A stretch of 64,000 bases of DNA from a virus. The DNA lies in the UHGV virus genome UHGV-0179428; one strand, 5' to 3'. Shown in pieces: positions 1-64,000 of the stretch. A model generated the notes under the pieces. That model saw only the letters and a program-made list of their open reading frames with translations. It did not search any database and was not told where the DNA came from. The position numbers and the translations under genes were made by a program. Numbering within the stretch: position 1 is the stretch's first letter; every line of letters starts with the position of its first letter.

Positions 1-25
1 AAAAGCACGTTATTTAGAAGACAAC

Positions 26-2713
26 TTGAAACCGTATATCTCTTATACAGAGAACGGTCAAGCGCAGCTGCGTGGTTTGTCCGGTGACGACGTGAAGAAA
101 CTGGCCGAAGGGTTTGGTACTAACGTAGAAGACAAAGGCGAAATGCTGGCGTTTACCGCATTTATGCTACAACGTTTTGTGCCGATCTATTTGCGTTGGA
201 TTACAGCGTTACGTTCAATGGATAACGATATCGCGTTAGCTGACGTCGGTAATCCGTCGAAGGTATCAAAAGCAGACATGCTTACCATCTTTAACAAAAT
301 GAAGATGACAAAAGATGCACCTGCTTTTAAATCGCTGACGGACCCCCGTAAAGTTAACCAAGGTTGGTTCTCTAAAGCGTGGGATTTCGTGACCTTCACA
401 CCGGCAGAATTTTTGTCAGGCGAAGAAGTTGTCGAAGCACAAGATCGTGTTTTCCGTTCGATCAACATGCGCCGGGATGATAAGCGTAAGGAAACAACTG
501 GAACCGGCGCTGTGCCTGAAGGACATAAGGTTGCTTCTGTGGCAGAATCTTCGCAGGTACTCGCGAAGAACGATACCGAACGTAACGAAACTGTTGCTAA
601 AGCTGAGGGTTGGGAAGACGGTACTGAACAGGTTCAAATTCAAGTTGACTGGAGAGTATTACCTGAGAAGAAAGATTTGGACGCGATGGAATCCGTCCGT
701 TGGAAATCTTACGGTGTGAAATCTGTTAATGAGACAACACGTACCCTCTTTAGATTGCTTGAGAAAGAAGTGCTGAAAGACACGGATATCAAAAATTGCA
801 TTTATAAGGGCGATTGGAAGAAAGCAATTTCTGCGATTGCGCCTGATGCAATTGGCGGTCCAAAAGAGGAACGTTACAAGAACTGGTTCTATAATCGATT
901 CTTACCTGTATTCATGACCTACGTTTATGGTGTAAAACGCTACGTACCTCATGCAGATCCGTTGGATTTGAAACTCACAGGGGGGTTCCTCTATGAGCTG
1001 GCACTGATGATGCGTGGTGCTTACAACATGAAAGGGGGTATCCGTCAGTCTGTGTGGGAAATCGCATTTAACCCGTTAGGAGGCGATGCGAATACTGACG
1101 CAGGTTCGGTGAAGGAAGAATTAGCAACGTTGAAAGAGTTGTCTAAAGAACCCGATCTGGCTGTAAGGAATATGCTCAAAGAAACACCGAGCACACCTAA
1201 GCGTATGACATGGAAATCACCAGCGACAAACTCCAGTGTCCATCAGACGAATGAAGATAGTAAAGAGCGTTATAAGGGAATTAACAGCTACGGCGAAGCT
1301 TCAAACGATGGATACTTACCAAAAGGTGGTCAGTCCTACGGTACGCCAGGTGACTTATCACAAGTTGTTGGCGATATGGGTATAGGGAACTACGCGAAGT
1401 ATTCCACTGGACAATCTGGTATCACCCTCGGTGAGTTACAAGACGGTGATTACAAATCGTTAGTGACTAAATACCCAAGGGAAATGCTCGGTAAACCGAT
1501 GCAGTCAAATACCGAAGCCATCAAGTCATTGATTATCGACGCGGCAAACATGGTGGGTGTTCCGCCATCCGTTGCGATTGCAATGGCACAAGCAGAATCC
1601 GGCTTACAGTATGGCAACTATCCTGGCGCATCCTCTGGTAGACCGAGAAGCAATAAGATGTCTGCCGCTGGCCTGTTCCAATTTACCAATGGCACTTGGA
1701 ACGGGGTTATGAAGCAATACGCACGAAGATACGGTATTCCACAAACCGATCAGTTCGACCCGTGGGCTAACGCAATCTTAGGCGTTAACTTCATTAGAGA
1801 CAACATCAAGACCGCACAAAAGGATCTTGGTGGAATTGCCCCACCTCCGGCAGTGGCGTACCTATACCACTTCTTAGGTCCAGGTGGTGGTGCTGAGTTC
1901 CTTAAAGCCTGGAAAACCAATCCTAACGGGTCGCCCGACAAAGTGAAGTACATTACACCTGCCGTTCTTAACGGTAATGAAGGTGTTTTCTATATCATGA
2001 ACGGGAAGAAACGCGTTAGGATGCGTACGATCGGTGAGGTTGTCGAGGAACTGAACCGCCGTATGGGCGCGGTTGGAACTAACGAGATTGCAGCAAATCC
2101 TGCGTCTGCGAAAAACATGACAAAAGGGTTATCGCCAGTTCCATCGTCCCCTGCAATTGCTGCTGGCGCAGCTAACGATCCGTCTATTGCTGGTCCGGCA
2201 GATAACCTGCCAGCCGCGAACGAGGCGAATCGTGACTCCGCTTTAGCAGACAAAGGAGCGATGGGCGCTGAAGATATTAAAGCTGCAACGGGTGGTGGTC
2301 CGGCTGTGCCGAGTCCTGGCGGTGATGTCACGCCAAGTGATGCGTCTGTCGTTGTTGAAACGGTGGGTCAAAATGCGCGTGCTGACGGCTTGGGAGAAGA
2401 GGAAGTTGCCAAAGTAAAAGAAGGTGCTAGACAGCAAATGGAGAAAACAGCTCGTCCTGCACCAACGGTAACGTCTGATGCACAGACCGCGCCAACGGTG
2501 AACAGCGGTGATCCGATTAACGTACAACAGCTGGCGGTTGCAAAAGAGTCTGCGGGTTATCTGAGAGAGATTGTTACAATTCTTCGTCAGCGGCCACAGG
2601 CTATGCAGTCCTCCCCAGCGAGTTCGGCAGCTTCTGCCCCGGGGTCAGCATCACGTAACATCGCGGTTGAACAACCTGCCCGCCAACTCGACGTTGGTCG
2701 TAAACGGGCGTAA
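26..2713 (+). CDS. Virion-associated protein with family-1 lytic transglycosylase (SLT) domain; probably 5'-truncated by the window edge
   Basis: 895-aa ORF; frame is open from position 2 so the gene likely starts upstream (track start is a TTG). Central motif AQAESGLQY...SAAGLFQFTNGTW...DPWANAILGVNFIRDNI matches the SLT catalytic Glu-Ser and GLxQ signatures. C-terminal ~250 aa is Ala/Pro/Ser/Gly-rich low complexity. Confidence 0.65.
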   Translation: MKPYISYTENGQAQLRGLSGDDVKKLAEGFGTNVEDKGEMLAFTAFMLQRFVPIYLRWITALRSMDNDIALADVGNPSKVSKADMLTIFNKMKMTKDAPAFKSLTDPRKVNQGWFSKAWDFVTFTPAEFLSGEEVVEAQDRVFRSINMRRDDKRKETTGTGAVPEGHKVASVAESSQVLAKNDTERNETVAKAEGWEDGTEQVQIQVDWRVLPEKKDLDAMESVRWKSYGVKSVNETTRTLFRLLEKEVLKDTDIKNCIYKGDWKKAISAIAPDAIGGPKEERYKNWFYNRFLPVFMTYVYGVKRYVPHADPLDLKLTGGFLYELALMMRGAYNMKGGIRQSVWEIAFNPLGGDANTDAGSVKEELATLKELSKEPDLAVRNMLKETPSTPKRMTWKSPATNSSVHQTNEDSKERYKGINSYGEASNDGYLPKGGQSYGTPGDLSQVVGDMGIGNYAKYSTGQSGITLGELQDGDYKSLVTKYPREMLGKPMQSNTEAIKSLIIDAANMVGVPPSVAIAMAQAESGLQYGNYPGASSGRPRSNKMSAAGLFQFTNGTWNGVMKQYARRYGIPQTDQFDPWANAILGVNFIRDNIKTAQKDLGGIAPPPAVAYLYHFLGPGGGAEFLKAWKTNPNGSPDKVKYITPAVLNGNEGVFYIMNGKKRVRMRTIGEVVEELNRRMGAVGTNEIAANPASAKNMTKGLSPVPSSPAIAAGAANDPSIAGPADNLPAANEANRDSALADKGAMGAEDIKAATGGGPAVPSPGGDVTPSDASVVVETVGQNARADGLGEEEVAKVKEGARQQMEKTARPAPTVTSDAQTAPTVNSGDPINVQQLAVAKESAGYLREIVTILRQRPQAMQSSPASSAASAPGSASRNIAVEQPARQLDVGRKRA

Positions 2714-2721
2714 CAGTAATC

Positions 2722-2750
2722 GGGGGTAGGTAACTACCCCCTACTTTTTT
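2722..2750 (+). terminator. Rho-independent terminator (GGGGGTAG / CTACCCCC stem plus T-run)
   Basis: 8-bp GC-rich stem with GTAA loop followed by TACTTTTTT, directly after the stop of the 26..2713 gene. Confidence 0.55.
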
Positions 2751-2761
2751 AGAGGTATAAA

Positions 2762-4933
2762 GTGGACGCTAGAACAGCTAACGACTCAAGCTGGGTCAAA
2801 AGCCTCTTTAACGGCGTGTTGGATGGCCGAGATGAACGTTTCCTGGCCTTGCGACGCTACTCCAACGGTATGTTATCGTTCGAGGACACCACGTTAGGTG
2901 GCAGTAAAGCGATTAACACACCACCCCAATTTACATGGTTTGCAGATCCGCCATCGACTGGCGCATTTGCACAACCTGACAACCCGAGAGCCGAAACTAA
3001 AACATTCTCCAATAACCGAGAAACGGGTTCGTATAAACTCGGTACTTATTTCTACGAAAGTATTAATCAGAATTCGTTTTATGTTCACTGTCGGTTCGGT
3101 AAACCGAAATATCTGGGTATGGCCGCATTCTTTGCGAACATGTACGACTCCAACCTAGCGTACTTGGCTCGTACTGGTGACTATCCAGGTATGATGAGAA
3201 CGATGGTTTCGTATTTAGGTGCAGCAGCAATATGGGCCACTGTAGGTACCGTTGCCTTTGCGGTTATTCTTATTACACCACGAATTCTAAAAGCGGTGTT
3301 GAATAAACAAACTTCGCGTTACTATTACGTCAAACCAACGATGCATTTGTATTTGCGCGCCGTGCAAAACATTCTAAACACGCAACTCATTTATCGTCGT
3401 TTGGTTCCCACAGGCGTGCTCGGTAATTTCAAACTACAAGAAAATACCGATGATGGTACAAATTCATACAGCAATGATAAACAAGACTGGTATGCTTCGT
3501 TGCCTACTATCTGGAAAGATAACGGGGAGTTTGACGTTTATCGAATGATAAACCGCTATCAAACATTAGCGAATTATCAGACCAAAGCCATAGAGCAAAT
3601 GCGCATTGAAAGCGGTGGAGATGAAGAAGCATTTGCAAGAAAACTACGTGCGTTTTATAACGAAGGGATGTACTCCAAACGCGTTATTAATGATGCGGGT
3701 AGTTTCGAAGTTTCGTTGCATGACTTAGAAACGGTTGCTCAAAAAGACAACGCTTATAAAGCGCCTTTTGAAAATATTAACGATCAAGAGTCTAAGTTGG
3801 TTGAAGGGATCACTGGCACACTAACCGCTGGCGGTACCGCAGATGAAATTGATGCGAACACAAAGAAACTTCGAGAATCGATGGCAGCAAACATGGCTGC
3901 TGCGGAGAAGGCTGAAAACGAAATCGGTGGTGAGGATGTCCCCGATATAGCTAAGATACAAGAATGGGCAGATACGGGTTCTAAAGAAAATGTAGGGACC
4001 TTCTTTAAAGATTTCGTCGAAATGGGTAAAAACTATATCGACGGTATTAAGGAAAATGCGCTTTCTGAAATCCGTAATGGTTCGCAATGGGTGTCGTGGC
4101 GCATCGACGCTAAAGACACGGTTTCTCGTTCGTTCTCTAACTCTACTAAAGAGCCAGAGATTTCGGGTACCGTTAACTCGTTAACCGCGAAAGCACGTTC
4201 GTTAGAAGTCAACTTATCCGGCGGTCAAACGGGTTTCAGCGCTGTAGATGCTTTAGTTTCCGGGATTAAGTCCGCGATGCGTGGCGTTGCCGACACCTTA
4301 CATTTGACAGGGATCATGTCGCTGTACAACTCTTCGGTAATTGACTTTCCAGAAGTGTGGGACAGTTCGGATGCGTCGGGTGATGACATTACGTTAACGA
4401 TACCGTTACGCTGTTGGTCTGGCAACGATTTGGATATCTTCCAAGACTTGCTCGTTCCACTGTCATTCTGGATCGCTGCGGTTTGTCCGCTGGCTACAGG
4501 TAAACAATCTTTTACTCACCCGTTCTATTTAGAGTGTTACTCACAAGGACGCTTTTCTTTCCGTAATGCGATGGTGACGTCAATGTCATTGCAATTCGGT
4601 GTGGGTGGTTTAGGTTGGCGGCCAGGCGATTCCGTTCCACTGTCTTGCGATATCTCTGTTACTATTCGTGATTTGACTCGCGTTATGTACATGCCCATTG
4701 TTACCGACACAGGTGTGTGGGATGACGATAATAAATTTAGTGAATTTATGGCGTGTTTAGGTGGTGCTACGTTGTACGAGCGTACTAACGGTATTGCGCG
4801 TGCCAAGATTAATGCGAGCATCTGGGCACAAAACTGGGCATCCGCGTGGTCACAGGGTAGTTTTATTAACTCTGCACTGGATGTTATCCCAGCACGCCAG
4901 ATCGCGAACATCTTCTTGCCGCAAGCACGTTAA
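2762..4933 (+). CDS. Hypothetical protein (723 aa), possibly virion/ejection-associated
   Basis: Long ORF with GTG start 6 nt after AGAGG; internal hydrophobic segment (AAIWATVGTVAFAVILITP); co-oriented immediately downstream of the SLT-domain gene. Confidence 0.55.
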   Translation: MDARTANDSSWVKSLFNGVLDGRDERFLALRRYSNGMLSFEDTTLGGSKAINTPPQFTWFADPPSTGAFAQPDNPRAETKTFSNNRETGSYKLGTYFYESINQNSFYVHCRFGKPKYLGMAAFFANMYDSNLAYLARTGDYPGMMRTMVSYLGAAAIWATVGTVAFAVILITPRILKAVLNKQTSRYYYVKPTMHLYLRAVQNILNTQLIYRRLVPTGVLGNFKLQENTDDGTNSYSNDKQDWYASLPTIWKDNGEFDVYRMINRYQTLANYQTKAIEQMRIESGGDEEAFARKLRAFYNEGMYSKRVINDAGSFEVSLHDLETVAQKDNAYKAPFENINDQESKLVEGITGTLTAGGTADEIDANTKKLRESMAANMAAAEKAENEIGGEDVPDIAKIQEWADTGSKENVGTFFKDFVEMGKNYIDGIKENALSEIRNGSQWVSWRIDAKDTVSRSFSNSTKEPEISGTVNSLTAKARSLEVNLSGGQTGFSAVDALVSGIKSAMRGVADTLHLTGIMSLYNSSVIDFPEVWDSSDASGDDITLTIPLRCWSGNDLDIFQDLLVPLSFWIAAVCPLATGKQSFTHPFYLECYSQGRFSFRNAMVTSMSLQFGVGGLGWRPGDSVPLSCDISVTIRDLTRVMYMPIVTDTGVWDDDNKFSEFMACLGGATLYERTNGIARAKINASIWAQNWASAWSQGSFINSALDVIPARQIANIFLPQAR

Positions 4934-4949
4934 TGTTTGAGAGGAAATA

Positions 4950-5513
4950 ATGGCTAATACGCTATTAGGTAAATCAGGAAAACAACTGGTTTATGAGTTA
5001 TTAGTAAAAAAGAATCCTGGTTTGGTAGAGAAAGGTATTACAATCGATAAGTTGAATTTTGGTACACCGTCACATATTCCTGCGGTAGAAACACCAGAAA
5101 CTCAATTTACGCGATTAAATACCCAACTTAGCGTCCAGGGAATTATTGAACAGAAAACGTTTGGTAAAATTGACGTTATTTATCGTCGGTTGGATTTAGA
5201 GCACCTCTTAGGTGATTTTGTAGTTTCTGTTGCGGGTGTTAATGCGGCTACGGTATCTGAGGTACTACAGCTTTTTCGCACTAAGTACAATTTGCAGATT
5301 ACCGACGATGAAGTCGAGAACCCAACAGCTGCACCAGACAGCAAAGATAAAACCATCATTAACATGAATGGGACATCTTTGGCGTGGACAGGGCGGCTGG
5401 AGGTGTACTTAACAGAGCTGCCGTCTGACGGTAAGGATATTTCGAAGTTGATTAAAGTCACTGAACTTGACGGTTTGACGTATATCTCTTCTGGGATTGT
5501 TCCAGGCGCTTAA
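4950..5513 (+). CDS. Hypothetical protein (187 aa)
   Basis: ORF with RBS GAGAGGAAATAATG; followed by bidirectional terminator. Confidence 0.55.
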   Translation: MANTLLGKSGKQLVYELLVKKNPGLVEKGITIDKLNFGTPSHIPAVETPETQFTRLNTQLSVQGIIEQKTFGKIDVIYRRLDLEHLLGDFVVSVAGVNAATVSEVLQLFRTKYNLQITDDEVENPTAAPDSKDKTIINMNGTSLAWTGRLEVYLTELPSDGKDISKLIKVTELDGLTYISSGIVPGA

Positions 5514-5575
5514 AAAAAGAAAAAAATAAGAAAGTTAACCTACCTCCGAAAGGAGGTAGGTACTTTTATTTATTT
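5514..5575. terminator. Bidirectional Rho-independent terminator (CCTACCTCC / GGAGGTAGG stem)
   Basis: A-run, 9-bp stem with GAAA loop, then T-rich run; sits between convergent genes 4950..5513 (+) and 5570..6427 (-). Confidence 0.6.
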
Positions 5576-6427
5576 CGCCAGGTCTGCTTCTTTTACAAAG
5601 ATACCGTCGGCGTTCAGGTAACCTTTACGGTCTTTGATTTCGTGCCAGGCCAAAGAGAAACAATGACGAATGTCCAGTTTGTAATACAAGGCGATACGAG
5701 CAAGATGAGCTAAACCCAGGCTAACGAAATCGAAACCATGATCTTTGCCTTCCATAAAGGTTGTGGCAAAACTTTCAATAGCGTGAAGGTATTGTTGATG
5801 TGGGTATCCAGCGTTGTTTAAATTTTCTTCAACCTCAGCTACATCTTCCACGTTTAAGCGTAGACCAGACTCGATGCAGTCTTCTGCCACTGTAAGGTGA
5901 CCAGAATACGCATCCCCTAATTCGATTATGTTTACCAGAACCACCAACGCATCACCAATACCATCCATGATCAAATCAGGTTTGTTTTTACTGATACCCG
6001 CCGCAATTTCACCTAACTCTTCAAAGAACTTCGTGATTTGGGTTTCCAGTTTACCGTTATCGAGAATACCACGTTCTTTAGACCAACCTTTAACGAGTTT
6101 TACACATTTTGCGATCGTGCAAACTAGAACAGATTCTGTATGCATTACCGTGCCGTTGTAAACAGCATCGGTAAGCTTAATAGGCGCTACAATTGTTTCG
6201 ATGTCCAGTTCTTGATTACCGGTGTGGCGTTTACCTTCTACACGAATACGGTTGGTACCGGGGTTTACACCAATTGTGTAAATAGCATCGAACTGTACTG
6301 CATTCTCATTCAAAGCGCGCAGTTGTGCGTTAACTTCTTCCAGGTGCTGACCAGGATTAACTACGATGTTGTAAATAGTGTTGATGTCAAAACGTTCGCC
6401 CATTTTAAACTCCATTAGATTAAACAA
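5570..6427 (-). CDS. MazG-like nucleoside triphosphate pyrophosphohydrolase with N-terminal extension
   Basis: Motif FFEELGEIAAGI...DGIGDALVVLVNIIELGDA resembles the MazG/HisE EExxE...D metal-binding helix pair; second helical half near the C-terminus. Track start is TTG; an in-frame ATG with GGAG lies a few codons downstream. Confidence 0.5.
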   Translation of the reverse strand: MFNLMEFKMGERFDINTIYNIVVNPGQHLEEVNAQLRALNENAVQFDAIYTIGVNPGTNRIRVEGKRHTGNQELDIETIVAPIKLTDAVYNGTVMHTESVLVCTIAKCVKLVKGWSKERGILDNGKLETQITKFFEELGEIAAGISKNKPDLIMDGIGDALVVLVNIIELGDAYSGHLTVAEDCIESGLRLNVEDVAEVEENLNNAGYPHQQYLHAIESFATTFMEGKDHGFDFVSLGLAHLARIALYYKLDIRHCFSLAWHEIKDRKGYLNADGIFVKEADLAK

Positions 6428-6471
6428 AAGGAATAATGATTAGGGGTGCTACATAAGCACCCCAGGAACTG

Positions 6472-6615
6472 TTAAATTTTGCAAGCCCCGCCTGAGCAGT
6501 TATCGTCTTCCGTGGTCGGGTCGGCTCCTTTCTCTACGGTCGCTTCCGGGTCTAAGCCAGGGATTGCAAATTCATCAGTTTCTTTAACGGCTTCTACTTT
6601 AACTTCTTCAGTCAT
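6472..6615 (-). CDS. Small acidic protein (47 aa), not in ORF track
   Basis: ATG-initiated ORF MTEEVKVEAVKETDEFAIPGLDPEATVEKGADPTTEDDNCSGGACKI on the strand shared by all neighbours; weak RBS. Preferred over the antisense + ORF 6479..6700. Confidence 0.3.
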   Translation of the reverse strand: MTEEVKVEAVKETDEFAIPGLDPEATVEKGADPTTEDDNCSGGACKI

Positions 6616-6658
6616 TTTAGTTTCCAAATTTCTTACAAAGGGGTTAACAGTTTTGATT

Positions 6659-6841
6659 TTAAGGTTGGCGAATGTGAGACAGAAGCAGGCCCATCCGTAA
6701 TGGAACTGACGCGGTCATTGCCCTTTTATATTGCACAGTGCGTACTTTCGATTTACCAGGTCCCTTACGTACACGGTTGTAGCCAATAAAATATAGAGTA
6801 CCTGTAAAGAATCTGAGGTTATGAAAATATGGCTTCTTCAT
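6659..6841 (-). CDS. Small basic protein (60 aa), member of R-x-x-K-G-P-x-K family
   Basis: ORF; motif YNRVRKGPGKSKVRTVQY shared with two neighbouring small ORFs. Confidence 0.45.
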   Translation of the reverse strand: MKKPYFHNLRFFTGTLYFIGYNRVRKGPGKSKVRTVQYKRAMTASVPLRMGLLLSHIRQP

Positions 6842-7023
6842 TGTTCCTCCTTCTCGAATGGGTTAGATTCAAGGAACTTGGAATAATCAAATTGAATTAC
6901 TTGGAAACGTTTACGTCCTTTACGTGGCCCTTTGCACCAGCGCGTAACAATGGTACGGAACTTCTTCGGCTCGAAATACGTTATCGTGAAATTAAGAACA
7001 TCGTCTAACATATTACCCCCCAT
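6838..7023 (-). CDS. Small basic protein (61 aa), member of R-x-x-K-G-P-x-K family
   Basis: ORF; motif VTRWCKGPRKGRKRFQVIQF; overlaps stop/start with the downstream paralog. Confidence 0.45.
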   Translation of the reverse strand: MGGNMLDDVLNFTITYFEPKKFRTIVTRWCKGPRKGRKRFQVIQFDYSKFLESNPFEKEEQ

Positions 7024-7031
7024 AGTTCACC

Positions 7032-7421
7032 TTAATCGGTGTGCAAAGTGAGATAATTACTTTCAAAATCGAAAGTTTCGATTAGTCTTTGCAATTTTTC
7101 CAACGTGCGCTGTTTCCAGTCGTCTCGTGGCGTAGGCTGATCCAATTCTTCAATATATTGTTTAAAGGCGGTAAGTTGTTCTTTATTGATTGCGAACTCA
7201 CTGCTACCGCATACCGTCGTTATATTGAATTCGGATTTAAGTTTGTTAAATGCGTTCCAACAAAACGACAGCCTTTCCGTCCACATTAATTCACCCTGAT
7301 CGAATATTTCTCCGAGTATGTCGTCAACATGATCGACGTAATATTGGTGCTCCCAAGCCTGACGCACGGATTCTTTTACAGCGGATTTTGAGTATGAATA
7401 AACGTAGATATCGATTGACAT
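7032..7421 (-). CDS. Hypothetical protein (129 aa)
   Basis: ORF in the leftward operon; no recognisable motif. Confidence 0.5.
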   Translation of the reverse strand: MSIDIYVYSYSKSAVKESVRQAWEHQYYVDHVDDILGEIFDQGELMWTERLSFCWNAFNKLKSEFNITTVCGSSEFAINKEQLTAFKQYIEELDQPTPRDDWKQRTLEKLQRLIETFDFESNYLTLHTD

Positions 7422-7449
7422 AATGAATTTACTCCCTGAGTTAATTTAA

Positions 7450-7620
7450 TCAGTAAGGTCGGATTATAACCTTTTCGAAGTATTTATAAATAAACACCTT
7501 CTTGGTTTGATGTTTTCTTGGACCTTTCTTGATACGAGAGATCAAGATACGATCGATGTAACATTCTTTTATAACACGTCTTCTAGGAATGTAACAGGGA
7601 ACCGCCTCTAATTCTTCCAT
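7450..7620 (-). CDS. Small basic protein (56 aa), third member of R-x-x-K-G-P-x-K family; not in ORF track
   Basis: ATG ORF MEELEAVPCYIPRRRVIKECYIDRILISRIKKGPRKHQTKKVFIYKYFEKVIIRPY; motif conservation with 6659..6841 and 6838..7023 supports it despite a weak RBS. Confidence 0.35.
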   Translation of the reverse strand: MEELEAVPCYIPRRRVIKECYIDRILISRIKKGPRKHQTKKVFIYKYFEKVIIRPY

Positions 7621-7637
7621 ACAACTAACCCCACTGA

Positions 7638-8084
7638 TTAACCCATTAAATGTATTACAACGTCTTTAGTTACTGAGTTTGCTAGTAAGCGGAAAAACTT
7701 CATGTAACGGAAAATGCTAAAGAAAACCCCAGCGTTATCTACAATAACAAGACTGTATTTTTCTTTTTCTGTACCCATTTGGTAACCGATGATTTGGGTG
7801 ATATTCTCAGGTAAGTCTTCGAGACCCAAACGGAATATCACGTCGTCTTCTAAGAACCCTTTTGGGTTAACGAATAATACTTTCCCTTTATGGTTCTTAG
7901 CTAACTCGACACCGAAGTCTGTAAGTCCTGTCTGCCTGCCTGTACCGTAGCGGATAGTACGAAATTCAGATAAAGCTTTGGCTCCATAACGATCAGTAAA
8001 CGGATTATCTTTAGAATCCAGATCAGTTAAACCTTTTGATAATTCTTCTACTACGATGTTATAGTTAACATGAGTTTTAGACAT
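7638..8084 (-). CDS. Hypothetical protein (148 aa)
   Basis: ORF in the leftward operon. Confidence 0.5.
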   Translation of the reverse strand: MSKTHVNYNIVVEELSKGLTDLDSKDNPFTDRYGAKALSEFRTIRYGTGRQTGLTDFGVELAKNHKGKVLFVNPKGFLEDDVIFRLGLEDLPENITQIIGYQMGTEKEKYSLVIVDNAGVFFSIFRYMKFFRLLANSVTKDVVIHLMG

Positions 8085-8118
8085 TTCATTGTTCCTTTTA
8101 ATTACAAGCGAAATAACT

Positions 8119-8415
8119 TTATTGAAAATCTCGTTTGGCCTTGCTGATGATTTGAGATATTCGGCTTGGCGACACTCCGTGTATTTCGGCCAATTTCTTG
8201 TTACTTAGGCCACCCAATTTACCAACAAGAATATTCAATACACGTAAGTCTTTTAACGTTGCCGAAATCTTTTCTAAGATTTCGATATCACCTTGATCAA
8301 ACTTACCTTTGGTCTGCAATGCTATCCCAGCACGCTCGGTAATAGTTTTTAGCTCAGCTAATCGACTAATGCCGAAAGAAGTTAACTCCGCGTACGATTT
8401 CTCATTAATCATCAT
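8119..8415 (-). CDS. Small HTH protein resembling sigma-70 region 4 (possible transcription regulator or sigma-like factor)
   Basis: C-terminal LSNKKLAEIHGVSPSRISQIISKAKRDF resembles the region 4.2 helix-turn-helix of sigma-70 family proteins (pattern G-V-S-x-x-R-I-S-Q-I-x-x-K-A). Confidence 0.4.
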   Translation of the reverse strand: MMINEKSYAELTSFGISRLAELKTITERAGIALQTKGKFDQGDIEILEKISATLKDLRVLNILVGKLGGLSNKKLAEIHGVSPSRISQIISKAKRDFQ

Positions 8416-8422
8416 GTACCCC

Positions 8423-9457
8423 TTAGACAGCTATGGGAGCTTTAATTGTGTCGTGCGATTGATATCCAACCAATTCGAAGTCTTCGTATTTGTAATCGAA
8501 GATAGAATCAGGTTTACGTTTGATAACCAGCTTAGGTAGCGGGTAAGGTTCGCGTGTAAGTTGAAGTTTTGCCTGCTCCAGATGGTTAGAGTAAAGATGA
8601 ACATCTACGCCACTATAAACCAACTCGTCTGGAACCATATTGAGTTGTTGAGCAATCATGTGAGTTAACAACGCGTAAGAAGCGACGTTAAACGGTGCGC
8701 CAAGTAGGTAATCGTTGCTCCGCATCATGTAAAAACATGAAAGCTTACGGCGTGGAATGCCCTCACGATCTAAAGTTTCATGAAGTCGTTCTTCATCATC
8801 AATATCTTCGTGATTAATAAGTGGTGCGTTCGCAAATTTTTCCGGTTCGTTTACTTCGTACCAATCCAGTCGCTCAAGCAGTGACATTTCCGTTGTGTAG
8901 AATTGGAAATAGTTGTGGCATGGGTTAAGTGCCATATCGTCTAGGTCTGCTACATTCCAGGCACTAACGATAATACGGCGGGAGTCAGGGTCTTCACGAA
9001 GTTGCTGGATAACTTTACTGATCTGGTCATGTGCTTTTTCATAAACCAAATACGTCGTACCATCTTCCTTCATATTCCCAATATACTTGTAACCCCGCTG
9101 CATTAGTTGTTGTGTACGTCTTACGTCATGACACTCCACAACTTTACAGTCGCGCCATTCACGCCACTGGTGCCCGTAAACCGGACCTAAATCCCCTTCG
9201 TTGTTTGCCCATTCGTTCCAAATTTTTACCCCATTCTCTTGCAGGTACTTCACGTTAGTGTCACCGTTTAAGAACCACAGCAGTTCATGAATGATACTTT
9301 TCAGGTGAACCTTTTTCGTAGTAACTAATGGGAAACCTTCTTTCAGATCAAAACGTAGTTGACGGCCAAATACAGAAAGTGTCCCTACGCCTGTACGGTC
9401 TTTCTTGACAACACCGTTATCCAGAATGTCTTGCATTAACGCTAAATACTGTTTCAT
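8423..9457 (-). CDS. thyA: Thymidylate synthase (ThyA family) with two in-frame insertions
   Basis: N-terminus [15 protein letters not shown]...[12 protein letters not shown], catalytic-Cys motif [24 protein letters not shown] and C-terminus IKAPIAV are near-colinear with enterobacterial ThyA as I recall it. 344 aa versus ~264 aa because of two ~40-aa insertions (after WREW and after FQFYTTE). Confidence 0.85.
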
Positions 9458-9774
9458 TTGTTATTATTCCCCATTCGTTTCGTTAAAATATCTAAATTGC
9501 GCTGCGCTTGTTCAGGACTAAAAATAATGTTTTCCTGGCTATACGTTACATGAAAATGTTTTTTGTTAACAATGTCAACCTTAAGGCCACGAACTTCGAA
9601 TTGCCGTTTAGCCTCTTCAACCTTTTTTGGTGAGATTCTAAGAAGACCTGGAAATAGTTCGTCTGCGGGAACGTAGTATTTGATTTCCTTAGTCTCGGGA
9701 ATTAACTCGATTCTATCTAAACTGACGCTTATAATCTCGTCAATCTTTTTCTTGATATTGTCGTTCGCAACCAT
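9454..9774 (-). CDS. Hypothetical protein (106 aa)
   Basis: ORF with 4-nt overlap to thyA. Confidence 0.5.
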
Positions 9775-10082
9775 CAGATTTTGTCCCTTTCGAGTTCAGT
9801 TAAAATTTCAAACAGGTCTGCGTTGGATTGGAGTACGACTTCACTGCCTTCTGCTACAACGGTAATTGTTGGTTTCTTACCACGTAGCAAGAACTCCCAA
9901 CGCATGGTTCTTACGTGGCTGTCGAGTAACTGCTTTAATTTGTGGTTAACTTCGACTTCCAATTTGCCCAGTAACTGTGGTGTAATAGCTTCGCCTGAGT
10001 TTTTGTTATAAAGTGTACGCACTAAAGAACGTAAAGAATAACCAATGCACTGCGAAATTGCCCAACCCGAATAGTTTTCCAT
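9774..10082 (-). CDS. Hypothetical protein (102 aa)
   Basis: ORF, translationally coupled to neighbours. Confidence 0.5.
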   Translation of the reverse strand: MENYSGWAISQCIGYSLRSLVRTLYNKNSGEAITPQLLGKLEVEVNHKLKQLLDSHVRTMRWEFLLRGKKPTITVVAEGSEVVLQSNADLFEILTELERDKI

Positions 10083-10083
10083 G

Positions 10084-10629
10084 TTAATCCTTCAAAATGT
10101 CTTTAAGCTTTAGTTTTGTATAGAACGGAGAACTACTTAGTTCTTCTGTCCAACTTATACGTCCGTTCTGTAGAACCCGGTCGAAGATTAGGCCGTTCAT
10201 CTTTACAATTCTAGCCAACTGATAAAAGAGCGTCGTGAGGTGTAGTCGGCGTTCCATTTGTGCGCGTGCGGTACAACTGCGTACCGCTTTGATAGCAAGT
10301 ACCGCTTCTGGCATCAACGTCACCGCGATTGTCTCAGGATGTTCGTTTTTCCATTTCTTAATGGCTAGTAGTCTGTGTAACGATTTTTCAAGGGGACGTA
10401 AATCCCCGTTATTCATCACGTAAACCAAAGCAGCAATATCCCACAAGGCAATACCTACTGCTTTAGCAACAAACAACCCGTCGTGTGCTGTCGTGGATTC
10501 ACAGACTTTGCCAATACTTCCATAAACACGTGCGGTCCATACGTCTGTCTGTTCGCCGGGTTTTATACCCGCGTTATCCAGAAAGTGTTTAAACGTATTA
10601 ACGTGATCAGTTAACTGTATTTGTTTCAT
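10084..10629 (-). CDS. Hypothetical protein (181 aa)
   Basis: ORF. Confidence 0.5.
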   Translation of the reverse strand: MKQIQLTDHVNTFKHFLDNAGIKPGEQTDVWTARVYGSIGKVCESTTAHDGLFVAKAVGIALWDIAALVYVMNNGDLRPLEKSLHRLLAIKKWKNEHPETIAVTLMPEAVLAIKAVRSCTARAQMERRLHLTTLFYQLARIVKMNGLIFDRVLQNGRISWTEELSSSPFYTKLKLKDILKD

Positions 10630-10643
10630 TTCCGATACCCGAT

Positions 10644-11108
10644 TTAGTCACGAGACTTTATTTTAAGGTACGCAACCGCAGCTCCCACGATTGCAATCCC
10701 GGCACCCCAACCTATCTTTTCTATTACACCCATATCGTCCCATCTTTTCTCTTCGTTACGTCGTTTGGCCTCTTCTGCCCGTTCTCTCCACATCGCTTCG
10801 CGTTCCAGACAGCTGGGATTTATTTCCTCTTCACAACGTCGTTTCCGTTCTTCTTCCCCAATCAGTTCTTCTAAATAGAGCCTCGTTTCTTCCACAGCTT
10901 GTTCATAGACGTCTATGCGATCGGGAAGAACTCTCCTGTGAGCGGCTTTGTTGCGAACGGAAGCAATCATGTGGAGTTTCCGTTCGTATTTTGGTTCGAG
11001 AAGATGAGCTATGCTTTTGGTCTTCCCATGAAGCCCATGACCGGTACCGCCGAGTTTTTCCACAAGTTCTTCTACAGAAATTGCAAGATCGAGAATATAT
11101 CCACGCAT
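10644..11108 (-). CDS. HEPN-like (R-x4-H motif) protein with charged coiled region and C-terminal transmembrane anchor
   Basis: Start moved to the ATG at 11108 (GGAG 8 nt upstream). Motif ASVRNKAAHRR fits the HEPN R-x(4-6)-H signature; Glu/Arg-rich helix; C-terminal hydrophobic GWGAGIAIVGAAVAYL. Confidence 0.4.
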   Translation of the reverse strand: MRGYILDLAISVEELVEKLGGTGHGLHGKTKSIAHLLEPKYERKLHMIASVRNKAAHRRVLPDRIDVYEQAVEETRLYLEELIGEEERKRRCEEEINPSCLEREAMWRERAEEAKRRNEEKRWDDMGVIEKIGWGAGIAIVGAAVAYLKIKSRD

Positions 11109-11168
11109 AATTGTTTCTCCGCTTAAACGCAGTCTTGGGAGACATAAGTCTGTTCCCAACTGTAAAAA

Positions 11169-11537
11169 TCATTTCAACAAAACAAGATGAATTTGGTATT
11201 CGTCATCCGCAGGAGAAGAATAATCGCCAGTTACAGGTAACGTTATATCTCCCAGTATAGCGTGGAAGGGTAATCCACGAGCAGCCTCAACTGTTCGTAC
11301 AAGCGGAAAACCTGTTCTTTTAATCCAATTGTAATCAACAAACATAACGCCGCCAGGACTTCCCGAACCTTCCCACACACGAATTTCCACAGTCTTTCCC
11401 GAAAAGTTGGCAAGTACAGTGCGCAGCCCTAATTGCACATAACGGGGGAAGGGTACTTCAATAACTTGTTTTGGTAAAACAAATTCAGGGAATTTAAAAC
11501 CGAAACCTTTGGGTGTACTAAAAAACTGAGCTTGCAT
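11169..11537 (-). CDS. Hypothetical protein (122 aa)
   Basis: ORF with AGGAG RBS. Confidence 0.5.
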   Translation of the reverse strand: MQAQFFSTPKGFGFKFPEFVLPKQVIEVPFPRYVQLGLRTVLANFSGKTVEIRVWEGSGSPGGVMFVDYNWIKRTGFPLVRTVEAARGLPFHAILGDITLPVTGDYSSPADDEYQIHLVLLK

Positions 11538-11555
11538 GGTAATTCTCCTTTAGGG

Positions 11556-11594
11556 TAAAAAATGAAAATACCCTACTCCTAGTCAGGAGTAGGG
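11556..11594 (-). terminator. Rho-independent terminator (CCCTACTCCT / AGGAGTAGGG stem)
   Basis: 10-bp stem, AGTC loop, T-run on the minus strand; lies just after the stop of 11601..12260. Confidence 0.6.
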
Positions 11595-11600
11595 TAGGTG

Positions 11601-12260
11601 TTACATACGAGTAACTGAATCCCAGTAATCACGAAGATATTCTTGGTCTTCAGGATCTTTCGGTGTAGCCGGAATGTGGCCGTCAAACTCAAACGGAATT
11701 ACAGACAGAACATCCGCAATCTCGTAACGCTCGACTTCCAGTTCAACTTTCACCCAGTCACCGACGCTGGTACTACTACGCATCTCGGTGAGGAGATCGT
11801 TAAAGTCAGCCGAAACTTCAATTGCAGGGTGTCCGGTGGTGATAGTGAAAATATCAATATCCCAATGCTTAGCGCCTTCATCGGCTAATTCACCCGGTTC
11901 TAAGTGGATACGTTTCACCAGGTGAGCCAAATAACCGTCCTTGTAAAAAGAGAGTGCAGAACTAATACCGATATCCGAATTCTCTTCAACCTTTCCGTCC
12001 AGGAATTTACGCTTAAGCGTTAGCTGTGCTGTACCGTCTTCTTTAATACGGATACGACGACGCCCACCTTCTATCGGCATGAGAATGTCCATGAACATCT
12101 TAGCGGACTGTGCGTGTAACCAATCCCATCCCGCTTGCGTAGGTTTTACCCAAACACAATATTCCTTTTCCACTTCATGTTTAATGGATTCGCCTGCAAC
12201 GCGAATAACCTCTTCTTCCTGCGCTTTTTCCAATTGCGCAAGGGTATCGAATAATCCCAT
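11601..12260 (-). CDS. Hypothetical protein (219 aa); weak CYTH/triphosphate-tunnel-like residue pattern
   Basis: ORF. E-x-E-K near the N-terminus, RRRIRIK...LTLKRK, and ELEVE near the C-terminus loosely resemble CYTH/TTM signature strands; inference only. Confidence 0.5.
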   Translation of the reverse strand: MGLFDTLAQLEKAQEEEVIRVAGESIKHEVEKEYCVWVKPTQAGWDWLHAQSAKMFMDILMPIEGGRRRIRIKEDGTAQLTLKRKFLDGKVEENSDIGISSALSFYKDGYLAHLVKRIHLEPGELADEGAKHWDIDIFTITTGHPAIEVSADFNDLLTEMRSSTSVGDWVKVELEVERYEIADVLSVIPFEFDGHIPATPKDPEDQEYLRDYWDSVTRM

Positions 12261-13102
12261 TAGATTAATCCCATACTTTCACTGACGCTCGTAATGTCGA
12301 ACGCTGTGTCGTTAAAGTCGATGTTTTCTACAATAGAAACCACCAGATTAGGAAGCCATTCCGAATGGGGTGGTGTAATAACCCGGCCGTTCATAACGTA
12401 GTAGTGCAAGAACGGTAATCCCATCGAATGGCAGTACGATAACACATTCCCTAAGCAGCTTCCGTCAAACTTCAAGAGTCGGAGCTTACGCAGTAATGCG
12501 TTTTGAAATGCACCGTTCGCGTAATCGCTAAACTCGCCAGGCCGATAATCCGTGCCCCCGTAAATACTCGCCTTTAATCGTCGACCGCGTTGTATACATT
12601 CAGCCCCAGTCAGGGTGCGTAATAAACGGATGTCAGGATATTCAGTTTCCAAACGACCCAAAGCGTTTATTCCGTAACCTTTGTAGAACAGATAGTCTAC
12701 GATCCTTAAATAATGATAGTAGCCTTCTAACGTTAAAAACTGACCGTGAATCGTGTCGAATTTCGCACCGTTAGGTTGCGCGTAGAAGTTACTGATCATT
12801 TTCCCTACGGTAGTACGACCGTTAGAGTAAAGGTTAAGATGGTTGATACCATCGGTAAAAGGGAGTTTTTCGGGTAACGCACAAACGTAGCCTAAACGAC
12901 GAAGGTATAGGACATAAACAAAGCGCTCATCAGGAGTAAGCACGATGTTTGACGCGTTAACGTATCCATTAGGATTATTTTGGCCAGGTTGATAACCCAG
13001 CGTTAATGCCAAAGCGTGATTGTCTTCGCCCTGACTTTTGATCTTCTTTAATACGGAACGCAGTAATTGTGGTTCGGACATAACCGGCCTCTTAAATTGC
13101 AA
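12260..13102 (-). CDS. Hypothetical protein (280 aa)
   Basis: ORF. Confidence 0.5.
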   Translation of the reverse strand: MQFKRPVMSEPQLLRSVLKKIKSQGEDNHALALTLGYQPGQNNPNGYVNASNIVLTPDERFVYVLYLRRLGYVCALPEKLPFTDGINHLNLYSNGRTTVGKMISNFYAQPNGAKFDTIHGQFLTLEGYYHYLRIVDYLFYKGYGINALGRLETEYPDIRLLRTLTGAECIQRGRRLKASIYGGTDYRPGEFSDYANGAFQNALLRKLRLLKFDGSCLGNVLSYCHSMGLPFLHYYVMNGRVITPPHSEWLPNLVVSIVENIDFNDTAFDITSVSESMGLI

Positions 13103-14393
13103 AATAGTCTTCCACGATTTTATCGGTAGACTGGTAACTTACACTGCCTGCAGCAATCACGTAATTACGTTTCTCGGTGGTCAGTAGCGCCTGAATCGCA
13201 TTTACGCCCGCATAGGTGTAAAGTTTAAGTTCAGTCATTTCTGGCGTGATGTTTTTCGCTTTGTCCCATTTTGCATCTAATCCTTTAAATAGCGTTAATA
13301 GACGAGTGCCATACGTTTTGAAACTGACACCGGGTTCAACCCGAAGGTTAGCCATAAGGTTCTGGATAACGGTGGTTGCGATCTGAGTCCCTTGCCCCGG
13401 TTGGAGTTTATCCAGATAGTATTCCGTTGAATCCAGATTACCTGTCGCTGCTGCCTGAATCATCAGCTCGCCGTACAGTACCTCTTTCGCTTGTGCATCA
13501 GTAATCGCTTGAAGCATCGGTTCGATTTTAGCCGGTAAACCATAACTGTTCAGTTTAGTAGACAGGCCATAAATCAGCGCTGAAGAGGTATTAATGTCTA
13601 ACGTGGAGAAACTGTTGCTGCCTTTAAAGCTGTTAATCAGGTTATCGATGGCTAGGAAGTCGTCTAAGTCTTTGTAGCTGTCGAAAGTATGCTGTACGTC
13701 ATCAACGATCGAGGTGATTTGATAACGCATACTGTTGACTTCAGACATAAACCCGTTGACTTCTTGACTAACTTCCGAGGGGAGTTTAGCCAGTTGCCCA
13801 GCAATGTTCATCGTTCCTTCGAGACGTTTTTTCACCGAGTTAAAGTCAGTACCGATACCTGATAAAACAGAGTCGGTTAAGCTGCCGATGCTGTCCCACC
13901 CTTTATTTAACAGTTTCCCCATCCCACCCGGACTTAGGTAGTCTAACGCCTTTAGACCATCTTCATCCTTTTTCTTAAAAGGTTCAGAAACGTCACGCTT
14001 TTGCGGATCGAGGACAGGAAGTGTTTCTTTGGTATTAGATGCAAAACCGGGAACCTTTTGTCCTGGAGATACACCGGAAGCCGAACTCCCCGCAGTCTTA
14101 CTTCCGCCAATACTGGCGGTATCGCTACCGCCAAAAAGGTTACCAATTTTGCTGGTCAGCTCGTTGCCGCCGCCAATCAGTTTGTTGAATGTTTCACCAG
14201 CACGTTCTGATAATCGGTTGACGCTATCGACCGTGCTTTTAATACCACGCTCCGCATTCTCCACCGTCGATTGTACGCGGTTTGCGGCGTTCTTTGCCGT
14301 ATTAACGGAATTATCGATTGCTGACTGACCTTTATTTATCTGACTGGTTATTTGGTCTATTTTCATTCTGGTCTCCAATTTGGTATTCGTCAA
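13092..14393 (-). CDS. Hypothetical protein (433 aa) with low-complexity Ser/Gly/Asn-rich N-terminal region
   Basis: ORF; N-terminal ~150 aa polar repeats, possibly coiled or disordered. Confidence 0.5.
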   Translation of the reverse strand: MTNTKLETRMKIDQITSQINKGQSAIDNSVNTAKNAANRVQSTVENAERGIKSTVDSVNRLSERAGETFNKLIGGGNELTSKIGNLFGGSDTASIGGSKTAGSSASGVSPGQKVPGFASNTKETLPVLDPQKRDVSEPFKKKDEDGLKALDYLSPGGMGKLLNKGWDSIGSLTDSVLSGIGTDFNSVKKRLEGTMNIAGQLAKLPSEVSQEVNGFMSEVNSMRYQITSIVDDVQHTFDSYKDLDDFLAIDNLINSFKGSNSFSTLDINTSSALIYGLSTKLNSYGLPAKIEPMLQAITDAQAKEVLYGELMIQAAATGNLDSTEYYLDKLQPGQGTQIATTVIQNLMANLRVEPGVSFKTYGTRLLTLFKGLDAKWDKAKNITPEMTELKLYTYAGVNAIQALLTTEKRNYVIAAGSVSYQSTDKIVEDYFAI

Positions 14394-15177
14394 GGTTTAC
14401 CGTGACCTGAACTTCGTAGATTTTATTGTCTTTCTGACGCCTTAAGGTCAGAAGGATTTCGAAACTACGAACATCAATTGCCTTGAGTACCCTCATAAAC
14501 CATTTCCAGGAAAACTTCTTTTTTAACCTTAGATTGTGCTGCATGTTGTGCCGCAAATCATTTCGTTTCGACGGCGTCTGTTCACAGTTAGCAGGATCGT
14601 TAACGAAGTTTGTGGAAAGACGATACCACCAGTCCGCATTCATTTTCATGTTTGCGAAGATAGTCCAAGTTAACCGAGATAACGGATGTACCATCATCTT
14701 TGCGGTCTCACCACAGTTCTGGAAATAACGGTTCAATTGCGCAGTTGCAGACTCTTTAGGTCGTTCGTCGTTATCTTCGAACAAATCCCGAGCGAGATCT
14801 TCACGCACGCGTGTGGTAATTTCAGATACGGTTTTTGTTTTGAAGTGTCCTCGGTAAGTGGTTACACAAATCCGCAGTGTCTCCACTCCGGTAATCACCA
14901 ACCCTTCTGTAAAACCTCGCCAGGTAAGATCGACAGGTAGTGCAGGGATGTTACCTGAACTCAGCTTCGTGGAGATACGTTGTATTCGATCGTCCATCGT
15001 TGCTTTTGAACGTGTTTTAAATTCTGGAGACAGAATATGTTTGGCGACGGCGAGTTTATAATCCGAAGGCTTCCATCCGATCAATTCTTTATAATTCCAA
15101 TATAGTGTTTGAAGTGGTCCGCCTGCACGTTCGTCTTCAGCGTCCACGACCACACTTACTTTTTTGCTATCCATCAC
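14332..15177 (-). CDS. Hypothetical protein (281 aa)
   Basis: ORF. Confidence 0.5.
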   Translation of the reverse strand: MMDSKKVSVVVDAEDERAGGPLQTLYWNYKELIGWKPSDYKLAVAKHILSPEFKTRSKATMDDRIQRISTKLSSGNIPALPVDLTWRGFTEGLVITGVETLRICVTTYRGHFKTKTVSEITTRVREDLARDLFEDNDERPKESATAQLNRYFQNCGETAKMMVHPLSRLTWTIFANMKMNADWWYRLSTNFVNDPANCEQTPSKRNDLRHNMQHNLRLKKKFSWKWFMRVLKAIDVRSFEILLTLRRQKDNKIYEVQVTVNLDEYQIGDQNENRPNNQSDK

Positions 15178-15207
15178 ATCACCTTGTTACAAGGGGTTAC
15201 TGGTTTA

Positions 15208-15756
15208 TTAAATAGGACGTTCTAAAAGGTAGTGCTCAATCAACGTTTCCAGTTCCCGGAATAAATGCGCAGTTTGATTTACCAGCGCTTTGTCTTCGTC
15301 GGACTCCGGTTTAAGGAACGCCGATTCATAAGGTTGAATTAGCGCGAGTAATTTACCCAGCTTATAAGCGGCAACCTCAGGACTGGACGTCCCAAAATAA
15401 GTGTCTAGCCATCGGTATTCCGCCAAGTCGTTTCGTTTATTTAAAGCGTCAGGTAATGGCAGCCATTCGATTGAACTCCTGTTAATAGCTCGTTGGTATT
15501 CATTAATGAGAAATGCCAAACGTTGATAAACGAGGTCAATGTTATTAATACGCAATTCGAGGAAACCGCGAAGGCTGGGACGAAAGGGTTCTTCATTTAT
15601 GTTTAAAGGCAACGTAAGCAATTGTAAGCCGGTAAAGACTCTGACATAGGGGTTGTGGGTGTTCTTATGGAACTCCTGCTTCAGAGACTCTCTGAGGGCT
15701 TTTAAACGATTATTCTCTAACCGTTGTTTAAAACGAGTTATTATTCCTGTTAACAT
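15208..15756 (-). CDS. Hypothetical protein (182 aa)
   Basis: ORF. Confidence 0.5.
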   Translation of the reverse strand: MLTGIITRFKQRLENNRLKALRESLKQEFHKNTHNPYVRVFTGLQLLTLPLNINEEPFRPSLRGFLELRINNIDLVYQRLAFLINEYQRAINRSSIEWLPLPDALNKRNDLAEYRWLDTYFGTSSPEVAAYKLGKLLALIQPYESAFLKPESDEDKALVNQTAHLFRELETLIEHYLLERPI

Positions 15757-15827
15757 AATTCACTCCTAAAGAATGTCTCACGTAGATAATATCTGTCTGA
15801 CTTCTTTTTGAAATTGAGGTAGTAAGA

Positions 15828-16292
15828 ATGGCTGACGAAGAAGTGAAATATCAGGCGTTTGATGGAGATGTGGACGACGAAGAATCGCTTCTCCGCCAAA
15901 CGCAACAAGCCCGTGTACGGATTGTGAATCTCATCTTAGACGATCCACAAGCACACAAAGACTTGAAAACGGTAGACCGGTTAGGGTCTTTGCTTAACGA
16001 CGTTGATAAACAAATCATTTCCAAACGTCGCGTCGCTGCTGCACAGAAAAACAGCGAAGCTAACCAAGATTTGGCGAATGCACTTAATAGCATCCTCATG
16101 CAACGTGGTAATATCAAAATACGTCGCCACGATGAGGAAGTCGAAGAAACCCAGGGCTACCAGCCCCCCGTTCCTGTTATTCCTGATGTTGAAGTAACAG
16201 AAGGGGAGCTGGCACCAGTAGGCGAACAAATCGATGTTAGATCCATTATGACGGCGGCGTTTGCACGTCCTGAGCAGGGCGAGCAAGACTAA
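15828..16292 (+). CDS. Hypothetical acidic protein (154 aa)
   Basis: Rightward ORF inside the leftward block; Asp/Glu-rich; GAGGTAGTAAGAATG RBS. Confidence 0.5.
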   Translation: MADEEVKYQAFDGDVDDEESLLRQTQQARVRIVNLILDDPQAHKDLKTVDRLGSLLNDVDKQIISKRRVAAAQKNSEANQDLANALNSILMQRGNIKIRRHDEEVEETQGYQPPVPVIPDVEVTEGELAPVGEQIDVRSIMTAAFARPEQGEQD

Positions 16293-16968
16293 ATAAAGCG
16301 GCATCTCGTGGGTCGACACCGACCCACTCTGCCATAAACCGGATATGTTCCTTAAACGGGTTAACCCCGTCTTGTTTGATTTGTTCAACCAATTCCCCGG
16401 TCAGTTCTGGTGTGAGCATGGCAGGGTGTGTGATGGTAAAGCTTGGAATCGGTTTTTTCAAGTGTGTGGCGTTAAGCTTAATCCACTCGAACCAATCGTA
16501 CATTATCCAGCAATCCCACGCCAATGACAATCTCCCTGGTGTGAGATCTTCTAACGACCAAGACACTAATTCAACTTGCACGTTATTGTAGTACATCCGA
16601 AACAGATTCAAAAAGGCTTGAAGTTCTTCGCCCGTTAAATCCGTATAAGGCCACGTATTGATGGTCAGAGTGGGTTTTTCAATTGGCGAATGCATTTCGA
16701 TTTCAAGCAACATACACTCGAATTCGTTTTTCATTGTTGCCAATAATTCAGTAGGCTGCGCATTAATCAACGCGCGCTTATCCCGCTTCCGCCACTCTTC
16801 ATCCCATTTTTCAAATCCAAGTACGCCAGCCCAAGCTTCTGTATAGCGACGACGATAAACATCGTAGTCTAGCAATGCTAAGCTTTCGGGCTTAACGGCT
16901 TTTACCCAACCTAAACGCGTATCAAATAACGTATCAATATCGATTAAGAAACGCCGAGATAATCTCAT
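16246..16968 (-). CDS. Hypothetical protein (240 aa); possible HAD-like D-x-D-x-T motif near N-terminus
   Basis: ORF; N-terminal FLIDIDTLFD resembles HAD motif I; weak. Confidence 0.45.
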   Translation of the reverse strand: MRLSRRFLIDIDTLFDTRLGWVKAVKPESLALLDYDVYRRRYTEAWAGVLGFEKWDEEWRKRDKRALINAQPTELLATMKNEFECMLLEIEMHSPIEKPTLTINTWPYTDLTGEELQAFLNLFRMYYNNVQVELVSWSLEDLTPGRLSLAWDCWIMYDWFEWIKLNATHLKKPIPSFTITHPAMLTPELTGELVEQIKQDGVNPFKEHIRFMAEWVGVDPRDAALFSLARPAQDVQTPPS

Positions 16969-17633
16969 GACGGATGGCCTATGTTGTTACCGATATGCAT
17001 CGCTTTTAGGTACGCCGACCACGTACGCGTTGCTTTAGAACTCGTTCGCTCCGCTCCAGGCAAATCAATACGCCCTTTACCGGTTTGGCGCAGCGATTGA
17101 TAGAAAGCACGTTGTAGTGCGTCGTTACCACCACGCGCCCACAAGAACTCTTTCAGTGTCCAATCGTGACCATCGGAGTACATGATGTATGCTTCTGGGA
17201 AGGACACCCCGGATGCTTTGGAAGGTCCGACGACTTGACCGGAGAGTTTATCGCGAACTTTGTCGTTTTTCGCAACCGCCATTTTCTTTTCTTGCATCTG
17301 TGTCTGACGACGGACAGGCAAGCGTAAGACTAAGTGAGGGTAACGAGTACGATGATAAACGCCCGTTTTTGGTTCTGTTAACCAGAGTCGTTGCTCCAGG
17401 TTTACCCCGAGAATTTTGCACACCTCGATATTGCGCAGGTGATCAATTTCGACTTTACTTCCCACCGGGTTGTAAATAGGTAAACCGTTACGAAGTCGGT
17501 TAAACTGTTCGTCGGTCATTCGTGCGAAGGCTTTCTTCGCGGCTTCAGCATTAATGCCAGAAGGGTCTACCAACTTTAAGATTTGTAAGGCGTAGGCTTC
17601 CGCCTTTTTACGCCGCGCTGGTTCGAGTTTCAT
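16965..17633 (-). CDS. Hypothetical protein (222 aa)
   Basis: ORF. Confidence 0.5.
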   Translation of the reverse strand: MKLEPARRKKAEAYALQILKLVDPSGINAEAAKKAFARMTDEQFNRLRNGLPIYNPVGSKVEIDHLRNIEVCKILGVNLEQRLWLTEPKTGVYHRTRYPHLVLRLPVRRQTQMQEKKMAVAKNDKVRDKLSGQVVGPSKASGVSFPEAYIMYSDGHDWTLKEFLWARGGNDALQRAFYQSLRQTGKGRIDLPGAERTSSKATRTWSAYLKAMHIGNNIGHPS

Positions 17634-17907
17634 TGTCTACCGCCTTACGTAAATTGGATAACGTTTCTGCTTCAAGCAGGTCAATCCAGTAGCTGATAGC
17701 TTCCGTGTTTTCAGGAAGTTCGGAACGTACTGGCGCATACCCGTAACGTACTAATAGATTCGAGTAATACTCAGCGACCTTTAAACAAAAGGATTCCAGA
17801 TCGGGAAACGGGTGAGTGAAGGCTTCACGAAATTCGGCCGCTGTTTCTAAATTAACACTTGCCAATCCTTCACTTAAGCGTTCCACAATCTCCGTTTGAT
17901 AACGCAT
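17608..17907 (-). CDS. Hypothetical protein (99 aa)
   Basis: ORF with AAGGAG RBS. Confidence 0.5.
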   Translation of the reverse strand: MRYQTEIVERLSEGLASVNLETAAEFREAFTHPFPDLESFCLKVAEYYSNLLVRYGYAPVRSELPENTEAISYWIDLLEAETLSNLRKAVDNETRTSAA

Positions 17908-17922
17908 GATGACTCCTTAGGT

Positions 17923-17944
17923 CGGGTAGGGTAAACCCTACCCG
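17923..17944 (-). other. Intergenic stem-loop (CGGGTAGGG / CCCTACCCG) without T-run
   Basis: 9-bp stem between the stop of 17952..19448 and the RBS of 17608..17907; possible RNA-processing or attenuation site. Confidence 0.4.
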
Positions 17945-17951
17945 AGCCTAT

Positions 17952-19448
17952 TTATTTCTTTTTCGTCAGGAACTTCGGTTCTAGTCCATCGACAGCCATA
18001 CCCAGAATGGTACGTGCAGTCAGTGTACGTTTACCGCCTTTGGTTTCCTGGTCTTTAAACATCCAGTATTCTACCGTGTTGTCCAGAATTTCATTCCAGT
18101 CCCACTTCTCGTCAATCAGTTTGTAAATCTCACCCATGCTGAGATGATACTTCATTTCAAGACGATGGTAGTTGTTTTGCATATACGCAATTGCCGCAGT
18201 GATTTCTAAAGCGCGACGTAAGCGGGCGTTATCAGAAATCATATCACGGATCGTCGTGCGTTGGAATTTCACACCAGGTAGAATATCCAGTTCTTTGATG
18301 GAACCGCCACTACCGCTTGATGTGAAACCAAAGTCTGACTTCTTCAGCGTGTCACTTAAATAGTGCCACAGGCTCAGGTGATATAGCAGACCCATTTCCT
18401 GAGAGAAGATCATCTGAAATTTCACACCGGTGTGACCACCCTTCGCACGATACTGGGTAAAGGTGATAATCTTCAAGTCGTTTACCGACGCATTCATCGC
18501 TTTAGAACGTGACGTCGGATAAAGTTCTTCGTTAACACCGGTCTGTGCGTTATAGCTCTGGTCTTTCTTCAGTTCCCCTGATTTCGTCGCGACGATAAAA
18601 GAGTTTGTTAAAAAGCTAAGCTGACGGCGAGGAATACCTGCGAATTTGAGGTCATCGTTGGCGTCGTCGAGAATTTTTGCATTTGCTTTTTGTGCCTGTC
18701 GGCCACCCGCCATCGCTTTCCCAGAGTCATCGGCCATCTGTGCCACGAAGCCCATGTAAAAACCACCGCGTGCAAACGCAGACGGCCAGCGGCTCATCAT
18801 ATTCGATTTCTGCAGCGCATCGTGAGCGTTCAGGATGTTCTGATCAGAATCCCCGATATCCGTTTTTGCGTGTTTGTCTTCCAGCGAACTAGAATGCCAC
18901 TCTGACAGGGAGTCGATAGAATAAAGCCAGGGGTCCAGGATTTCTTTTAACTTGCGACGAACCGGATCGGGGAACGGTGTTACGCGGGTCTTACCAGACA
19001 TATACTGTTTGAAGCGTTTTTCAACTTCATCACGAATATAATCACTGTAATACTGTTCCCCAGGCATTACGTCAGAACCGACCAGGTTATAACGACCTTC
19101 GTGGATAAGTTCCAGTACGGTTGTTCCGTCGTCGATACCGTTGGCGTTCATGGCAGAGATGTACCCAGTTTCTAAACGATCGAGGGCAGCGGACACTTCT
19201 GTATCGTACTTAGAACCCCACTCTGCTTTATAACGTTGCAGGATTTGGAAGATACAGAAATCTAACAAGGTGGATTTAAAGGTGTTACCGCGACCTGCGA
19301 AACCCATGATGTGGGCAAAACCACCGTTAAGGTAGTACAAACCATCTTCACCTTTTTCGTAGTTACCTAAGGCATGATCCATGATGGTGTAAACGTTAAA
19401 ACGTGGACGAATTACTTCACCGATAACTTGCTTAGTTGGGCCTGCCAT
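17952..19448 (-). CDS. Hypothetical protein (498 aa)
   Basis: Long ORF; no confident motif. Confidence 0.55.
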   Translation of the reverse strand: MAGPTKQVIGEVIRPRFNVYTIMDHALGNYEKGEDGLYYLNGGFAHIMGFAGRGNTFKSTLLDFCIFQILQRYKAEWGSKYDTEVSAALDRLETGYISAMNANGIDDGTTVLELIHEGRYNLVGSDVMPGEQYYSDYIRDEVEKRFKQYMSGKTRVTPFPDPVRRKLKEILDPWLYSIDSLSEWHSSSLEDKHAKTDIGDSDQNILNAHDALQKSNMMSRWPSAFARGGFYMGFVAQMADDSGKAMAGGRQAQKANAKILDDANDDLKFAGIPRRQLSFLTNSFIVATKSGELKKDQSYNAQTGVNEELYPTSRSKAMNASVNDLKIITFTQYRAKGGHTGVKFQMIFSQEMGLLYHLSLWHYLSDTLKKSDFGFTSSGSGGSIKELDILPGVKFQRTTIRDMISDNARLRRALEITAAIAYMQNNYHRLEMKYHLSMGEIYKLIDEKWDWNEILDNTVEYWMFKDQETKGGKRTLTARTILGMAVDGLEPKFLTKKK

Positions 19449-19463
19449 TTAGCGCTCCGATAA

Positions 19464-19763
19464 TTAACGATTCTTGGTCGGAAGAAGGAGACGGCGGTTG
19501 TGCCAGAATTCAAAGTAGGTCTCTACCCACTCAGTAACTTCTTCCGCATTTTCAGGATAAGGGTTTTCAATAGACTCGAAACGGCGTTTATTACGCTCGT
19601 CAATTTCCAGTTCCATAACACGTTTACCGCTCGGGCACGACGTTACGCTCAAGACTTTTCCAACTTGAATAGGTTTACCGTTCTGACCTTTTTTAACAGG
19701 CGTCAGATAAATTTCCGGTTCTAAACGCGGTGTGGTGTTTCGAGTCAGTAATTTGATTTTCAT
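19464..19763 (-). CDS. Hypothetical protein (99 aa)
   Basis: ORF. Confidence 0.5.
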   Translation of the reverse strand: MKIKLLTRNTTPRLEPEIYLTPVKKGQNGKPIQVGKVLSVTSCPSGKRVMELEIDERNKRRFESIENPYPENAEEVTEWVETYFEFWHNRRLLLPTKNR

Positions 19764-19861
19764 CGAGCTTTACCTTTATGGAAGAGTCTCGGTCATAAGG
19801 TTTGGGTGAACTGTAAAAAGACTTTACTATGTAACCCTGACTTATAATCCGAGGTTTTAGA

Positions 19862-20617
19862 ATGAATGTAAATCCACTTGCAGCGTTATCTAGCTTCGCC
19901 GCTAAAGCGTCTGCAATCTTACCGAAAGGGTTTAGTGGCCCTCAACAAGAGATTGCATTAACCACTTATGACGAGATGTCGGACGTTTCCAAGTGGATGC
20001 AACAAGAAAAATTCCTACACTTTGCGGGAATGTTGGTTATCGTCCCACCTGGGTTTAATACCTACGTGATGGATCACTTGAACCGCTTAGAATCCGTATG
20101 GAGTTCACTACAAAACATCTATACGGGTATTCTGCTGCCGGTCGATAAACAACTTTCGGCCCTTACACATGATGTGGGGGTACTGTCATTACCGATTGGT
20201 TTCCGTTACAAAAATGTTAATTTGCCGTTACGTAATGTTAACCCGAAAGACCTGGTTAACTTATTAGCGAAATCGTACACTAATAACGTTATTGACCAGC
20301 GACCAATTGAGAAGACGTACCACAGCGCGTCTGAGATTGACGTTGCGTTCAATCGTGCTAAGGCACTGAACGTTGAAATTACGAAACGTTTACGGACGAA
20401 CATCGACAAGTCAATCGAGTCCATTCGCACCACGTCAGAAATCTTGTCTGAACAAAACATTCATCCGAATGTAGCAAAAGAACTGACGATGATGTTAGAT
20501 TTTGCATCCGATTGGGTGGAGTTGTTTGGTCTGTTCATGAAACAGGTTAACGAGTTAATCGAATGCCTGAACGTTACTGCCGAACGCTTAAAAGCGCTTA
20601 AGGCAAACAAAAAATAA
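19862..20617 (+). CDS. Hypothetical protein (251 aa)
   Basis: Rightward ORF in a divergent/convergent pocket; GAGG RBS. Confidence 0.5.
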   Translation: MNVNPLAALSSFAAKASAILPKGFSGPQQEIALTTYDEMSDVSKWMQQEKFLHFAGMLVIVPPGFNTYVMDHLNRLESVWSSLQNIYTGILLPVDKQLSALTHDVGVLSLPIGFRYKNVNLPLRNVNPKDLVNLLAKSYTNNVIDQRPIEKTYHSASEIDVAFNRAKALNVEITKRLRTNIDKSIESIRTTSEILSEQNIHPNVAKELTMMLDFASDWVELFGLFMKQVNELIECLNVTAERLKALKANKK

Positions 20618-20668
20618 AAAAGTAAAGTTACCCCTAGACCACACGGTCTAGGGGTAAACTATTTATTT
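20606..20668. terminator. Bidirectional Rho-independent terminator (13-bp stem TTACCCCTAGACC / GGTCTAGGGGTAA)
   Basis: A-run, long perfect stem with ACAC loop, then T-rich run; between convergent genes. Confidence 0.65.
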
Positions 20669-21562
20669 CCCACGATAAAATCCAGAAATGTAACTCGGCG
20701 CTATCCATCGCCATTCGCGCCAGCGCATTTCTGACATTTTACCACACCATACACGCTTCCAATGCGCACGACGGATATGTGCGGCGCAATAAATCGCCAA
20801 ACAAACCTCGTGTCCTTCCTTGCGCTGCTGCTCTATATCTTCCCATTGTACCGGACTTACATCTAAAACGACAGCTTCACTACGTGGGCGAATTTCTGTA
20901 TCAGGAACATAACGAATGGACCTTCCGCGAAATTCTTTCTTCTCGCGCTCAGTTCGTTTAATTCGCGATGAAAGATATAGCCCGATGTAGACCGCGTCGA
21001 GTAGTCGTTGATTCTCCTTAACCGAAGTAAGGAGCGGCTTTAACTCCACGAAATCGTCATTACTTTTATCGATTGTGTAAATCTCAAACTCCATGTATAC
21101 CGTCTCGTCATGTTCTTCGCATGACATCACAAAGAGAACTTCTTCACCTTCGTAAAGACGTCTTCCGATAAATAACGTGATTGGACTTTCGTCGAGATTT
21201 ACAGTAACCGAGAAAGTAAATGAAGGGATGGTTTCTATCCAGAAGTACGGGATATTTTTTAGTCTCTCAGTTTTTGCTAAGAGCGCCATCAATTCTTCAT
21301 CCGAGATGATTTCAACAGCGGCGTATTGCCATCCTAGTCCCAGGGACTGCTTAATCAGTCTTGGAATCTGTTCGGTAACGCCATACTCACGATAGGTCGG
21401 ATCTTTAACTGGCATAAACGTTACGGGTATTTGACGTTTATGCTCGTTAATGAACCGAATAAAGCGACACTGATCTAATCCGTGAATTGTTTGGTGTGCC
21501 TTTTCTATTTGTTCGCTCATGCGTCTTAGCGCTTTCCCGTAAAGTCTATTATTCGTTGTCAT
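20663..21562 (-). CDS. Hypothetical protein, paralog B of a tandem pair with conserved basic C-terminal H-I-R-R-A-H-W motif
   Basis: Start moved to the ATG at 21562 (AGGAG upstream), removing the overlap with the upstream paralog. C-terminus AAHIRRAHWKRVWCG...WIAPSYISGFY aligns with the C-terminus of 21588..22514. Confidence 0.55.
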   Translation of the reverse strand: MTTNNRLYGKALRRMSEQIEKAHQTIHGLDQCRFIRFINEHKRQIPVTFMPVKDPTYREYGVTEQIPRLIKQSLGLGWQYAAVEIISDEELMALLAKTERLKNIPYFWIETIPSFTFSVTVNLDESPITLFIGRRLYEGEEVLFVMSCEEHDETVYMEFEIYTIDKSNDDFVELKPLLTSVKENQRLLDAVYIGLYLSSRIKRTEREKKEFRGRSIRYVPDTEIRPRSEAVVLDVSPVQWEDIEQQRKEGHEVCLAIYCAAHIRRAHWKRVWCGKMSEMRWREWRWIAPSYISGFYRGK

Positions 21563-21587
21563 TTTAATACTCCTAAACACTTTTAGC

Positions 21588-22514
21588 TTAATTGTGGGGT
21601 ACGTAGCCACGGACAAAGGTAGGTGGAATCCAACAAAGTTTTCTCTTTCTTTCACCATTTCTAGGGCCGACCCAATATCTGCGCCAGTGAGCGCGACGGA
21701 TGTGGGCAGCCTTAGCATGTTTGATACCCTGCATGGTTTTCAAGTCAGTGTTAAACCCTTTTAGATAATTCACTTGTCCTGGCGTGATATCTATCTTAAC
21801 ATCGCGTTCACGAGGTTTAACGTCGTAACTAATACTACCGTTCTTTTTGATTTCCTTGAACTTAATATCATTAAAAGACTCCCTGTAATTGGGCGGGATT
21901 AGCGTACACAGAAAAATCATCGAAGTAGCGGCTTTGGCCAGAGATAGCCATAGCATCTTTTCTTGTTCGGTCCGTACGCCAGTTGTATAATCGATTTCAA
22001 CAAGCCCGTTTCCAACACTACATATCTCTAACGAGCAGGTGGCGATTGTGGTAACGCCTTCTGTTAACCCGTAATCAGTATTTGTAGCAATTATAATAAA
22101 CCTTCTCTTCCCGTTTTTTCGATAGCCGAGAAAGAAAGTCTCATCCTCTTTACCTACGTCGATTGCTACAGTCCATGTGGGTATAAAGTCCAACCATTCT
22201 TCAGGGAATTTACTGGGCATCTCAGTCTCGAAAACAAGTTCTCTAAGTGCTTGGTTGGATATTAAGGAAGCGCCACCGTATAGCCATCCAATTGCCAATG
22301 TTTGAGCGTGAAGGGAACGGGGATCTTTGAGACCTAACTCGGCGTCGTAGGGTATAAAGGCATTAGTTAAATGCTTACGATTCTTTTTTATCCATTTCGA
22401 GACGGGATTTTCTTTTGTTTGATTTTCTTCCATGACATTTTCTAGATGCTGACACCCCATTTGTCTAAGGCAGTCTTTAATACCTTTTACTTTTTTACTT
22501 TTGTACAAATACAT
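21588..22514 (-). CDS. Hypothetical protein, paralog A of tandem pair with conserved basic C-terminal H-I-R-R-A-H-W motif
   Basis: C-terminus AAHIRRAHWRRYWVG...WIPPTFVRGYV; central similarity to paralog B. Confidence 0.55.
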   Translation of the reverse strand: MYLYKSKKVKGIKDCLRQMGCQHLENVMEENQTKENPVSKWIKKNRKHLTNAFIPYDAELGLKDPRSLHAQTLAIGWLYGGASLISNQALRELVFETEMPSKFPEEWLDFIPTWTVAIDVGKEDETFFLGYRKNGKRRFIIIATNTDYGLTEGVTTIATCSLEICSVGNGLVEIDYTTGVRTEQEKMLWLSLAKAATSMIFLCTLIPPNYRESFNDIKFKEIKKNGSISYDVKPRERDVKIDITPGQVNYLKGFNTDLKTMQGIKHAKAAHIRRAHWRRYWVGPRNGERKRKLCWIPPTFVRGYVPHN

Positions 22515-22534
22515 GGTTTATTCTCCTAAAATGG

Positions 22535-22566
22535 TTAAAAATAAAGTAACCCTAGCCGAAGCTAGG
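22535..22566 (-). terminator. Rho-independent terminator (CCCTAGC / GCTAGGG stem)
   Basis: Stem with CGAA loop and T-run on the minus strand after 22574..23062. Confidence 0.5.
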
Positions 22567-22573
22567 GCGTGTA

Positions 22574-23062
22574 TTAGTCGATTTTGACGTAATCTGGATA
22601 ATTGGCTTTTAACCACTCCCATAGTTGCAGAGCAAGTTGGTTTTCGTTACGCTTGATGATTTCTACGATTTCGTTCAAGAGAGAGTCTTCAACCCAAATC
22701 CGGGTATAAAATTTTTCCCATTCCGGTTCTGTATAAGGGACTAGCGGAGTAGGGAATCGACCCATGTGGTACGCATCAGAAACTTTCTTTAAGAACTCGT
22801 TGCGACCATGGCGTAGACGTTGCCGAACGTCTGTTTCTGTTATGCGCTTGCTTGATGGATCGAAGAAGTCAAGTATGATAAATATGTATCCAAATAAGCT
22901 CTGAGAAGAAAAGTAGGACGCGGCGTAGTCCGCCATCCAGGGAGTGTCTACAACCAACGGAGTCAACTTTTCTTCAATTTCTTTTCTTACACGTGTTTCG
23001 TTATTGAGAAATTCATGTACGAAATCGGTGTCACGAATATCGAAGATATGATTTAAGTTCAT
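22574..23062 (-). CDS. Hypothetical protein (162 aa)
   Basis: ORF. Confidence 0.5.
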   Translation of the reverse strand: MNLNHIFDIRDTDFVHEFLNNETRVRKEIEEKLTPLVVDTPWMADYAASYFSSQSLFGYIFIILDFFDPSSKRITETDVRQRLRHGRNEFLKKVSDAYHMGRFPTPLVPYTEPEWEKFYTRIWVEDSLLNEIVEIIKRNENQLALQLWEWLKANYPDYVKID

Positions 23063-23063
23063 T

Positions 23064-23588
23064 TTATTGTCCTAATATTGGGGAGAGCCTGTCTGCGGTG
23101 ACTAACAACGCTTTTGTAATTTCGTGGTTGGTCTCTTTTAGGATGGCGCAGCAGAGAGTGGTATAAACCTCGATTGCTAACGCGATTTCTTGTTCAGTCA
23201 GGCACGGTTCGGTACCGTCAATCCCGTAACGTTGCGCCGCATACTCAATTTCAAGTTTCAAACGTTTTCGTAGTGCTTCGTCATCAGTTAAACGCGTACA
23301 CGCCCGATCGAAACGTCTATTGTAAGCCTCGATCTTGTGGACAATTTCACGTCGCAGTTGGTCGACATTTACGTTATCATCAAGAGTGATGGTGACGTTG
23401 TCAACTAAACAGTAATGCACTGTGTGTCGTAAGTTGTGTAATGTGGCGACAGTAACGACCCGCTCCTGATGGTCGCTAAAGCCGTGAGCACCACAGAGCT
23501 TGCGTGCAACTGCGCCGGAGATTTTCTCCTCTAGCGCTATCGGTGTGGCAATGGTTGTTTTCTTACGAAGCTGAATTAAAATATCCAC
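23064..23588 (-). CDS. Hypothetical protein (174 aa)
   Basis: ORF. Confidence 0.5.
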   Translation of the reverse strand: MDILIQLRKKTTIATPIALEEKISGAVARKLCGAHGFSDHQERVVTVATLHNLRHTVHYCLVDNVTITLDDNVNVDQLRREIVHKIEAYNRRFDRACTRLTDDEALRKRLKLEIEYAAQRYGIDGTEPCLTEQEIALAIEVYTTLCCAILKETNHEITKALLVTADRLSPILGQ

Positions 23589-23590
23589 GT

Positions 23591-24163
23591 TTATACTCCT
23601 TTAGGTTGACCGTATTTTGATGACAGGTAGATGAGCTCAGCATGGCAGATTTTCTCAACTAACCCGAGTGACTCAAGGAAAATATCCCGGATACGAGACA
23701 TTGTTTCGTTGGTAAGAATATCGCTCCAACACGTTGTGTCTATTATATCCGTCGTTGAAGATTGTCGCTGCAATATGGCGACATACACTTCATCGAGGGT
23801 ATCTGGAGCATTATTCTGTAAGTAATGCGCGGCATGTAGAAAGGCTTTCTCAAGAATCAGGTGAATATCCGTATCGGGATCAGTTACCCGCACTAAATGT
23901 GGGTATGTCATGGCCGAATGGATTTTTCGTTCTAACTGTTCAATGAGATTATTCACCATCGCTTCTGAATCCAGGATAGTAATTTCAACCCCACTGTGTT
24001 CTTCAGAAATCTTGTTCTCATGTACTGCTATCGCGTCGTGCAGTTCAAACGCAACGCGGCTACGCATCTCACTTAACAGTTTGTTTAATTTGCCCCGTGA
24101 CTCACTGAGTGAGAAATCGATAAGTATTTTCATGTTAATAGCCCTGATAAATGATGTCGTCAC
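23591..24163 (-). CDS. Hypothetical protein (190 aa)
   Basis: ORF. Confidence 0.5.
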   Translation of the reverse strand: MTTSFIRAINMKILIDFSLSESRGKLNKLLSEMRSRVAFELHDAIAVHENKISEEHSGVEITILDSEAMVNNLIEQLERKIHSAMTYPHLVRVTDPDTDIHLILEKAFLHAAHYLQNNAPDTLDEVYVAILQRQSSTTDIIDTTCWSDILTNETMSRIRDIFLESLGLVEKICHAELIYLSSKYGQPKGV

Positions 24164-24872
24164 GGTCTTTACGTAACTGGCAGTATGTTACGTCAGCACC
24201 GTTAGGGATTTGTACGCCAGCGTCTTCAAGATAAATAACACCAGTCTGATTACAGAAATAAAAAGACCACAAGTACGGATTGCCTTGACAACTGTTTTCA
24301 CGATGATCGAAGGGCCAATAACCACGATACAATTCGTCGTAATCACCACGCTCGATACCAAAAGCAACCATTTCTTTTTCCCACAATCTGCTTTCGGCGT
24401 CGTAAATCGAAAACCAGAAACCGACGAGGTTCTTTGTCCGTTTAACGTTCATTAAGTCGTTATAAATGGGGAAGAGTGCTTTATTGAAACTTTCTAACAT
24501 CTCTGGAGAGAGTAGAAAGTTCACGTAGTATTCTAGCCATTGATAAACGGCTTCCCAGACATCTTCAGAAGAGAAATGCTCGAATACGGCGTCATCACAA
24601 TCGTAGTTATCGAAGACCCCTGAGAGATCTATTATGACGTCGCGAAGGTCAAAGTTTCGGTTGGTATTGACAGCCTCAATAACTTCGGAGATAAGACGAG
24701 TAAAGACGTTTGTGCAGGCAGTCTGTGCGGTATAAAAGAATTCTCCTTGTACGGTTGACCACTTTGGGTCCTTCAAATGTTCATTGAAGTATTGTGGCCA
24801 AATTTTATAAAAGATTCCCTCGAACAACGAGGGATTGATACGTTGTAATTGAGGGACATAAACTTTCAGCAT
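24135..24872 (-). CDS. Hypothetical protein (245 aa)
   Basis: ORF. Confidence 0.5.
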   Translation of the reverse strand: MLKVYVPQLQRINPSLFEGIFYKIWPQYFNEHLKDPKWSTVQGEFFYTAQTACTNVFTRLISEVIEAVNTNRNFDLRDVIIDLSGVFDNYDCDDAVFEHFSSEDVWEAVYQWLEYYVNFLLSPEMLESFNKALFPIYNDLMNVKRTKNLVGFWFSIYDAESRLWEKEMVAFGIERGDYDELYRGYWPFDHRENSCQGNPYLWSFYFCNQTGVIYLEDAGVQIPNGADVTYCQLRKDRDDIIYQGY

Positions 24873-24908
24873 TTTAATAACTCCAATGGTGTTACACCTG
24901 GATAATAT

Positions 24909-25577
24909 CTATCTAAGAATATTTTTAGCGAAAAAAGGATCGACTGTAAACTCCTTCACCTGTGAGTCATAACCCGAATGTATCTGATCGCTACTGAGCA
25001 AATACTGGTCTAAATCGTGCGGAAGAATCCAAGAATCACCTTGCTTAAAAATACCATAATCTGTTGTTCCAGAGGAAAAAACGATTTCCTCTGGAGACGA
25101 ATAGATGTGGCGTAAGGCAAGATCGGACGGCTTTAACACGATTAATCTAACGGGATGTTGACTGACTGCCTCTTTAATAAACTGTTCACGATTAAACCAA
25201 ATTATTTTTTCGGGGTAAGTTTCGAATTCAGCCCATGTCCGCGTGATAACTAATTTGGAAATCTTTCTCAATTCTTCAGAATGCTCTGCGTAGCCGATAC
25301 ACTCCTTGCGCACTTCATGATTTTCTACCGATGCTGTGAATTTTTGGAATAGGTGTTGTTGGAAAAAGCCGTTCTCCGGGATATCACAACCCGCGTTGTA
25401 TAGTGCAATGATCTCCCACAACAACGAAAGAGAAAACACAAATGCTAACTTTTCCACAACTTCCCAATCTTCGGAGTAAGGGGCTTTAAAGCCCCAATAC
25501 TGCCGTGCGTTATACATAAAGTGAGTTTGTAAAAACCGAGGGGCTTTTGACAAGACCTCACTATAAACGATCAGCAT
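24909..25577 (-). CDS. Hypothetical protein (222 aa)
   Basis: ORF. Confidence 0.5.
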   Translation of the reverse strand: MLIVYSEVLSKAPRFLQTHFMYNARQYWGFKAPYSEDWEVVEKLAFVFSLSLLWEIIALYNAGCDIPENGFFQQHLFQKFTASVENHEVRKECIGYAEHSEELRKISKLVITRTWAEFETYPEKIIWFNREQFIKEAVSQHPVRLIVLKPSDLALRHIYSSPEEIVFSSGTTDYGIFKQGDSWILPHDLDQYLLSSDQIHSGYDSQVKEFTVDPFFAKNILR

Positions 25578-27091
25578 TCAAGCTCCTTATCCGTCAATAT
25601 TCGTTTGTTTGAATAATAGCCACACCACAAGCCATGATATTTTTCCCCAATATAAACCAACGCGTACTCGATATACTGCCGTTCTGGACGCCGTACCGCC
25701 ACGTAGAAACGCCCTTCTGGTTCTTTCATACGGTTGATTTCTGTACGCGTCGGTATGTCGATACCTCGAGTAAGGATGGTTTTAACCTTGTTTTTGCTAC
25801 CAGGGATATGGATGGTTACGTCAAAACCTTTATCTACATTACGATAAAAGTCTTTCTTCGGCTTACCTTTCTCATCGTAAAGCAGGTCAGTAATGTCGTT
25901 CATTACGACTGAGTTTTTCCCCTCCATGGCATCACGTAACCAACCTGCAAGCTCATCACGAATCGTAATGCAGCGATAAGACAATAACGCGGGACGAAGA
26001 ATTCGTGTAATCGAAAGATCTTCAAACATCCACAGGTTTTTGTCTTCGCTAAAATGCATCCGATCGACAGGAATACCGTTAGCTGCGGCTTCTGCGAACT
26101 TCTTACGTTTTACGAATAAGTTAAAAACAACGGCGATGGGATCAAACTGACGTAAACGGGGCACCCCTTCCCACGCTTTCGCAGAGTGGGTATTTACCAA
26201 CTCGTATACGTTGTTCCATGGTTCTTTGGTAAACATTACGCAGAATTGTGCATCTGGAATGTACTTACCAACGAAGACGATATCGTCCTTCTGTTTTGCA
26301 TGGTTCCCACCGAACATGTAATAAAGTTTATTACCGTTAACTGTAACAGTGGGATGGGGTTCGTTCACCATCGGGTAACAGAACTTCGTAACACAGATAT
26401 CGGGAAAAGCGGACAAATTGACACCCTCACCAACAACTTCTGGTTGCTGATCTTCCTCAGGCATCTCGTCTTTTGACCAATACGGCGTATAGTCTAGCCC
26501 CTCCCCTCGACCAGAGATACTTGAACCCTTCCGTGCTAACTCGTCGGCACGCTCATTTCCATAACGCCCAGAATGACCTTTAATTTTAAGGACACGAACG
26601 CCTTTCCCTTCTTTCTTTAACCGCTGTTTAACCTCCCACATCCGTTGGATTAATTCCAAGTTCGCAATAGGCGTACCGTCCGCACGACGCCAACCGCGCG
26701 CAGCCCAACCATCAATCCAATCGTTATACGTGTTGACAACGTAAGATGCGTCGATGTAGATAACATAGTTTTTGGCAACGAAAGGTGCGTGTTCGAAGAC
26801 GGTCAGGAAAGCCACGAGTTCCGCAACATCAGAGTGTGACATTTTTGGTACAGGCACAACACCGTCGATAAACTCCACGGTTTCTGGTAAAGGTGGAAGT
26901 TTTTCATCCTTGTTTATCTGGCGGTATCCTGACGTCGTAATCCCCTCAGGAATAGAAGGATGGCGGTAAACCCGACCATCCTCAATCGTTTCACGATTAA
27001 ATAAGTATCCATGAATCCCCGCTCCTGTACCGAGCGGGGAGGTCAAATGGCTACCATCCGTGTAAATTACTGCAACATCAACGTTCTTCAT
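25571..27091 (-). CDS. RNase HI-domain protein fused to a ~310-aa C-terminal domain of unknown function
   Basis: N-terminal ~190 aa match RNase HI: VIYTDGS, SDVAEL, IYIDASYVVN, WxxRGWRRADGTPIANLEL, KIKGHSGRYGNERADELAR. The remainder has no recognisable motif. Confidence 0.75.
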   Translation of the reverse strand: MKNVDVAVIYTDGSHLTSPLGTGAGIHGYLFNRETIEDGRVYRHPSIPEGITTSGYRQINKDEKLPPLPETVEFIDGVVPVPKMSHSDVAELVAFLTVFEHAPFVAKNYVIYIDASYVVNTYNDWIDGWAARGWRRADGTPIANLELIQRMWEVKQRLKKEGKGVRVLKIKGHSGRYGNERADELARKGSSISGRGEGLDYTPYWSKDEMPEEDQQPEVVGEGVNLSAFPDICVTKFCYPMVNEPHPTVTVNGNKLYYMFGGNHAKQKDDIVFVGKYIPDAQFCVMFTKEPWNNVYELVNTHSAKAWEGVPRLRQFDPIAVVFNLFVKRKKFAEAAANGIPVDRMHFSEDKNLWMFEDLSITRILRPALLSYRCITIRDELAGWLRDAMEGKNSVVMNDITDLLYDEKGKPKKDFYRNVDKGFDVTIHIPGSKNKVKTILTRGIDIPTRTEINRMKEPEGRFYVAVRRPERQYIEYALVYIGEKYHGLWCGYYSNKRILTDKELEC

Positions 27092-27093
27092 TC

Positions 27094-27828
27094 TTAATCC
27101 CTGGTTAATTGATCACGAATCTGCGGCGCAACATACTCGCCCGTTTTCAGTTCTTCGTGACAGGCTTTGGCGCGTTCAAACCCGTATTGGCGAGTGACCA
27201 AAGCGAGGTGGTAAATACGTGCCGTGGTGTAGGCTTCTTTTGCTGCATCCCACATTGCGTGGTGCTCAAAAGCGGGCTTACCGCGTGTCCAGTAAATTTG
27301 CTCTACGGTTAGGTCAGGCTCGAAACCAAATGCAAAGGCTAAACGTTCTGCGGTACGATCGCTATCCAGTGCACTGAATTTACGGAACTTCCCTGGCGGA
27401 ATATCACACTGTGCGAACGCGTTCATGAAAATCGGTGCATCGAAGTCAGGACCACGCATGGTAATAACAAATTCATGTTTTGCGGTAATCTCCCCGAGCC
27501 ATTTTTGCATCGCCCACAGTGCGTCCGGCAATGCTGTCGTCCCACCCCATGCTTCCGCATAGGCTTCACGAGACGGTGCGTATTCGGGTTCGCCTTTACC
27601 TTCCCACCAACCAACGGTTTGTGGGTCTTCGTGGAAAATGGCTTTTGCTTTAGGATCGTTAGGATCAATACGGATGTATGAGGAACCGACCATTTTCAAT
27701 GTAGGGACGTCAAAAGCCACTAAACCTGCACTTAACAGATAAGCATCGGGACGTAATGATTTGGTTTCAGCATCGGCACCAATAACCAGTGTCGGCGTGT
27801 ACGGGGTGACAATTTTTGGGTAGGTCAT
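27094..27828 (-). CDS. DnaQ-like (DEDDh) 3'-5' exonuclease
   Basis: Exo I-like VIGADAET, Exo II-like DFDAPIF, Exo III-like HHAMWDAAKEAYTTARIY (H-x4-D); immediately downstream of the RNase H gene. Confidence 0.5.
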   Translation of the reverse strand: MTYPKIVTPYTPTLVIGADAETKSLRPDAYLLSAGLVAFDVPTLKMVGSSYIRIDPNDPKAKAIFHEDPQTVGWWEGKGEPEYAPSREAYAEAWGGTTALPDALWAMQKWLGEITAKHEFVITMRGPDFDAPIFMNAFAQCDIPPGKFRKFSALDSDRTAERLAFAFGFEPDLTVEQIYWTRGKPAFEHHAMWDAAKEAYTTARIYHLALVTRQYGFERAKACHEELKTGEYVAPQIRDQLTRD

Positions 27829-27865
27829 GTTGAATTCTCCTGTTAGTCTACATTAAAATAGTTGC

Positions 27866-27913
27866 AAACGTTAAAAAGAAAGACCCTCCTGTACCTCGAA
27901 GGGTACAGGAGGG
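27866..27913 (-). terminator. Rho-independent terminator (12-bp stem CCCTCCTGTACC / GGTACAGGAGGG)
   Basis: Long GC stem and T-run on the minus strand after the stop of 27918..28376. Confidence 0.6.
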
Positions 27914-27917
27914 GGTG

Positions 27918-28376
27918 TCAGTACAAACACGATGTCAAGTATTGGTTATACGAATCGAGCAGCGCCTGACGGTCGGAACGGTAATTCCACAACAAATTAT
28001 TGAGTTTACGCGATAAATCACGGCTAATCTCCTGGGCCGTTAAAGAGCTCTCATCAAGAGACAAGCGTTCAGGTACAACGTGTAATTTCGGTAACTCATA
28101 GCGTTCACAAAGTGGAGCCAACATTGGTGGACTCCAGCCACGTTTAACGGCTTGCTGGTTTAAATTTCGAGTGTAGACATAAACGTAATAAGCATAGGTG
28201 TTGACATCTGCAACATACTCACGCATTGCATTCTTGTCAATTTTCCAATTCACCATTATTGGTGGTTCAGGAGGAAGTTCCAGTGGTCTATAAGCTGGAC
28301 GTTTAACTTCGTCACCGTAGCTATTACTCACCAACCCCACGAACACTACCATGATGAATAATAGCATTTTCATCAA
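27918..28376 (-). CDS. Secreted proline-rich protein with signal peptide (152 aa)
   Basis: N-terminal MMKMLLFIMVVFVGLVSNSYG-DEV signal peptide; Pro-rich mature N-terminus; no lipobox Cys. Confidence 0.5.
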   Translation of the reverse strand: MMKMLLFIMVVFVGLVSNSYGDEVKRPAYRPLELPPEPPIMVNWKIDKNAMREYVADVNTYAYYVYVYTRNLNQQAVKRGWSPPMLAPLCERYELPKLHVVPERLSLDESSLTAQEISRDLSRKLNNLLWNYRSDRQALLDSYNQYLTSCLY

Positions 28377-28880
28377 TCACTCCTTAGAAGACGATAGCGT
28401 CTTTATGATCTCCTGTCGAAAACTGTTCGCGTTTAAATTACCAACAGGTCTCGCCGAAGCCTCTTTACGTTGTTCTGGTGTTGAAGCCGGATTAACAGGA
28501 GTTTCTGGTTTTGCCGAGGACAGATCCTTCGTCGTACCGCTCGCTTTCGATGAATTAAACGTGCTTTCATATGGCGGTTTCTGGCCGAGGCAAACGAAGA
28601 GTCTGTCGTATAACTTCCCATTATCTTCTTTTAGTTTATCTCGATCTTGTTTCATCTCTTGGTAAGACTGCGACATATAAGTGTCATGAGACTGCACTGC
28701 AACGAGCGCGTGAAACTGTTGTACATAGGCGTAGGAGACGAAGCCAGAATACGACAACAAGATCGTGATGATTAAAGTCATTATCTTGCTTGCTCTTGAT
28801 ACGTTTTCTCCTTCTCCTGGTTTAAATGCTTCCATTAACATCTGAAGGAAGAACGGAAGCACTTTAAAAAATGAACCCAT
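28377..28880 (-). CDS. Membrane-anchored protein (N-terminal TM, predicted periplasmic domain), 167 aa
   Basis: Single TM IMTLIITILLSYSGFVSYAYV after a short cytoplasmic N-terminus; charged helical region then Ser/Thr/Pro-rich tail; stop/start abuts the secreted-protein gene. Confidence 0.5.
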   Translation of the reverse strand: MGSFFKVLPFFLQMLMEAFKPGEGENVSRASKIMTLIITILLSYSGFVSYAYVQQFHALVAVQSHDTYMSQSYQEMKQDRDKLKEDNGKLYDRLFVCLGQKPPYESTFNSSKASGTTKDLSSAKPETPVNPASTPEQRKEASARPVGNLNANSFRQEIIKTLSSSKE

Positions 28881-28905
28881 TGCTCACCTCGGAGTATTTT
28901 TAATT

Positions 28906-30279
28906 ATGTTAGACTTACAAGGTTTTATTCAGATACCGGCACTGTTTGACAATCAGGACGGCGTCACCGCTCCGGTGGGCGAGCTGTCGGATTTGACACT
29001 CTCGTACGCGAAGAGTAAACAGACGTTTACCAAAACCAATTTGCAAGTTCAATTGGTGACTTTTACGTCTAAACGAGAAAAACAGACGGTTGTTGTACCA
29101 GCCGAATTTTCTGATCATATTCTAACCGTTTCTCAATGGATATACCAGCAAGCCATCTTGGGGAATCTGAGAAATGACGAACTTGAATTCCAGCGCCTGT
29201 TACTAGGACAATTCCAATCAACCATTTCTGGCGTTCAGTCCGGTGCGATGATTCAGACGAACAGTAATTGGTTCCCACGCTGGGTGAGCTGGAAATATGA
29301 AGCAACAGCAGATCAAGTACAAGATGACACTGATGTAGATAATCAGATCATTGTTTGGTTCTCGGATGAAGACTTCGATCAAGATTACACAGGGTTCGAA
29401 ATCGAAGTACAGATGCCGATTTCACCAATCGACACATTTTTGTCGACCAAGTCAGTCGTTGAAAAGGCGATGGAAGGGTTTAACCTTACCGAACACCATA
29501 AGAAAATCAATGAGTTAATGGCAGGATTTCCTTACACCGCTATCCAAACCAACTACTATACTTGGCACGATCAAGAAAACTACGAGTCCACCCTAGTTGT
29601 CCCAATGTCGGTTATTATTTACGGCCGTGCGGGAAAAAACCCAACGAAAATAAAGCAAGCGTTGCGTGAACATATTCTCGCTAATTCTAGCTTTACTGTC
29701 CCCGTCGGGGTAAAGGTATTTCCTGAAATTTTCACTACCACGAAATTTACAATTGTTCCTGGATGGAAAATTCGTGGAATACCTAATGAGGAAGACGTAG
29801 CGGCGCTTTATTCCCCTATCCTTCCATATGATTTCTGGGTCAAAGCTATCAGTCGGTTTGGAGAATGGGCAGACCTGACGGTAGCAGAAAGAAATACTAA
29901 AACGATCAGTAAGCCTACGACAGATGTAACTGACTTACCAACCGTTTATAAATCGTTAAACTGTGTTGTAATCAGTGGGCCGGAAAACGATACGCGGAAA
30001 GCGACCTTACACGAAACTATCCCGGATTATGCGTTAATTGCGACGACTAATCCTGATATTGCGCGTATGTCGAAAACAACGACCGAATGGTTGGCGTTAT
30101 TCTTCCAGGCACTTATTGCTGCGGAAGAATACCACCCGTATCAAACCAGCTTAGACATTGTAAAACTGGTCGATGAGGCAGACCCTGATAACTATTTCTG
30201 GGTATTTGAGTACGATAATGTGGAATATCGAATCCTGTCTCGGAAAGCGAAATGGTACAGCGAGTTAGACGAGGAGTAA
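28906..30279 (+). CDS. Hypothetical protein (457 aa), possibly structural
   Basis: Rightward ORF. Confidence 0.55.
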   Translation: MLDLQGFIQIPALFDNQDGVTAPVGELSDLTLSYAKSKQTFTKTNLQVQLVTFTSKREKQTVVVPAEFSDHILTVSQWIYQQAILGNLRNDELEFQRLLLGQFQSTISGVQSGAMIQTNSNWFPRWVSWKYEATADQVQDDTDVDNQIIVWFSDEDFDQDYTGFEIEVQMPISPIDTFLSTKSVVEKAMEGFNLTEHHKKINELMAGFPYTAIQTNYYTWHDQENYESTLVVPMSVIIYGRAGKNPTKIKQALREHILANSSFTVPVGVKVFPEIFTTTKFTIVPGWKIRGIPNEEDVAALYSPILPYDFWVKAISRFGEWADLTVAERNTKTISKPTTDVTDLPTVYKSLNCVVISGPENDTRKATLHETIPDYALIATTNPDIARMSKTTTEWLALFFQALIAAEEYHPYQTSLDIVKLVDEADPDNYFWVFEYDNVEYRILSRKAKWYSELDEE

Positions 30280-30282
30280 TGA

Positions 30283-30906
30283 ATGGCTACGCGTTTACCA
30301 CTACAGGTACCAGTCAACACCACGGGTCTGTTTAAAGTAAAAACACCATTTACTTTAGCCGAGACAGTCATTTATACGGTAGAGGCATCGCGTACCTTCC
30401 CAGATTTAGTACGTCAGAATATCGACGTTTATAATTCGTATTACCAGCCAGCAGGGCTAGGGCGTGAAGAATATTTAGCAGATGCGAATGTTAGTGCGTC
30501 GATTTTGACATTTAAATCTCGTGATGGTCAAGTTGTATACATACCTGACACCTACCTGGAATCATACCCAGGTTTATCCGGGATCACGTATCAACGAAAT
30601 GTGTTAGTGGTAGATTTGGCACTAGTACCGGATTACGTGAAAGTGTCGTCTATAACAAAAGACGTTTCAGATATTCTCACGCATACTCTGGGGATTGAAC
30701 CGAAAGTTGAAATTACAACTCTCGAGTATGAGGGGAAGGTAACGGAGGAACAACACTTGCAGATGGAAGCGGCACGAAAAAATAAAATTCGTGAATCTAT
30801 TCCATTAGGTGAGAAAGTTGCTGCGTTGACAGAAGAAAACAAAAAATTAAAAGAGTTAAACAACCAGATGTTAGAGATTCTTAAAGCTAACGGGTTAGTT
30901 AACTAA
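30283..30906 (+). CDS. Hypothetical protein (207 aa) with C-terminal coiled-coil
   Basis: ORF with GGAG RBS; C-terminal EENKKLKELNNQMLEILKANG heptad-like segment. Confidence 0.55.
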   Translation: MATRLPLQVPVNTTGLFKVKTPFTLAETVIYTVEASRTFPDLVRQNIDVYNSYYQPAGLGREEYLADANVSASILTFKSRDGQVVYIPDTYLESYPGLSGITYQRNVLVVDLALVPDYVKVSSITKDVSDILTHTLGIEPKVEITTLEYEGKVTEEQHLQMEAARKNKIRESIPLGEKVAALTEENKKLKELNNQMLEILKANGLVN

Positions 30907-30950
30907 AAAAGATTACCCTACTCCCGAAGGAGTAGGGTAGCTTTTATTTT
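30904..30950. terminator. Bidirectional Rho-independent terminator (CCCTACTCC / GGAGTAGGG stem)
   Basis: A-run, 9-bp stem with CGAA loop, T-run; between convergent genes. Confidence 0.65.
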
Positions 30951-31497
30951 AAATGTCGACTTCTAGTTTACGGTAATCGATGACACCTTGAGCAATCATA
31001 GCAGCAACATCGTTCCAAGTACGAAAAATGAAGTAAACGGTATCCCCGTTTAAATAGATGTTGGATTCTTTATCCGGGAAATCATCTTCGCTAAGGTAAT
31101 AGTAGGGTCTGTCGAATGGGAAGTCACGTTCATCAGAGGAGCCAAGTACCGCATAACGATTGCCACAATCAAACAGAATCTTCCAACCAGACATTTCACT
31201 ATTAATGTCAATACGATCGGCGATTTCAACGGTAATAGGGGAATGATCAAGAAAACTGATCGTAATGTCTCCGTTATAACGTTTGAATCGCCAAATATCT
31301 GTAGGTACGATTTCAGACGCCGCTATAAGGGAATAAAGTTGTGTTGAGGTGATCTTTTTGTAAACGTTAGTTCCATCTCCAAAGTGGTTATATAAGAAAT
31401 TAGCCAGGAAATTTATATCCTTTAAACGTGAGCGGAAAACAGAACCACGGCGAATACCGTAAGCCAGATGAGTTAAATATTCAGACGATGGAAACAT
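30949..31497 (-). CDS. Hypothetical protein (182 aa), short paralog of 31560..32492
   Basis: Shares N-terminal (FPSE...RR...FL.N.F) and C-terminal (GDTVYFIFRTWNDV vs GGVVYFILSNWAHV) segments with the upstream gene. Confidence 0.5.
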   Translation of the reverse strand: MFPSSEYLTHLAYGIRRGSVFRSRLKDINFLANFLYNHFGDGTNVYKKITSTQLYSLIAASEIVPTDIWRFKRYNGDITISFLDHSPITVEIADRIDINSEMSGWKILFDCGNRYAVLGSSDERDFPFDRPYYYLSEDDFPDKESNIYLNGDTVYFIFRTWNDVAAMIAQGVIDYRKLEVDI

Positions 31498-31513
31498 TTT
31501 AATACTCCTAAGA

Positions 31514-31551
31514 TGGAAAAAAGAATTAACCCTACTCCCGGAGGAGTAGGG
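31514..31551 (-). terminator. Rho-independent terminator (CCCTACTCC / GGAGTAGGG stem) between paralogs
   Basis: Same stem sequence as the 30904..30950 and 11556..11594 terminators; T-run on the minus strand. Confidence 0.6.
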
Positions 31552-31559
31552 GACTTAAA

Positions 31560-32492
31560 TTATTTTTTGGTTTGGCCCAGCTTTTCAAGAACCAGTTCAC
31601 GAATGTACTTTTGAGTACGTTTCTTCGGTGGTAAAGCCATAAGGGTGTCAACGATTTCCTGGCCGCTGATAACCTTGCTGACGAGTTGTTGAACTTGGAA
31701 GAGTTCCGCTTCTTCGTCGCTAATTTCGCTAGATTGATCTTTCTGACACAATGCTTCTACCAGGTCAGCTACGGATATTTCATTTTCGTCACCAGGGAAA
31801 TCCAGGTTTAACGATTCGAAAACATCACGCTTAACGAGCACAGATTTCAGATCGTCGTAGTTTTCACAAACGGCGACTTCTGTGCCAGGTACTGTTTCTT
31901 CTTCGTCTTGAACTTTATTCTCAGCGGAGAAGTAACTTACTTTTGTTGCATGGAATGTTGCGTCAGCTTTTCTCAGGACGTGGCTCACATGCGCCCAGTT
32001 GCTCAGGATGAAGTAGACAACACCCCCATTTAATCCGATGTTACCCTGTCGAAGTTCGAGAGCAATTTCCAGGGGACGTGAAATCTCCCCCAAACCAAAG
32101 AAAGATTCGTCGTGCGCCGCAACAACTTCGTACTTATTCACGCCTTGTTCTACAACAACGAACCAGTTATCCGACACTGGATACGGATTGCGCATGAAAG
32201 AATGTTCGATCCCCACGCTTGGGTCAACAGTAACGGTTGTATGGCGCATTCCCATGGCGAAGTTGAACGTATCCCCATTTTGAACCGCAATTGCACAGTC
32301 AATCGGAAGAATATCGGTGGTTCGATCGATAGAGAAAATCGTTTCCTGCGTAATTGAAGACTGATTGCTGCCTAGGAAATGGTTACGCAGAAAAGCAGCG
32401 GTTGGACCTACGCTGGTTTGCAGCATATGGTAGCTATAACGACGACGTAGAGTGTTAGCCAGTTCGTAAATTACTTCAGATGGAAAAGTCAT
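31560..32492 (-). CDS. Hypothetical protein (310 aa), long paralog of 30949..31497
   Basis: ORF; paralogy as above; acidic C-terminal tail. Confidence 0.5.
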   Translation of the reverse strand: MTFPSEVIYELANTLRRRYSYHMLQTSVGPTAAFLRNHFLGSNQSSITQETIFSIDRTTDILPIDCAIAVQNGDTFNFAMGMRHTTVTVDPSVGIEHSFMRNPYPVSDNWFVVVEQGVNKYEVVAAHDESFFGLGEISRPLEIALELRQGNIGLNGGVVYFILSNWAHVSHVLRKADATFHATKVSYFSAENKVQDEEETVPGTEVAVCENYDDLKSVLVKRDVFESLNLDFPGDENEISVADLVEALCQKDQSSEISDEEAELFQVQQLVSKVISGQEIVDTLMALPPKKRTQKYIRELVLEKLGQTKK

Positions 32493-32545
32493 TTTAATAG
32501 TCCTCTTTTAGGTTTGTTCAAATCAACTAAGGGTTATGTAAAAAG

Positions 32546-33025
32546 TTAAAACAGTGGTAAGTTACGCCATTGACCTACCGAGTAAAAAGCTTTTGGATGT
32601 TTACGGATATACGCTTTCGCTTCTTCTGGCAACCAACGATTGCCTACCAGTTTTTGTTGCGCAACAATTACCGCCAACAGCAAATACGGGTTTTTCGCGC
32701 CGGGGAACTTTGCATTGGTTTCTAGCGCAATATCTAACATTGACGACCAGCCCAGTAATTTACGTTGCGCCGGTAAACGTTCTTCAATAAACATTAACCA
32801 GTCCATGATTTGTCTAGGTTTATACGGACACGTATAATTCGCCCAACTTACCATCCCGAACTTAATAGCCTTCGCAATAACCCATACAGGAACTGCCACG
32901 AAAAGACAGAAAATGGTCAACTGTGAGGCAGGTGCATCGATAAAAGTAACCGCTACAAGAACCATACACAGTTCAAGCACCACAAACCAAAAACGTGTTG
33001 GATAACGCCAAATGAATTTTATCAT
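32546..33025 (-). CDS. Membrane protein (two N-terminal TM helices), 159 aa
   Basis: Hydrophobic FWFVVLELCMVLVAVTFI and TIFCLFVAVPVWVIA segments followed by a soluble domain. Confidence 0.5.
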   Translation of the reverse strand: MIKFIWRYPTRFWFVVLELCMVLVAVTFIDAPASQLTIFCLFVAVPVWVIAKAIKFGMVSWANYTCPYKPRQIMDWLMFIEERLPAQRKLLGWSSMLDIALETNAKFPGAKNPYLLLAVIVAQQKLVGNRWLPEEAKAYIRKHPKAFYSVGQWRNLPLF

Positions 33026-33043
33026 ATCTCTGTTCCTTTAGGG

Positions 33044-33086
33044 AATGAAAATAAAAGTACCCCTTACTCCGTAAAGGGTAAGGGGT
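33044..33086 (-). terminator. Rho-independent terminator (CCCCTTAC / GTAAGGGG stem)
   Basis: 8-bp stem and T-rich run on the minus strand after 33092..33601. Confidence 0.5.
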
Positions 33087-33091
33087 AGAGG

Positions 33092-33601
33092 TTAGAAGAA
33101 CGGCTGATTTGGAATGACAGCGTACTCTAAAATGAACATGTGCTCTGGGGCGTCTTCTTTACGCCAGACTTTGTGTGTTATCACAAGTTTTTCCAGAATC
33201 GTTAGAAAACTACGCTGGCAGTATGTGTTTTCGCCAAGTAGCAGTTTCTGAAGTTCTACAGTAGCGTCCATATACGCCTGTTTAAAGACTAAGCTACGGT
33301 TATACTGTCCAGTAAAATTCCAAAGCAAGACTTTCCCTTCTTCGGTTTCTTTTACCGTTGGTCGTAAACCACAAATCCACAGCAAGGCAAGGTTGACGTT
33401 CCAGTCAAACTCTAAACCTTCTTCTTCGTCATCACCGAATGCTGTAGGTAAAGCATCGTAAAATTCGTGCTTCTCTGCGAACTCTTCATCCGATTTAATC
33501 TCGTCTTCGATGCTGCTTCGGACGATACCGTAAATGTCTTTCGCGGTTAGCTGTGCGGCCTTTGTAATGCCTTTATACCAATCGGTTACAACGATGCTCA
33601 A
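33092..33601 (-). CDS. Hypothetical protein (169 aa)
   Basis: ORF. Confidence 0.5.
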   Translation of the reverse strand: MSIVVTDWYKGITKAAQLTAKDIYGIVRSSIEDEIKSDEEFAEKHEFYDALPTAFGDDEEEGLEFDWNVNLALLWICGLRPTVKETEEGKVLLWNFTGQYNRSLVFKQAYMDATVELQKLLLGENTYCQRSFLTILEKLVITHKVWRKEDAPEHMFILEYAVIPNQPFF

Positions 33602-34323
33602 AGGGTAACTCCTCTATCGGTTGGAAAACTCATGTTTATTGTATCCCAAATTTTACTAACTTCCGCCAATTGAATCTGACGTGATGTTTTCTTCGCAAAC
33701 GCAAGCTGACGTGGGGCCGAGCCCACAACAACAGGCACATCGATTTTCGCGCTATAGAACGCGGCATCTTTCATAAAGCCTGCCATTTCTCGTTGTGCTG
33801 CTCGAGATTTGCTTTTGATTCGCGTGTGAGCGCCACTTTCACCCCAGTGGTAAGCTAACGCAACTTCAGCCATGGTGGGCTTGCGTTTGAGTCGTTTGGT
33901 TAACCCCTTCTCAAGATGTTTAACATACGCGGTAGCCAGCAAAACAGCGTTACGCGGATTATACAAATCGGTGTTCTGACTAAGACCTAATTCTTTTCCA
34001 TAAAGCTTTAGCAGATTGCGCTTGGTACTTGGAAGCATCTGTACCAGGCTGTGCGCTCGTGTGCTTTTGTTGTAAGCCTTGGGATCAAAACGTGATTCGC
34101 GATAAATCAGCGTAATCATCAGTTTAGGATCAACGCCTTGTTTTCGTGAGATTTCCACAATTAACGGACTGACTTTTTCGAACCGATGTTGGATTTGTGT
34201 AAACTCACGCTGATGCTTAGAATGTGGCGTTGACGTTGACGCCTGTGCGTTAAACGCGAAAAGTGTTACCAGTAAAAGAAAGAAGATACGAAACATTTTG
34301 TTTCTCCAGTTGGATTTATACAT
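33598..34323 (-). CDS. Secreted lytic transglycosylase (SLT domain) with signal peptide; candidate endolysin
   Basis: Signal-like MFRIFFLLLVTLFAFNAQA; SLT motifs YRESRFDPKAY...AHSLVQMLPST and YNPRNAVLLATAYVKHL. Confidence 0.6.
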   Translation of the reverse strand: MYKSNWRNKMFRIFFLLLVTLFAFNAQASTSTPHSKHQREFTQIQHRFEKVSPLIVEISRKQGVDPKLMITLIYRESRFDPKAYNKSTRAHSLVQMLPSTKRNLLKLYGKELGLSQNTDLYNPRNAVLLATAYVKHLEKGLTKRLKRKPTMAEVALAYHWGESGAHTRIKSKSRAAQREMAGFMKDAAFYSAKIDVPVVVGSAPRQLAFAKKTSRQIQLAEVSKIWDTINMSFPTDRGVTL

Positions 34324-34396
34324 TTCCGTATTCCGTAAGACGAAATGACGGCGCGGACAGCTAATACTCCTTTGTTGTGTGCCCTAATGATAATAT

Positions 34397-34957
34397 CTAT
34401 TTAAAAGAGTTTGGAATTAATGACTCTGCTTCTCGATACAACCTATCGGGTAAGTATAACGTGTAGTGTTGCCTCCTCGGTTCAAGTTTTTTGTAAAGCC
34501 ACAAGAAGATTTCTTGTCTTTCCCAGGAATCTAACCACCCATTTGCCATTCCCAGTGGAGGGATAGCAACGCTGGTATCCAGCTCCTCAACACAATCTGC
34601 TAATGCGGTAATGCCCGCAGTAACATAAGAAACCTGGGACTTTAAACGCCAATGTGTTTTCGTTGGGAGCAAGATGCACTTTTCATCAGGGTAAACGTAA
34701 ACGCTTCCAATCTTAATTTCGTCTTCACGACACCGCTTACGGTAATCTTGATATAGGTTGGGGTAGCGTTCACGGCACGCCAGCGCAATACCGCGGCCCA
34801 TTGCTCCTACACAGTTAATGGTAACGACTTTATAGTCTTCGGGCGCATTAAAAAGATCGCTACCAATTTCAGATTCTTTACGTACCGTTAACATAACGAA
34901 TCGGCCGCAGTTGATGTGTAGTATTAAAACGTGTACCGCCGATTGATAACTCGACAA
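34397..34957 (-). CDS. Macrodomain protein of the TARG1/DarG-like type (ADP-ribose glycohydrolase candidate)
   Basis: Motif GSDLFNAPEDYKVVTINCVGAMGRGIALACRERYP resembles the DLF...MG-x-GIA core of TARG1/DarG macrodomains. Real start probably the internal MLTVRKE. Confidence 0.45.
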   Translation of the reverse strand: MSSYQSAVHVLILHINCGRFVMLTVRKESEIGSDLFNAPEDYKVVTINCVGAMGRGIALACRERYPNLYQDYRKRCREDEIKIGSVYVYPDEKCILLPTKTHWRLKSQVSYVTAGITALADCVEELDTSVAIPPLGMANGWLDSWERQEIFLWLYKKLEPRRQHYTLYLPDRLYREAESLIPNSFK

Positions 34958-34981
34958 GTATAGCGATATACGTTTTACCCA

Positions 34982-35350
34982 TTAGCGATTTTTTGTAATC
35001 CATTGTTTGACCGCCGTTTCTAAACCTTCGTGTTGTAAGCCCAGGCGTTGCATAGCCAGTGCCAAGTTGAGCGTGTGTACAACCTGTTCACGGAACTGAT
35101 GATCGTTCATGCGGTCCCAGACCTTCTCTACCGAAATATTGTGTTTCCAGAGCAAATAAGCTTCGCGACACGATGCGCGACGAACCAAGCTGGGTTTAAC
35201 AAAAGGCAGCTCGATTTCAGGTAAGTAACCTAAAAGCTTAACTAGCTGTGTTACCTGTGTCTTACCAAAGTCGTCACACTGATAACAAATTTGTAGAATG
35301 TCAAATTCATTCAACGGTATGCCGTAAATTGATGGGTTCTCTGTGAACAT
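34982..35350 (-). CDS. Hypothetical protein (122 aa)
   Basis: ORF. Confidence 0.5.
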   Translation of the reverse strand: MFTENPSIYGIPLNEFDILQICYQCDDFGKTQVTQLVKLLGYLPEIELPFVKPSLVRRASCREAYLLWKHNISVEKVWDRMNDHQFREQVVHTLNLALAMQRLGLQHEGLETAVKQWITKNR

Positions 35351-35552
35351 TCATATTCTCCTCAGGCTCGAAATGTGTTTCGGGTGGCAACGTTCCTAAA
35401 GCCCCTTGGATACAAGCCGTCAGTGAAGGTTTGCCGAAACATACCTTACCTATTGTCCCCATATTGGGATGCTGTAAGAACGCTTTCGCACGTTCGTATT
35501 CTTTCCAACAAATACTCGTATCCAAACCACCCACTCCGTACGATTTTAACAT
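35307..35552 (-). CDS. Hypothetical protein (81 aa)
   Basis: ORF overlapping the downstream gene by 44 nt; fills the gap before the GNAT gene. Confidence 0.35.
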   Translation of the reverse strand: MLKSYGVGGLDTSICWKEYERAKAFLQHPNMGTIGKVCFGKPSLTACIQGALGTLPPETHFEPEENMNVHREPINLRHTVE

Positions 35553-35618
35553 AATTAGCTCTCCTGACGTAAATTTCTCACACTCATAGTGAAGTACGCC
35601 AAGAGAGCTTTATTGTTT

Positions 35619-36068
35619 TTAGAATGTTTTGCTAAAATCGACCCACTCACGATCGTGTGAGTAAACCGCCTGATAGCCGCGTCGGATGAAATACTCTTTT
35701 GCTTCTTTACATTTCGCATACATGCCAGTAACAATCTCGCCGAAAACTTCATCAGCTGCAATTGCTTTGAAAATCTCTTTCATTACACCCCGTTGACGAT
35801 AGTCTGGGAGCACGTATACCGAACGTATCTTAAGTGAACCGTTACGATTCCGATAACTACAGTATCCTACCGCGACATCATCCTGATACACCAGAACTAT
35901 GCAGTTACCTTCGATCAGCTGTCGCGCATTTAACTTCGGCACCGACGTTTTGATTTTCAGTAACGTGGCCTGGTGGTCTAAGTAACGGTAGTGTAGTTTG
36001 AGTAAATCGGCAGCTTGTCGCTCACCGACTTTAGAAGATGCGTTCAACAAATAAATTTCCATTTGCAA
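35619..36068 (-). CDS. GNAT-family N-acetyltransferase
   Basis: Motif A-like SVYVLPDYRQRGVMKEIFKAI (R/Q-x-x-G-x-G/A acetyl-CoA binding loop); 149 aa, typical GNAT size. Confidence 0.55.
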   Translation of the reverse strand: MQMEIYLLNASSKVGERQAADLLKLHYRYLDHQATLLKIKTSVPKLNARQLIEGNCIVLVYQDDVAVGYCSYRNRNGSLKIRSVYVLPDYRQRGVMKEIFKAIAADEVFGEIVTGMYAKCKEAKEYFIRRGYQAVYSHDREWVDFSKTF

Positions 36069-36093
36069 ACCTTAGAGACGCAAAAAAGTAAAA

Positions 36094-36222
36094 TTAAAAC
36101 CAACGCGCGATGACGAAAGCCGCAGCGGCTAATATGGCTGTGGTGATTATCAATCCACCCCATGAAAGTTCCGCGTCGTATAGTGCGGATATCGCTACAT
36201 TCGTAGCGTTTATCGTGGTCAT
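36094..36222 (-). CDS. Small hydrophobic peptide (42 aa), not in ORF track
   Basis: ATG ORF with AGGAG 5 nt upstream: MTTINATNVAISALYDAELSWGGLIITTAILAAAAFVIARWF. Confidence 0.35.
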   Translation of the reverse strand: MTTINATNVAISALYDAELSWGGLIITTAILAAAAFVIARWF

Positions 36223-36388
36223 TTTCTGCTCCTGTCAATACCCTCACACCGGAGGGTATCTTCTGGACTATTTGGGTGGTTAATCTTCGAATGCCCAACG
36301 GTGACGTTTAATCAGCCAGTTTAAACCTTTACCAATTAACCACAACGAGCCAAGTGTTAACAGAACCCCTACAACCATATCCCCTCTC

Positions 36389-36574
36389 CTAATTCCGCCA
36401 TTCGCATTCGCGTTGACGCCAAATTGAACCCCACGATAGTTTAATCAGATAAGATGAAACTACCCATAAAATCATCACCACACAAAACATGACATAAAGA
36501 ACCGCTAGAATGGACATGAAGCCAAACCCTGCCGCATCCACAATACGACGGAACCAATCAGTTTGCATAAACAA
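36389..36574 (-). CDS. Small membrane protein (61 aa)
   Basis: Hydrophobic FGFMSILAVLYVMFCVVMILWVV; start overlaps the stop of the upstream ATPase gene. Confidence 0.4.
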   Translation of the reverse strand: MFMQTDWFRRIVDAAGFGFMSILAVLYVMFCVVMILWVVSSYLIKLSWGSIWRQRECEWRN

Positions 36575-39062
36575 TTTTTACTCCTTCGTTATACACCGCA
36601 GGCAATGTCACCCCTTCCGGTTCGATGACACAGTACGATGCTTCATTAAGTTTAGAATGAACCTCGGCTTCGTGGGAGACTACCAACAGTTGAGAAAATT
36701 CTCCCGAGTTTGCTAACGTTTTAATAAAGCCGACCAGGTTGTTACGGTGCTCCTCATCCATACCTTCCGAAGGCTCATCCAAAAGCAATGGAAACTGATG
36801 CAACTTCAGCGCTTTGTACGCGGTCAGCCTGAACATCAGATTAAATATCGCACGCTGCGCCTTAGACCCTTTACGCACGTCAGGAACAGGCTCAGGATGC
36901 GTTTTTAGCTGGACAGGAAAAGTATAATCCAAATCACCGTCAGTGAGATCGCAAGGCATGACGCGCATGGGGTACGTCCAGACCTGTTCGATATAACGCG
37001 TCATTAACTCTGTGATTCTAACGATAGCGTTGTAAAAATACTTTCTAAGCACACCCTTTTCTGGCGAGAAGGCTTGAATCATCAGTTTGTTATTGAACTG
37101 CTGGGCTTGCAAGTCAGCAAGTTCGCGTTCCAAACTGTTGAGCTGATTCAATTCATTTTCCATCTGACGATAACGTTCGCGTGCGGTTGTAAAAGCATCC
37201 AGCTTCCCTTCTCGTGCACGTAAGAGTTCCTCGACGACTGTATTTGTCAACGTAACCTTAACATCACTCTCTAACCGTTCGAATAACGCACTGAAATCAT
37301 CTACAGCACGTTTAACATTCACCAGATAGGTAAGTGTCGTGTTAGCCAGTTCGTGCTCTCTACGACGCATTGAGAGCATCTCTGTGGCTTTACCTAATCG
37401 CGACTGTTGGAAAGCGATTTTCTGTTGTAAAGCACCATCGACGTTACCAACGGCCGCTACGGCATCCTGCCATTCTTTTTCCGCTTTCACTAACCGTTGT
37501 CGGGTTTCATGGTACTCAATAGCAGAGTACAACTCACTGTCAAACGCTGCGCATAGGCTCCCGAACTGCTCGCGTGATTCTGTGAAAACGTTACGTTCTT
37601 GCAAACGCTTAAAGAACATGCTCAATACCGGGTCCTTTGAATACGTCAGTACAATCTCACGAACCTGTCGCATATAAGTTACATCGGATTCTAACTCAAC
37701 ACGATCGCGTAATAGGGCCTCTAACTGCGTTTGTAGTTCCGTGCGCTGCTGTTGTTGTCCGCGAATCGAAGACTCAAGTTCAGGTAAAGAACGTGTAACA
37801 CCAGGCCGAAACTTAAACCGACACTGCGGACAATCCACTTCTGCTGTTTCTAAGTAGTGATTACGCTCATGATTTAAATTCTGTAAAACGTTCTCCACTC
37901 GCTGGAGTCTATCCCGCAACCCTGCGGTTTTTTGATCCATCACCAGAAGCCGTTCTTCCAAAACATTGAGTTTTTCGGTTGAATGAATTGCGTCCAGTGT
38001 TGTTCCTAACCGTTGCCCCCAGACACGCGCATCGGTAGCCGCACGAAGTTGGTCTAAATTGACGTTGTCGTTAAATAGACCCGGAAAGAGATGCTCGGTG
38101 TCCCATTTGGTAAGTAACTCACGTAAACGTGCCAGCGTATTCTTGAGACCTTCGTGATTCCGCATCAGGTAGTCTTGTCGTGTCGACTCATCCATTAATA
38201 ACGACAAGTCTTTATTCAACATCGATACCTCTGTTTCAGTAGAAACAACAGCTTCGCGGGCGGTCGCTTCGTTTTGTCGCGCGACCAGTATCTGTTCATC
38301 AGTAGGCAATCCACCACGATGTTGTAATATTGCGTCGATGGTTGGACCCAAGCTGTTTAATAACGCTTGGATTGTTTCGATGGTGACGGCACGATTTAAT
38401 CCTGGCAACTGTTCGATTTCTCGGTTCAGTTCACGTAAATCCGATTCCAAACCTTTTAATCTCGTCGCTAACTGCTGCCGTTCTTCCTCGTTCTCAATAA
38501 CGCGCGTCCGTAATTCGGCGATCTTACGGCTGGTGATTTCAATACCCCCATTTAAAGCAGTAAGGTTTTTACGCAAACGTTGATAAAACCCTAACGCGTA
38601 AGTGAGGTCAGAGGTACTTAAACGGTAAAACCACTTGCGGCGTAGTTCGGTTCCCGCGTCAGTTAACAACACCTCACCATTTAATAGTTCTTTAATCTCT
38701 TTCGTAATACCCGTGATTTCTTCAACACGGGAGTTGTAGACTTTCGCATTACCTTGCTCGACGATCTTTGTCCCCGTGGTCAAGTTCTCAATATCACAAA
38801 CCAGTGAGTTGCCTTTACGGGCAACTTTGAATCGATAGCGTTGATCGCCAACTAAACAGTAGTTTGTGTAAGAACCTCCGTCCCTGAATTCGGTTTTAGC
38901 CGGTGCTAAGGGTAAGAACACAGACAGTAGACTGGTTTTCCCGCAGCCGTTCCCACCCAGGATAATTGTTGTCGGTGACTGGATAGTGAAATCGAAGGTT
39001 TCAATTTCATGTAACCCCATCCCCGTAAAACCTTTGAGTATAATGCGTTCAACTTTTAGCAT
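36558..39062 (-). CDS. Rad50/SbcC-like coiled-coil ABC ATPase with zinc-hook CxxC
   Basis: Start moved to the ATG at 39062 (GGAGGTGGGT upstream). Walker A GGNGCGKTSLL, long helical middle with CPQC, Walker B/D-loop LLLDEPSEGMDEE, H-loop VVSHE. Confidence 0.65.
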   Translation of the reverse strand: MLKVERIILKGFTGMGLHEIETFDFTIQSPTTIILGGNGCGKTSLLSVFLPLAPAKTEFRDGGSYTNYCLVGDQRYRFKVARKGNSLVCDIENLTTGTKIVEQGNAKVYNSRVEEITGITKEIKELLNGEVLLTDAGTELRRKWFYRLSTSDLTYALGFYQRLRKNLTALNGGIEITSRKIAELRTRVIENEEERQQLATRLKGLESDLRELNREIEQLPGLNRAVTIETIQALLNSLGPTIDAILQHRGGLPTDEQILVARQNEATAREAVVSTETEVSMLNKDLSLLMDESTRQDYLMRNHEGLKNTLARLRELLTKWDTEHLFPGLFNDNVNLDQLRAATDARVWGQRLGTTLDAIHSTEKLNVLEERLLVMDQKTAGLRDRLQRVENVLQNLNHERNHYLETAEVDCPQCRFKFRPGVTRSLPELESSIRGQQQQRTELQTQLEALLRDRVELESDVTYMRQVREIVLTYSKDPVLSMFFKRLQERNVFTESREQFGSLCAAFDSELYSAIEYHETRQRLVKAEKEWQDAVAAVGNVDGALQQKIAFQQSRLGKATEMLSMRRREHELANTTLTYLVNVKRAVDDFSALFERLESDVKVTLTNTVVEELLRAREGKLDAFTTARERYRQMENELNQLNSLERELADLQAQQFNNKLMIQAFSPEKGVLRKYFYNAIVRITELMTRYIEQVWTYPMRVMPCDLTDGDLDYTFPVQLKTHPEPVPDVRKGSKAQRAIFNLMFRLTAYKALKLHQFPLLLDEPSEGMDEEHRNNLVGFIKTLANSGEFSQLLVVSHEAEVHSKLNEASYCVIEPEGVTLPAVYNEGVKIVYAN

Positions 39063-39091
39063 ACCCACCTCCATAAAGACGGAGTGTGGTG

Positions 39092-39137
39092 TAAAAAGAA
39101 AAAAAAATAAAGAAAGGGAGAACCCGAAGGTTCTCCC
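39092..39137 (-). terminator. Rho-independent terminator (GGGAGAACC / GGTTCTCCC stem)
   Basis: 9-bp stem with CGAA loop and long T-run on the minus strand after 39143..39751. Confidence 0.6.
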
Positions 39138-39142
39138 AAACG

Positions 39143-39751
39143 TTATTTGGTGTAGAGGTGATAACCCATTGAAGTCCAATAATCGACGTTCTTCGTGTTT
39201 TCTACCCAAACCTGTCCCGCCTTTGTGGCTAAGACTTCCATTGTCAATGTACAGATCAGATTTGTTACCGGGATACAATTTCCAGGTGTAACATCATCCA
39301 GATAAACCGGGTATAAAAACGGCGATTTAATGGATTGGTACGGGTAAGAATAGTGGCTACCGACCTTCCACCCTTCTTCTACAGGACAGAGATTAAAAGT
39401 GCGTGTTTCAGGAACTGCGTTTTCAGAGATCCAGTTAACAACATCGGCTTTAATTCGATCGTGGTCGATATAGTAGAACACAACACGTTGTGGGATACTT
39501 GTGGTACCAGCCGGGTCTAAAGCCTCCAACGCCTTAAAAGGCGACGTTAACAATGTTGTACTGTTCTCAAGCGCGTAAACCAACTTTTCGTAAGCAGTCG
39601 GTGTTTTACGTTTAAAATATTCCCGTAAGCGAGGGTATGCCAGGAATCCCTCTACTTCTTCTTCCATTAAGTCAATGAATAAAGGCGTATGCGAAAAACG
39701 CTCTGCATTTTGCATCGCTTCAAGAAAACGAACTAATGTAATTTCGTTCAT
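39143..39751 (-). CDS. Hypothetical protein (202 aa)
   Basis: ORF. Confidence 0.5.
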   Translation of the reverse strand: MNEITLVRFLEAMQNAERFSHTPLFIDLMEEEVEGFLAYPRLREYFKRKTPTAYEKLVYALENSTTLLTSPFKALEALDPAGTTSIPQRVVFYYIDHDRIKADVVNWISENAVPETRTFNLCPVEEGWKVGSHYSYPYQSIKSPFLYPVYLDDVTPGNCIPVTNLICTLTMEVLATKAGQVWVENTKNVDYWTSMGYHLYTK

Positions 39752-39807
39752 CTGGTCTTTCCTTTTAGATCAAAAAAAGAAGCCCCGAGTAAACGGGGCC
39801 GGGCTAA

Positions 39808-40284
39808 TTACAGCCCTAAGTGCGTGAGTGATAAAATAGGTTGTGTTTCACCTTTAATCGTCGCGAAGGAACGATACATTTCTGCGTTACTTGAAAAAAC
39901 TTCGTTAGCAACGATACATTCACCCGTCTCTAAAGAAAGGAGATAAATGTAGTCGCTCCATACGCTTTGTACCAACACCCACTCAAGTGCGGTATCATTT
40001 TCGCGTGTTGTTCGCAGGTGGTGAAAGTAAGGACGGATTGCATCAACTGCCGCATTAAAACGACGGTGATAAATTCGGGTTAAATCAAAGGTCCAGATTG
40101 TTTCCAGGTCGACTGGATGTAGTGTGCGCACCGTTTCGATAATCGTCGACTGATCGTTAAGGCGCGAGGCTTCGGCGATACGTAGCAGTTTCCAGGCCAC
40201 CGTTAAGTTGTGGCGAATTTGTTCAGGTTTAGCCGACAGGTCATGATGAAATTGCGCAGCTTGGTAAACGTTAGATAATTGCAT
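39808..40284 (-). CDS. Hypothetical protein (158 aa)
   Basis: ORF. Confidence 0.5.
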   Translation of the reverse strand: MQLSNVYQAAQFHHDLSAKPEQIRHNLTVAWKLLRIAEASRLNDQSTIIETVRTLHPVDLETIWTFDLTRIYHRRFNAAVDAIRPYFHHLRTTRENDTALEWVLVQSVWSDYIYLLSLETGECIVANEVFSSNAEMYRSFATIKGETQPILSLTHLGL

Positions 40285-40310
40285 TTTAATACTCCTTTAG
40301 GTAAACATGT

Positions 40311-40340
40311 CGTAAAAAGGACCCCGGACGTACCGGGGTC
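40311..40340 (-). terminator. Candidate terminator hairpin (GACCCCGG / CCGGGGTC)
   Basis: 8-bp GC stem with short T-run on the minus strand after 40351..40740. Confidence 0.4.
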
Positions 40341-40350
40341 AAGACTACAC

Positions 40351-40740
40351 TCAATGATCTAATTCAATAGCACCAGCCATCTTGCCCCGTTCTTCGATAA
40401 CGATCAGATAACGGTCGCGAGATTTGCTTTTAGCGAGAGTTAAGACAACGGTAGGGTCGCACGTTTTCGTGGTGATAGGAAGAACCTCTCTTGCGACGGA
40501 ATCGAGCAGAAAGTAATAACCTGCGGGACACATTGTGCCACCGTCAGCTTTTACCAGAATATAGCGCCCGTCTGCGCCGACTTCTTGGCAGATTGTTTCA
40601 CCGACTTCGCAAACTTCAAACCCCGGAGGATTGTACTGATAATCGGTATTGTTGTTTGGGGTTAGCAGTAAATCGTTAACTTGGGTAGATGCTGCTACAC
40701 TCAGGGAGAAGAAGAATGCTAAAACGCAGACGAGACGCAT
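40351..40740 (-). CDS. Secreted small protein with signal peptide, Cys-containing (129 aa)
   Basis: MRLVCVLAFFFSLSVAAST signal-like N-terminus; four Cys in the mature part. Confidence 0.5.
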   Translation of the reverse strand: MRLVCVLAFFFSLSVAASTQVNDLLLTPNNNTDYQYNPPGFEVCEVGETICQEVGADGRYILVKADGGTMCPAGYYFLLDSVAREVLPITTKTCDPTVVLTLAKSKSRDRYLIVIEERGKMAGAIELDH

Positions 40741-40750
40741 GAGTTACTCC

Positions 40751-41161
40751 TTAAATTTTAAGTTTATCCATAGCTACAACGATAGGTTTTTCCGAAGTGT
40801 CTAATATCCCTACCATTGGCACACCATCTACGACTTCGAAGAATGGTTTGTTATTACCAGAGCACAGACGTTTGTCGTTGTATTCGAGACGCTGGGCCTT
40901 CCACGTTTCGAGGTTGAGTACGGACATTGGGCTGTCGTAGCACCAGGCACCACCCTGCTCAACGATGAATACGTATCTGCTACCTTTGTATTTAAACAGA
41001 CTCTTTGCCTGACAGTACAAGCCGTCGATTTCCGTACAATAGAAATCATCGGTGCTATTGACGTACTTAATATTGTCTGGCAACTGTATTGTTTTTGCTG
41101 TAGTGTTGACAGAGAATAGAACAGCCATTGCAATGAGGAGAGTATTAATGATAGTTTTCAT
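40751..41161 (-). CDS. Secreted small protein with signal peptide, Cys-containing (136 aa)
   Basis: MKTIINTLLIAMAVLFSVNTTA signal-like N-terminus; several Cys. Confidence 0.5.
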   Translation of the reverse strand: MKTIINTLLIAMAVLFSVNTTAKTIQLPDNIKYVNSTDDFYCTEIDGLYCQAKSLFKYKGSRYVFIVEQGGAWCYDSPMSVLNLETWKAQRLEYNDKRLCSGNNKPFFEVVDGVPMVGILDTSEKPIVVAMDKLKI

Positions 41162-41172
41162 GATAAAAGTCC

Positions 41173-41658
41173 TTAGTATTTAGATTGTTCTACGTACTTC
41201 TTAACCAGGTAAGCGAATTCGGCAACACCGATATCACCGAACCAAATCAGATAACCGGGGTCGATGTTGTAGTAATAGCCGACGAGTTTCTTGGTGTGTG
41301 GGTTGTATAGCGTTACGATGTATTCCCAACCACAAGCGTTAGCTTTACAACCGCCACTTTCAATCCAGATTTTGTTGTTGATGTTTACCGGATACATGTT
41401 ACCGCCAGGGCCATCCATGTAACCTTTAGAGCCGAACATACCATCCAGCCCCACAGGGTCTAATGTTTTATCAACAACGGCTTTAAACGACTTATCGGTA
41501 TCGTACAAGTCGTTGATGTTTGGGCACGCATTTGGCTGACCTTCCCAAGCGTTTCCATCACAGGTAAGCAGTTCGTCTACGGAGGCCGCATCTACACTTG
41601 GTGTGGCACCGATAAACAAGAAAACCAGAAAGAACATCAGTGTGTGTAAACGTTTCAT
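41173..41658 (-). CDS. Secreted small protein with signal peptide (161 aa)
   Basis: MKRLHTLMFFLVFLFIGATPSVDAA signal-like N-terminus; Cys pairs. Confidence 0.5.
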   Translation of the reverse strand: MKRLHTLMFFLVFLFIGATPSVDAASVDELLTCDGNAWEGQPNACPNINDLYDTDKSFKAVVDKTLDPVGLDGMFGSKGYMDGPGGNMYPVNINNKIWIESGGCKANACGWEYIVTLYNPHTKKLVGYYYNIDPGYLIWFGDIGVAEFAYLVKKYVEQSKY

Positions 41659-41676
41659 TGTAACTACTCCTTTAGA

Positions 41677-42069
41677 TTATTCGGCAGGACGATTTAAGGT
41701 AACGCGTCCGATTAATTCGGCGTTGTGAAAGAAGTCCACAGCGGTATAGTTACCAACTGATAGCGGATGGATACTAACTGACATTACCTTTGGTTGTTCG
41801 CAAGCGATATCCGTCAGACGTTGGTAGACTTGTGCACGGGTGTCAGCAATGAGTAATCCCGTACACGTTTCACCACGCACTAAACGATAAACTTGCAGTT
41901 TACCGAAACTGCGCATTAACGTAGGCGTCTCGTCCGGGTTGATAATCGGTGAGTCAGGAGCCGGTTCGTAATAGCGGACATCCGAATCACCGAAAGCATA
42001 AGTGCCAGTAATTCCGACTGCACAGAAAATAATGATAGTATAAAGTATAGTTCTGATATTCATTTTCAC
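41677..42069 (-). CDS. Secreted small protein with signal peptide (130 aa)
   Basis: MKMNIRTILYTIIIFCAVGITGTYAFG signal-like N-terminus. Confidence 0.5.
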   Translation of the reverse strand: MKMNIRTILYTIIIFCAVGITGTYAFGDSDVRYYEPAPDSPIINPDETPTLMRSFGKLQVYRLVRGETCTGLLIADTRAQVYQRLTDIACEQPKVMSVSIHPLSVGNYTAVDFFHNAELIGRVTLNRPAE

Positions 42070-42091
42070 GCACTCTAAAAAAGATTAATAG

Positions 42092-42553
42092 TTATTTGTT
42101 AGGACGGGTGTGTCCACAGTTCTGGAAGAAAGTTTCAGACAGACGTTCGCCTTCTACGGTAAAGTTAGCGGCATCGTTACCATTGATACTCACACTGAAA
42201 GTTTTGGCATTACCGATAGCATTAACGAAAGCAACCCAAGCGTGTTCTGCTTTGTCACTACCGTCCACGGTAGGGATGTTATAGGTTTTGCCGTTTACGA
42301 CAATATCCATCGTGTTATCTTCAGCGTTAGTTGCACCTACGGGTTCACCGTAATACCAGACCATGCGACCGTAAAATTTGCGATTCGCAGTTTCAGTGTC
42401 ACAGTTGATAGACAGTCCGTTTCCGGCGGTGTCTTCAATTTCGTAAACTGCCTGGCCAGGGTTTTGTATTTGTTCCCAGCTGTTGATAGCGGCGTGTGCA
42501 GTATTGAGGCCGAAAGTTAAAATGGTTATTAAGAAAGTGATAAAGGTTTTCAT
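42092..42553 (-). CDS. Secreted small protein with signal peptide (153 aa)
   Basis: MKTFITFLITILTFGLNTAHAA signal-like N-terminus. Confidence 0.5.
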   Translation of the reverse strand: MKTFITFLITILTFGLNTAHAAINSWEQIQNPGQAVYEIEDTAGNGLSINCDTETANRKFYGRMVWYYGEPVGATNAEDNTMDIVVNGKTYNIPTVDGSDKAEHAWVAFVNAIGNAKTFSVSINGNDAANFTVEGERLSETFFQNCGHTRPNK

Positions 42554-42599
42554 TGAAATGCTCCTTCGGGTTATGGGGAAATTCCCACAAATTATGAAA

Positions 42600-42971
42600 T
42601 TAAATAACTGTGTTGGGTAATGCTTTAATCTGTGTATAACTATCTCCGATACCTCTTATCATTTCCAGACGCTCTTCTGTAGAAAGGCTTTGGTTAATGT
42701 CTTTGTCAAGATTGAACAGTGTCAAGAGTTTTGCAATTGCAACCGTCAGGTTGTCGGACAGCTCGTTGTTTTTACGCCATTCTTCGTTACGGAAAATAGA
42801 GATAAGGTCTTTCGCCTGGCCTTCAGCGTGTGGTTTGGCTAACTGCGCGTCACGCTGTTCGATAAGGTATGCTTCGTTAGTAAGTAAACGTTTCAGGTTT
42901 TCTGGGTTAGTGGCAGCGCGAGTAACGATCATTAATACAACAAACGGGTCTTTAAATAATTCGTTTTTCAT
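42600..42971 (-). CDS. Hypothetical protein (123 aa)
   Basis: ORF with AGGAG RBS. Confidence 0.5.
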   Translation of the reverse strand: MKNELFKDPFVVLMIVTRAATNPENLKRLLTNEAYLIEQRDAQLAKPHAEGQAKDLISIFRNEEWRKNNELSDNLTVAIAKLLTLFNLDKDINQSLSTEERLEMIRGIGDSYTQIKALPNTVI

Positions 42972-43020
42972 CTTTAGTTCTCCTAAAATGGTTTTAGTTA
43001 AGTGAGTGCTTTTGTACTCT

Positions 43021-43045
43021 CACCTAAGTAATATATATCTGAAAT
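43021..43045. promoter_or_regulatory. Conserved 25-nt motif CACCTAAGTAATATATATCTGAAAT (copy 1 of 2); candidate phage promoter or regulatory site
   Basis: 23/25 identical to 47308..47332; lies ~50 nt upstream of the minus-strand gene starting at 42971 and next to the terminator of 43102..43680. Confidence 0.4.
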
Positions 43046-43063
43046 TATTTTTAATATTAACGA

Positions 43064-43097
43064 ACAAAAAAATAAAAGGTGGGGGTTTACCCCCACC
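43064..43097 (-). terminator. Rho-independent terminator (GGTGGGGG / CCCCCACC stem)
   Basis: 8-bp stem with TTTA loop and T-run on the minus strand after the stop of 43102..43680. Confidence 0.6.
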
Positions 43098-43101
43098 GAT
43101 G

Positions 43102-43680
43102 TTATACATCGAACCGGTACTGCCGGGAGTTAATGAGGAATTCGGTATTCAGCTCAATCCATTCGAGTAAATCACCCAACGGTAATCGGTTTGGGTTTTC
43201 TAACTCAATAGACGCTACCGGATAAGAGTTTACTAATTCCGTAATTGCCTCAATACCCTCTTGCGTTCCGTCGTCTTCTAAGGTGATTGTAAACGGCATA
43301 TCGGTACGTCCCGCATTAGGATTGTACAAACTGACTTTCGTTGCTTGCACAAACGCAGTCAGGTCGTCTCGCATAATGCGAATATCCGGCGCTAGAACCA
43401 CCCAGAGATGTTGCCCTGGCTGGAGTTTACGTTTTGCGTAATTTAAGAAAGGACTTGCCGTCAAGTTCTCTAAACTACAACAGATGTTACGTAAATGGAT
43501 TCCGCGTGGATCTTTGTAATCCACGTCGAAAATCCCCACAGGTTCATTCGCTGCCTGTTTTATCAGAAAGGCTAATACCGTGTCCGCTCTTTCTGGTAAG
43601 GAAAGCTCTATTCCCTCAAGCTCCCCATCGACGAGATTTTCTAACCAAACGTCTTTTCGCATTTCTATTAATCGGTACAC
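43102..43680 (-). CDS. Hypothetical protein (192 aa)
   Basis: ORF. Confidence 0.5.
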   Translation of the reverse strand: MYRLIEMRKDVWLENLVDGELEGIELSLPERADTVLAFLIKQAANEPVGIFDVDYKDPRGIHLRNICCSLENLTASPFLNYAKRKLQPGQHLWVVLAPDIRIMRDDLTAFVQATKVSLYNPNAGRTDMPFTITLEDDGTQEGIEAITELVNSYPVASIELENPNRLPLGDLLEWIELNTEFLINSRQYRFDV

Positions 43681-43692
43681 GGTTCCACCTCA

Positions 43693-44466
43693 CTAATAAT
43701 TAAGTTTTACATCGGCAATAAACAGCAACTGTTTACCGTGTTGCTGCACTTCTTTCCAACCTAGCTTCATAGCAGCGTCAACAACATCTATCATGCTGTA
43801 ACGAGACATCAACGCGGTTGATTTTGTTCCTGACATTAAGTAAAGCGGCTCGTTGGGGCAACGGTCGCGTGCATCAGGAAGTTCCCGAGAGACTGCTGAG
43901 CCTTCGGGTACGGTAACAACATGAATCACGGTAAATGGTCTTTTGTGGGTTAAATAAATACGAAACCCAACGTGTTCAGACTCATGAAAGACTTTTTTCA
44001 CAACCACATCTTTTAGTGTCGTCTGAACATCAATCCCAGGTAATATCATGGATTCGCGAGAAACAAAACAACGACTATTTTCAACCGTGGAGAAATAATT
44101 ACGTATCGGCAAACTGGCGTTATGATCGTGCAGTTTTTTGCTCAGTAGATCGAAGTTCAGTTCTTTAACTTTCTCTAGCCATTCTTTGGCTTGTTGTATG
44201 TAATAACTACCAACGGTGCGATAAGTCAATACCTTACCTGTGCTTACTTTCCAAAGTTTAACGCTTAGTGAATTCGGCTTATAGCGACGATACTCACCCC
44301 GCGTATAGTTGATGCGCTCGTAACGCTCTACATCGTCAACGGGCGCAGATTCGATCGATTGTAATTGCAACGTACGATCTAATCTATCGGCGAATAGTAG
44401 TGATGTTAGCGGACCTTCGATCAAATACGGTTCGGTTTTAAAGATATCATCTAGATGGATTTTCAT
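43693..44466 (-). CDS. Member 4 of a tandem paralog family with conserved C-terminal G-W...G-x-Q-L-L-F-x-A module
   Basis: C-terminus ALMSRYSMIDVVDAAMKLGWKEVQQHGKQLLFIADVKLNY. Confidence 0.55.
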   Translation of the reverse strand: MKIHLDDIFKTEPYLIEGPLTSLLFADRLDRTLQLQSIESAPVDDVERYERINYTRGEYRRYKPNSLSVKLWKVSTGKVLTYRTVGSYYIQQAKEWLEKVKELNFDLLSKKLHDHNASLPIRNYFSTVENSRCFVSRESMILPGIDVQTTLKDVVVKKVFHESEHVGFRIYLTHKRPFTVIHVVTVPEGSAVSRELPDARDRCPNEPLYLMSGTKSTALMSRYSMIDVVDAAMKLGWKEVQQHGKQLLFIADVKLNY

Positions 44467-44533
44467 TTCTATTTCCTTCTTAACAAAAGCCGCGACTAAA
44501 GCGCGGCAGTTAGAGAAAGTGTATTTTCACTTA

Positions 44534-45685
44534 TTAGAGGTCAGCAACAAACAACAGCTGACTGCCGTATTTTTGCACGTCAGCCCAACCGTAGTCTTTC
44601 CCGATTATAGGTAGATGTAAAGCATCCAGCTTCTCGTCTTTCGCCTTCAGTTTCGCCATTAACGCATTGGACTCCTCAGCACTGAGCAGTAATGCGGGTT
44701 CTTTTTCAGTACGTCCTTCTGCGGTCGGGAAGAAATCGTAATAGCTGCGAGTAGGTAAATCGACAGAAAAACTACGATTGCCTATTGTGATGAAGAACGC
44801 AACTCCTTCACAGTTAGCGTCTACACTACACGACCACCCCGCCTCTGTTAAAAGGTCTTTTAACAGACACCACACTTTAAGTTGGTTCTTAGAAAGTGTA
44901 CGGTAAATAGCAAGATGGTCAGGAAGTAAATGCACACCCATAACCACGTTTTCAGATTTCTCGTCAAGCAACTCTGGATGTTGAATCGGGAATAATAATT
45001 CACTGATACCCACGCTATCAATTTTGTTAACAAAATCAGTTAATTCATCTTTTAAGGTACGCACGGATTTTTCTCCTTCGACTTCAATAATCTGGTGGGG
45101 TTCGCCGCTAATTAAAATGTGGTAAACGATATCGTCGGTAGAACGGTAAGTGAGTTTGATAGCTTTATCACTTAACATTTCGTAGCGGAAGAAACTTTCG
45201 TACCAAGTTGACCCGAAATCGTTTCGTGTAAGTTCCTGCTCAACTTTGATGGTTTTTGCTTCAAAGCCGATTAACCCGCTTAATAACGCGAGTTCTGGTT
45301 TAGTTAAAATGTCCGCGCCGTGAAAGGGCACTTTCTCAAGCTGAAGACATAAATTACTGACTTTACCACTTGGGAAGACCTTAAACATAATCTTCCGGCT
45401 GCTACTCTTTTCCCTAACAACGAGTTTACGGTAATTTAGTCCACAATTTGTGTAAACCGCGAACTTGTAACCTTCAATTTCTTCATCGTAAGTACAGACA
45501 TCGACAGGCGCGATAATCTCATTGTATTCAGTAAGTACACAGCAGCCCAAGTTATAACCAAACAACTCACGTTGTAATGAAGACTCGATGGTTAAGCTTG
45601 GTAGCGACCAAGTCCGATTATAGCATCTGTCCATCAGTTCTTTTAGGATTTTGACATGTCCCGGTTTAGAAATAATATTTCGCAT
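44534..45685 (-). CDS. Member 3 of the tandem paralog family (383 aa)
   Basis: C-terminus ALMAKLKAKDEKLDALHLPIIGKDYGWADVQKYGSQLLFVADL. Confidence 0.55.
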   Translation of the reverse strand: MRNIISKPGHVKILKELMDRCYNRTWSLPSLTIESSLQRELFGYNLGCCVLTEYNEIIAPVDVCTYDEEIEGYKFAVYTNCGLNYRKLVVREKSSSRKIMFKVFPSGKVSNLCLQLEKVPFHGADILTKPELALLSGLIGFEAKTIKVEQELTRNDFGSTWYESFFRYEMLSDKAIKLTYRSTDDIVYHILISGEPHQIIEVEGEKSVRTLKDELTDFVNKIDSVGISELLFPIQHPELLDEKSENVVMGVHLLPDHLAIYRTLSKNQLKVWCLLKDLLTEAGWSCSVDANCEGVAFFITIGNRSFSVDLPTRSYYDFFPTAEGRTEKEPALLLSAEESNALMAKLKAKDEKLDALHLPIIGKDYGWADVQKYGSQLLFVADL

Positions 45686-45714
45686 TTTTACTCTCCTTTA
45701 GGTTTTTTCGTTAC

Positions 45715-46269
45715 TTAAGCAGGGTAAGCTAAGAACAACAGCTGCTGGCCGATTTTACGTACGGTATACCAACCGTGGGCTTTAGCGACCGCGATCAACG
45801 TTTCCCAGTCGTCAACATCGCACTGTTCATTCCGAAGTCTCGTAAAGAGTGCTTCGGCTTCGCTTTGGTTTAATAACTTACCTGGGTTGTCTGGGGTACA
45901 GTCAGTAGGGGTTGGAAAGAAAGCATACTGACGCGCTAAGAGAAAATCGACCAGATACTTGGTGTTCTCTTTATAAACCAGCGTGGAAGTCTTCCCTTCG
46001 TGGAAGAAGCTGCCTGTTTTCCAAACGCTATCTTTCAGTAGGCTTTGAAAGTAATCTGTAAAACCCGTTCTAAACGGGATATGGGCTTTACGTGTGATGT
46101 TGCGACGCAGTGGGGTTTCCTCCACAGCTTGTACACTTACCCCTACTATCATCGCACCTGGCTGAATAATGGTATTGGTCAGTACGGTATAAGGACGGAC
46201 AAAGAAATGTTCGCCTACGCCCTTTTCAAGGGTTTGGATAATTTCATTTTTCAGTTCAGTTTGAAACAT
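45715..46269 (-). CDS. Member 2 of the tandem paralog family (184 aa)
   Basis: C-terminus EALFTRLRNEQCDVDDWETLIAVAKAHGWYTVRKIGQQLLFLAYPA. Confidence 0.55.
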   Translation of the reverse strand: MFQTELKNEIIQTLEKGVGEHFFVRPYTVLTNTIIQPGAMIVGVSVQAVEETPLRRNITRKAHIPFRTGFTDYFQSLLKDSVWKTGSFFHEGKTSTLVYKENTKYLVDFLLARQYAFFPTPTDCTPDNPGKLLNQSEAEALFTRLRNEQCDVDDWETLIAVAKAHGWYTVRKIGQQLLFLAYPA

Positions 46270-46298
46270 GGTATATTCTCCTTTTTCGGTTTTCTTAA

Positions 46299-47036
46299 TT
46301 ACGCGGTTTTAATTAACAGCAGATAGTCCTTCGTAATCTCAGCACAACCCCACCCTCTCATCGCGGCGATTTTACGAAGATCAATTTTCTCGTGATATTT
46401 CAATAAGGGATCATCTGAGTTAATCTCAACCAGGTGGGTGGCTTTAGAAATCGTTTCTACATCAGGGATCTGTTTTGCTAAGTCTGATGCAATTAACTCG
46501 ATGATACGGTATCCCTCTAACACAGAAACATAAATGCGTAAACCATATAGCGTGCCCTCGTCTTCTAATGGACAAAGATCGATGCCGGGTCCAAGCAGTG
46601 ATAACTCGACGTTATCGGGAAGGTTTTCCGCATTTCGGAGTAACCCTATCCCATTTCTAAACAGAGGGAAGTAAGAGAATAGTGGTGGTAAAGCCCAACC
46701 GTTCCCAATAAGCACATCGGCGATACTAGTAGGTGTGTTCGCAAGGAGACGAATGTGGTCAGCCACAACTTCAAGTTCGGCGTCACTGATCAACTTATAG
46801 ATTAACATGACACTGGTTTCGGTATTAATAACAAAGAAGACGCGGTTGGCGTAACTGCCTATCACGTATTCGTCAATCATACAGTCGATAACGTCACTGT
46901 CTGGATAATCTTCAGGTTTAATTGTTCCAGCATCGATTAACTTAGCAGGTTGCGATTGTTTTATTAGTTCGTTAACCACCGTAGAAGAAAGTTCTAAACT
47001 GGTGTTGGTAAAGATATCGTCTAGTAATTCTCTCAT
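46299..47036 (-). CDS. Member 1 of the tandem paralog family (245 aa), divergent C-terminal module
   Basis: C-terminus DLRKIAAMRGWGCAEITKDYLLLIKTA retains G-W and LLL-x-x-A; first gene of the leftward block. Confidence 0.5.
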   Translation of the reverse strand: MRELLDDIFTNTSLELSSTVVNELIKQSQPAKLIDAGTIKPEDYPDSDVIDCMIDEYVIGSYANRVFFVINTETSVMLIYKLISDAELEVVADHIRLLANTPTSIADVLIGNGWALPPLFSYFPLFRNGIGLLRNAENLPDNVELSLLGPGIDLCPLEDEGTLYGLRIYVSVLEGYRIIELIASDLAKQIPDVETISKATHLVEINSDDPLLKYHEKIDLRKIAAMRGWGCAEITKDYLLLIKTA

Positions 47037-47357
47037 GATTTACTCGCTAATCCCAAAGAAGGGAAGGCTATTATTATGGATTGTAAAGGAGGTATAAGGA
47101 AGTCACTACGTTCCTCTGGGAAGAGTATGTCGGTATACTCCGTATACCTCCGCTATTTATATCCGTATACATAATGCCCCCTACCCCCTACCGGTATCCC
47201 GAGTAGCAGAATAAAGGGTCATAATGTAATTTTTTAGTAACCTTTAACGAAAGGTACTAAAAGGGTAACGTGTCCGTAGGGACTGAAGTACCAGTTCAGT
47301 CCCTATTCACTTAAGTAAAATATATCTGAAATCAATTCCGATCTAAGGAACGTCCCG
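47037..47357. promoter_or_regulatory. 320-bp divergent intergenic control region with inverted repeats, direct repeats and a strong hairpin
   Basis: Separates the leftward block (start 47036) from the rightward tail-fibre module (start 47358). Contains GGAGGTATA / TATACCTCC inverted repeat (47088-47096 and 47152-47160), TCCGTATAC direct repeats, an 11-bp perfect stem TAGGGACTGAA / TTCAGTCCCTA (47277-47305) and the conserved 25-nt motif (47308-47332). Confidence 0.5.
47308..47332. promoter_or_regulatory. Conserved 25-nt motif CACTTAAGTAAAATATATCTGAAAT (copy 2 of 2)
   Basis: 23/25 identical to 43021..43045; ends 25 nt upstream of the ATG at 47358. Confidence 0.4.
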
Positions 47358-48323
47358 ATGGAGAAATCCAGTGTTGATTTTTTCTCAATTGGTATCGTCG
47401 CGGAAGACAAACCCCGTGGTACAGATCGGGTAAAAGTGATACCAATTGAAACCAACTTTGCTAACCCTACCGTGGTGCAATCTGTTTCTTCAGCAACTGA
47501 AAAGACGCATGAAACATCCGGTGCAACAGATAACCTAACCATTAAGACGGGAAACACGATAACAGCAAAGTGGTGGAAGTTTAACTCCAACCGAATTAAT
47601 TCCCCTGACGTTAAACGAGAAGACTACGTTATCTTGTTACGTTTGGGGAAAACCGATATTTATTTTTGGATTGATCTGAACTTCGCTAACGTTAAGCGAT
47701 TAGAAGATGCGGTTTATGCGTGGTCGGCTGACCCTGAAAACCAAATGGCGGATGACTTGTCCAATGCGTATGTGTTGAACGTTTCGACGATTGACAAACA
47801 TATCACGCTAAGAACGAGTATGGTGAATGGCGAGAAAGCGGCGTGGTTGTTTCAGTTTGATAATGCAAACGGTACGTGGCAGTGCGTTGACCATAAAGGA
47901 AACAAGTATTACATTAACTCGGTTGAAGATGATCTCGGGTTTGAGAATGCGATGCTTTCAAAAGTGAACATCAACAAAGAAGATGCGTTCATTTATTCAA
48001 AGCGTTCTATTAACCTGGAAACGAAAACGATTAATGAAAAATGCGAAGTCCGCAATACGGAAGCAGCGAGTTCCGTTACGTTTAAAACACAAACCTGGTT
48101 AACAGAAGCGGGCAGTTCGACAACGTTTAAAACGCCGAACTTTAAACAGGAAGGGAAGGAAGCGATGTTCACCGGTAATTTGGAAGTCGCTAAGAACTTC
48201 AAATACGGTGGTACGGGTGAGGGTGTGGGTGTCTTTACGGTTAAAGATGCCATTATTTCCGGTATTACCTTTAGCGTTCACATTCACCAAGGTAAACATG
48301 GCCCGACATCACCTCCGCAATAA
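47358..48323 (+). CDS. Hypothetical protein (321 aa) at the head of the tail-fibre module
   Basis: ORF with AAGGAA RBS; Thr/Asn/Lys-rich, beta-rich composition. Confidence 0.55.
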   Translation: MEKSSVDFFSIGIVAEDKPRGTDRVKVIPIETNFANPTVVQSVSSATEKTHETSGATDNLTIKTGNTITAKWWKFNSNRINSPDVKREDYVILLRLGKTDIYFWIDLNFANVKRLEDAVYAWSADPENQMADDLSNAYVLNVSTIDKHITLRTSMVNGEKAAWLFQFDNANGTWQCVDHKGNKYYINSVEDDLGFENAMLSKVNINKEDAFIYSKRSINLETKTINEKCEVRNTEAASSVTFKTQTWLTEAGSSTTFKTPNFKQEGKEAMFTGNLEVAKNFKYGGTGEGVGVFTVKDAIISGITFSVHIHQGKHGPTSPPQ

Positions 48324-48511
48324 TTCCCCTTTTTCTTACGTTGTGTTTATATATTGTGACCTGACGTTGGTAAAGCTTTTTTATCAACACTTTTCTTAAA
48401 CCCATCGTTTAGTTAAGCAGGCCACTTTTTCGCGCACTCTACTCCTCCCTACGGGGAGGAGCTATCTTATGCTTCGGTTGTAACACACGTCGGTCTTAGA
48501 CCACCTTCCTT

Positions 48512-48739
48512 TTGAAATGGAGAGCTGTTATGTCTATTAAAGAGTTCTCTTCTGCTGAGCATATTCCAGAAGAGTTTAAGAAAATCGGTAACGTTAGCGC
48601 CTTCGGCGACACCGTTGATCATGTAACGGGTAAGCTGGCTGCTGAAGCTGAAAAAATTGGCGGCGACGCATTCAAAGTTATCGGTATTTCCGGCAACAAC
48701 AAACTGCACGGTAACGCAATTGTCTACAAAAAAGACTAA
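48512..48739 (+). CDS. Small protein (75 aa) bracketed by an upstream hairpin and a strong downstream terminator
   Basis: ORF with GGAGAG RBS; preceded by a 188-bp leader containing CTCCTCCC / GGGAGGAG stem (48440-48460). Confidence 0.5.
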   Translation: MKWRAVMSIKEFSSAEHIPEEFKKIGNVSAFGDTVDHVTGKLAAEAEKIGGDAFKVIGISGNNKLHGNAIVYKKD

Positions 48740-48741
48740 GC

Positions 48742-48800
48742 GAAAAAAAAAACGTGCTACTCCTACCCTCTAAGAGGGTAGGAGGTTACTTTATTTTTTT
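48742..48800. terminator. Bidirectional Rho-independent terminator (CTCCTACCCT / AGGGTAGGAG stem)
   Basis: A10 run, 10-bp stem, T-run; between the + gene ending at 48739 and the - gene ending at 48791. Confidence 0.65.
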
Positions 48801-50053
48801 CGTGCTCTAAAGCGATGCATTTCTAAATACACTTTTTCCCAGGGACCGAATGGACCGACGATTGCTTGCGCGTCGTTAATCTTCTTCTGATTATACCACC
48901 GGGCTTCACGAAAGACGTAGTTTTGACTGTCGAATTCGGTGGTGTTAAATACCCACTCACCCTCCTCCCATGTAGGCCAATAGCCCACCGTCTTTCCGAA
49001 ACGATTATTTAAGTACCCTAATGGTTTTTCAGAATCAGGATCGCTAGGGTCCTTGAGATAACAACGTCCCCAAACTGCGTTATGCGATACACCCACAACC
49101 TCTTCTTCTAAATACGGATTATCTACCGTAAAGATAAACGAAGACTCGTGGAGTAAAAGCGCCTTTAATGTTTCGGGGTTGCGAATACGTTGGACATTAG
49201 TAGGTGTTGATAAATCCCCTACACCGATGGCGTCCCAGTCGTAATAGCGGCGGGTTTCCAGAACGGTCCGCGCAAGATCAAAATTCGGTAAAGAAATCAT
49301 GATCGCACGGTCGGAGAAATAACCGCCCGGAGGCAACCAACGTAACAGTCCACCGATGACGAAACCCACCGTTTTTCCCGTGATAGATTCTGGCAGCGAA
49401 ATCATTAGCGTGGAGTAATAGTCACGTGTAGTGTCGAGCTTGTTTAGGGTAAGGTTGGCAATGGGGTAAGTTTTAACATTCCCTAACTGACCAAAAACCA
49501 TACAGCCGATATCTGGCGTACAGGCTCTTCGTACGATTTTACCGGCTCCAGGTAATCGCACACCTACGGTATCTGTCTGATGCGGTACCCATTGACCGTT
49601 AATGTTGTACAGTACACTATTACGGTATTTGTCCTTCCACTTGTCCTCACAAACGATGACAACGTCATCAGCATCGTCTAAGCTGAAATCTTGACTGTGG
49701 TGGTACCCAGGCGGACACAGATATGTTTCAACGGGTACGTCGGCATTAATCGATTGGTAATGTGCCCAACTGAATTCGAGTTTCGGCAATCCGGCCCTTA
49801 GAGTGGGGATGACGTTTCCGGCTTTTTCATTTAACCAATCTTGTAAAGTGTCTGTTCGGTTTTGTAGTTCGGCAAGATGGTATTGGCTGACTAACGTATA
49901 GTCTTTACCAAGTGCACTTAAACCGATCTCAAAGGTGTGGTAGTCTGAACACAACGTATTTAAGGGTTGCGTGACATCGATGGCTCCCCAGGTACGGGAC
50001 TCTCGAGAGAAGCCAAAAGCGCTGTCGGGCCGCACTTGATAAGCAGTAGTCAC
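48791..50053 (-). CDS. Hypothetical protein (420 aa), opposite strand within the tail-fibre module
   Basis: Long ORF. Confidence 0.55.
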   Translation of the reverse strand: MTTAYQVRPDSAFGFSRESRTWGAIDVTQPLNTLCSDYHTFEIGLSALGKDYTLVSQYHLAELQNRTDTLQDWLNEKAGNVIPTLRAGLPKLEFSWAHYQSINADVPVETYLCPPGYHHSQDFSLDDADDVVIVCEDKWKDKYRNSVLYNINGQWVPHQTDTVGVRLPGAGKIVRRACTPDIGCMVFGQLGNVKTYPIANLTLNKLDTTRDYYSTLMISLPESITGKTVGFVIGGLLRWLPPGGYFSDRAIMISLPNFDLARTVLETRRYYDWDAIGVGDLSTPTNVQRIRNPETLKALLLHESSFIFTVDNPYLEEEVVGVSHNAVWGRCYLKDPSDPDSEKPLGYLNNRFGKTVGYWPTWEEGEWVFNTTEFDSQNYVFREARWYNQKKINDAQAIVGPFGPWEKVYLEMHRFRARKK

Positions 50054-50121
50054 AGCTCTTTTCCTCTATAGATTCAAGTCATAGTATGAACTTCGACGCC
50101 CACGGACTATAGGAGTAGAGA

Positions 50122-53100
50122 ATGGCTGTCGTCCTAGACCCACACTTCAAAAAACCGGGGAATAAAATAACCGGTGAAGCGGTCGCCGTCATTGGTACGA
50201 AATACCGAATGTTGGTACCTGCCCACGCCCCTTTTTTCACCACATCCCTGGTGGTCAAGAGCGGCGGCAAAACACTGACCTTAGGCGACGATTACATTAT
50301 TACACACCCGTACGAGACCGGTATGTTGCGCACAGCCTATCTCATTCACGGGATGATTTGGATTGTTAATGACAAATACAAATCGAATTTTACGGTAGAT
50401 TACCACGCCGTTGGTTGTGGTCAGGCTACCCAACAACAGATTACCGCAGAACGCGAACTCAATAAAGATAAATACCCGACTACGTGTCAGTGGGACACCG
50501 TCATCGGGGACGTTTACTTTCCGCCGGTCGATATCCAGTTCGATTGGGAGAATTGGAAAGGCGAACTGGAGTTAATGCAGGCTATTGCTGGATTAGGCGA
50601 TTCGTTAGGGGAAGTCGTGAGTCGACTTAACCCCATCGCACGCAATACCCTGGATTTAGAATACCGTGCTAACAGCAAGGTTATCACTTCCGAGCAGTAT
50701 GCCGTATACGACAATAAAGGTGGTTTCACCTACAACACTACCCGTCATCGTTATAGCTTGAGTTATAAAACTGCAACCTTTAACGACTACGTCCTGTCCG
50801 TGAAACACAGAATTCCTGCTATTCTGCCAGACATGACGAAATTGAATCCAAACGAACAGATCGATTGGATGCTCTGTTATGCTAACGGCGGTGCAAGCAT
50901 TCTACGGTTGCAGCTAAAACAGCGCAAAATCTCACTGGTCTTAACGGTCGCTATTGGCAGCGGTTCAACAAACTACGATTATACGTTAATCAACGGTTTA
51001 ACTGACGATGAGTTAAAAAACGATATCGATTTTAGTGTAACCCGTCAACCCGGAAACGGTGTTTACGTCATCGTAGTAAAAACAAATAAACAGACCATGG
51101 ATTACACATTCAACGTCGATACGCCGCCTGATGAGTTCTCGGCAGGGTATTCGAAAACGGATGTTGCTAAATGGTTGAAGTTTAAAACGAACATTAATCT
51201 AAACTGGTATGCGGCCGAAAACGATTATATTCAAATTCGTTCTTTACCCGGCGCACCAGAACCTGACGTCGATAATGATGTTTACCAGTTAATAGTCAAA
51301 TACCATCAGTTAGTTGAGCAGCTGTATCGTAACGCGCCTGCACACGAACACGTTACACGTAAGGACAACCCGCACACCGATACGTGGGGACCGATCCGTG
51401 CGTTAGAGCTGAATGGTATTGCGTCGGATGCCGCGTTAGCTTACGGGAAAACGAAACAGCAGTTAACGGATTACGTTAATGCTAAGTACCCAACACAAGC
51501 AACGTTAACCGCACAGAAAAAACTGCTTCGTGAATCGGCGAGCAAGAACGTTAACGGCACGATTACCACACTTCCGGGTTTTACTTCGTTCACGACGGAA
51601 GTTGATCCGGTTTCGATGTCGAAATACGTGAGTCCTTATTTTAGCGAAAGCTATGTTAGTAGTGGTCACAGATATCACGGCGCGCTTCGTTACACAGGAA
51701 CGAAAAGCGGTTTCAGTGCTAACTTTAATGCGGTGCCTGCCAACCTGCAAGATATTGACTTTATTGTTACTGGACGTAAAACAGCGTCTGGTAATGAAGC
51801 GGTCGGTAGGGTTGGTTTACGTTTCTACCAAAATCCTGGTAGTAACTCCGGTAAGTACGTAGAGATTACCGGTGAAATCTGGTCCGGTACTCTTACTATC
51901 GAACTGGCGTTGCACGGTTACGGTAGTCCGGTACCGGCAGTTCGGTATATTTCACAAGCTCCTAACCCGGCAATACCGGATGGGGATTTTACGCTACGTT
52001 TTCAACTGAAGCGTACAGGGAATGTGTTTGACGTCGTTATTACCGTAAACAGTAAAACGTATAGCGGTCGGATTAACTTCAATAACATGGACGCTGCGTT
52101 AGAAGCATTAGAGAATCAGCACCACTTTAAATCGCTGATTAATAATGTTGCCGACGCCGTTACCATTAGTTCGCAAAACAAAGGTAACACAGTTACCATT
52201 AAGAAAGCACCGGATGTTGTTGACGAGACACGTTTAGGCGCTCAGTTTGTCGTTGATCCGAAATCCATTAAGTTCATCGGTCAAGGTTCTACTGATGTTA
52301 ACGTGGGTAACAACCCCGTAACGTTCCAAGCAGGTACTAACCAGCTTGTGCTATACCCCGATGACCGAGGATTGTTGTGGCGTGGTAAAAAACTCTTAGA
52401 CCCCACCACCGTAGCCCCGTATCTGCCAGGCAATACCGCAGGTGGTACAGGTTTATTCTACGCAAACTCGACAACAACGGTTACGATCACCGGTAGCGGG
52501 ATAAAAGCCTCGCCGTTCGTAGCGACCTTTATTCTTCCTACCGCGACCGATACAACAGCTCTGGCGGCTTGGCAGTTGACCGATGAGTTTGGTACCGCTG
52601 AAAACCTTGCAGCAACGCCAGCACTGATTGAAAAACTCGATGCGGAGTTCACCGGTAAGTTAGTTGCAGTTAAATCGTACATTAACGACATGCAACTTAC
52701 CAGCTCGGTTACTATCGATAAGATTACCTTTGGTTTAGGTAATGTTGCGAATACGCCTGATGTTGATTTACCGATTTCTACAGCACAACGTGCGGAGTTA
52801 GATAAATACTCGCCTAAAGTTCACCAACACCCGTTTACCGCTTTTGGTACAGGGAACGCAACCACAGCGAAACGTGGTCTGATTAAATTTGGTCTGGATG
52901 TGGATGATGCGACTTTAGCACTCGATGGGAGTGTGGTAATGGCGCAGACTTCCCAGATTGAAAAATTGGAGCGCGCTGTCAGCGGTGTTGACTCGGAGGC
53001 ACGTCTTGACATTATACGTTTTGGTGAGTCTGGTAACGACTTAATAGACCTTACGGTCAAAGACAAAATTCTGGTCACGCTTCCAGCTTCAACGTATTTT

Positions 53101-54444
53101 ATCGGTGGTGAAACATACGACGTTCCGTTGATGACGATTAACGTCAGTGAACGTTTTCCGAAATTGAATACAGAAATCTACGCAGGGATTTTTGTTGATA
53201 TTGTTGACAACAAAGCGAAGTATATTGTCCATGACAGCTACAGTCAGGCTGAAACGGATACCATGACGCGTGTAGGGTTGATTGGTGTTAACGACATTTC
53301 TGAGGTGTTCGTTACGGAGATGCGTAATGTCACACGGTTGGGTGATTTCCGTGAACTGAAAGATCATAAAGCCGATGACAACGCACACATTCAGCGCTCC
53401 GCGTCACGTGCAGCGCTTGGGTTAGCTAACTTAACCGTAGGCGCGCCTTGCTGGGCTTCTGGACTCCAGGCAGTAGTACGCGGTGAAGCAGATTGGCGTT
53501 ATGTTGCCGGTGGGCAGTATAAAGCTTTAGACGGGGTGAAATACGACCAACTCGCATCAAAGTGGATTTTTGACGCGAAAGGGGTAAGCGATAACCTACA
53601 CGGGTTTATCCACAACATGTTCCCAGCTTTTAAGAACGCAGGAATGCGGGTAAGTTGGGAAACAGAAAGCAACGCAAAAACCGGCACGGTGTTAGAAACT
53701 GTTTTAGGTTGTTGGAAAAACACCGACGGCGAGTTTATGCGGTTGTCGTTACTTATCACTCGTGGTTATCGTTTAACTGACAGCAATGGTGAATATTGTT
53801 ACGCAGGGTTCGGTTTGAACTTCGGTAGCGGGAAATCGGTAGTGGTAGGTTTCACACCAACGAAGCGTGTTACGCCTGCACCGTGGAATACGTTACAACC
53901 TGACGTAACGTTTACCCACACCCGTGCTGCAAACAACGCAATAACGTTTAACGCAACACTGACCTTAGCGGGCACTACGTATACCATCGTGGTGTTTTTA
54001 TCTGCGACAGATAAATACGTAAGCTGCACGGCAGCAGGGGGAGCTACGCAGAAAATCCCTCTAACTGACCGTTTAACAGGGTTCAATATCGCACCTATCG
54101 TTAACGATCCGTATACCCCTATTTACTACGGTTTAGGGGGACTTTATGAGGATGAGGTTCGTGCCAACATCCGTTCTACGGCAGACAGCGCAACCTCGAA
54201 TAAAGTCTATGGTACGTTGTTAGACTATATTAGCAACTATTCCTCATTAAATCGTGTGCGCGTTATGGAATTGACCGGTGTCAGTTCAGACCCCGAAACG
54301 CTTAATGCGTTAGTGGCAACTGAATTTAATAACAACCTGGCGGATTACGCTGCGTTACCGATACCTCCTTATCTTAACAAGGAGCGCGTAATGTCGTTTA
54401 TCGACACCAACAATAAAGTGCAGGCGGTAATCATTCGCGATTAA
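50122..54444 (+). CDS. Long tail fibre protein (1440 aa) with phage tail-fibre repeat motif
   Basis: AGGAG RBS; internal FGLGNVANTPDVDLPISTAQRAELDKYSPKVHQH resembles the conserved phage tail-fibre repeat (G-x-x-N-V-x-N-T-x-D-x-D-x-P-x-S) followed by a His cluster; Thr/Gly/Asn-rich. Confidence 0.7.
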   Translation: MAVVLDPHFKKPGNKITGEAVAVIGTKYRMLVPAHAPFFTTSLVVKSGGKTLTLGDDYIITHPYETGMLRTAYLIHGMIWIVNDKYKSNFTVDYHAVGCGQATQQQITAERELNKDKYPTTCQWDTVIGDVYFPPVDIQFDWENWKGELELMQAIAGLGDSLGEVVSRLNPIARNTLDLEYRANSKVITSEQYAVYDNKGGFTYNTTRHRYSLSYKTATFNDYVLSVKHRIPAILPDMTKLNPNEQIDWMLCYANGGASILRLQLKQRKISLVLTVAIGSGSTNYDYTLINGLTDDELKNDIDFSVTRQPGNGVYVIVVKTNKQTMDYTFNVDTPPDEFSAGYSKTDVAKWLKFKTNINLNWYAAENDYIQIRSLPGAPEPDVDNDVYQLIVKYHQLVEQLYRNAPAHEHVTRKDNPHTDTWGPIRALELNGIASDAALAYGKTKQQLTDYVNAKYPTQATLTAQKKLLRESASKNVNGTITTLPGFTSFTTEVDPVSMSKYVSPYFSESYVSSGHRYHGALRYTGTKSGFSANFNAVPANLQDIDFIVTGRKTASGNEAVGRVGLRFYQNPGSNSGKYVEITGEIWSGTLTIELALHGYGSPVPAVRYISQAPNPAIPDGDFTLRFQLKRTGNVFDVVITVNSKTYSGRINFNNMDAALEALENQHHFKSLINNVADAVTISSQNKGNTVTIKKAPDVVDETRLGAQFVVDPKSIKFIGQGSTDVNVGNNPVTFQAGTNQLVLYPDDRGLLWRGKKLLDPTTVAPYLPGNTAGGTGLFYANSTTTVTITGSGIKASPFVATFILPTATDTTALAAWQLTDEFGTAENLAATPALIEKLDAEFTGKLVAVKSYINDMQLTSSVTIDKITFGLGNVANTPDVDLPISTAQRAELDKYSPKVHQHPFTAFGTGNATTAKRGLIKFGLDVDDATLALDGSVVMAQTSQIEKLERAVSGVDSEARLDIIRFGESGNDLIDLTVKDKILVTLPASTYFIGGETYDVPLMTINVSERFPKLNTEIYAGIFVDIVDNKAKYIVHDSYSQAETDTMTRVGLIGVNDISEVFVTEMRNVTRLGDFRELKDHKADDNAHIQRSASRAALGLANLTVGAPCWASGLQAVVRGEADWRYVAGGQYKALDGVKYDQLASKWIFDAKGVSDNLHGFIHNMFPAFKNAGMRVSWETESNAKTGTVLETVLGCWKNTDGEFMRLSLLITRGYRLTDSNGEYCYAGFGLNFGSGKSVVVGFTPTKRVTPAPWNTLQPDVTFTHTRAANNAITFNATLTLAGTTYTIVVFLSATDKYVSCTAAGGATQKIPLTDRLTGFNIAPIVNDPYTPIYYGLGGLYEDEVRANIRSTADSATSNKVYGTLLDYISNYSSLNRVRVMELTGVSSDPETLNALVATEFNNNLADYAALPIPPYLNKERVMSFIDTNNKVQAVIIRD

Positions 54445-54454
54445 GGAGAATTTT

Positions 54455-57400
54455 TTGATGAAAGCGTATCCTTACGATCCTCGGGGGACGAAAGCCGAGA
54501 ATCACTTCTTAGAGGAGCGTATCATCGGGTCAGAGAACAACAACGATCGGGTGGTGATTTTAGACCACCGCCCGTTCTTTGAAGATTTGGTCGTCAGACA
54601 ACCAGGTTCAACCACCCCACTGAGTCGTGGGGTGGACTACGAACTGCAATATCAGCTGACGGAACTGGATGACTCGGTAGCAGCCAACGTGTATTGTGGG
54701 GTACACCTTATCAACCCATCCATCAAGGGTATCGTAACCTTTGAAGGACAAATGCTCGGCGGTACGTTCTACGACCCGTTTGTTGATATTCTCGATGAAC
54801 TGGTGAAATATTTGAATAACCCAGTCAGTGCTGACTGGTTGTTATTAGACGGTAGACCATCGTTATATCCAGCGACGCCAGCAGCAACGTCCTGGGCGGA
54901 TTTGCTGAACAAAAAATATTTAGCGTCGGCAGTTCACGACATTGAATTGAAAACCGACGACGCTAACCAATTAATTAAAGACAAATTAGCTGAAGTTAAA
55001 GCGTTAGTGACTGCGTTGGGTAAAGAAATCGAAGCATTTAACTACCCAGCACATATCGCAGCGAAGAACCCGCACGAAACCACATCCGCGCAGATTAACG
55101 CGCATCCTGTTAACTTGAAAACCCCCGACACCTTTATGGCGTACGGGTTAAAGTTGAAAGCACTGACGGATGAGCTGAAAGCGTTTCGTTTACCCCAGTC
55201 AGTTATCGACACGTATATCTCTCACTGGATTTCTTCGGAAGTACGGGGCGTGTTTAACTGTACGGTGTCAGGAAACCGCGCACAGTTCCGTTCGAAAAAC
55301 GGTGAGTCAGAAATCATTTTTGCCAACGATGGCTTTACGTTAAAATCCAACGGTTCTGTGGTATTAGCGGTAGGACATCTGGAAGGCACAGGTGCAGGAC
55401 GTTACATTAATTGGCGTGCTGGTAAAAACACCTTACGTATCGAGTCAACCGGCGATGCTTTAGGGATGAACAAACTCACCCTGAATGGTAACCCGTTACT
55501 GACTACCACAGCTTTGATGGAATACCAACAAGATCCTGATGCTGGCGGGAGCGGCGGCGGTGATCCTGATGACTCGAAGGTGTACATCGAAGGCCGTAAT
55601 GGGATTAGCTTCACCGGTAAAGGCTCTCGGACCGATCCTATCGTGGGTACTATCGACCCGACGAAAGCGACAACCGCTGAAAAAGGTGTTGTTAAGCTTA
55701 AAACTGGTAAAGGTACAGAAACGGTTGGGGTTGCAGCAACGCCAGCGTCATTAACACCTTATTCGACCGACCTATCAGGGTATGTGGCTAAAACGACCAT
55801 GATTAACGGTAAGCCAATGAATGACGGCTCCAGGACAATCACGAAAGCTGACCTGGGGTTAGGGCAAGCGGATAACACCGCAGACCTTGACAAACCGTTG
55901 TCAACCGAGTTAACTAAGGCGGTTAGCGGTCTAGCAGATGTAGGCCATCATCACGATTGGTCGGAGTTAGGCATTTATAAAGCTTCTCAATCTGTTTACG
56001 GTATTGGTCGTTATGCAACTAACCAGAACGGTTTGGTTGAAAACCGTGCAGTGGTACCGAACATCTTAAAAGAGCTTTCGGCACGTTTAAGTGTGGTCGC
56101 TGCGGCAATTGCAAATGCGAAAGAAGGAACAGTCACGGATTTCGCTGCTGTAAAAGGCGCAGACTGGCGATTTAATAGCCAGGGTACGGCAATCTCCGTT
56201 CAGGATTTGAAATATTTCTATTTGCTGGACGGCACGAAAGGTGACAGTACCGTTACCGGTGCGATTGACCTGCAAACCACCCCGATGTTTAACTGGTTCT
56301 CACCGAACAACCAACTTGAGCTGACTTGGGCTACGGGTAAGGTGAGTAACGGTACGGGAATCAACTGGACGGGTATTGAAGAACCGCCATTGATGGGGTT
56401 CCAGTCTGTCCCGGTAGGTAAGACTGCTACACAGATGGGTGACCAGTCAGTTGTTACTGTATTGGCAAAAACGCGTGTAAAAGCATACCAACCGAAGCTC
56501 TGGGTTTATGCTGCTGGGGGTGGTCCGGTTACGGTTTACATTAACGGTATCCAGGCAGCCACAGGCCAGTCTCCACTCGTCGCGGTGTATGAAACGTCGT
56601 CAGACGTTGAAAATTACACAGTGGCGGTTAAAGCCGAGTGTAGCGACACGACTAAATCCGCAGCGGTACAGTTCGAAGTTTACGATGGTGACTACCCCGT
56701 TTATTTCAGTGGCCCTGAAACGCGCGTAGAGCTTCTCCAGGAGTTTGTTACAACGCACGTAGGGGTTCGTCACTATTTGTACGTTAACATGCTCACAGGC
56801 TCTCTGTATTCGCGTGCTGAACCGATTCAGAGTATTGCCGTCGACCCAGAACGCGGTTATATCGGTTATGTTGATATCGTTCCTGGTCAGTCTTACGCGA
56901 ATAAAACTGTGGGATTTGAAACCACGTTTGATTTCGGGAAAAGTGCGGAAGTTAGCGAGCACATCAGCACTCGTAAGGCACACGGTCTCAGCGCTGTTGA
57001 CTGGGCGTTAACGGATAACCCACGGTTGCCGTTATTAAACCGTGCTATTGCTGAACCAAGAGCGTGTATCTTTAGGAAACCGTTAGCAACCGCTACAGGG
57101 GATGTTTTCCATCTTGTCAGTCGTGGCCTTTATACCTACGCACACAACCAAAACGTGAAGTCGAGTCTTCAATACGTTGTGATACCTGAAGGTGCTACGC
57201 CGTATTGTTGGTTTACACCATTTAACCCGAAAGAAAACAACGCACCGACATTCGAAGGCTCGTTTGCGTTCGATGTTGACGATGTTGGTGGAACGCAAGC
57301 CCTTGCTGCTGCGCCGGATTTGGTTCTATGCACGTCAACGCAAGGTAGCAGCGTTAAACGTCGCTATCTGCGCATTGACCTAACTACCAAAACCTGTAAG

Positions 57401-58639
57401 TTGGGGATTGGTTCCCGTTCAGATTCTGCTGTTACGGATATTCCGTTAGTGATGGAGGAGTCTGGGGAAACGGCAGTGGCCGCAACGTTTAAGGATGTGT
57501 TGTTCAACGGTGAGGAAACCAACGCGGCGACGCTCGACTTGATAGGTTGGGGTGCCAGCCGAGATAAAATTCCTGCAAACCATGCACCTCGTGGCATGAT
57601 TCGCTATCGTTACAACGTAAACAGTCGGGTATTACGTTTAGCACTGACGTTCTCACAGTTCGGAACGACAACAGTTAAACATCGACAGCTGGAGATTCAA
57701 TTCCCGTTCGATTTAGTGGATTATTTCACTGGCGACGGTGTGGGATTGTCGTTTAAAGAACTGTCTGCGAAATGTCGTGTAACGATTAGTCACGCGCTGA
57801 TTGATCCGGCTACGAGTAACGTCGACATTGATAAGTACCATTACTTACGTTCGTTGTTCGAATCGTATCTGGATTCGTCCGTTGGGTATTTGGCTGATAC
57901 CAAAGACGTTGATTTTAGTCAGTCTGTGATTGACCCTGCGACTTATGAGGTTAGTCAAAAATACCGCGTTACAGAAAGCATCGCGCTGCCAACCGGCCAG
58001 GGAAGTGTTGCTGTTTCCCATGACGGTCAGTTGCCTGCGCAGTTCTTTGACCGTAAGCTGTCTCGTGGTGCCTTGATGGCCAAGAAAGGTGAACTCAACG
58101 CTTCCTGGAATAATGAGTGGAGCACGACTAAAGCTGCTGCGAGTCGTTATCGCCATAAACTCATTCTACGCTTTGCACAAGGTGCTGATAAACAGCAGTA
58201 TCGCGTTGCAAAAGTGGCCGGGACGGTGAAGTCTAACTGGCCGGGTAAAGTGATTATCGGTGATGCCGGGAAGGACCCGTATGTATCGGCTATTGATAGC
58301 GTATCTTTTGCGCTTTCGACCGCCTCTGATACAGGTAAAGCGATTACTCTTACGCCAAAGGACTTACGTGTAGGTCAAGACATTTATATTGTCTTAGAAC
58401 CGCCCGGCAATAATCCAGAAGGTTATGAACTTAACTTCACTTGTTCGTTAGATGTCACTGACGAGAAAAGTGTCCGTCAAGATCAACTCAATGCACAGAG
58501 TTTCGAACTCCGTAGCGGCGAAAGTCAGTTCTTAATGGAGAAACGCAACCCGTACCACATCACGAGTAAAGCGTGGAAGTGGATTCTGGCTGTACTGAAA
58601 CGAGAACTTAACGGGAAGCAGTTAGGGGATCGTACTTAG
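54455..58639 (+). CDS. Long tail fibre protein (1394 aa) with phage tail-fibre repeat motif
   Basis: ADLGLGQADNTADLDKPLSTELTKAVSGLADVGHHHDW motif; abuts the upstream fibre gene. Confidence 0.7.
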   Translation: MMKAYPYDPRGTKAENHFLEERIIGSENNNDRVVILDHRPFFEDLVVRQPGSTTPLSRGVDYELQYQLTELDDSVAANVYCGVHLINPSIKGIVTFEGQMLGGTFYDPFVDILDELVKYLNNPVSADWLLLDGRPSLYPATPAATSWADLLNKKYLASAVHDIELKTDDANQLIKDKLAEVKALVTALGKEIEAFNYPAHIAAKNPHETTSAQINAHPVNLKTPDTFMAYGLKLKALTDELKAFRLPQSVIDTYISHWISSEVRGVFNCTVSGNRAQFRSKNGESEIIFANDGFTLKSNGSVVLAVGHLEGTGAGRYINWRAGKNTLRIESTGDALGMNKLTLNGNPLLTTTALMEYQQDPDAGGSGGGDPDDSKVYIEGRNGISFTGKGSRTDPIVGTIDPTKATTAEKGVVKLKTGKGTETVGVAATPASLTPYSTDLSGYVAKTTMINGKPMNDGSRTITKADLGLGQADNTADLDKPLSTELTKAVSGLADVGHHHDWSELGIYKASQSVYGIGRYATNQNGLVENRAVVPNILKELSARLSVVAAAIANAKEGTVTDFAAVKGADWRFNSQGTAISVQDLKYFYLLDGTKGDSTVTGAIDLQTTPMFNWFSPNNQLELTWATGKVSNGTGINWTGIEEPPLMGFQSVPVGKTATQMGDQSVVTVLAKTRVKAYQPKLWVYAAGGGPVTVYINGIQAATGQSPLVAVYETSSDVENYTVAVKAECSDTTKSAAVQFEVYDGDYPVYFSGPETRVELLQEFVTTHVGVRHYLYVNMLTGSLYSRAEPIQSIAVDPERGYIGYVDIVPGQSYANKTVGFETTFDFGKSAEVSEHISTRKAHGLSAVDWALTDNPRLPLLNRAIAEPRACIFRKPLATATGDVFHLVSRGLYTYAHNQNVKSSLQYVVIPEGATPYCWFTPFNPKENNAPTFEGSFAFDVDDVGGTQALAAAPDLVLCTSTQGSSVKRRYLRIDLTTKTCKLGIGSRSDSAVTDIPLVMEESGETAVAATFKDVLFNGEETNAATLDLIGWGASRDKIPANHAPRGMIRYRYNVNSRVLRLALTFSQFGTTTVKHRQLEIQFPFDLVDYFTGDGVGLSFKELSAKCRVTISHALIDPATSNVDIDKYHYLRSLFESYLDSSVGYLADTKDVDFSQSVIDPATYEVSQKYRVTESIALPTGQGSVAVSHDGQLPAQFFDRKLSRGALMAKKGELNASWNNEWSTTKAAASRYRHKLILRFAQGADKQQYRVAKVAGTVKSNWPGKVIIGDAGKDPYVSAIDSVSFALSTASDTGKAITLTPKDLRVGQDIYIVLEPPGNNPEGYELNFTCSLDVTDEKSVRQDQLNAQSFELRSGESQFLMEKRNPYHITSKAWKWILAVLKRELNGKQLGDRT

Positions 58640-58676
58640 GACAGACTGCCTGCGGGCAGTTGTGTGTCCGTAGGTA

Positions 58677-58713
58677 ACCCCTCCCTGTAATGGGGAGGGG
58701 TATCCATTTTATT
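58677..58713 (+). terminator. Rho-independent terminator (ACCCCTCCC / GGGAGGGGT stem plus T-run)
   Basis: 9-bp stem with TGTAATG loop followed by TCCATTTTATTT; between the second and third fibre genes. Confidence 0.55.
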
Positions 58714-58733
58714 TAAAAGTAGGAGTCTTTACG

Positions 58734-61700
58734 ATGCCGAGAGAAGACGCGGCGCAGTTTAACGGTACGCTAAGCACAGTGACGTACCCTAACCGATTTA
58801 ACGTGGTCATTCCGCCTGAAGGACCTTTTTATCGTATCGGATTAAAACTCACAGTAGCCGACGATACCGCGCCTAACGGACGTCGTACTCTGATTGAGGG
58901 GTTGGACTACTATTTAGGCTATTACTTTAAAGAACTCGCAGAAGCTGAACAAGATCAGATTTATGGCGGGTTTATGTTGCTTACTGCAACAGAAATCGAA
59001 TATGAGATTTTAGGGGTAGCACGGCAGTATCGTGTACCGCAATCTGAAATCGGGAAGTTCTTAGTTCGTACTGACCTGAAAGACCCACGTAACGTGGACT
59101 GGTCGGAGTTAATGGCGTACGCGCCGGTTATTCAACCAATCGACCCCCCTGCTAACTTAGAAGAAGCTATTCTGAGGGACGAGGTCGTTAAAGCGTTGAA
59201 CGATATCCGCAAGAAAATCATTCAGCGTTCAACAGAGTTAGATGCGGCCTTCACCGAAGTCACTAACCTGATTTACGAGAACGGTAAAAAGATTTTCGAT
59301 GAAGAACTATACCAACACCACCTTAATCCTAACGCTCACCAGTATACGACCAATGACGTTGGGGCCCTTCCGGTTTTAGGACGTGCTGTTGACGCTACAA
59401 AAGCGTTTGGGTTGACAATTGACCAACTGGCTACGCTGATGGGTTCGGCGGGCATTGAGCAATCAGACGTTGAACAGTTAATGGGCGAAGCCCTCGGTAC
59501 CGTTTACGGTCGTTGGGGTACCACGAACGGTAATGAACTAACGTTTAAAACACCGGGTGGACACATCATCAGCATCCGTGGTGATAAGTGGTTAATTACT
59601 TCACCACAACCGTTAGTGATTAAAGCAGACCAAGACAACAACGAATCCGGTTTGGCGGTTGAGTTTAGTGCGGGGCTGAATACGCTTTGGGTACACTCTG
59701 GGTCAGAACAGGATGTATTAGCACCGGTCTATAACTCTGTGTATTTGGTTACACCAGAAATGGTGAACATGTACCTGACGTCTGTAACGTTACTTGAAGC
59801 GAACGCCTATTTCAAATCGTCTGACACCGTAAAACCGTACGGTACAGCGAAGCAGTCTAACCCACTAACGTTGAATGCGAATATTCCCACAGCAACCGAG
59901 TCGGTTTATGGGGTGTTTTCGATTACGAATATCGCAACCTCTGTAGCGCTAGGCACTGCTATTTCCCAAAAGGCTGTGACCGAGTTAAAAAACCGGTTGG
60001 ACTTGTACGTTGATGATAGCTACACGGTTAACGGTAAAGGGTTTGTTAAGACAGGCGACAACATGGTGTTAACCTTAACGAAGGCCGATTTCGGTATCGA
60101 TAAGATGAATAACACCACACCCATCGCTAAACCGGTAACAAAAGCATTAGCGAACGTGCTGAAAAATAAAAGTTTGAAGGTACACACGCACACTACCGCT
60201 GATTTGGATAATGTCCCGATTGGTAGCGCAACAGTGGACGGTATCTTACAGCTGTGGGATGCGATTGATACCACGAATGATAAAGCCGTTACATCACGCC
60301 AAGGGTGGTTGTTCGCAAAAGAGATTAAGAAGGTCTCTGATAAACTGAATACCCTCTTGCCCGCATGGACAACGGCCGGGAGCAAATATACCAACAATTC
60401 GATATTGCCGATCTTGTCGATGGGTAATTACGAAGGTTATGGTAAAAACATGGATGCGCTCCAGATGGTTATAGGGGTACAACAAGGTAAGCTTTACGCT
60501 TTAATTAGTTCTAAATCTGCCCTTCCGGGAACTGAGGGTATTTATTACGCTGTTGCTGGGTTAAAAAACGACAAAAGTCTCGGTGAAATTTACAAAACAA
60601 CTTTCCGTTATAAGCCGAAAGGGTTAGAGACGAATTATCCGGGGGTGGAACTAAAAGAAATTACCGTTACTGGTACCGAAGCATTTATAGCGAAGGGCAG
60701 CGACGATAATTATTATTTAGTTAAACTGAACGGTTCAATGGATTACACCAAACATACCGATGTCAGGTTGGTAACTTTCTCAGAATTTGTTTCAGAAACA
60801 ACATGGGAATTTGTGCCGAATATGTTCATGGATCGTGTGGTCATAGCCGATAACGGCGTCTATGTTTTGCGTACGATGCTAATGGCCGATCTGAAAAACA
60901 ATAGTCTGGTGGACTACATTAAGGATACTCCGCAACCTATGTTCCGTGTTGGGTTATTGCGGCTTAATAAAACCGATCGGTTTGAACAGGTTGATTTAAG
61001 CTCTACACGAAAAATCGGTAAGTGTGCCGATTTGGTTGAACCTGGCGCGTTCGATGTAGATAATCCGAATACGAAGCGTCTTGCCTACTTCACTGCGGAA
61101 GGCAAAGCGTTGTGGACAGTGAATTTACAATTAACTAGAGGGGTGTCAAGATGGATAACGCCCGTTGTTAAGGACGGTCACTTGTTAACCGTCGGCGTGT
61201 CTGGCGTTTGTCTTGGTTTTTCTTCAACGAAAGGTACCACATTCGGGCCATGGAATGGTGCTTATCGTCTCGACCTATTAACCGGGGAGGTTGGGTTAGA
61301 GACAACTAACATCTTCCCAATCAAAATCGATACTACAGGTTGCTACTTAAAAGACGGAACAAAAATAGAGCTGAAATGGAAATGGGCTACTCGAAGTTCT
61401 GGCTATATGACCGACAATAGAATCTGTGTCGGTGATATGGTTTATTCTTGCTGCTGTTCGACAGAAAAACAACTTGCACCATCTCTCCATTACCAGAAAC
61501 TCCCAGAAGGAGTTAGTTATCTGGACTATGTTAAGTTGAGTGCGGGGTATGAGGGGCAATCTACGTTTGAAAATCGGATAAACCCTGTGGTGGGTTCGGT
61601 GTGGAAACCGTCTATGACCTTCCCATTGTTCTTCCCAGGAACAAACAAAGTATGGCTTAAACATCAAAAAACGGCTTATTTCATTGAAGCCGAATATGAT

Positions 61701-63920
61701 AAAGATACGACTTATGGTTATCCTGGATACGGCGGGTTTGGACCAACATCCCGCCGTGTTGAAAAAAAAGCGAACGAATACGGCGTATTGACAAATATAC
61801 CGCTGGTTGTTACGCCAGACATACCGAAAGGTCTACTAGATGGGGCTTACTTTATCGGTGCTGAAAGTAAACCATGTAAAGTTGTTTACGGTACCACTAC
61901 GGTGGCTAGTGATCGGTTGTCTATCGATGCGGCAGAATGGGCGAAGTTGACTAATATTGTTCAGTCCAGCCAGTTCTCTGGGGCTTCTAACGGCAACGCC
62001 TATGAGCGGATTAGCGTAGCTAAGACCAAAAAGAACAACTACAGTTTGTCCTTTTGGGTGCTTGGTCAAACGATGTCTGGTGGTCCGCTTTGTATCGCGA
62101 TAGTGAGTCTTATCTATAAAGACACTGACGGGGTAAATAAGTTTGCTTTTTACTTCTTTCAGGTAAAACCGACTATAACCAACGGGGTCATAAGGTTCGT
62201 TAGTTCGGAAGCGAGAATGATGACGTTCAGGGAAAAAGTGGCCAGTAACGCCATTAATCTCTCACCCACAGCTTTTAATGGTGAACTTAAACAACGCTCC
62301 GGTCAAGTTTTCCTTTATTCGCAAGACGGACAAAAGTTCAGATTCTCAATACATAACCTGGTTGGCGGGAATCTTGTAGGATCAGAGATTTCTTTTGCTT
62401 TTGGGATAAACTTGACTAAAAAAGGAGAATGGTTTACCGGCGAAATTCATCGGGCGTGGGGCTATACGTATACGCTGAATAATACATCTGAAGTCTATAT
62501 ACCCGATCTCTCGGGCATCGCGCTATTGACTTGTAACTCGGAAGATTTAAACGAGTTGTATCTCGGTGGCGAACAGTATAGAATCTCTGATTTGTTTAAC
62601 AAAAAATATACTGTTATCGATAAGATTATTATTGGCGGCGTACAAACACAGAGCGGTTGGAATTTCTATCTGACGGAGGAAACCGAGTTAAGTTTTGGAA
62701 ATAAAAGATATACCGTTCCAAGATGGTCCGTTGATTTAAGCGATGAATTCCCGACTAATCACGCTAACCAGACATTCTACGTTTATGCTGAAGTGGTCGG
62801 TTCTACTGCCCAATACCGCATCGGTTTAGAGCAGTTAGCTGATACCTCGTCGAGACTGTTTGTTGGGACAGTAACCACTGATTCGAACCGTATTACGGAT
62901 ATCAGTATCGATAAAGTAAAACGGTTAGGTCGTGTAAAAGAGCTGGAAAATCATGCCTCGGTTGTTGATCAGCACGATGTGGCGCAGGCGTTCGACAGGA
63001 AAACTGGTCCACTATTAACAGTGGTTAATAAACCCGTTAAAGCCATTACAGCATCTGCGAGCAAGGGTGCTGGGTATGTCGATGGTCAGAAATGGAATAC
63101 GTTGTCCGGGATTGCAACGCGGCCCAGGTTGCCGGTACAGGAAACCTATTCAGGTTATAAAAGTATCAGCAGGGTGGCGTATGAGAACTGCGCTGACCAG
63201 TTCTGGCAGAAAGCGGTTGCTGCGAACGTTGCAGCGGCTACTGCTTCTGAGAACAAACAAGCAGCAACCGCGAACATGAAGTGGTTGGGTGCGTATACGA
63301 AACCGACTACCGGCGAGTATGCATATCTGGCATTGAGTCTGCGTGTTAAAGTACCTGGCGATCCTGGTACTACTAATCGTCGACTGAAAATCAGGCTTGC
63401 GGCCCCGACAGGTATAACTCAAGTTCGTTACGGGCTAAATCAGTCTGGCGGTACGATGACTGAACAGACAGTAACATTAACTGCTAACAGCTATCTGGAA
63501 AAAGAACACGCCGGATTTAAGCCAGCCGAAGAAGTCCGTGTACATGCTACGTTTGTCATTCCAAAAAATGAATACGATAGCTACCGTACGAAGTTCGGTG
63601 CTGTTCAGCTGATTGACGTTGAGTCGAACACTGTCATTAAACAGACAGATATCGACACACCGTTTATCGTGTATACCGACACGGAGTTAGCAGCACAATC
63701 TGGTTTGGTGTATAAAGCGGTTAAGGGTCAGTTCCATCAACTCCCGTCTCAACCTGTCGTCATTGTAACTGATGGACAGACAGGGACTACGCCACCGGTG
63801 AAAACCTCGTTTGCTGACGGGACATTAACGGTCTACGTGGCAACCACGTACGACGCGGTGAATCCAGCACAAACGCGCGATATCGATAAGCTCCAGTTCA
63901 ATCTTATGTTTACATCTTAA
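58734..63920 (+). CDS. Long tail fibre protein (1728 aa) with phage tail-fibre repeat motif
   Basis: AGGAG RBS; motif ADFGIDKMNNTTPIAKPVTKALANVLKNKSLKVHTH; largest ORF in the window. Confidence 0.7.
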   Translation: MPREDAAQFNGTLSTVTYPNRFNVVIPPEGPFYRIGLKLTVADDTAPNGRRTLIEGLDYYLGYYFKELAEAEQDQIYGGFMLLTATEIEYEILGVARQYRVPQSEIGKFLVRTDLKDPRNVDWSELMAYAPVIQPIDPPANLEEAILRDEVVKALNDIRKKIIQRSTELDAAFTEVTNLIYENGKKIFDEELYQHHLNPNAHQYTTNDVGALPVLGRAVDATKAFGLTIDQLATLMGSAGIEQSDVEQLMGEALGTVYGRWGTTNGNELTFKTPGGHIISIRGDKWLITSPQPLVIKADQDNNESGLAVEFSAGLNTLWVHSGSEQDVLAPVYNSVYLVTPEMVNMYLTSVTLLEANAYFKSSDTVKPYGTAKQSNPLTLNANIPTATESVYGVFSITNIATSVALGTAISQKAVTELKNRLDLYVDDSYTVNGKGFVKTGDNMVLTLTKADFGIDKMNNTTPIAKPVTKALANVLKNKSLKVHTHTTADLDNVPIGSATVDGILQLWDAIDTTNDKAVTSRQGWLFAKEIKKVSDKLNTLLPAWTTAGSKYTNNSILPILSMGNYEGYGKNMDALQMVIGVQQGKLYALISSKSALPGTEGIYYAVAGLKNDKSLGEIYKTTFRYKPKGLETNYPGVELKEITVTGTEAFIAKGSDDNYYLVKLNGSMDYTKHTDVRLVTFSEFVSETTWEFVPNMFMDRVVIADNGVYVLRTMLMADLKNNSLVDYIKDTPQPMFRVGLLRLNKTDRFEQVDLSSTRKIGKCADLVEPGAFDVDNPNTKRLAYFTAEGKALWTVNLQLTRGVSRWITPVVKDGHLLTVGVSGVCLGFSSTKGTTFGPWNGAYRLDLLTGEVGLETTNIFPIKIDTTGCYLKDGTKIELKWKWATRSSGYMTDNRICVGDMVYSCCCSTEKQLAPSLHYQKLPEGVSYLDYVKLSAGYEGQSTFENRINPVVGSVWKPSMTFPLFFPGTNKVWLKHQKTAYFIEAEYDKDTTYGYPGYGGFGPTSRRVEKKANEYGVLTNIPLVVTPDIPKGLLDGAYFIGAESKPCKVVYGTTTVASDRLSIDAAEWAKLTNIVQSSQFSGASNGNAYERISVAKTKKNNYSLSFWVLGQTMSGGPLCIAIVSLIYKDTDGVNKFAFYFFQVKPTITNGVIRFVSSEARMMTFREKVASNAINLSPTAFNGELKQRSGQVFLYSQDGQKFRFSIHNLVGGNLVGSEISFAFGINLTKKGEWFTGEIHRAWGYTYTLNNTSEVYIPDLSGIALLTCNSEDLNELYLGGEQYRISDLFNKKYTVIDKIIIGGVQTQSGWNFYLTEETELSFGNKRYTVPRWSVDLSDEFPTNHANQTFYVYAEVVGSTAQYRIGLEQLADTSSRLFVGTVTTDSNRITDISIDKVKRLGRVKELENHASVVDQHDVAQAFDRKTGPLLTVVNKPVKAITASASKGAGYVDGQKWNTLSGIATRPRLPVQETYSGYKSISRVAYENCADQFWQKAVAANVAAATASENKQAATANMKWLGAYTKPTTGEYAYLALSLRVKVPGDPGTTNRRLKIRLAAPTGITQVRYGLNQSGGTMTEQTVTLTANSYLEKEHAGFKPAEEVRVHATFVIPKNEYDSYRTKFGAVQLIDVESNTVIKQTDIDTPFIVYTDTELAAQSGLVYKAVKGQFHQLPSQPVVIVTDGQTGTTPPVKTSFADGTLTVYVATTYDAVNPAQTRDIDKLQFNLMFTS

Positions 63921-63960
63921 CGCCACGAGACAAGGACGTCTCGGATTAAGGAGAGTGGCC

Positions 63961-64000
63961 ATGGCCTCCATTGTATACCAATACCCTTTAGATTTAACGG
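63961..64000 (+). CDS. 5' end of a further rightward gene (truncated by window edge)
   Basis: ATG at 63961 preceded by AGGAGAG; reading MASIVYQYPLDLT continues out of the window. Confidence 0.35.
   Translation, partial: MASIVYQYPLDLT

Follow-up and report, generated by a model that had tools for sequence, protein, structure and literature searches.

Results

The Locus and Its Genes

The question raised by this locus is why consecutive genes of a phage encode proteins with unlike N-terminal bodies and a similar C-terminal end, and what that shared end contributes. The window analysed, a 64-kb stretch of DNA, comes from an SPN3US/Asesino-like jumbo phage of the family Chimalliviridae (nucleus-forming type). 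Four leftward open reading frames of 245, 184, 383 and 257 amino acids are present in the ORF list exactly as the initial annotation claimed. Each is preceded by a Shine-Dalgarno-like sequence, the spacers between them are 29, 29 and 67 nt, and a further gene starts 12 nt past the 257-aa gene.

46299..47036 (-), 245-aa gene: very divergent member of the family, its degenerate module at about amino acids 175-245 (DNA 46302-46514)
45715..46269 (-), 184-aa gene: family member; module at amino acids 110-184 (DNA 45718-45942); degenerate arm FPTPTDCTPDNP
44534..45685 (-), 383-aa gene: family member; module at amino acids 311-383 (DNA 44537-44755)
43693..44466 (-), 257-aa gene: canonical member; module at amino acids 187-255 (DNA 43696-43908); intact arm LPDARDRCPNEP
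43102..43680 (-), 192-aa gene: closes the operon and lies outside the module family; homolog of SPN3US gp177, phrog_20879

The locus forms an operon of five genes, the first four of which are old paralogs belonging to a single, uncharacterised family of phage proteins. The array is found on the strand opposite to that of the neighbouring virion genes. The divergent 321-aa neighbour, which is weakly similar to P2 gpV, carries a structural-protein annotation in relatives, where the neighbours of 420 and 1440 aa are virion proteins.

Identification of the Shared Module

The four proteins had been proposed to end in the same module of approximately 40 residues. The C-terminal similarity is backed by proper alignments and E-values in the 184-, 383- and 257-aa proteins. 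Pairwise blastp comparisons gave E-values of 3.5e-12 (184 versus 383 aa), 2.7e-10 (383 versus 257 aa) and 4.8e-6 (184 versus 257 aa). When the family HMM was run over the 630 six-frame ORFs of the window, only these three matched (E 6e-21 to 2e-23), and hhalign aligned them to the module profile with probabilities of 99.2-99.7% (99.5% for the 184-aa protein). The length had to be revised to approximately 65-75 residues because the module starts with a conserved 'PDxxDR[ST]xNEP' arm, located upstream of the part that had been quoted.

The 245-aa protein had been described as a more degenerate member, a membership that structure supports and that is borderline by sequence. Its comparison with the module HMM gave E-values of 2.9-5.3, blastp against the 257-aa protein gave 4e-4, and profile-profile comparison with hhalign gave probabilities of 38-57% (P 1e-4 to 3e-4). 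Structure prediction and Foldseek, which the initial annotation had suggested as checks, returned the same order of elements and family matches. In the AF2 model (pLDDT 78), the C-terminal region consists of a short helix, a strand, two helices and a beta-hairpin, the order found in the module model. When the whole model was searched against BFVD with Foldseek, module-family proteins made up the top 8 matches and 9 of the top 11; the best had an E-value of 8e-5 and a probability of 0.96. The TM-scores were low (0.17-0.23), and the similarity is therefore local. The protein has 84 homologs of 243-250 aa. The family at this locus consists of three firm members and one very divergent member, the 245-aa protein, supported by structure.

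The bodies of the four proteins share no sequence similarity detectable between them and have no homologs outside the clade. That of the 383-aa protein was seen only in full-length orthologs of 381-387 aa within the clade, and tblastn with the full protein found no match in 50,697 phage genomes. A second internal 'helix-GW-hairpin' repeat before the module of the 383- and 184-aa proteins, suggested by eye, was discarded after hhalign sub-optimal alignments gave P = 0.11-0.66. Two hits of the representative search, P0048 and P0080, were spurious repeat proteins.

Fold and Conservation of the Module

The module consensus is [LIF]PDxx[DE]R[ST]xN[DE]PxYLMS...GWx[DE]VxxxGxQLLF. The conserved N-terminal arm, [LIF]PDxx[DE]R[ST]xN[DE]P, is followed by a predicted beta-alpha-alpha-beta-beta arrangement that ends in GWx[DE]VxxxGxQLLF; the AF2 model of the module of the 257-aa protein has a pLDDT of 82. 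The arm residues are conserved at 77% (D), 78% (D/E), 86% (R), 97% (S/T), 75% (N) and 100% (P). Conservation peaks in the arm, in the GW and in the two final strands, and it is the helices and the loop between them that vary. Such a pattern is that of a binding surface plus a folding core and not of a catalytic site, and it speaks for the docking explanation discussed below.

The initial annotation did not recognise the module, and searches of Pfam, NCBIfam, PADLOC and PDB likewise returned no match; the only matches were to PHROGs of unknown function. No characterised structural domain, fold or family, fibre and chaperone domains included, matches it. The QLLF sequence was considered as a beta-sliding-clamp binding motif (QL[SD]LF-type) and rejected, since such a motif needs an exposed disordered terminus. 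QLLF is the last beta-strand (residues 64-69 of the module model, pLDDT ~90) and conserved hydrophobic residues come after it, so it is part of the fold core. A PD-(D/E)xK-like reading of 'PDxxDR' was also rejected because the spacing and the fold are wrong and the residues are missing in two paralogs.

Distribution of the Family

Family members were found in 65 of 50,697 annotated phage genomes, all of them 197-307-kb phages of Enterobacterales or Shewanella. Every carrier genus that was looked up falls in Chimalliviridae (Seoulvirus, Iapetusvirus and Maaswegvirus), among them, according to the NCBI taxonomy, the genera of PhiEaH1 and FBKp24. One of the contigs, L013, resembles phage OBP.

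In related genera the family is represented by one gene in the same slot, which lies between a baseplate-like structural gene and a gp177-like gene and is conserved in the window and its relatives. SPN3US gp175 and its positional orthologs (Phobos gp176, Asesino gp195, phiEaH2 AFQ96642 and Huxley gp185) end in the same module (blastp 1e-5 to 8e-12) and likewise carry variable N-terminal bodies, their lengths being 223-412 aa. The 257-aa protein is the nearest to these single-copy orthologs (8e-12 to Phobos gp176, 1e-10 to SPN3US gp175). The SPN3US-type relatives have one copy detectable by tblastn, in contrast to the three clear copies and one very divergent copy in tandem described here; they also have a 105-aa gp174-like gene that is missing from the clade of the window.

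The module had been described as a tail, a description that does not fit its distribution. Stand-alone module proteins of 72-130 aa were found, some beginning right at the arm, and in other chimalliviruses the domain is alone or at the N-terminus; the module is thus an autonomous domain. Further copies of the family have other neighbours: in FBKp24 the gene lies within a tRNA cluster, in PhiEaH1 it lies next to phoH, and elsewhere it is next to genes for glutaredoxin and dNMP kinase. One stand-alone copy sits amid Cro/cI-type HTH, DNA methyltransferase and Bro-N genes.

The family is already catalogued but uncharacterised. Four PHROGs of 'unknown function' (33648, 26772, 24489 and 18480) have the same module (HMM matches 1e-3 to 2.5e-9). 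Among these, phrog_26772 matches the 383-aa (5.8e-7) and 257-aa (2.5e-9) proteins; the 184-aa protein had no match among the PHROG HMMs. The analysis brings these four PHROGs together with the tiny stand-alone proteins and many orphan 'hypothetical proteins' as one domain family. Its motif is sharp and its fold model confident, its genomic slot is fixed, and an early promoter is probable. Among the literature hits, 'gp175' referred only to the phiKZ protease or the PhiPA3 RecA and not to the SPN3US protein, and a review of jumbo-phage comparative genomics contains no description of the module family.

Evolution of the Array

The initial annotation regarded the proteins as diversified effectors. 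A recent diversifying expansion does not agree with the data, which point to an old array that the clade has retained stably, with constant gene number and lengths. The paralogs are under purifying selection, yet their sequences change far more quickly than those of the flanking virion genes: dN/dS is 0.1-0.45 for the array genes (0.16-0.31 for the 245-aa gene) versus 0.03-0.08 for the flanking virion genes. Within the clade, the identity of the bodies drops to 33-46% (down to 33-38% for the body of the 184-aa protein) and that of the flanking proteins is at least 90%. The ortholog of the 184-aa gene in the relative L005 has an in-frame stop.

The Control Region

The four genes are, as had been noted, the first ones downstream of a control region at 47.0-47.4 kb. 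The elements found in this region and within and after the operon are the following.

47312..47330 (-), AT-rich, promoter-like motif TTCAGATATATTTTACTTA, situated about 275 nt upstream of the 245-aa gene and a candidate early promoter for the virion RNAP
47277..47305 (-), 11-bp stem-loop (RNA fold) that comes directly after the promoter-like motif
47085..47215 (-), conserved non-coding leader element (GGGGG-N-GGGGG ... CGGAGGT-hairpin-ACCGACA ... GAGGAACGTAGTGACTTCCTTAT)
44489..44507 (-), GCCGCG-loop-CGCGGC hairpin resembling a terminator, with TTTTG after it, in the spacer that separates the 383-aa gene from the 257-aa gene (consensus scan only)
43078..43097 (-), strong intrinsic-terminator-like hairpin GGTGGGGG-TAAA-CCCCCACC followed by a T-run, at the end of the operon
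43025..43043 (-), second copy of the promoter-like motif, at the start of the next leftward transcription unit

The two exact copies of the promoter-like motif, also referred to as TCAGATATATWTTAC, compare with 0.07 expected in the 64-kb window, and both are on the gene strand. The motif is at the same place in the relatives L005, L007, L008 and L009, and it recurs as TCAGATATATATTAC[CT]TAGGTGAG, intergenic and co-oriented, in SPN3US, Phobos, Asesino and Huxley. Early operons transcribed by the virion RNAP of RNAP-encoding jumbo phages have a phage-specific, highly conserved AT-rich upstream motif of approximately 10 nt (PMC7598289). The motif in the window has these properties, being AT-rich, conserved, upstream, co-oriented and intergenic. 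By analogy with that report, the motif is a candidate for the virion-RNAP early class, and early expression of the operon is plausible. In SPN3US, Asesino and Huxley the motif was not found directly upstream of the family gene, which counts against the early-promoter reading. A search of the literature found no transcriptome of an SPN3US-like phage. The stretch at 43025..43043 gave the only megablast matches of the region (Asesino and phiEaH2).

The 11-bp stem-loop is the probable 5' end hairpin of the transcript, and in the alignment its stem is kept in relatives via an A-T to G-C compensatory change. The leader element is near-invariant over approximately 130 nt in five phages with coding genes that show dS values of 0.1-2, and it is recognisable, as a single copy in the same intergenic position, in SPN3US, Asesino, phiEaH2 and Huxley. 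Its folding z is -4.5, and pairing in its hairpin (47128-47151) is kept with compensatory changes at 3 of 8 pairs. An Rfam scan of the region, including the leader, returned nothing meaningful. The hairpin at 44489..44507 may be a partial terminator or attenuator.

Discussion

The explanation that we favour, with a probability of roughly 40%, is that these are early, non-structural accessory proteins in which the module docks a common partner and the bodies give specificity, in host takeover or counter-defence. The four paralogs would be cytoplasmic and mostly acidic (most full-length family members have a pI of 4.4-5.4), and they would be expressed early from a promoter of the virion-RNAP type. 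Through its invariant arm and the edge of its beta-sheet, the module would dock one conserved partner, belonging either to the phage or to the enterobacterial host, or it may mediate self-assembly. The fast-evolving N-terminal bodies would represent different specificities, and the paralogs together might constitute an adaptor/effector set. The canonical arm is kept in the 257-aa protein, the probable ancestral ortholog; the 184- and 383-aa proteins, with a degenerate arm, and the 245-aa protein, with a degenerate module, may be sub- or neo-functionalised copies. A comparable design is found in early proteins of the Bro-N, KilA-N and ANT antirepressor type, in which one small conserved domain is likewise carried on unrelated bodies or occurs alone. 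These proteins are also encoded in early or accessory regions and are multi-copy in some large phages. The likeness is an analogy and not membership, as there is no homology (no Pfam match) and the conserved domain described here is usually C-terminal.

The host-takeover or anti-defence docking role that the initial annotation gave to the module is a hypothesis. PADLOC HMMs for known anti-phage defence components gave no match, and the Pfam and PDB searches returned nothing suggestive of anti-defence families. The stability of the array and the purifying selection count against an arms-race reading, in which turnover or positive selection is typical. The paralogs that lack the conserved arm residues indicate that the arm is not always needed, which counts against docking through it.

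Unlikely, by comparison, is that the module is a stable folding or oligomerisation scaffold without a common ligand, with unrelated accessory functions set by the bodies. Its invariant positions are mostly hydrophobic or turn residues (P, L, G, W, V, G, L, L, F) of the folding-core type, and both the degenerate arm of the 184- and 383-aa paralogs and the dissimilarity of the bodies would be expected. However, the polar arm is kept in distant phages and in stand-alone proteins that start at the arm, which folding alone hardly explains, and the stand-alone versions of 72-100 aa imply a function of the module itself.

We consider it rather improbable that the module is a derived winged-helix-type nucleic-acid-binding domain and that the proteins act early on phage DNA or RNA as regulators or architectural factors, with their own leader element as a possible target. 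The (alpha)-beta-alpha-alpha-beta-beta topology with a C-terminal hairpin 'wing' fits, the order of secondary structure elements being that of the excisionase/MerR-type and RepE/CodY-type folds, and such a fold could equally serve nucleic-acid binding, which counts against docking. There were weak or sub-threshold matches to the RepE and CodY winged helices, R3H, RepL, replisome organisers, and the TBPIP/Hop2 and Mnd1 winged-helix families. The unique structured non-coding element just upstream of the operon, conserved across genera, and the stand-alone copy among genes of the HTH, methyltransferase and Bro-N types are also in line with this proposal. On the other side, neither profile nor structure comparisons with winged-helix domains (HTH_17/excisionase, MerR, RepE-like) gave a significant match, and a basic or polar conserved recognition helix within a tight helix-turn-helix is absent. 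Unlike winged-helix folds, the module is acidic or neutral (median pI 6.0), its second helix is variable and not basic, the loop between its helices is long and variable (8-40 aa), and it has an extra conserved arm at the N-terminus. Homology to lambda Xis/excisionase was rejected, as the profile and PDB searches gave no support and the resemblance is at the fold level only; lambda Xis, similar in length to the module and with a 'G-R-x-x-L-F' last strand, is a lead only.

A more specific form of the docking explanation, which is improbable as it stands, would make the module an address domain particular to Chimalliviridae. The arm would bind the phage compartment machinery or an enterobacterial hub, candidate partners being the nuclear shell, the import apparatus, the early-infection vesicle or a conserved enterobacterial hub protein. 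The bodies would be changeable cargo brought to one place early in infection, stand-alone modules might act as competitors or regulators of the docking site, and the structured single-copy leader element would control the operon.

A structural or assembly role for the proteins, whether as baseplate or tail assembly chaperones or in association with fibres, is very unlikely. Their 321-, 420- and 1440-aa virion-type neighbours would fit such a role. However, the genes form a separate operon on the opposite strand with its own promoter-like motif and terminator, the members are never annotated as virion proteins in relatives, being 'hypothetical', whereas their neighbours are, other copies reside in the settings listed above, and a fibre or chaperone fold or family match is absent. 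A small enzyme or catalytic domain using the conserved D/R/N/E/S/Q residues is the most improbable option: the polar arm residues and the Q of the last strand are strongly conserved, but the overall pattern of conservation, described above, is not that of a catalytic site.

Nucleus-forming jumbo phages are rich in unannotated early genes, and the locus bears on how these phages select, place and regulate proteins early in infection. SPN3US is a genetic model system in which gp175 offers a small, defined target and its arm a defined target for mutation. If the module is a common docking domain, as in the explanation that we favour, it would reveal a conserved chimallivirus-host interaction hub; if it is not, the locus would be an ordinary lineage-specific paralog family. 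Lineage-specific tandem sets are likewise found among the phiKZ-like paralog families of the same phage group, such as the SPN3US head ejection-protein paralogs. The latter are virion proteins cut by the prohead protease, in contrast to the proteins encoded in the window, which are not annotated as virion proteins and belong to a separate early-type operon.

Gene array and shared module

The four consecutive leftward genes of the initial annotation were found exactly at the coordinates claimed, separated in the order of transcription by spacers of 29, 29 and 67 nt and followed by a fifth gene.

Genes of the array
46299-47036, minus strand, 245-aa ORF, with a Shine-Dalgarno-like sequence
45715-46269, minus strand, 184-aa ORF, with a Shine-Dalgarno-like sequence
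44534-45685, minus strand, 383-aa ORF, with a Shine-Dalgarno-like sequence
43693-44466, minus strand, 257-aa ORF, with a Shine-Dalgarno-like sequence
43102-43680, minus strand, 192-aa gene, fifth in the row, beginning 12 nt past the 257-aa gene

Pairwise blastp comparisons connected the 184- and 383-aa proteins (E 3.5e-12), the 383- and 257-aa proteins (E 2.7e-10) and the 184- and 257-aa proteins (E 4.8e-6). A family profile built from these three proteins and their orthologs was searched against all 630 six-frame ORFs of the window; it matched the same three only (E about 1e-21 to 1e-29) and no further copy of the module was detected. The common C-terminal module proposed for all four genes was therefore confirmed by blastp and profile for three, while the match of the 245-aa protein to the module HMM was not significant. 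The proposed length of about 40 residues was an underestimate, as the shared region covers about 65-75 aa, starting at a conserved arm (PDxx[DE]R[ST]xN[DE]P) upstream of GW...QLLF.

Comparison of the 245-aa protein with the module by hhalign gave borderline values (probability 38-57%, P 1e-4 to 3e-4), the longest alignment running from 'QIPD' to the terminal 'LLLIK'. The protein has a family of its own, with 84 clusters of near-constant length. In its AF2 model (pLDDT 78, pTM 0.72) the elements at the C-terminal end follow the order of those in the module; the helices are shorter, and a small sheet comes before these elements. When this model was compared with BFVD, the top 8 matches, and 9 of the 11 best, were family members also retrieved by the module model. 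The best match had an E value of 8e-5 and a probability of 0.96; TM-scores were low (0.17-0.23) and the likeness is therefore local. We concluded that the 245-aa protein would be a real, very divergent paralog.

The module itself was modeled with AF2 from the last 75 aa of the 257-aa protein and a 9-sequence alignment. The core was predicted with a pLDDT of about 90 and the topology short helix, strand, helix, helix, beta-hairpin. Profile searches of PDB sequences and Pfam produced no significant match, even with 36 members. Foldseek found 17 significant matches in BFVD, all uncharacterised jumbo-phage proteins, in line with the earlier statement that the module was not recognised. Three of the 17 belong to Erwinia phage Wellington, and accessions are adjacent within another set of three and within another pair.

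An exhaustive profile search over 1.84 billion representative proteins yielded 74 proteins at E < 1e-3, two of which were spurious repeat proteins. The module forms the C-terminal end of proteins of 185-534 aa, makes up whole proteins of 72-130 aa and occasionally lies at the N-terminus. Across 81 sequences the first half of the motif reads [LIF]-P(98%)-D-x-x-[DE]-R(86%)-[ST](97%)-x-N-[EDN]-P(100%)-x-Y-L(92%)-[ML]-S and the second half A-x-x-x-G(95%)-W(100%)-x-[ED]-V(91%)-x-x-x-G(95%)-x-Q(92%)-L-L-[FL]-[IV]-[AS]. By consensus tblastn, 65 of 50,697 phage genomes carry the module; all are 197-307 kb in size, and their hosts are Erwinia, Salmonella, Klebsiella, Serratia, Escherichia, Cronobacter, Proteus or Shewanella; the carrier genera Seoulvirus, Iapetusvirus and Maaswegvirus are in Chimalliviridae. 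It is also carried by a taxonomically unplaced 22.7-kb contig, next to Cro/cI-type HTH, DNA methyltransferase and Bro-N genes, and, as a stand-alone copy, by a metagenomic contig similar to phage OBP. The stand-alone forms suggest that the module can also act as a small protein by itself. A 119-aa stand-alone protein was observed in Klebsiella phage FBKp24 (L011 4944-5303), in the middle of a tRNA gene cluster.

Relatives and evolution of the array

The neighboring 420-aa protein shares 80% identity with virion proteins of the Erwinia phages Asesino and phiEaH2 and 76% with its counterpart in Salmonella phage SPN3US, which identifies the window as part of an SPN3US-like jumbo phage. Seoulvirus is placed in Chimalliviridae by the NCBI taxonomy. 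The annotated phage collection contained no relative closer than the ~80% virion-protein identity of Asesino; near-identical loci were found on many ~225 kb contigs from E. coli, Salmonella and Shigella assemblies. Genomes of the window's clade (contigs L005, L007-L009 and those encoding proteins P0081-P0164) are ~225 kb long and common in Logan, ENA and NCBI isolate assemblies filed under these three names.

Five named phages have one family gene each at a syntenic slot, flanked by a divergently transcribed 'putative structural protein' and a homolog of the 192-aa gene. These proteins share the module with those of the window, but the remaining body is unrelated. They fall in four PHROGs, all function-unknown (33648, 26772, 24489, 18480).

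Family genes at the syntenic slot, module at the C-terminal end
SPN3US gp175, 412 aa
Phobos gp176, 319 aa
Asesino gp195, 223 aa
phiEaH2 counterpart of Asesino gp195, 223 aa
Huxley gp185, 235 aa

The 245/184/383/257/192 array is retained, its gene lengths almost unchanged, in relatives whose 245-aa proteins are just 52-72% identical. The four paralogs are under purifying selection (dN/dS 0.10-0.45) and evolve at a much higher rate than the virion genes on either side (0.03-0.08): the 184-, 383- and 245-aa bodies drop to 33-46% identity where flanking proteins keep at least 90%. The last 70 aa are conserved better than the bodies. Modules of different paralogs are 32-39% identical, as distant from one another as from orthologs of other genera, and the duplications are therefore old. 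The 257-aa protein has a canonical arm and is nearest to the single-copy orthologs, the 184- and 383-aa proteins have in common a degenerate 'FFPT' arm, and the 383-aa body was seen solely in full-length orthologs of the window's clade. In the relative L005 (7770-8309) the 184-aa ortholog has an in-frame stop codon, so that gene callers give 55-aa and 102-aa products, the latter keeping the entire module; the stop marks a pseudogene, a shortened but functional form or an error in the sequence.

Control region

The AT-rich motif TTCAGATATAT[AT]TTACTTA occurs in exactly two copies in the window (0.07 expected), both on the gene strand.

Signals around the operon
47312-47330, minus strand, promoter-like motif copy 1, ~275 nt upstream of the 245-aa gene
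47085-47215, minus strand, single-copy non-coding leader element of ~130 nt, ahead of the operon in the divergent intergenic region
43078-43097, minus strand, strong terminator-like hairpin after the 192-aa gene
43025-43043, minus strand, promoter-like motif copy 2, just past the hairpin

The motif is kept at both sites across the clade and near-unchanged in four other genera, for example directly upstream of Phobos gp176; it is absent immediately upstream of the family gene in SPN3US, Asesino and Huxley. It accounts for the sole megablast match of the region (Asesino, phiEaH2). Its copies all lie between genes and point the same way as the genes that follow, which makes it a candidate consensus for the virion-RNAP early promoters of the SPN3US-like group. 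RNAP-encoding jumbo phages have a phage-specific AT-rich motif near -10 of their early, virion-RNAP promoters (PMC7598289), and together with the motif this makes early expression of the operon a reasonable inference. In the form TCAGATATATATTAC[CT]TAGGTGAG the motif barely differs among five genera of SPN3US-like phages (counterparts at L001 9641-9655, L002 5142-5156, L003 8034-8048, L010 5235-5249 and 8302-8316).

The leader element is invariant in five clade phages although coding-gene dS is 0.1-2, and is recognisable in four genera as GGGGG-N-GGGGG...CGGAGGT-hairpin-ACCGACAYCCTT (counterparts at L001 5405-5545, L003 4440-4577, L004 4365-4503 and L010 4245-4370). Covariation was seen at 3 of the 8 pairs of the hairpin stem, and Rfam gave no match. 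In Phobos the element is placed differently with respect to the promoter-like motif than in the window's clade, and it may therefore be a unit of its own, such as a small RNA, a regulatory site or a promoter of another class. Relatives have ~100 nt extra in the leader (columns ~100-200 of upstream alignment A4; L005 ~6710-6810), missing from the window between ~47262 and 47263. This stretch includes a Shine-Dalgarno AGGAGA and, translated by eye, the small ORF MSTEKKSGLDEVIELFKRYNPAIPR followed by a stop.

Proposed function

Conserved positions cluster in the polar arm at the N-terminal end, the GW turn and the two final strands; the two helices and their connecting loop vary. Most of the proteins are acidic. 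The most economical reading, to which we assign a probability of roughly 0.4, is that the module would be a partner-binding or assembly domain on the variable bodies of early accessory proteins. That it is a mere folding or oligomerisation scaffold seems unlikely. That it is a winged helix which binds nucleic acid, perhaps at the conserved leader, is somewhat more doubtful still. Beyond the 17 significant BFVD matches only insignificant winged-helix-type ones were found, and with no significant PDB or Pfam match the module is 'winged-helix-like' by topology only. In genomes whose annotation lists the neighbors as virion components, family proteins never carry that label, and a structural or assembly role for the family is improbable; an enzyme is the least credible proposal.

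The family is already in databases, as hypothetical proteins and function-unknown PHROGs, and no description was found in the literature searched; the window proteins are new members of a known but uncharacterised family. What is new is a single domain family, with motif and model, that unites separate entries, together with the stand-alone forms now recognised, the stable array of four paralogs in the window's clade and the conserved control region tied to it.

Neighboring genes

The divergent 321-aa 'structural protein' (47358-48323, plus strand) showed a weak C-terminal match to P2 gpV, baseplate protein V (TIGR01644), whose E value of 0.0035 fell short of the cut-off. The 123-aa gene at 42600-42971 (minus strand; phrog_27024, function unknown) is missing at the matching position in the relatives L005, L007 and L009 and is an insertion or deletion polymorphism directly past the second promoter-like motif. 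A run of small proteins (153, 130, 161 and 136 aa; 40751-42553, minus strand) has N-termini that resemble signal peptides by eye. The 153-aa homolog in relatives matches Pfam YfjT (PF27224), a ~69-aa gene that separates the 420- and 321-aa genes (48512-48739, plus strand) gave a YdgH/BhsA-like match (PF07338), and by these likenesses the small phage-encoded proteins appear to be host-like envelope or stress proteins.
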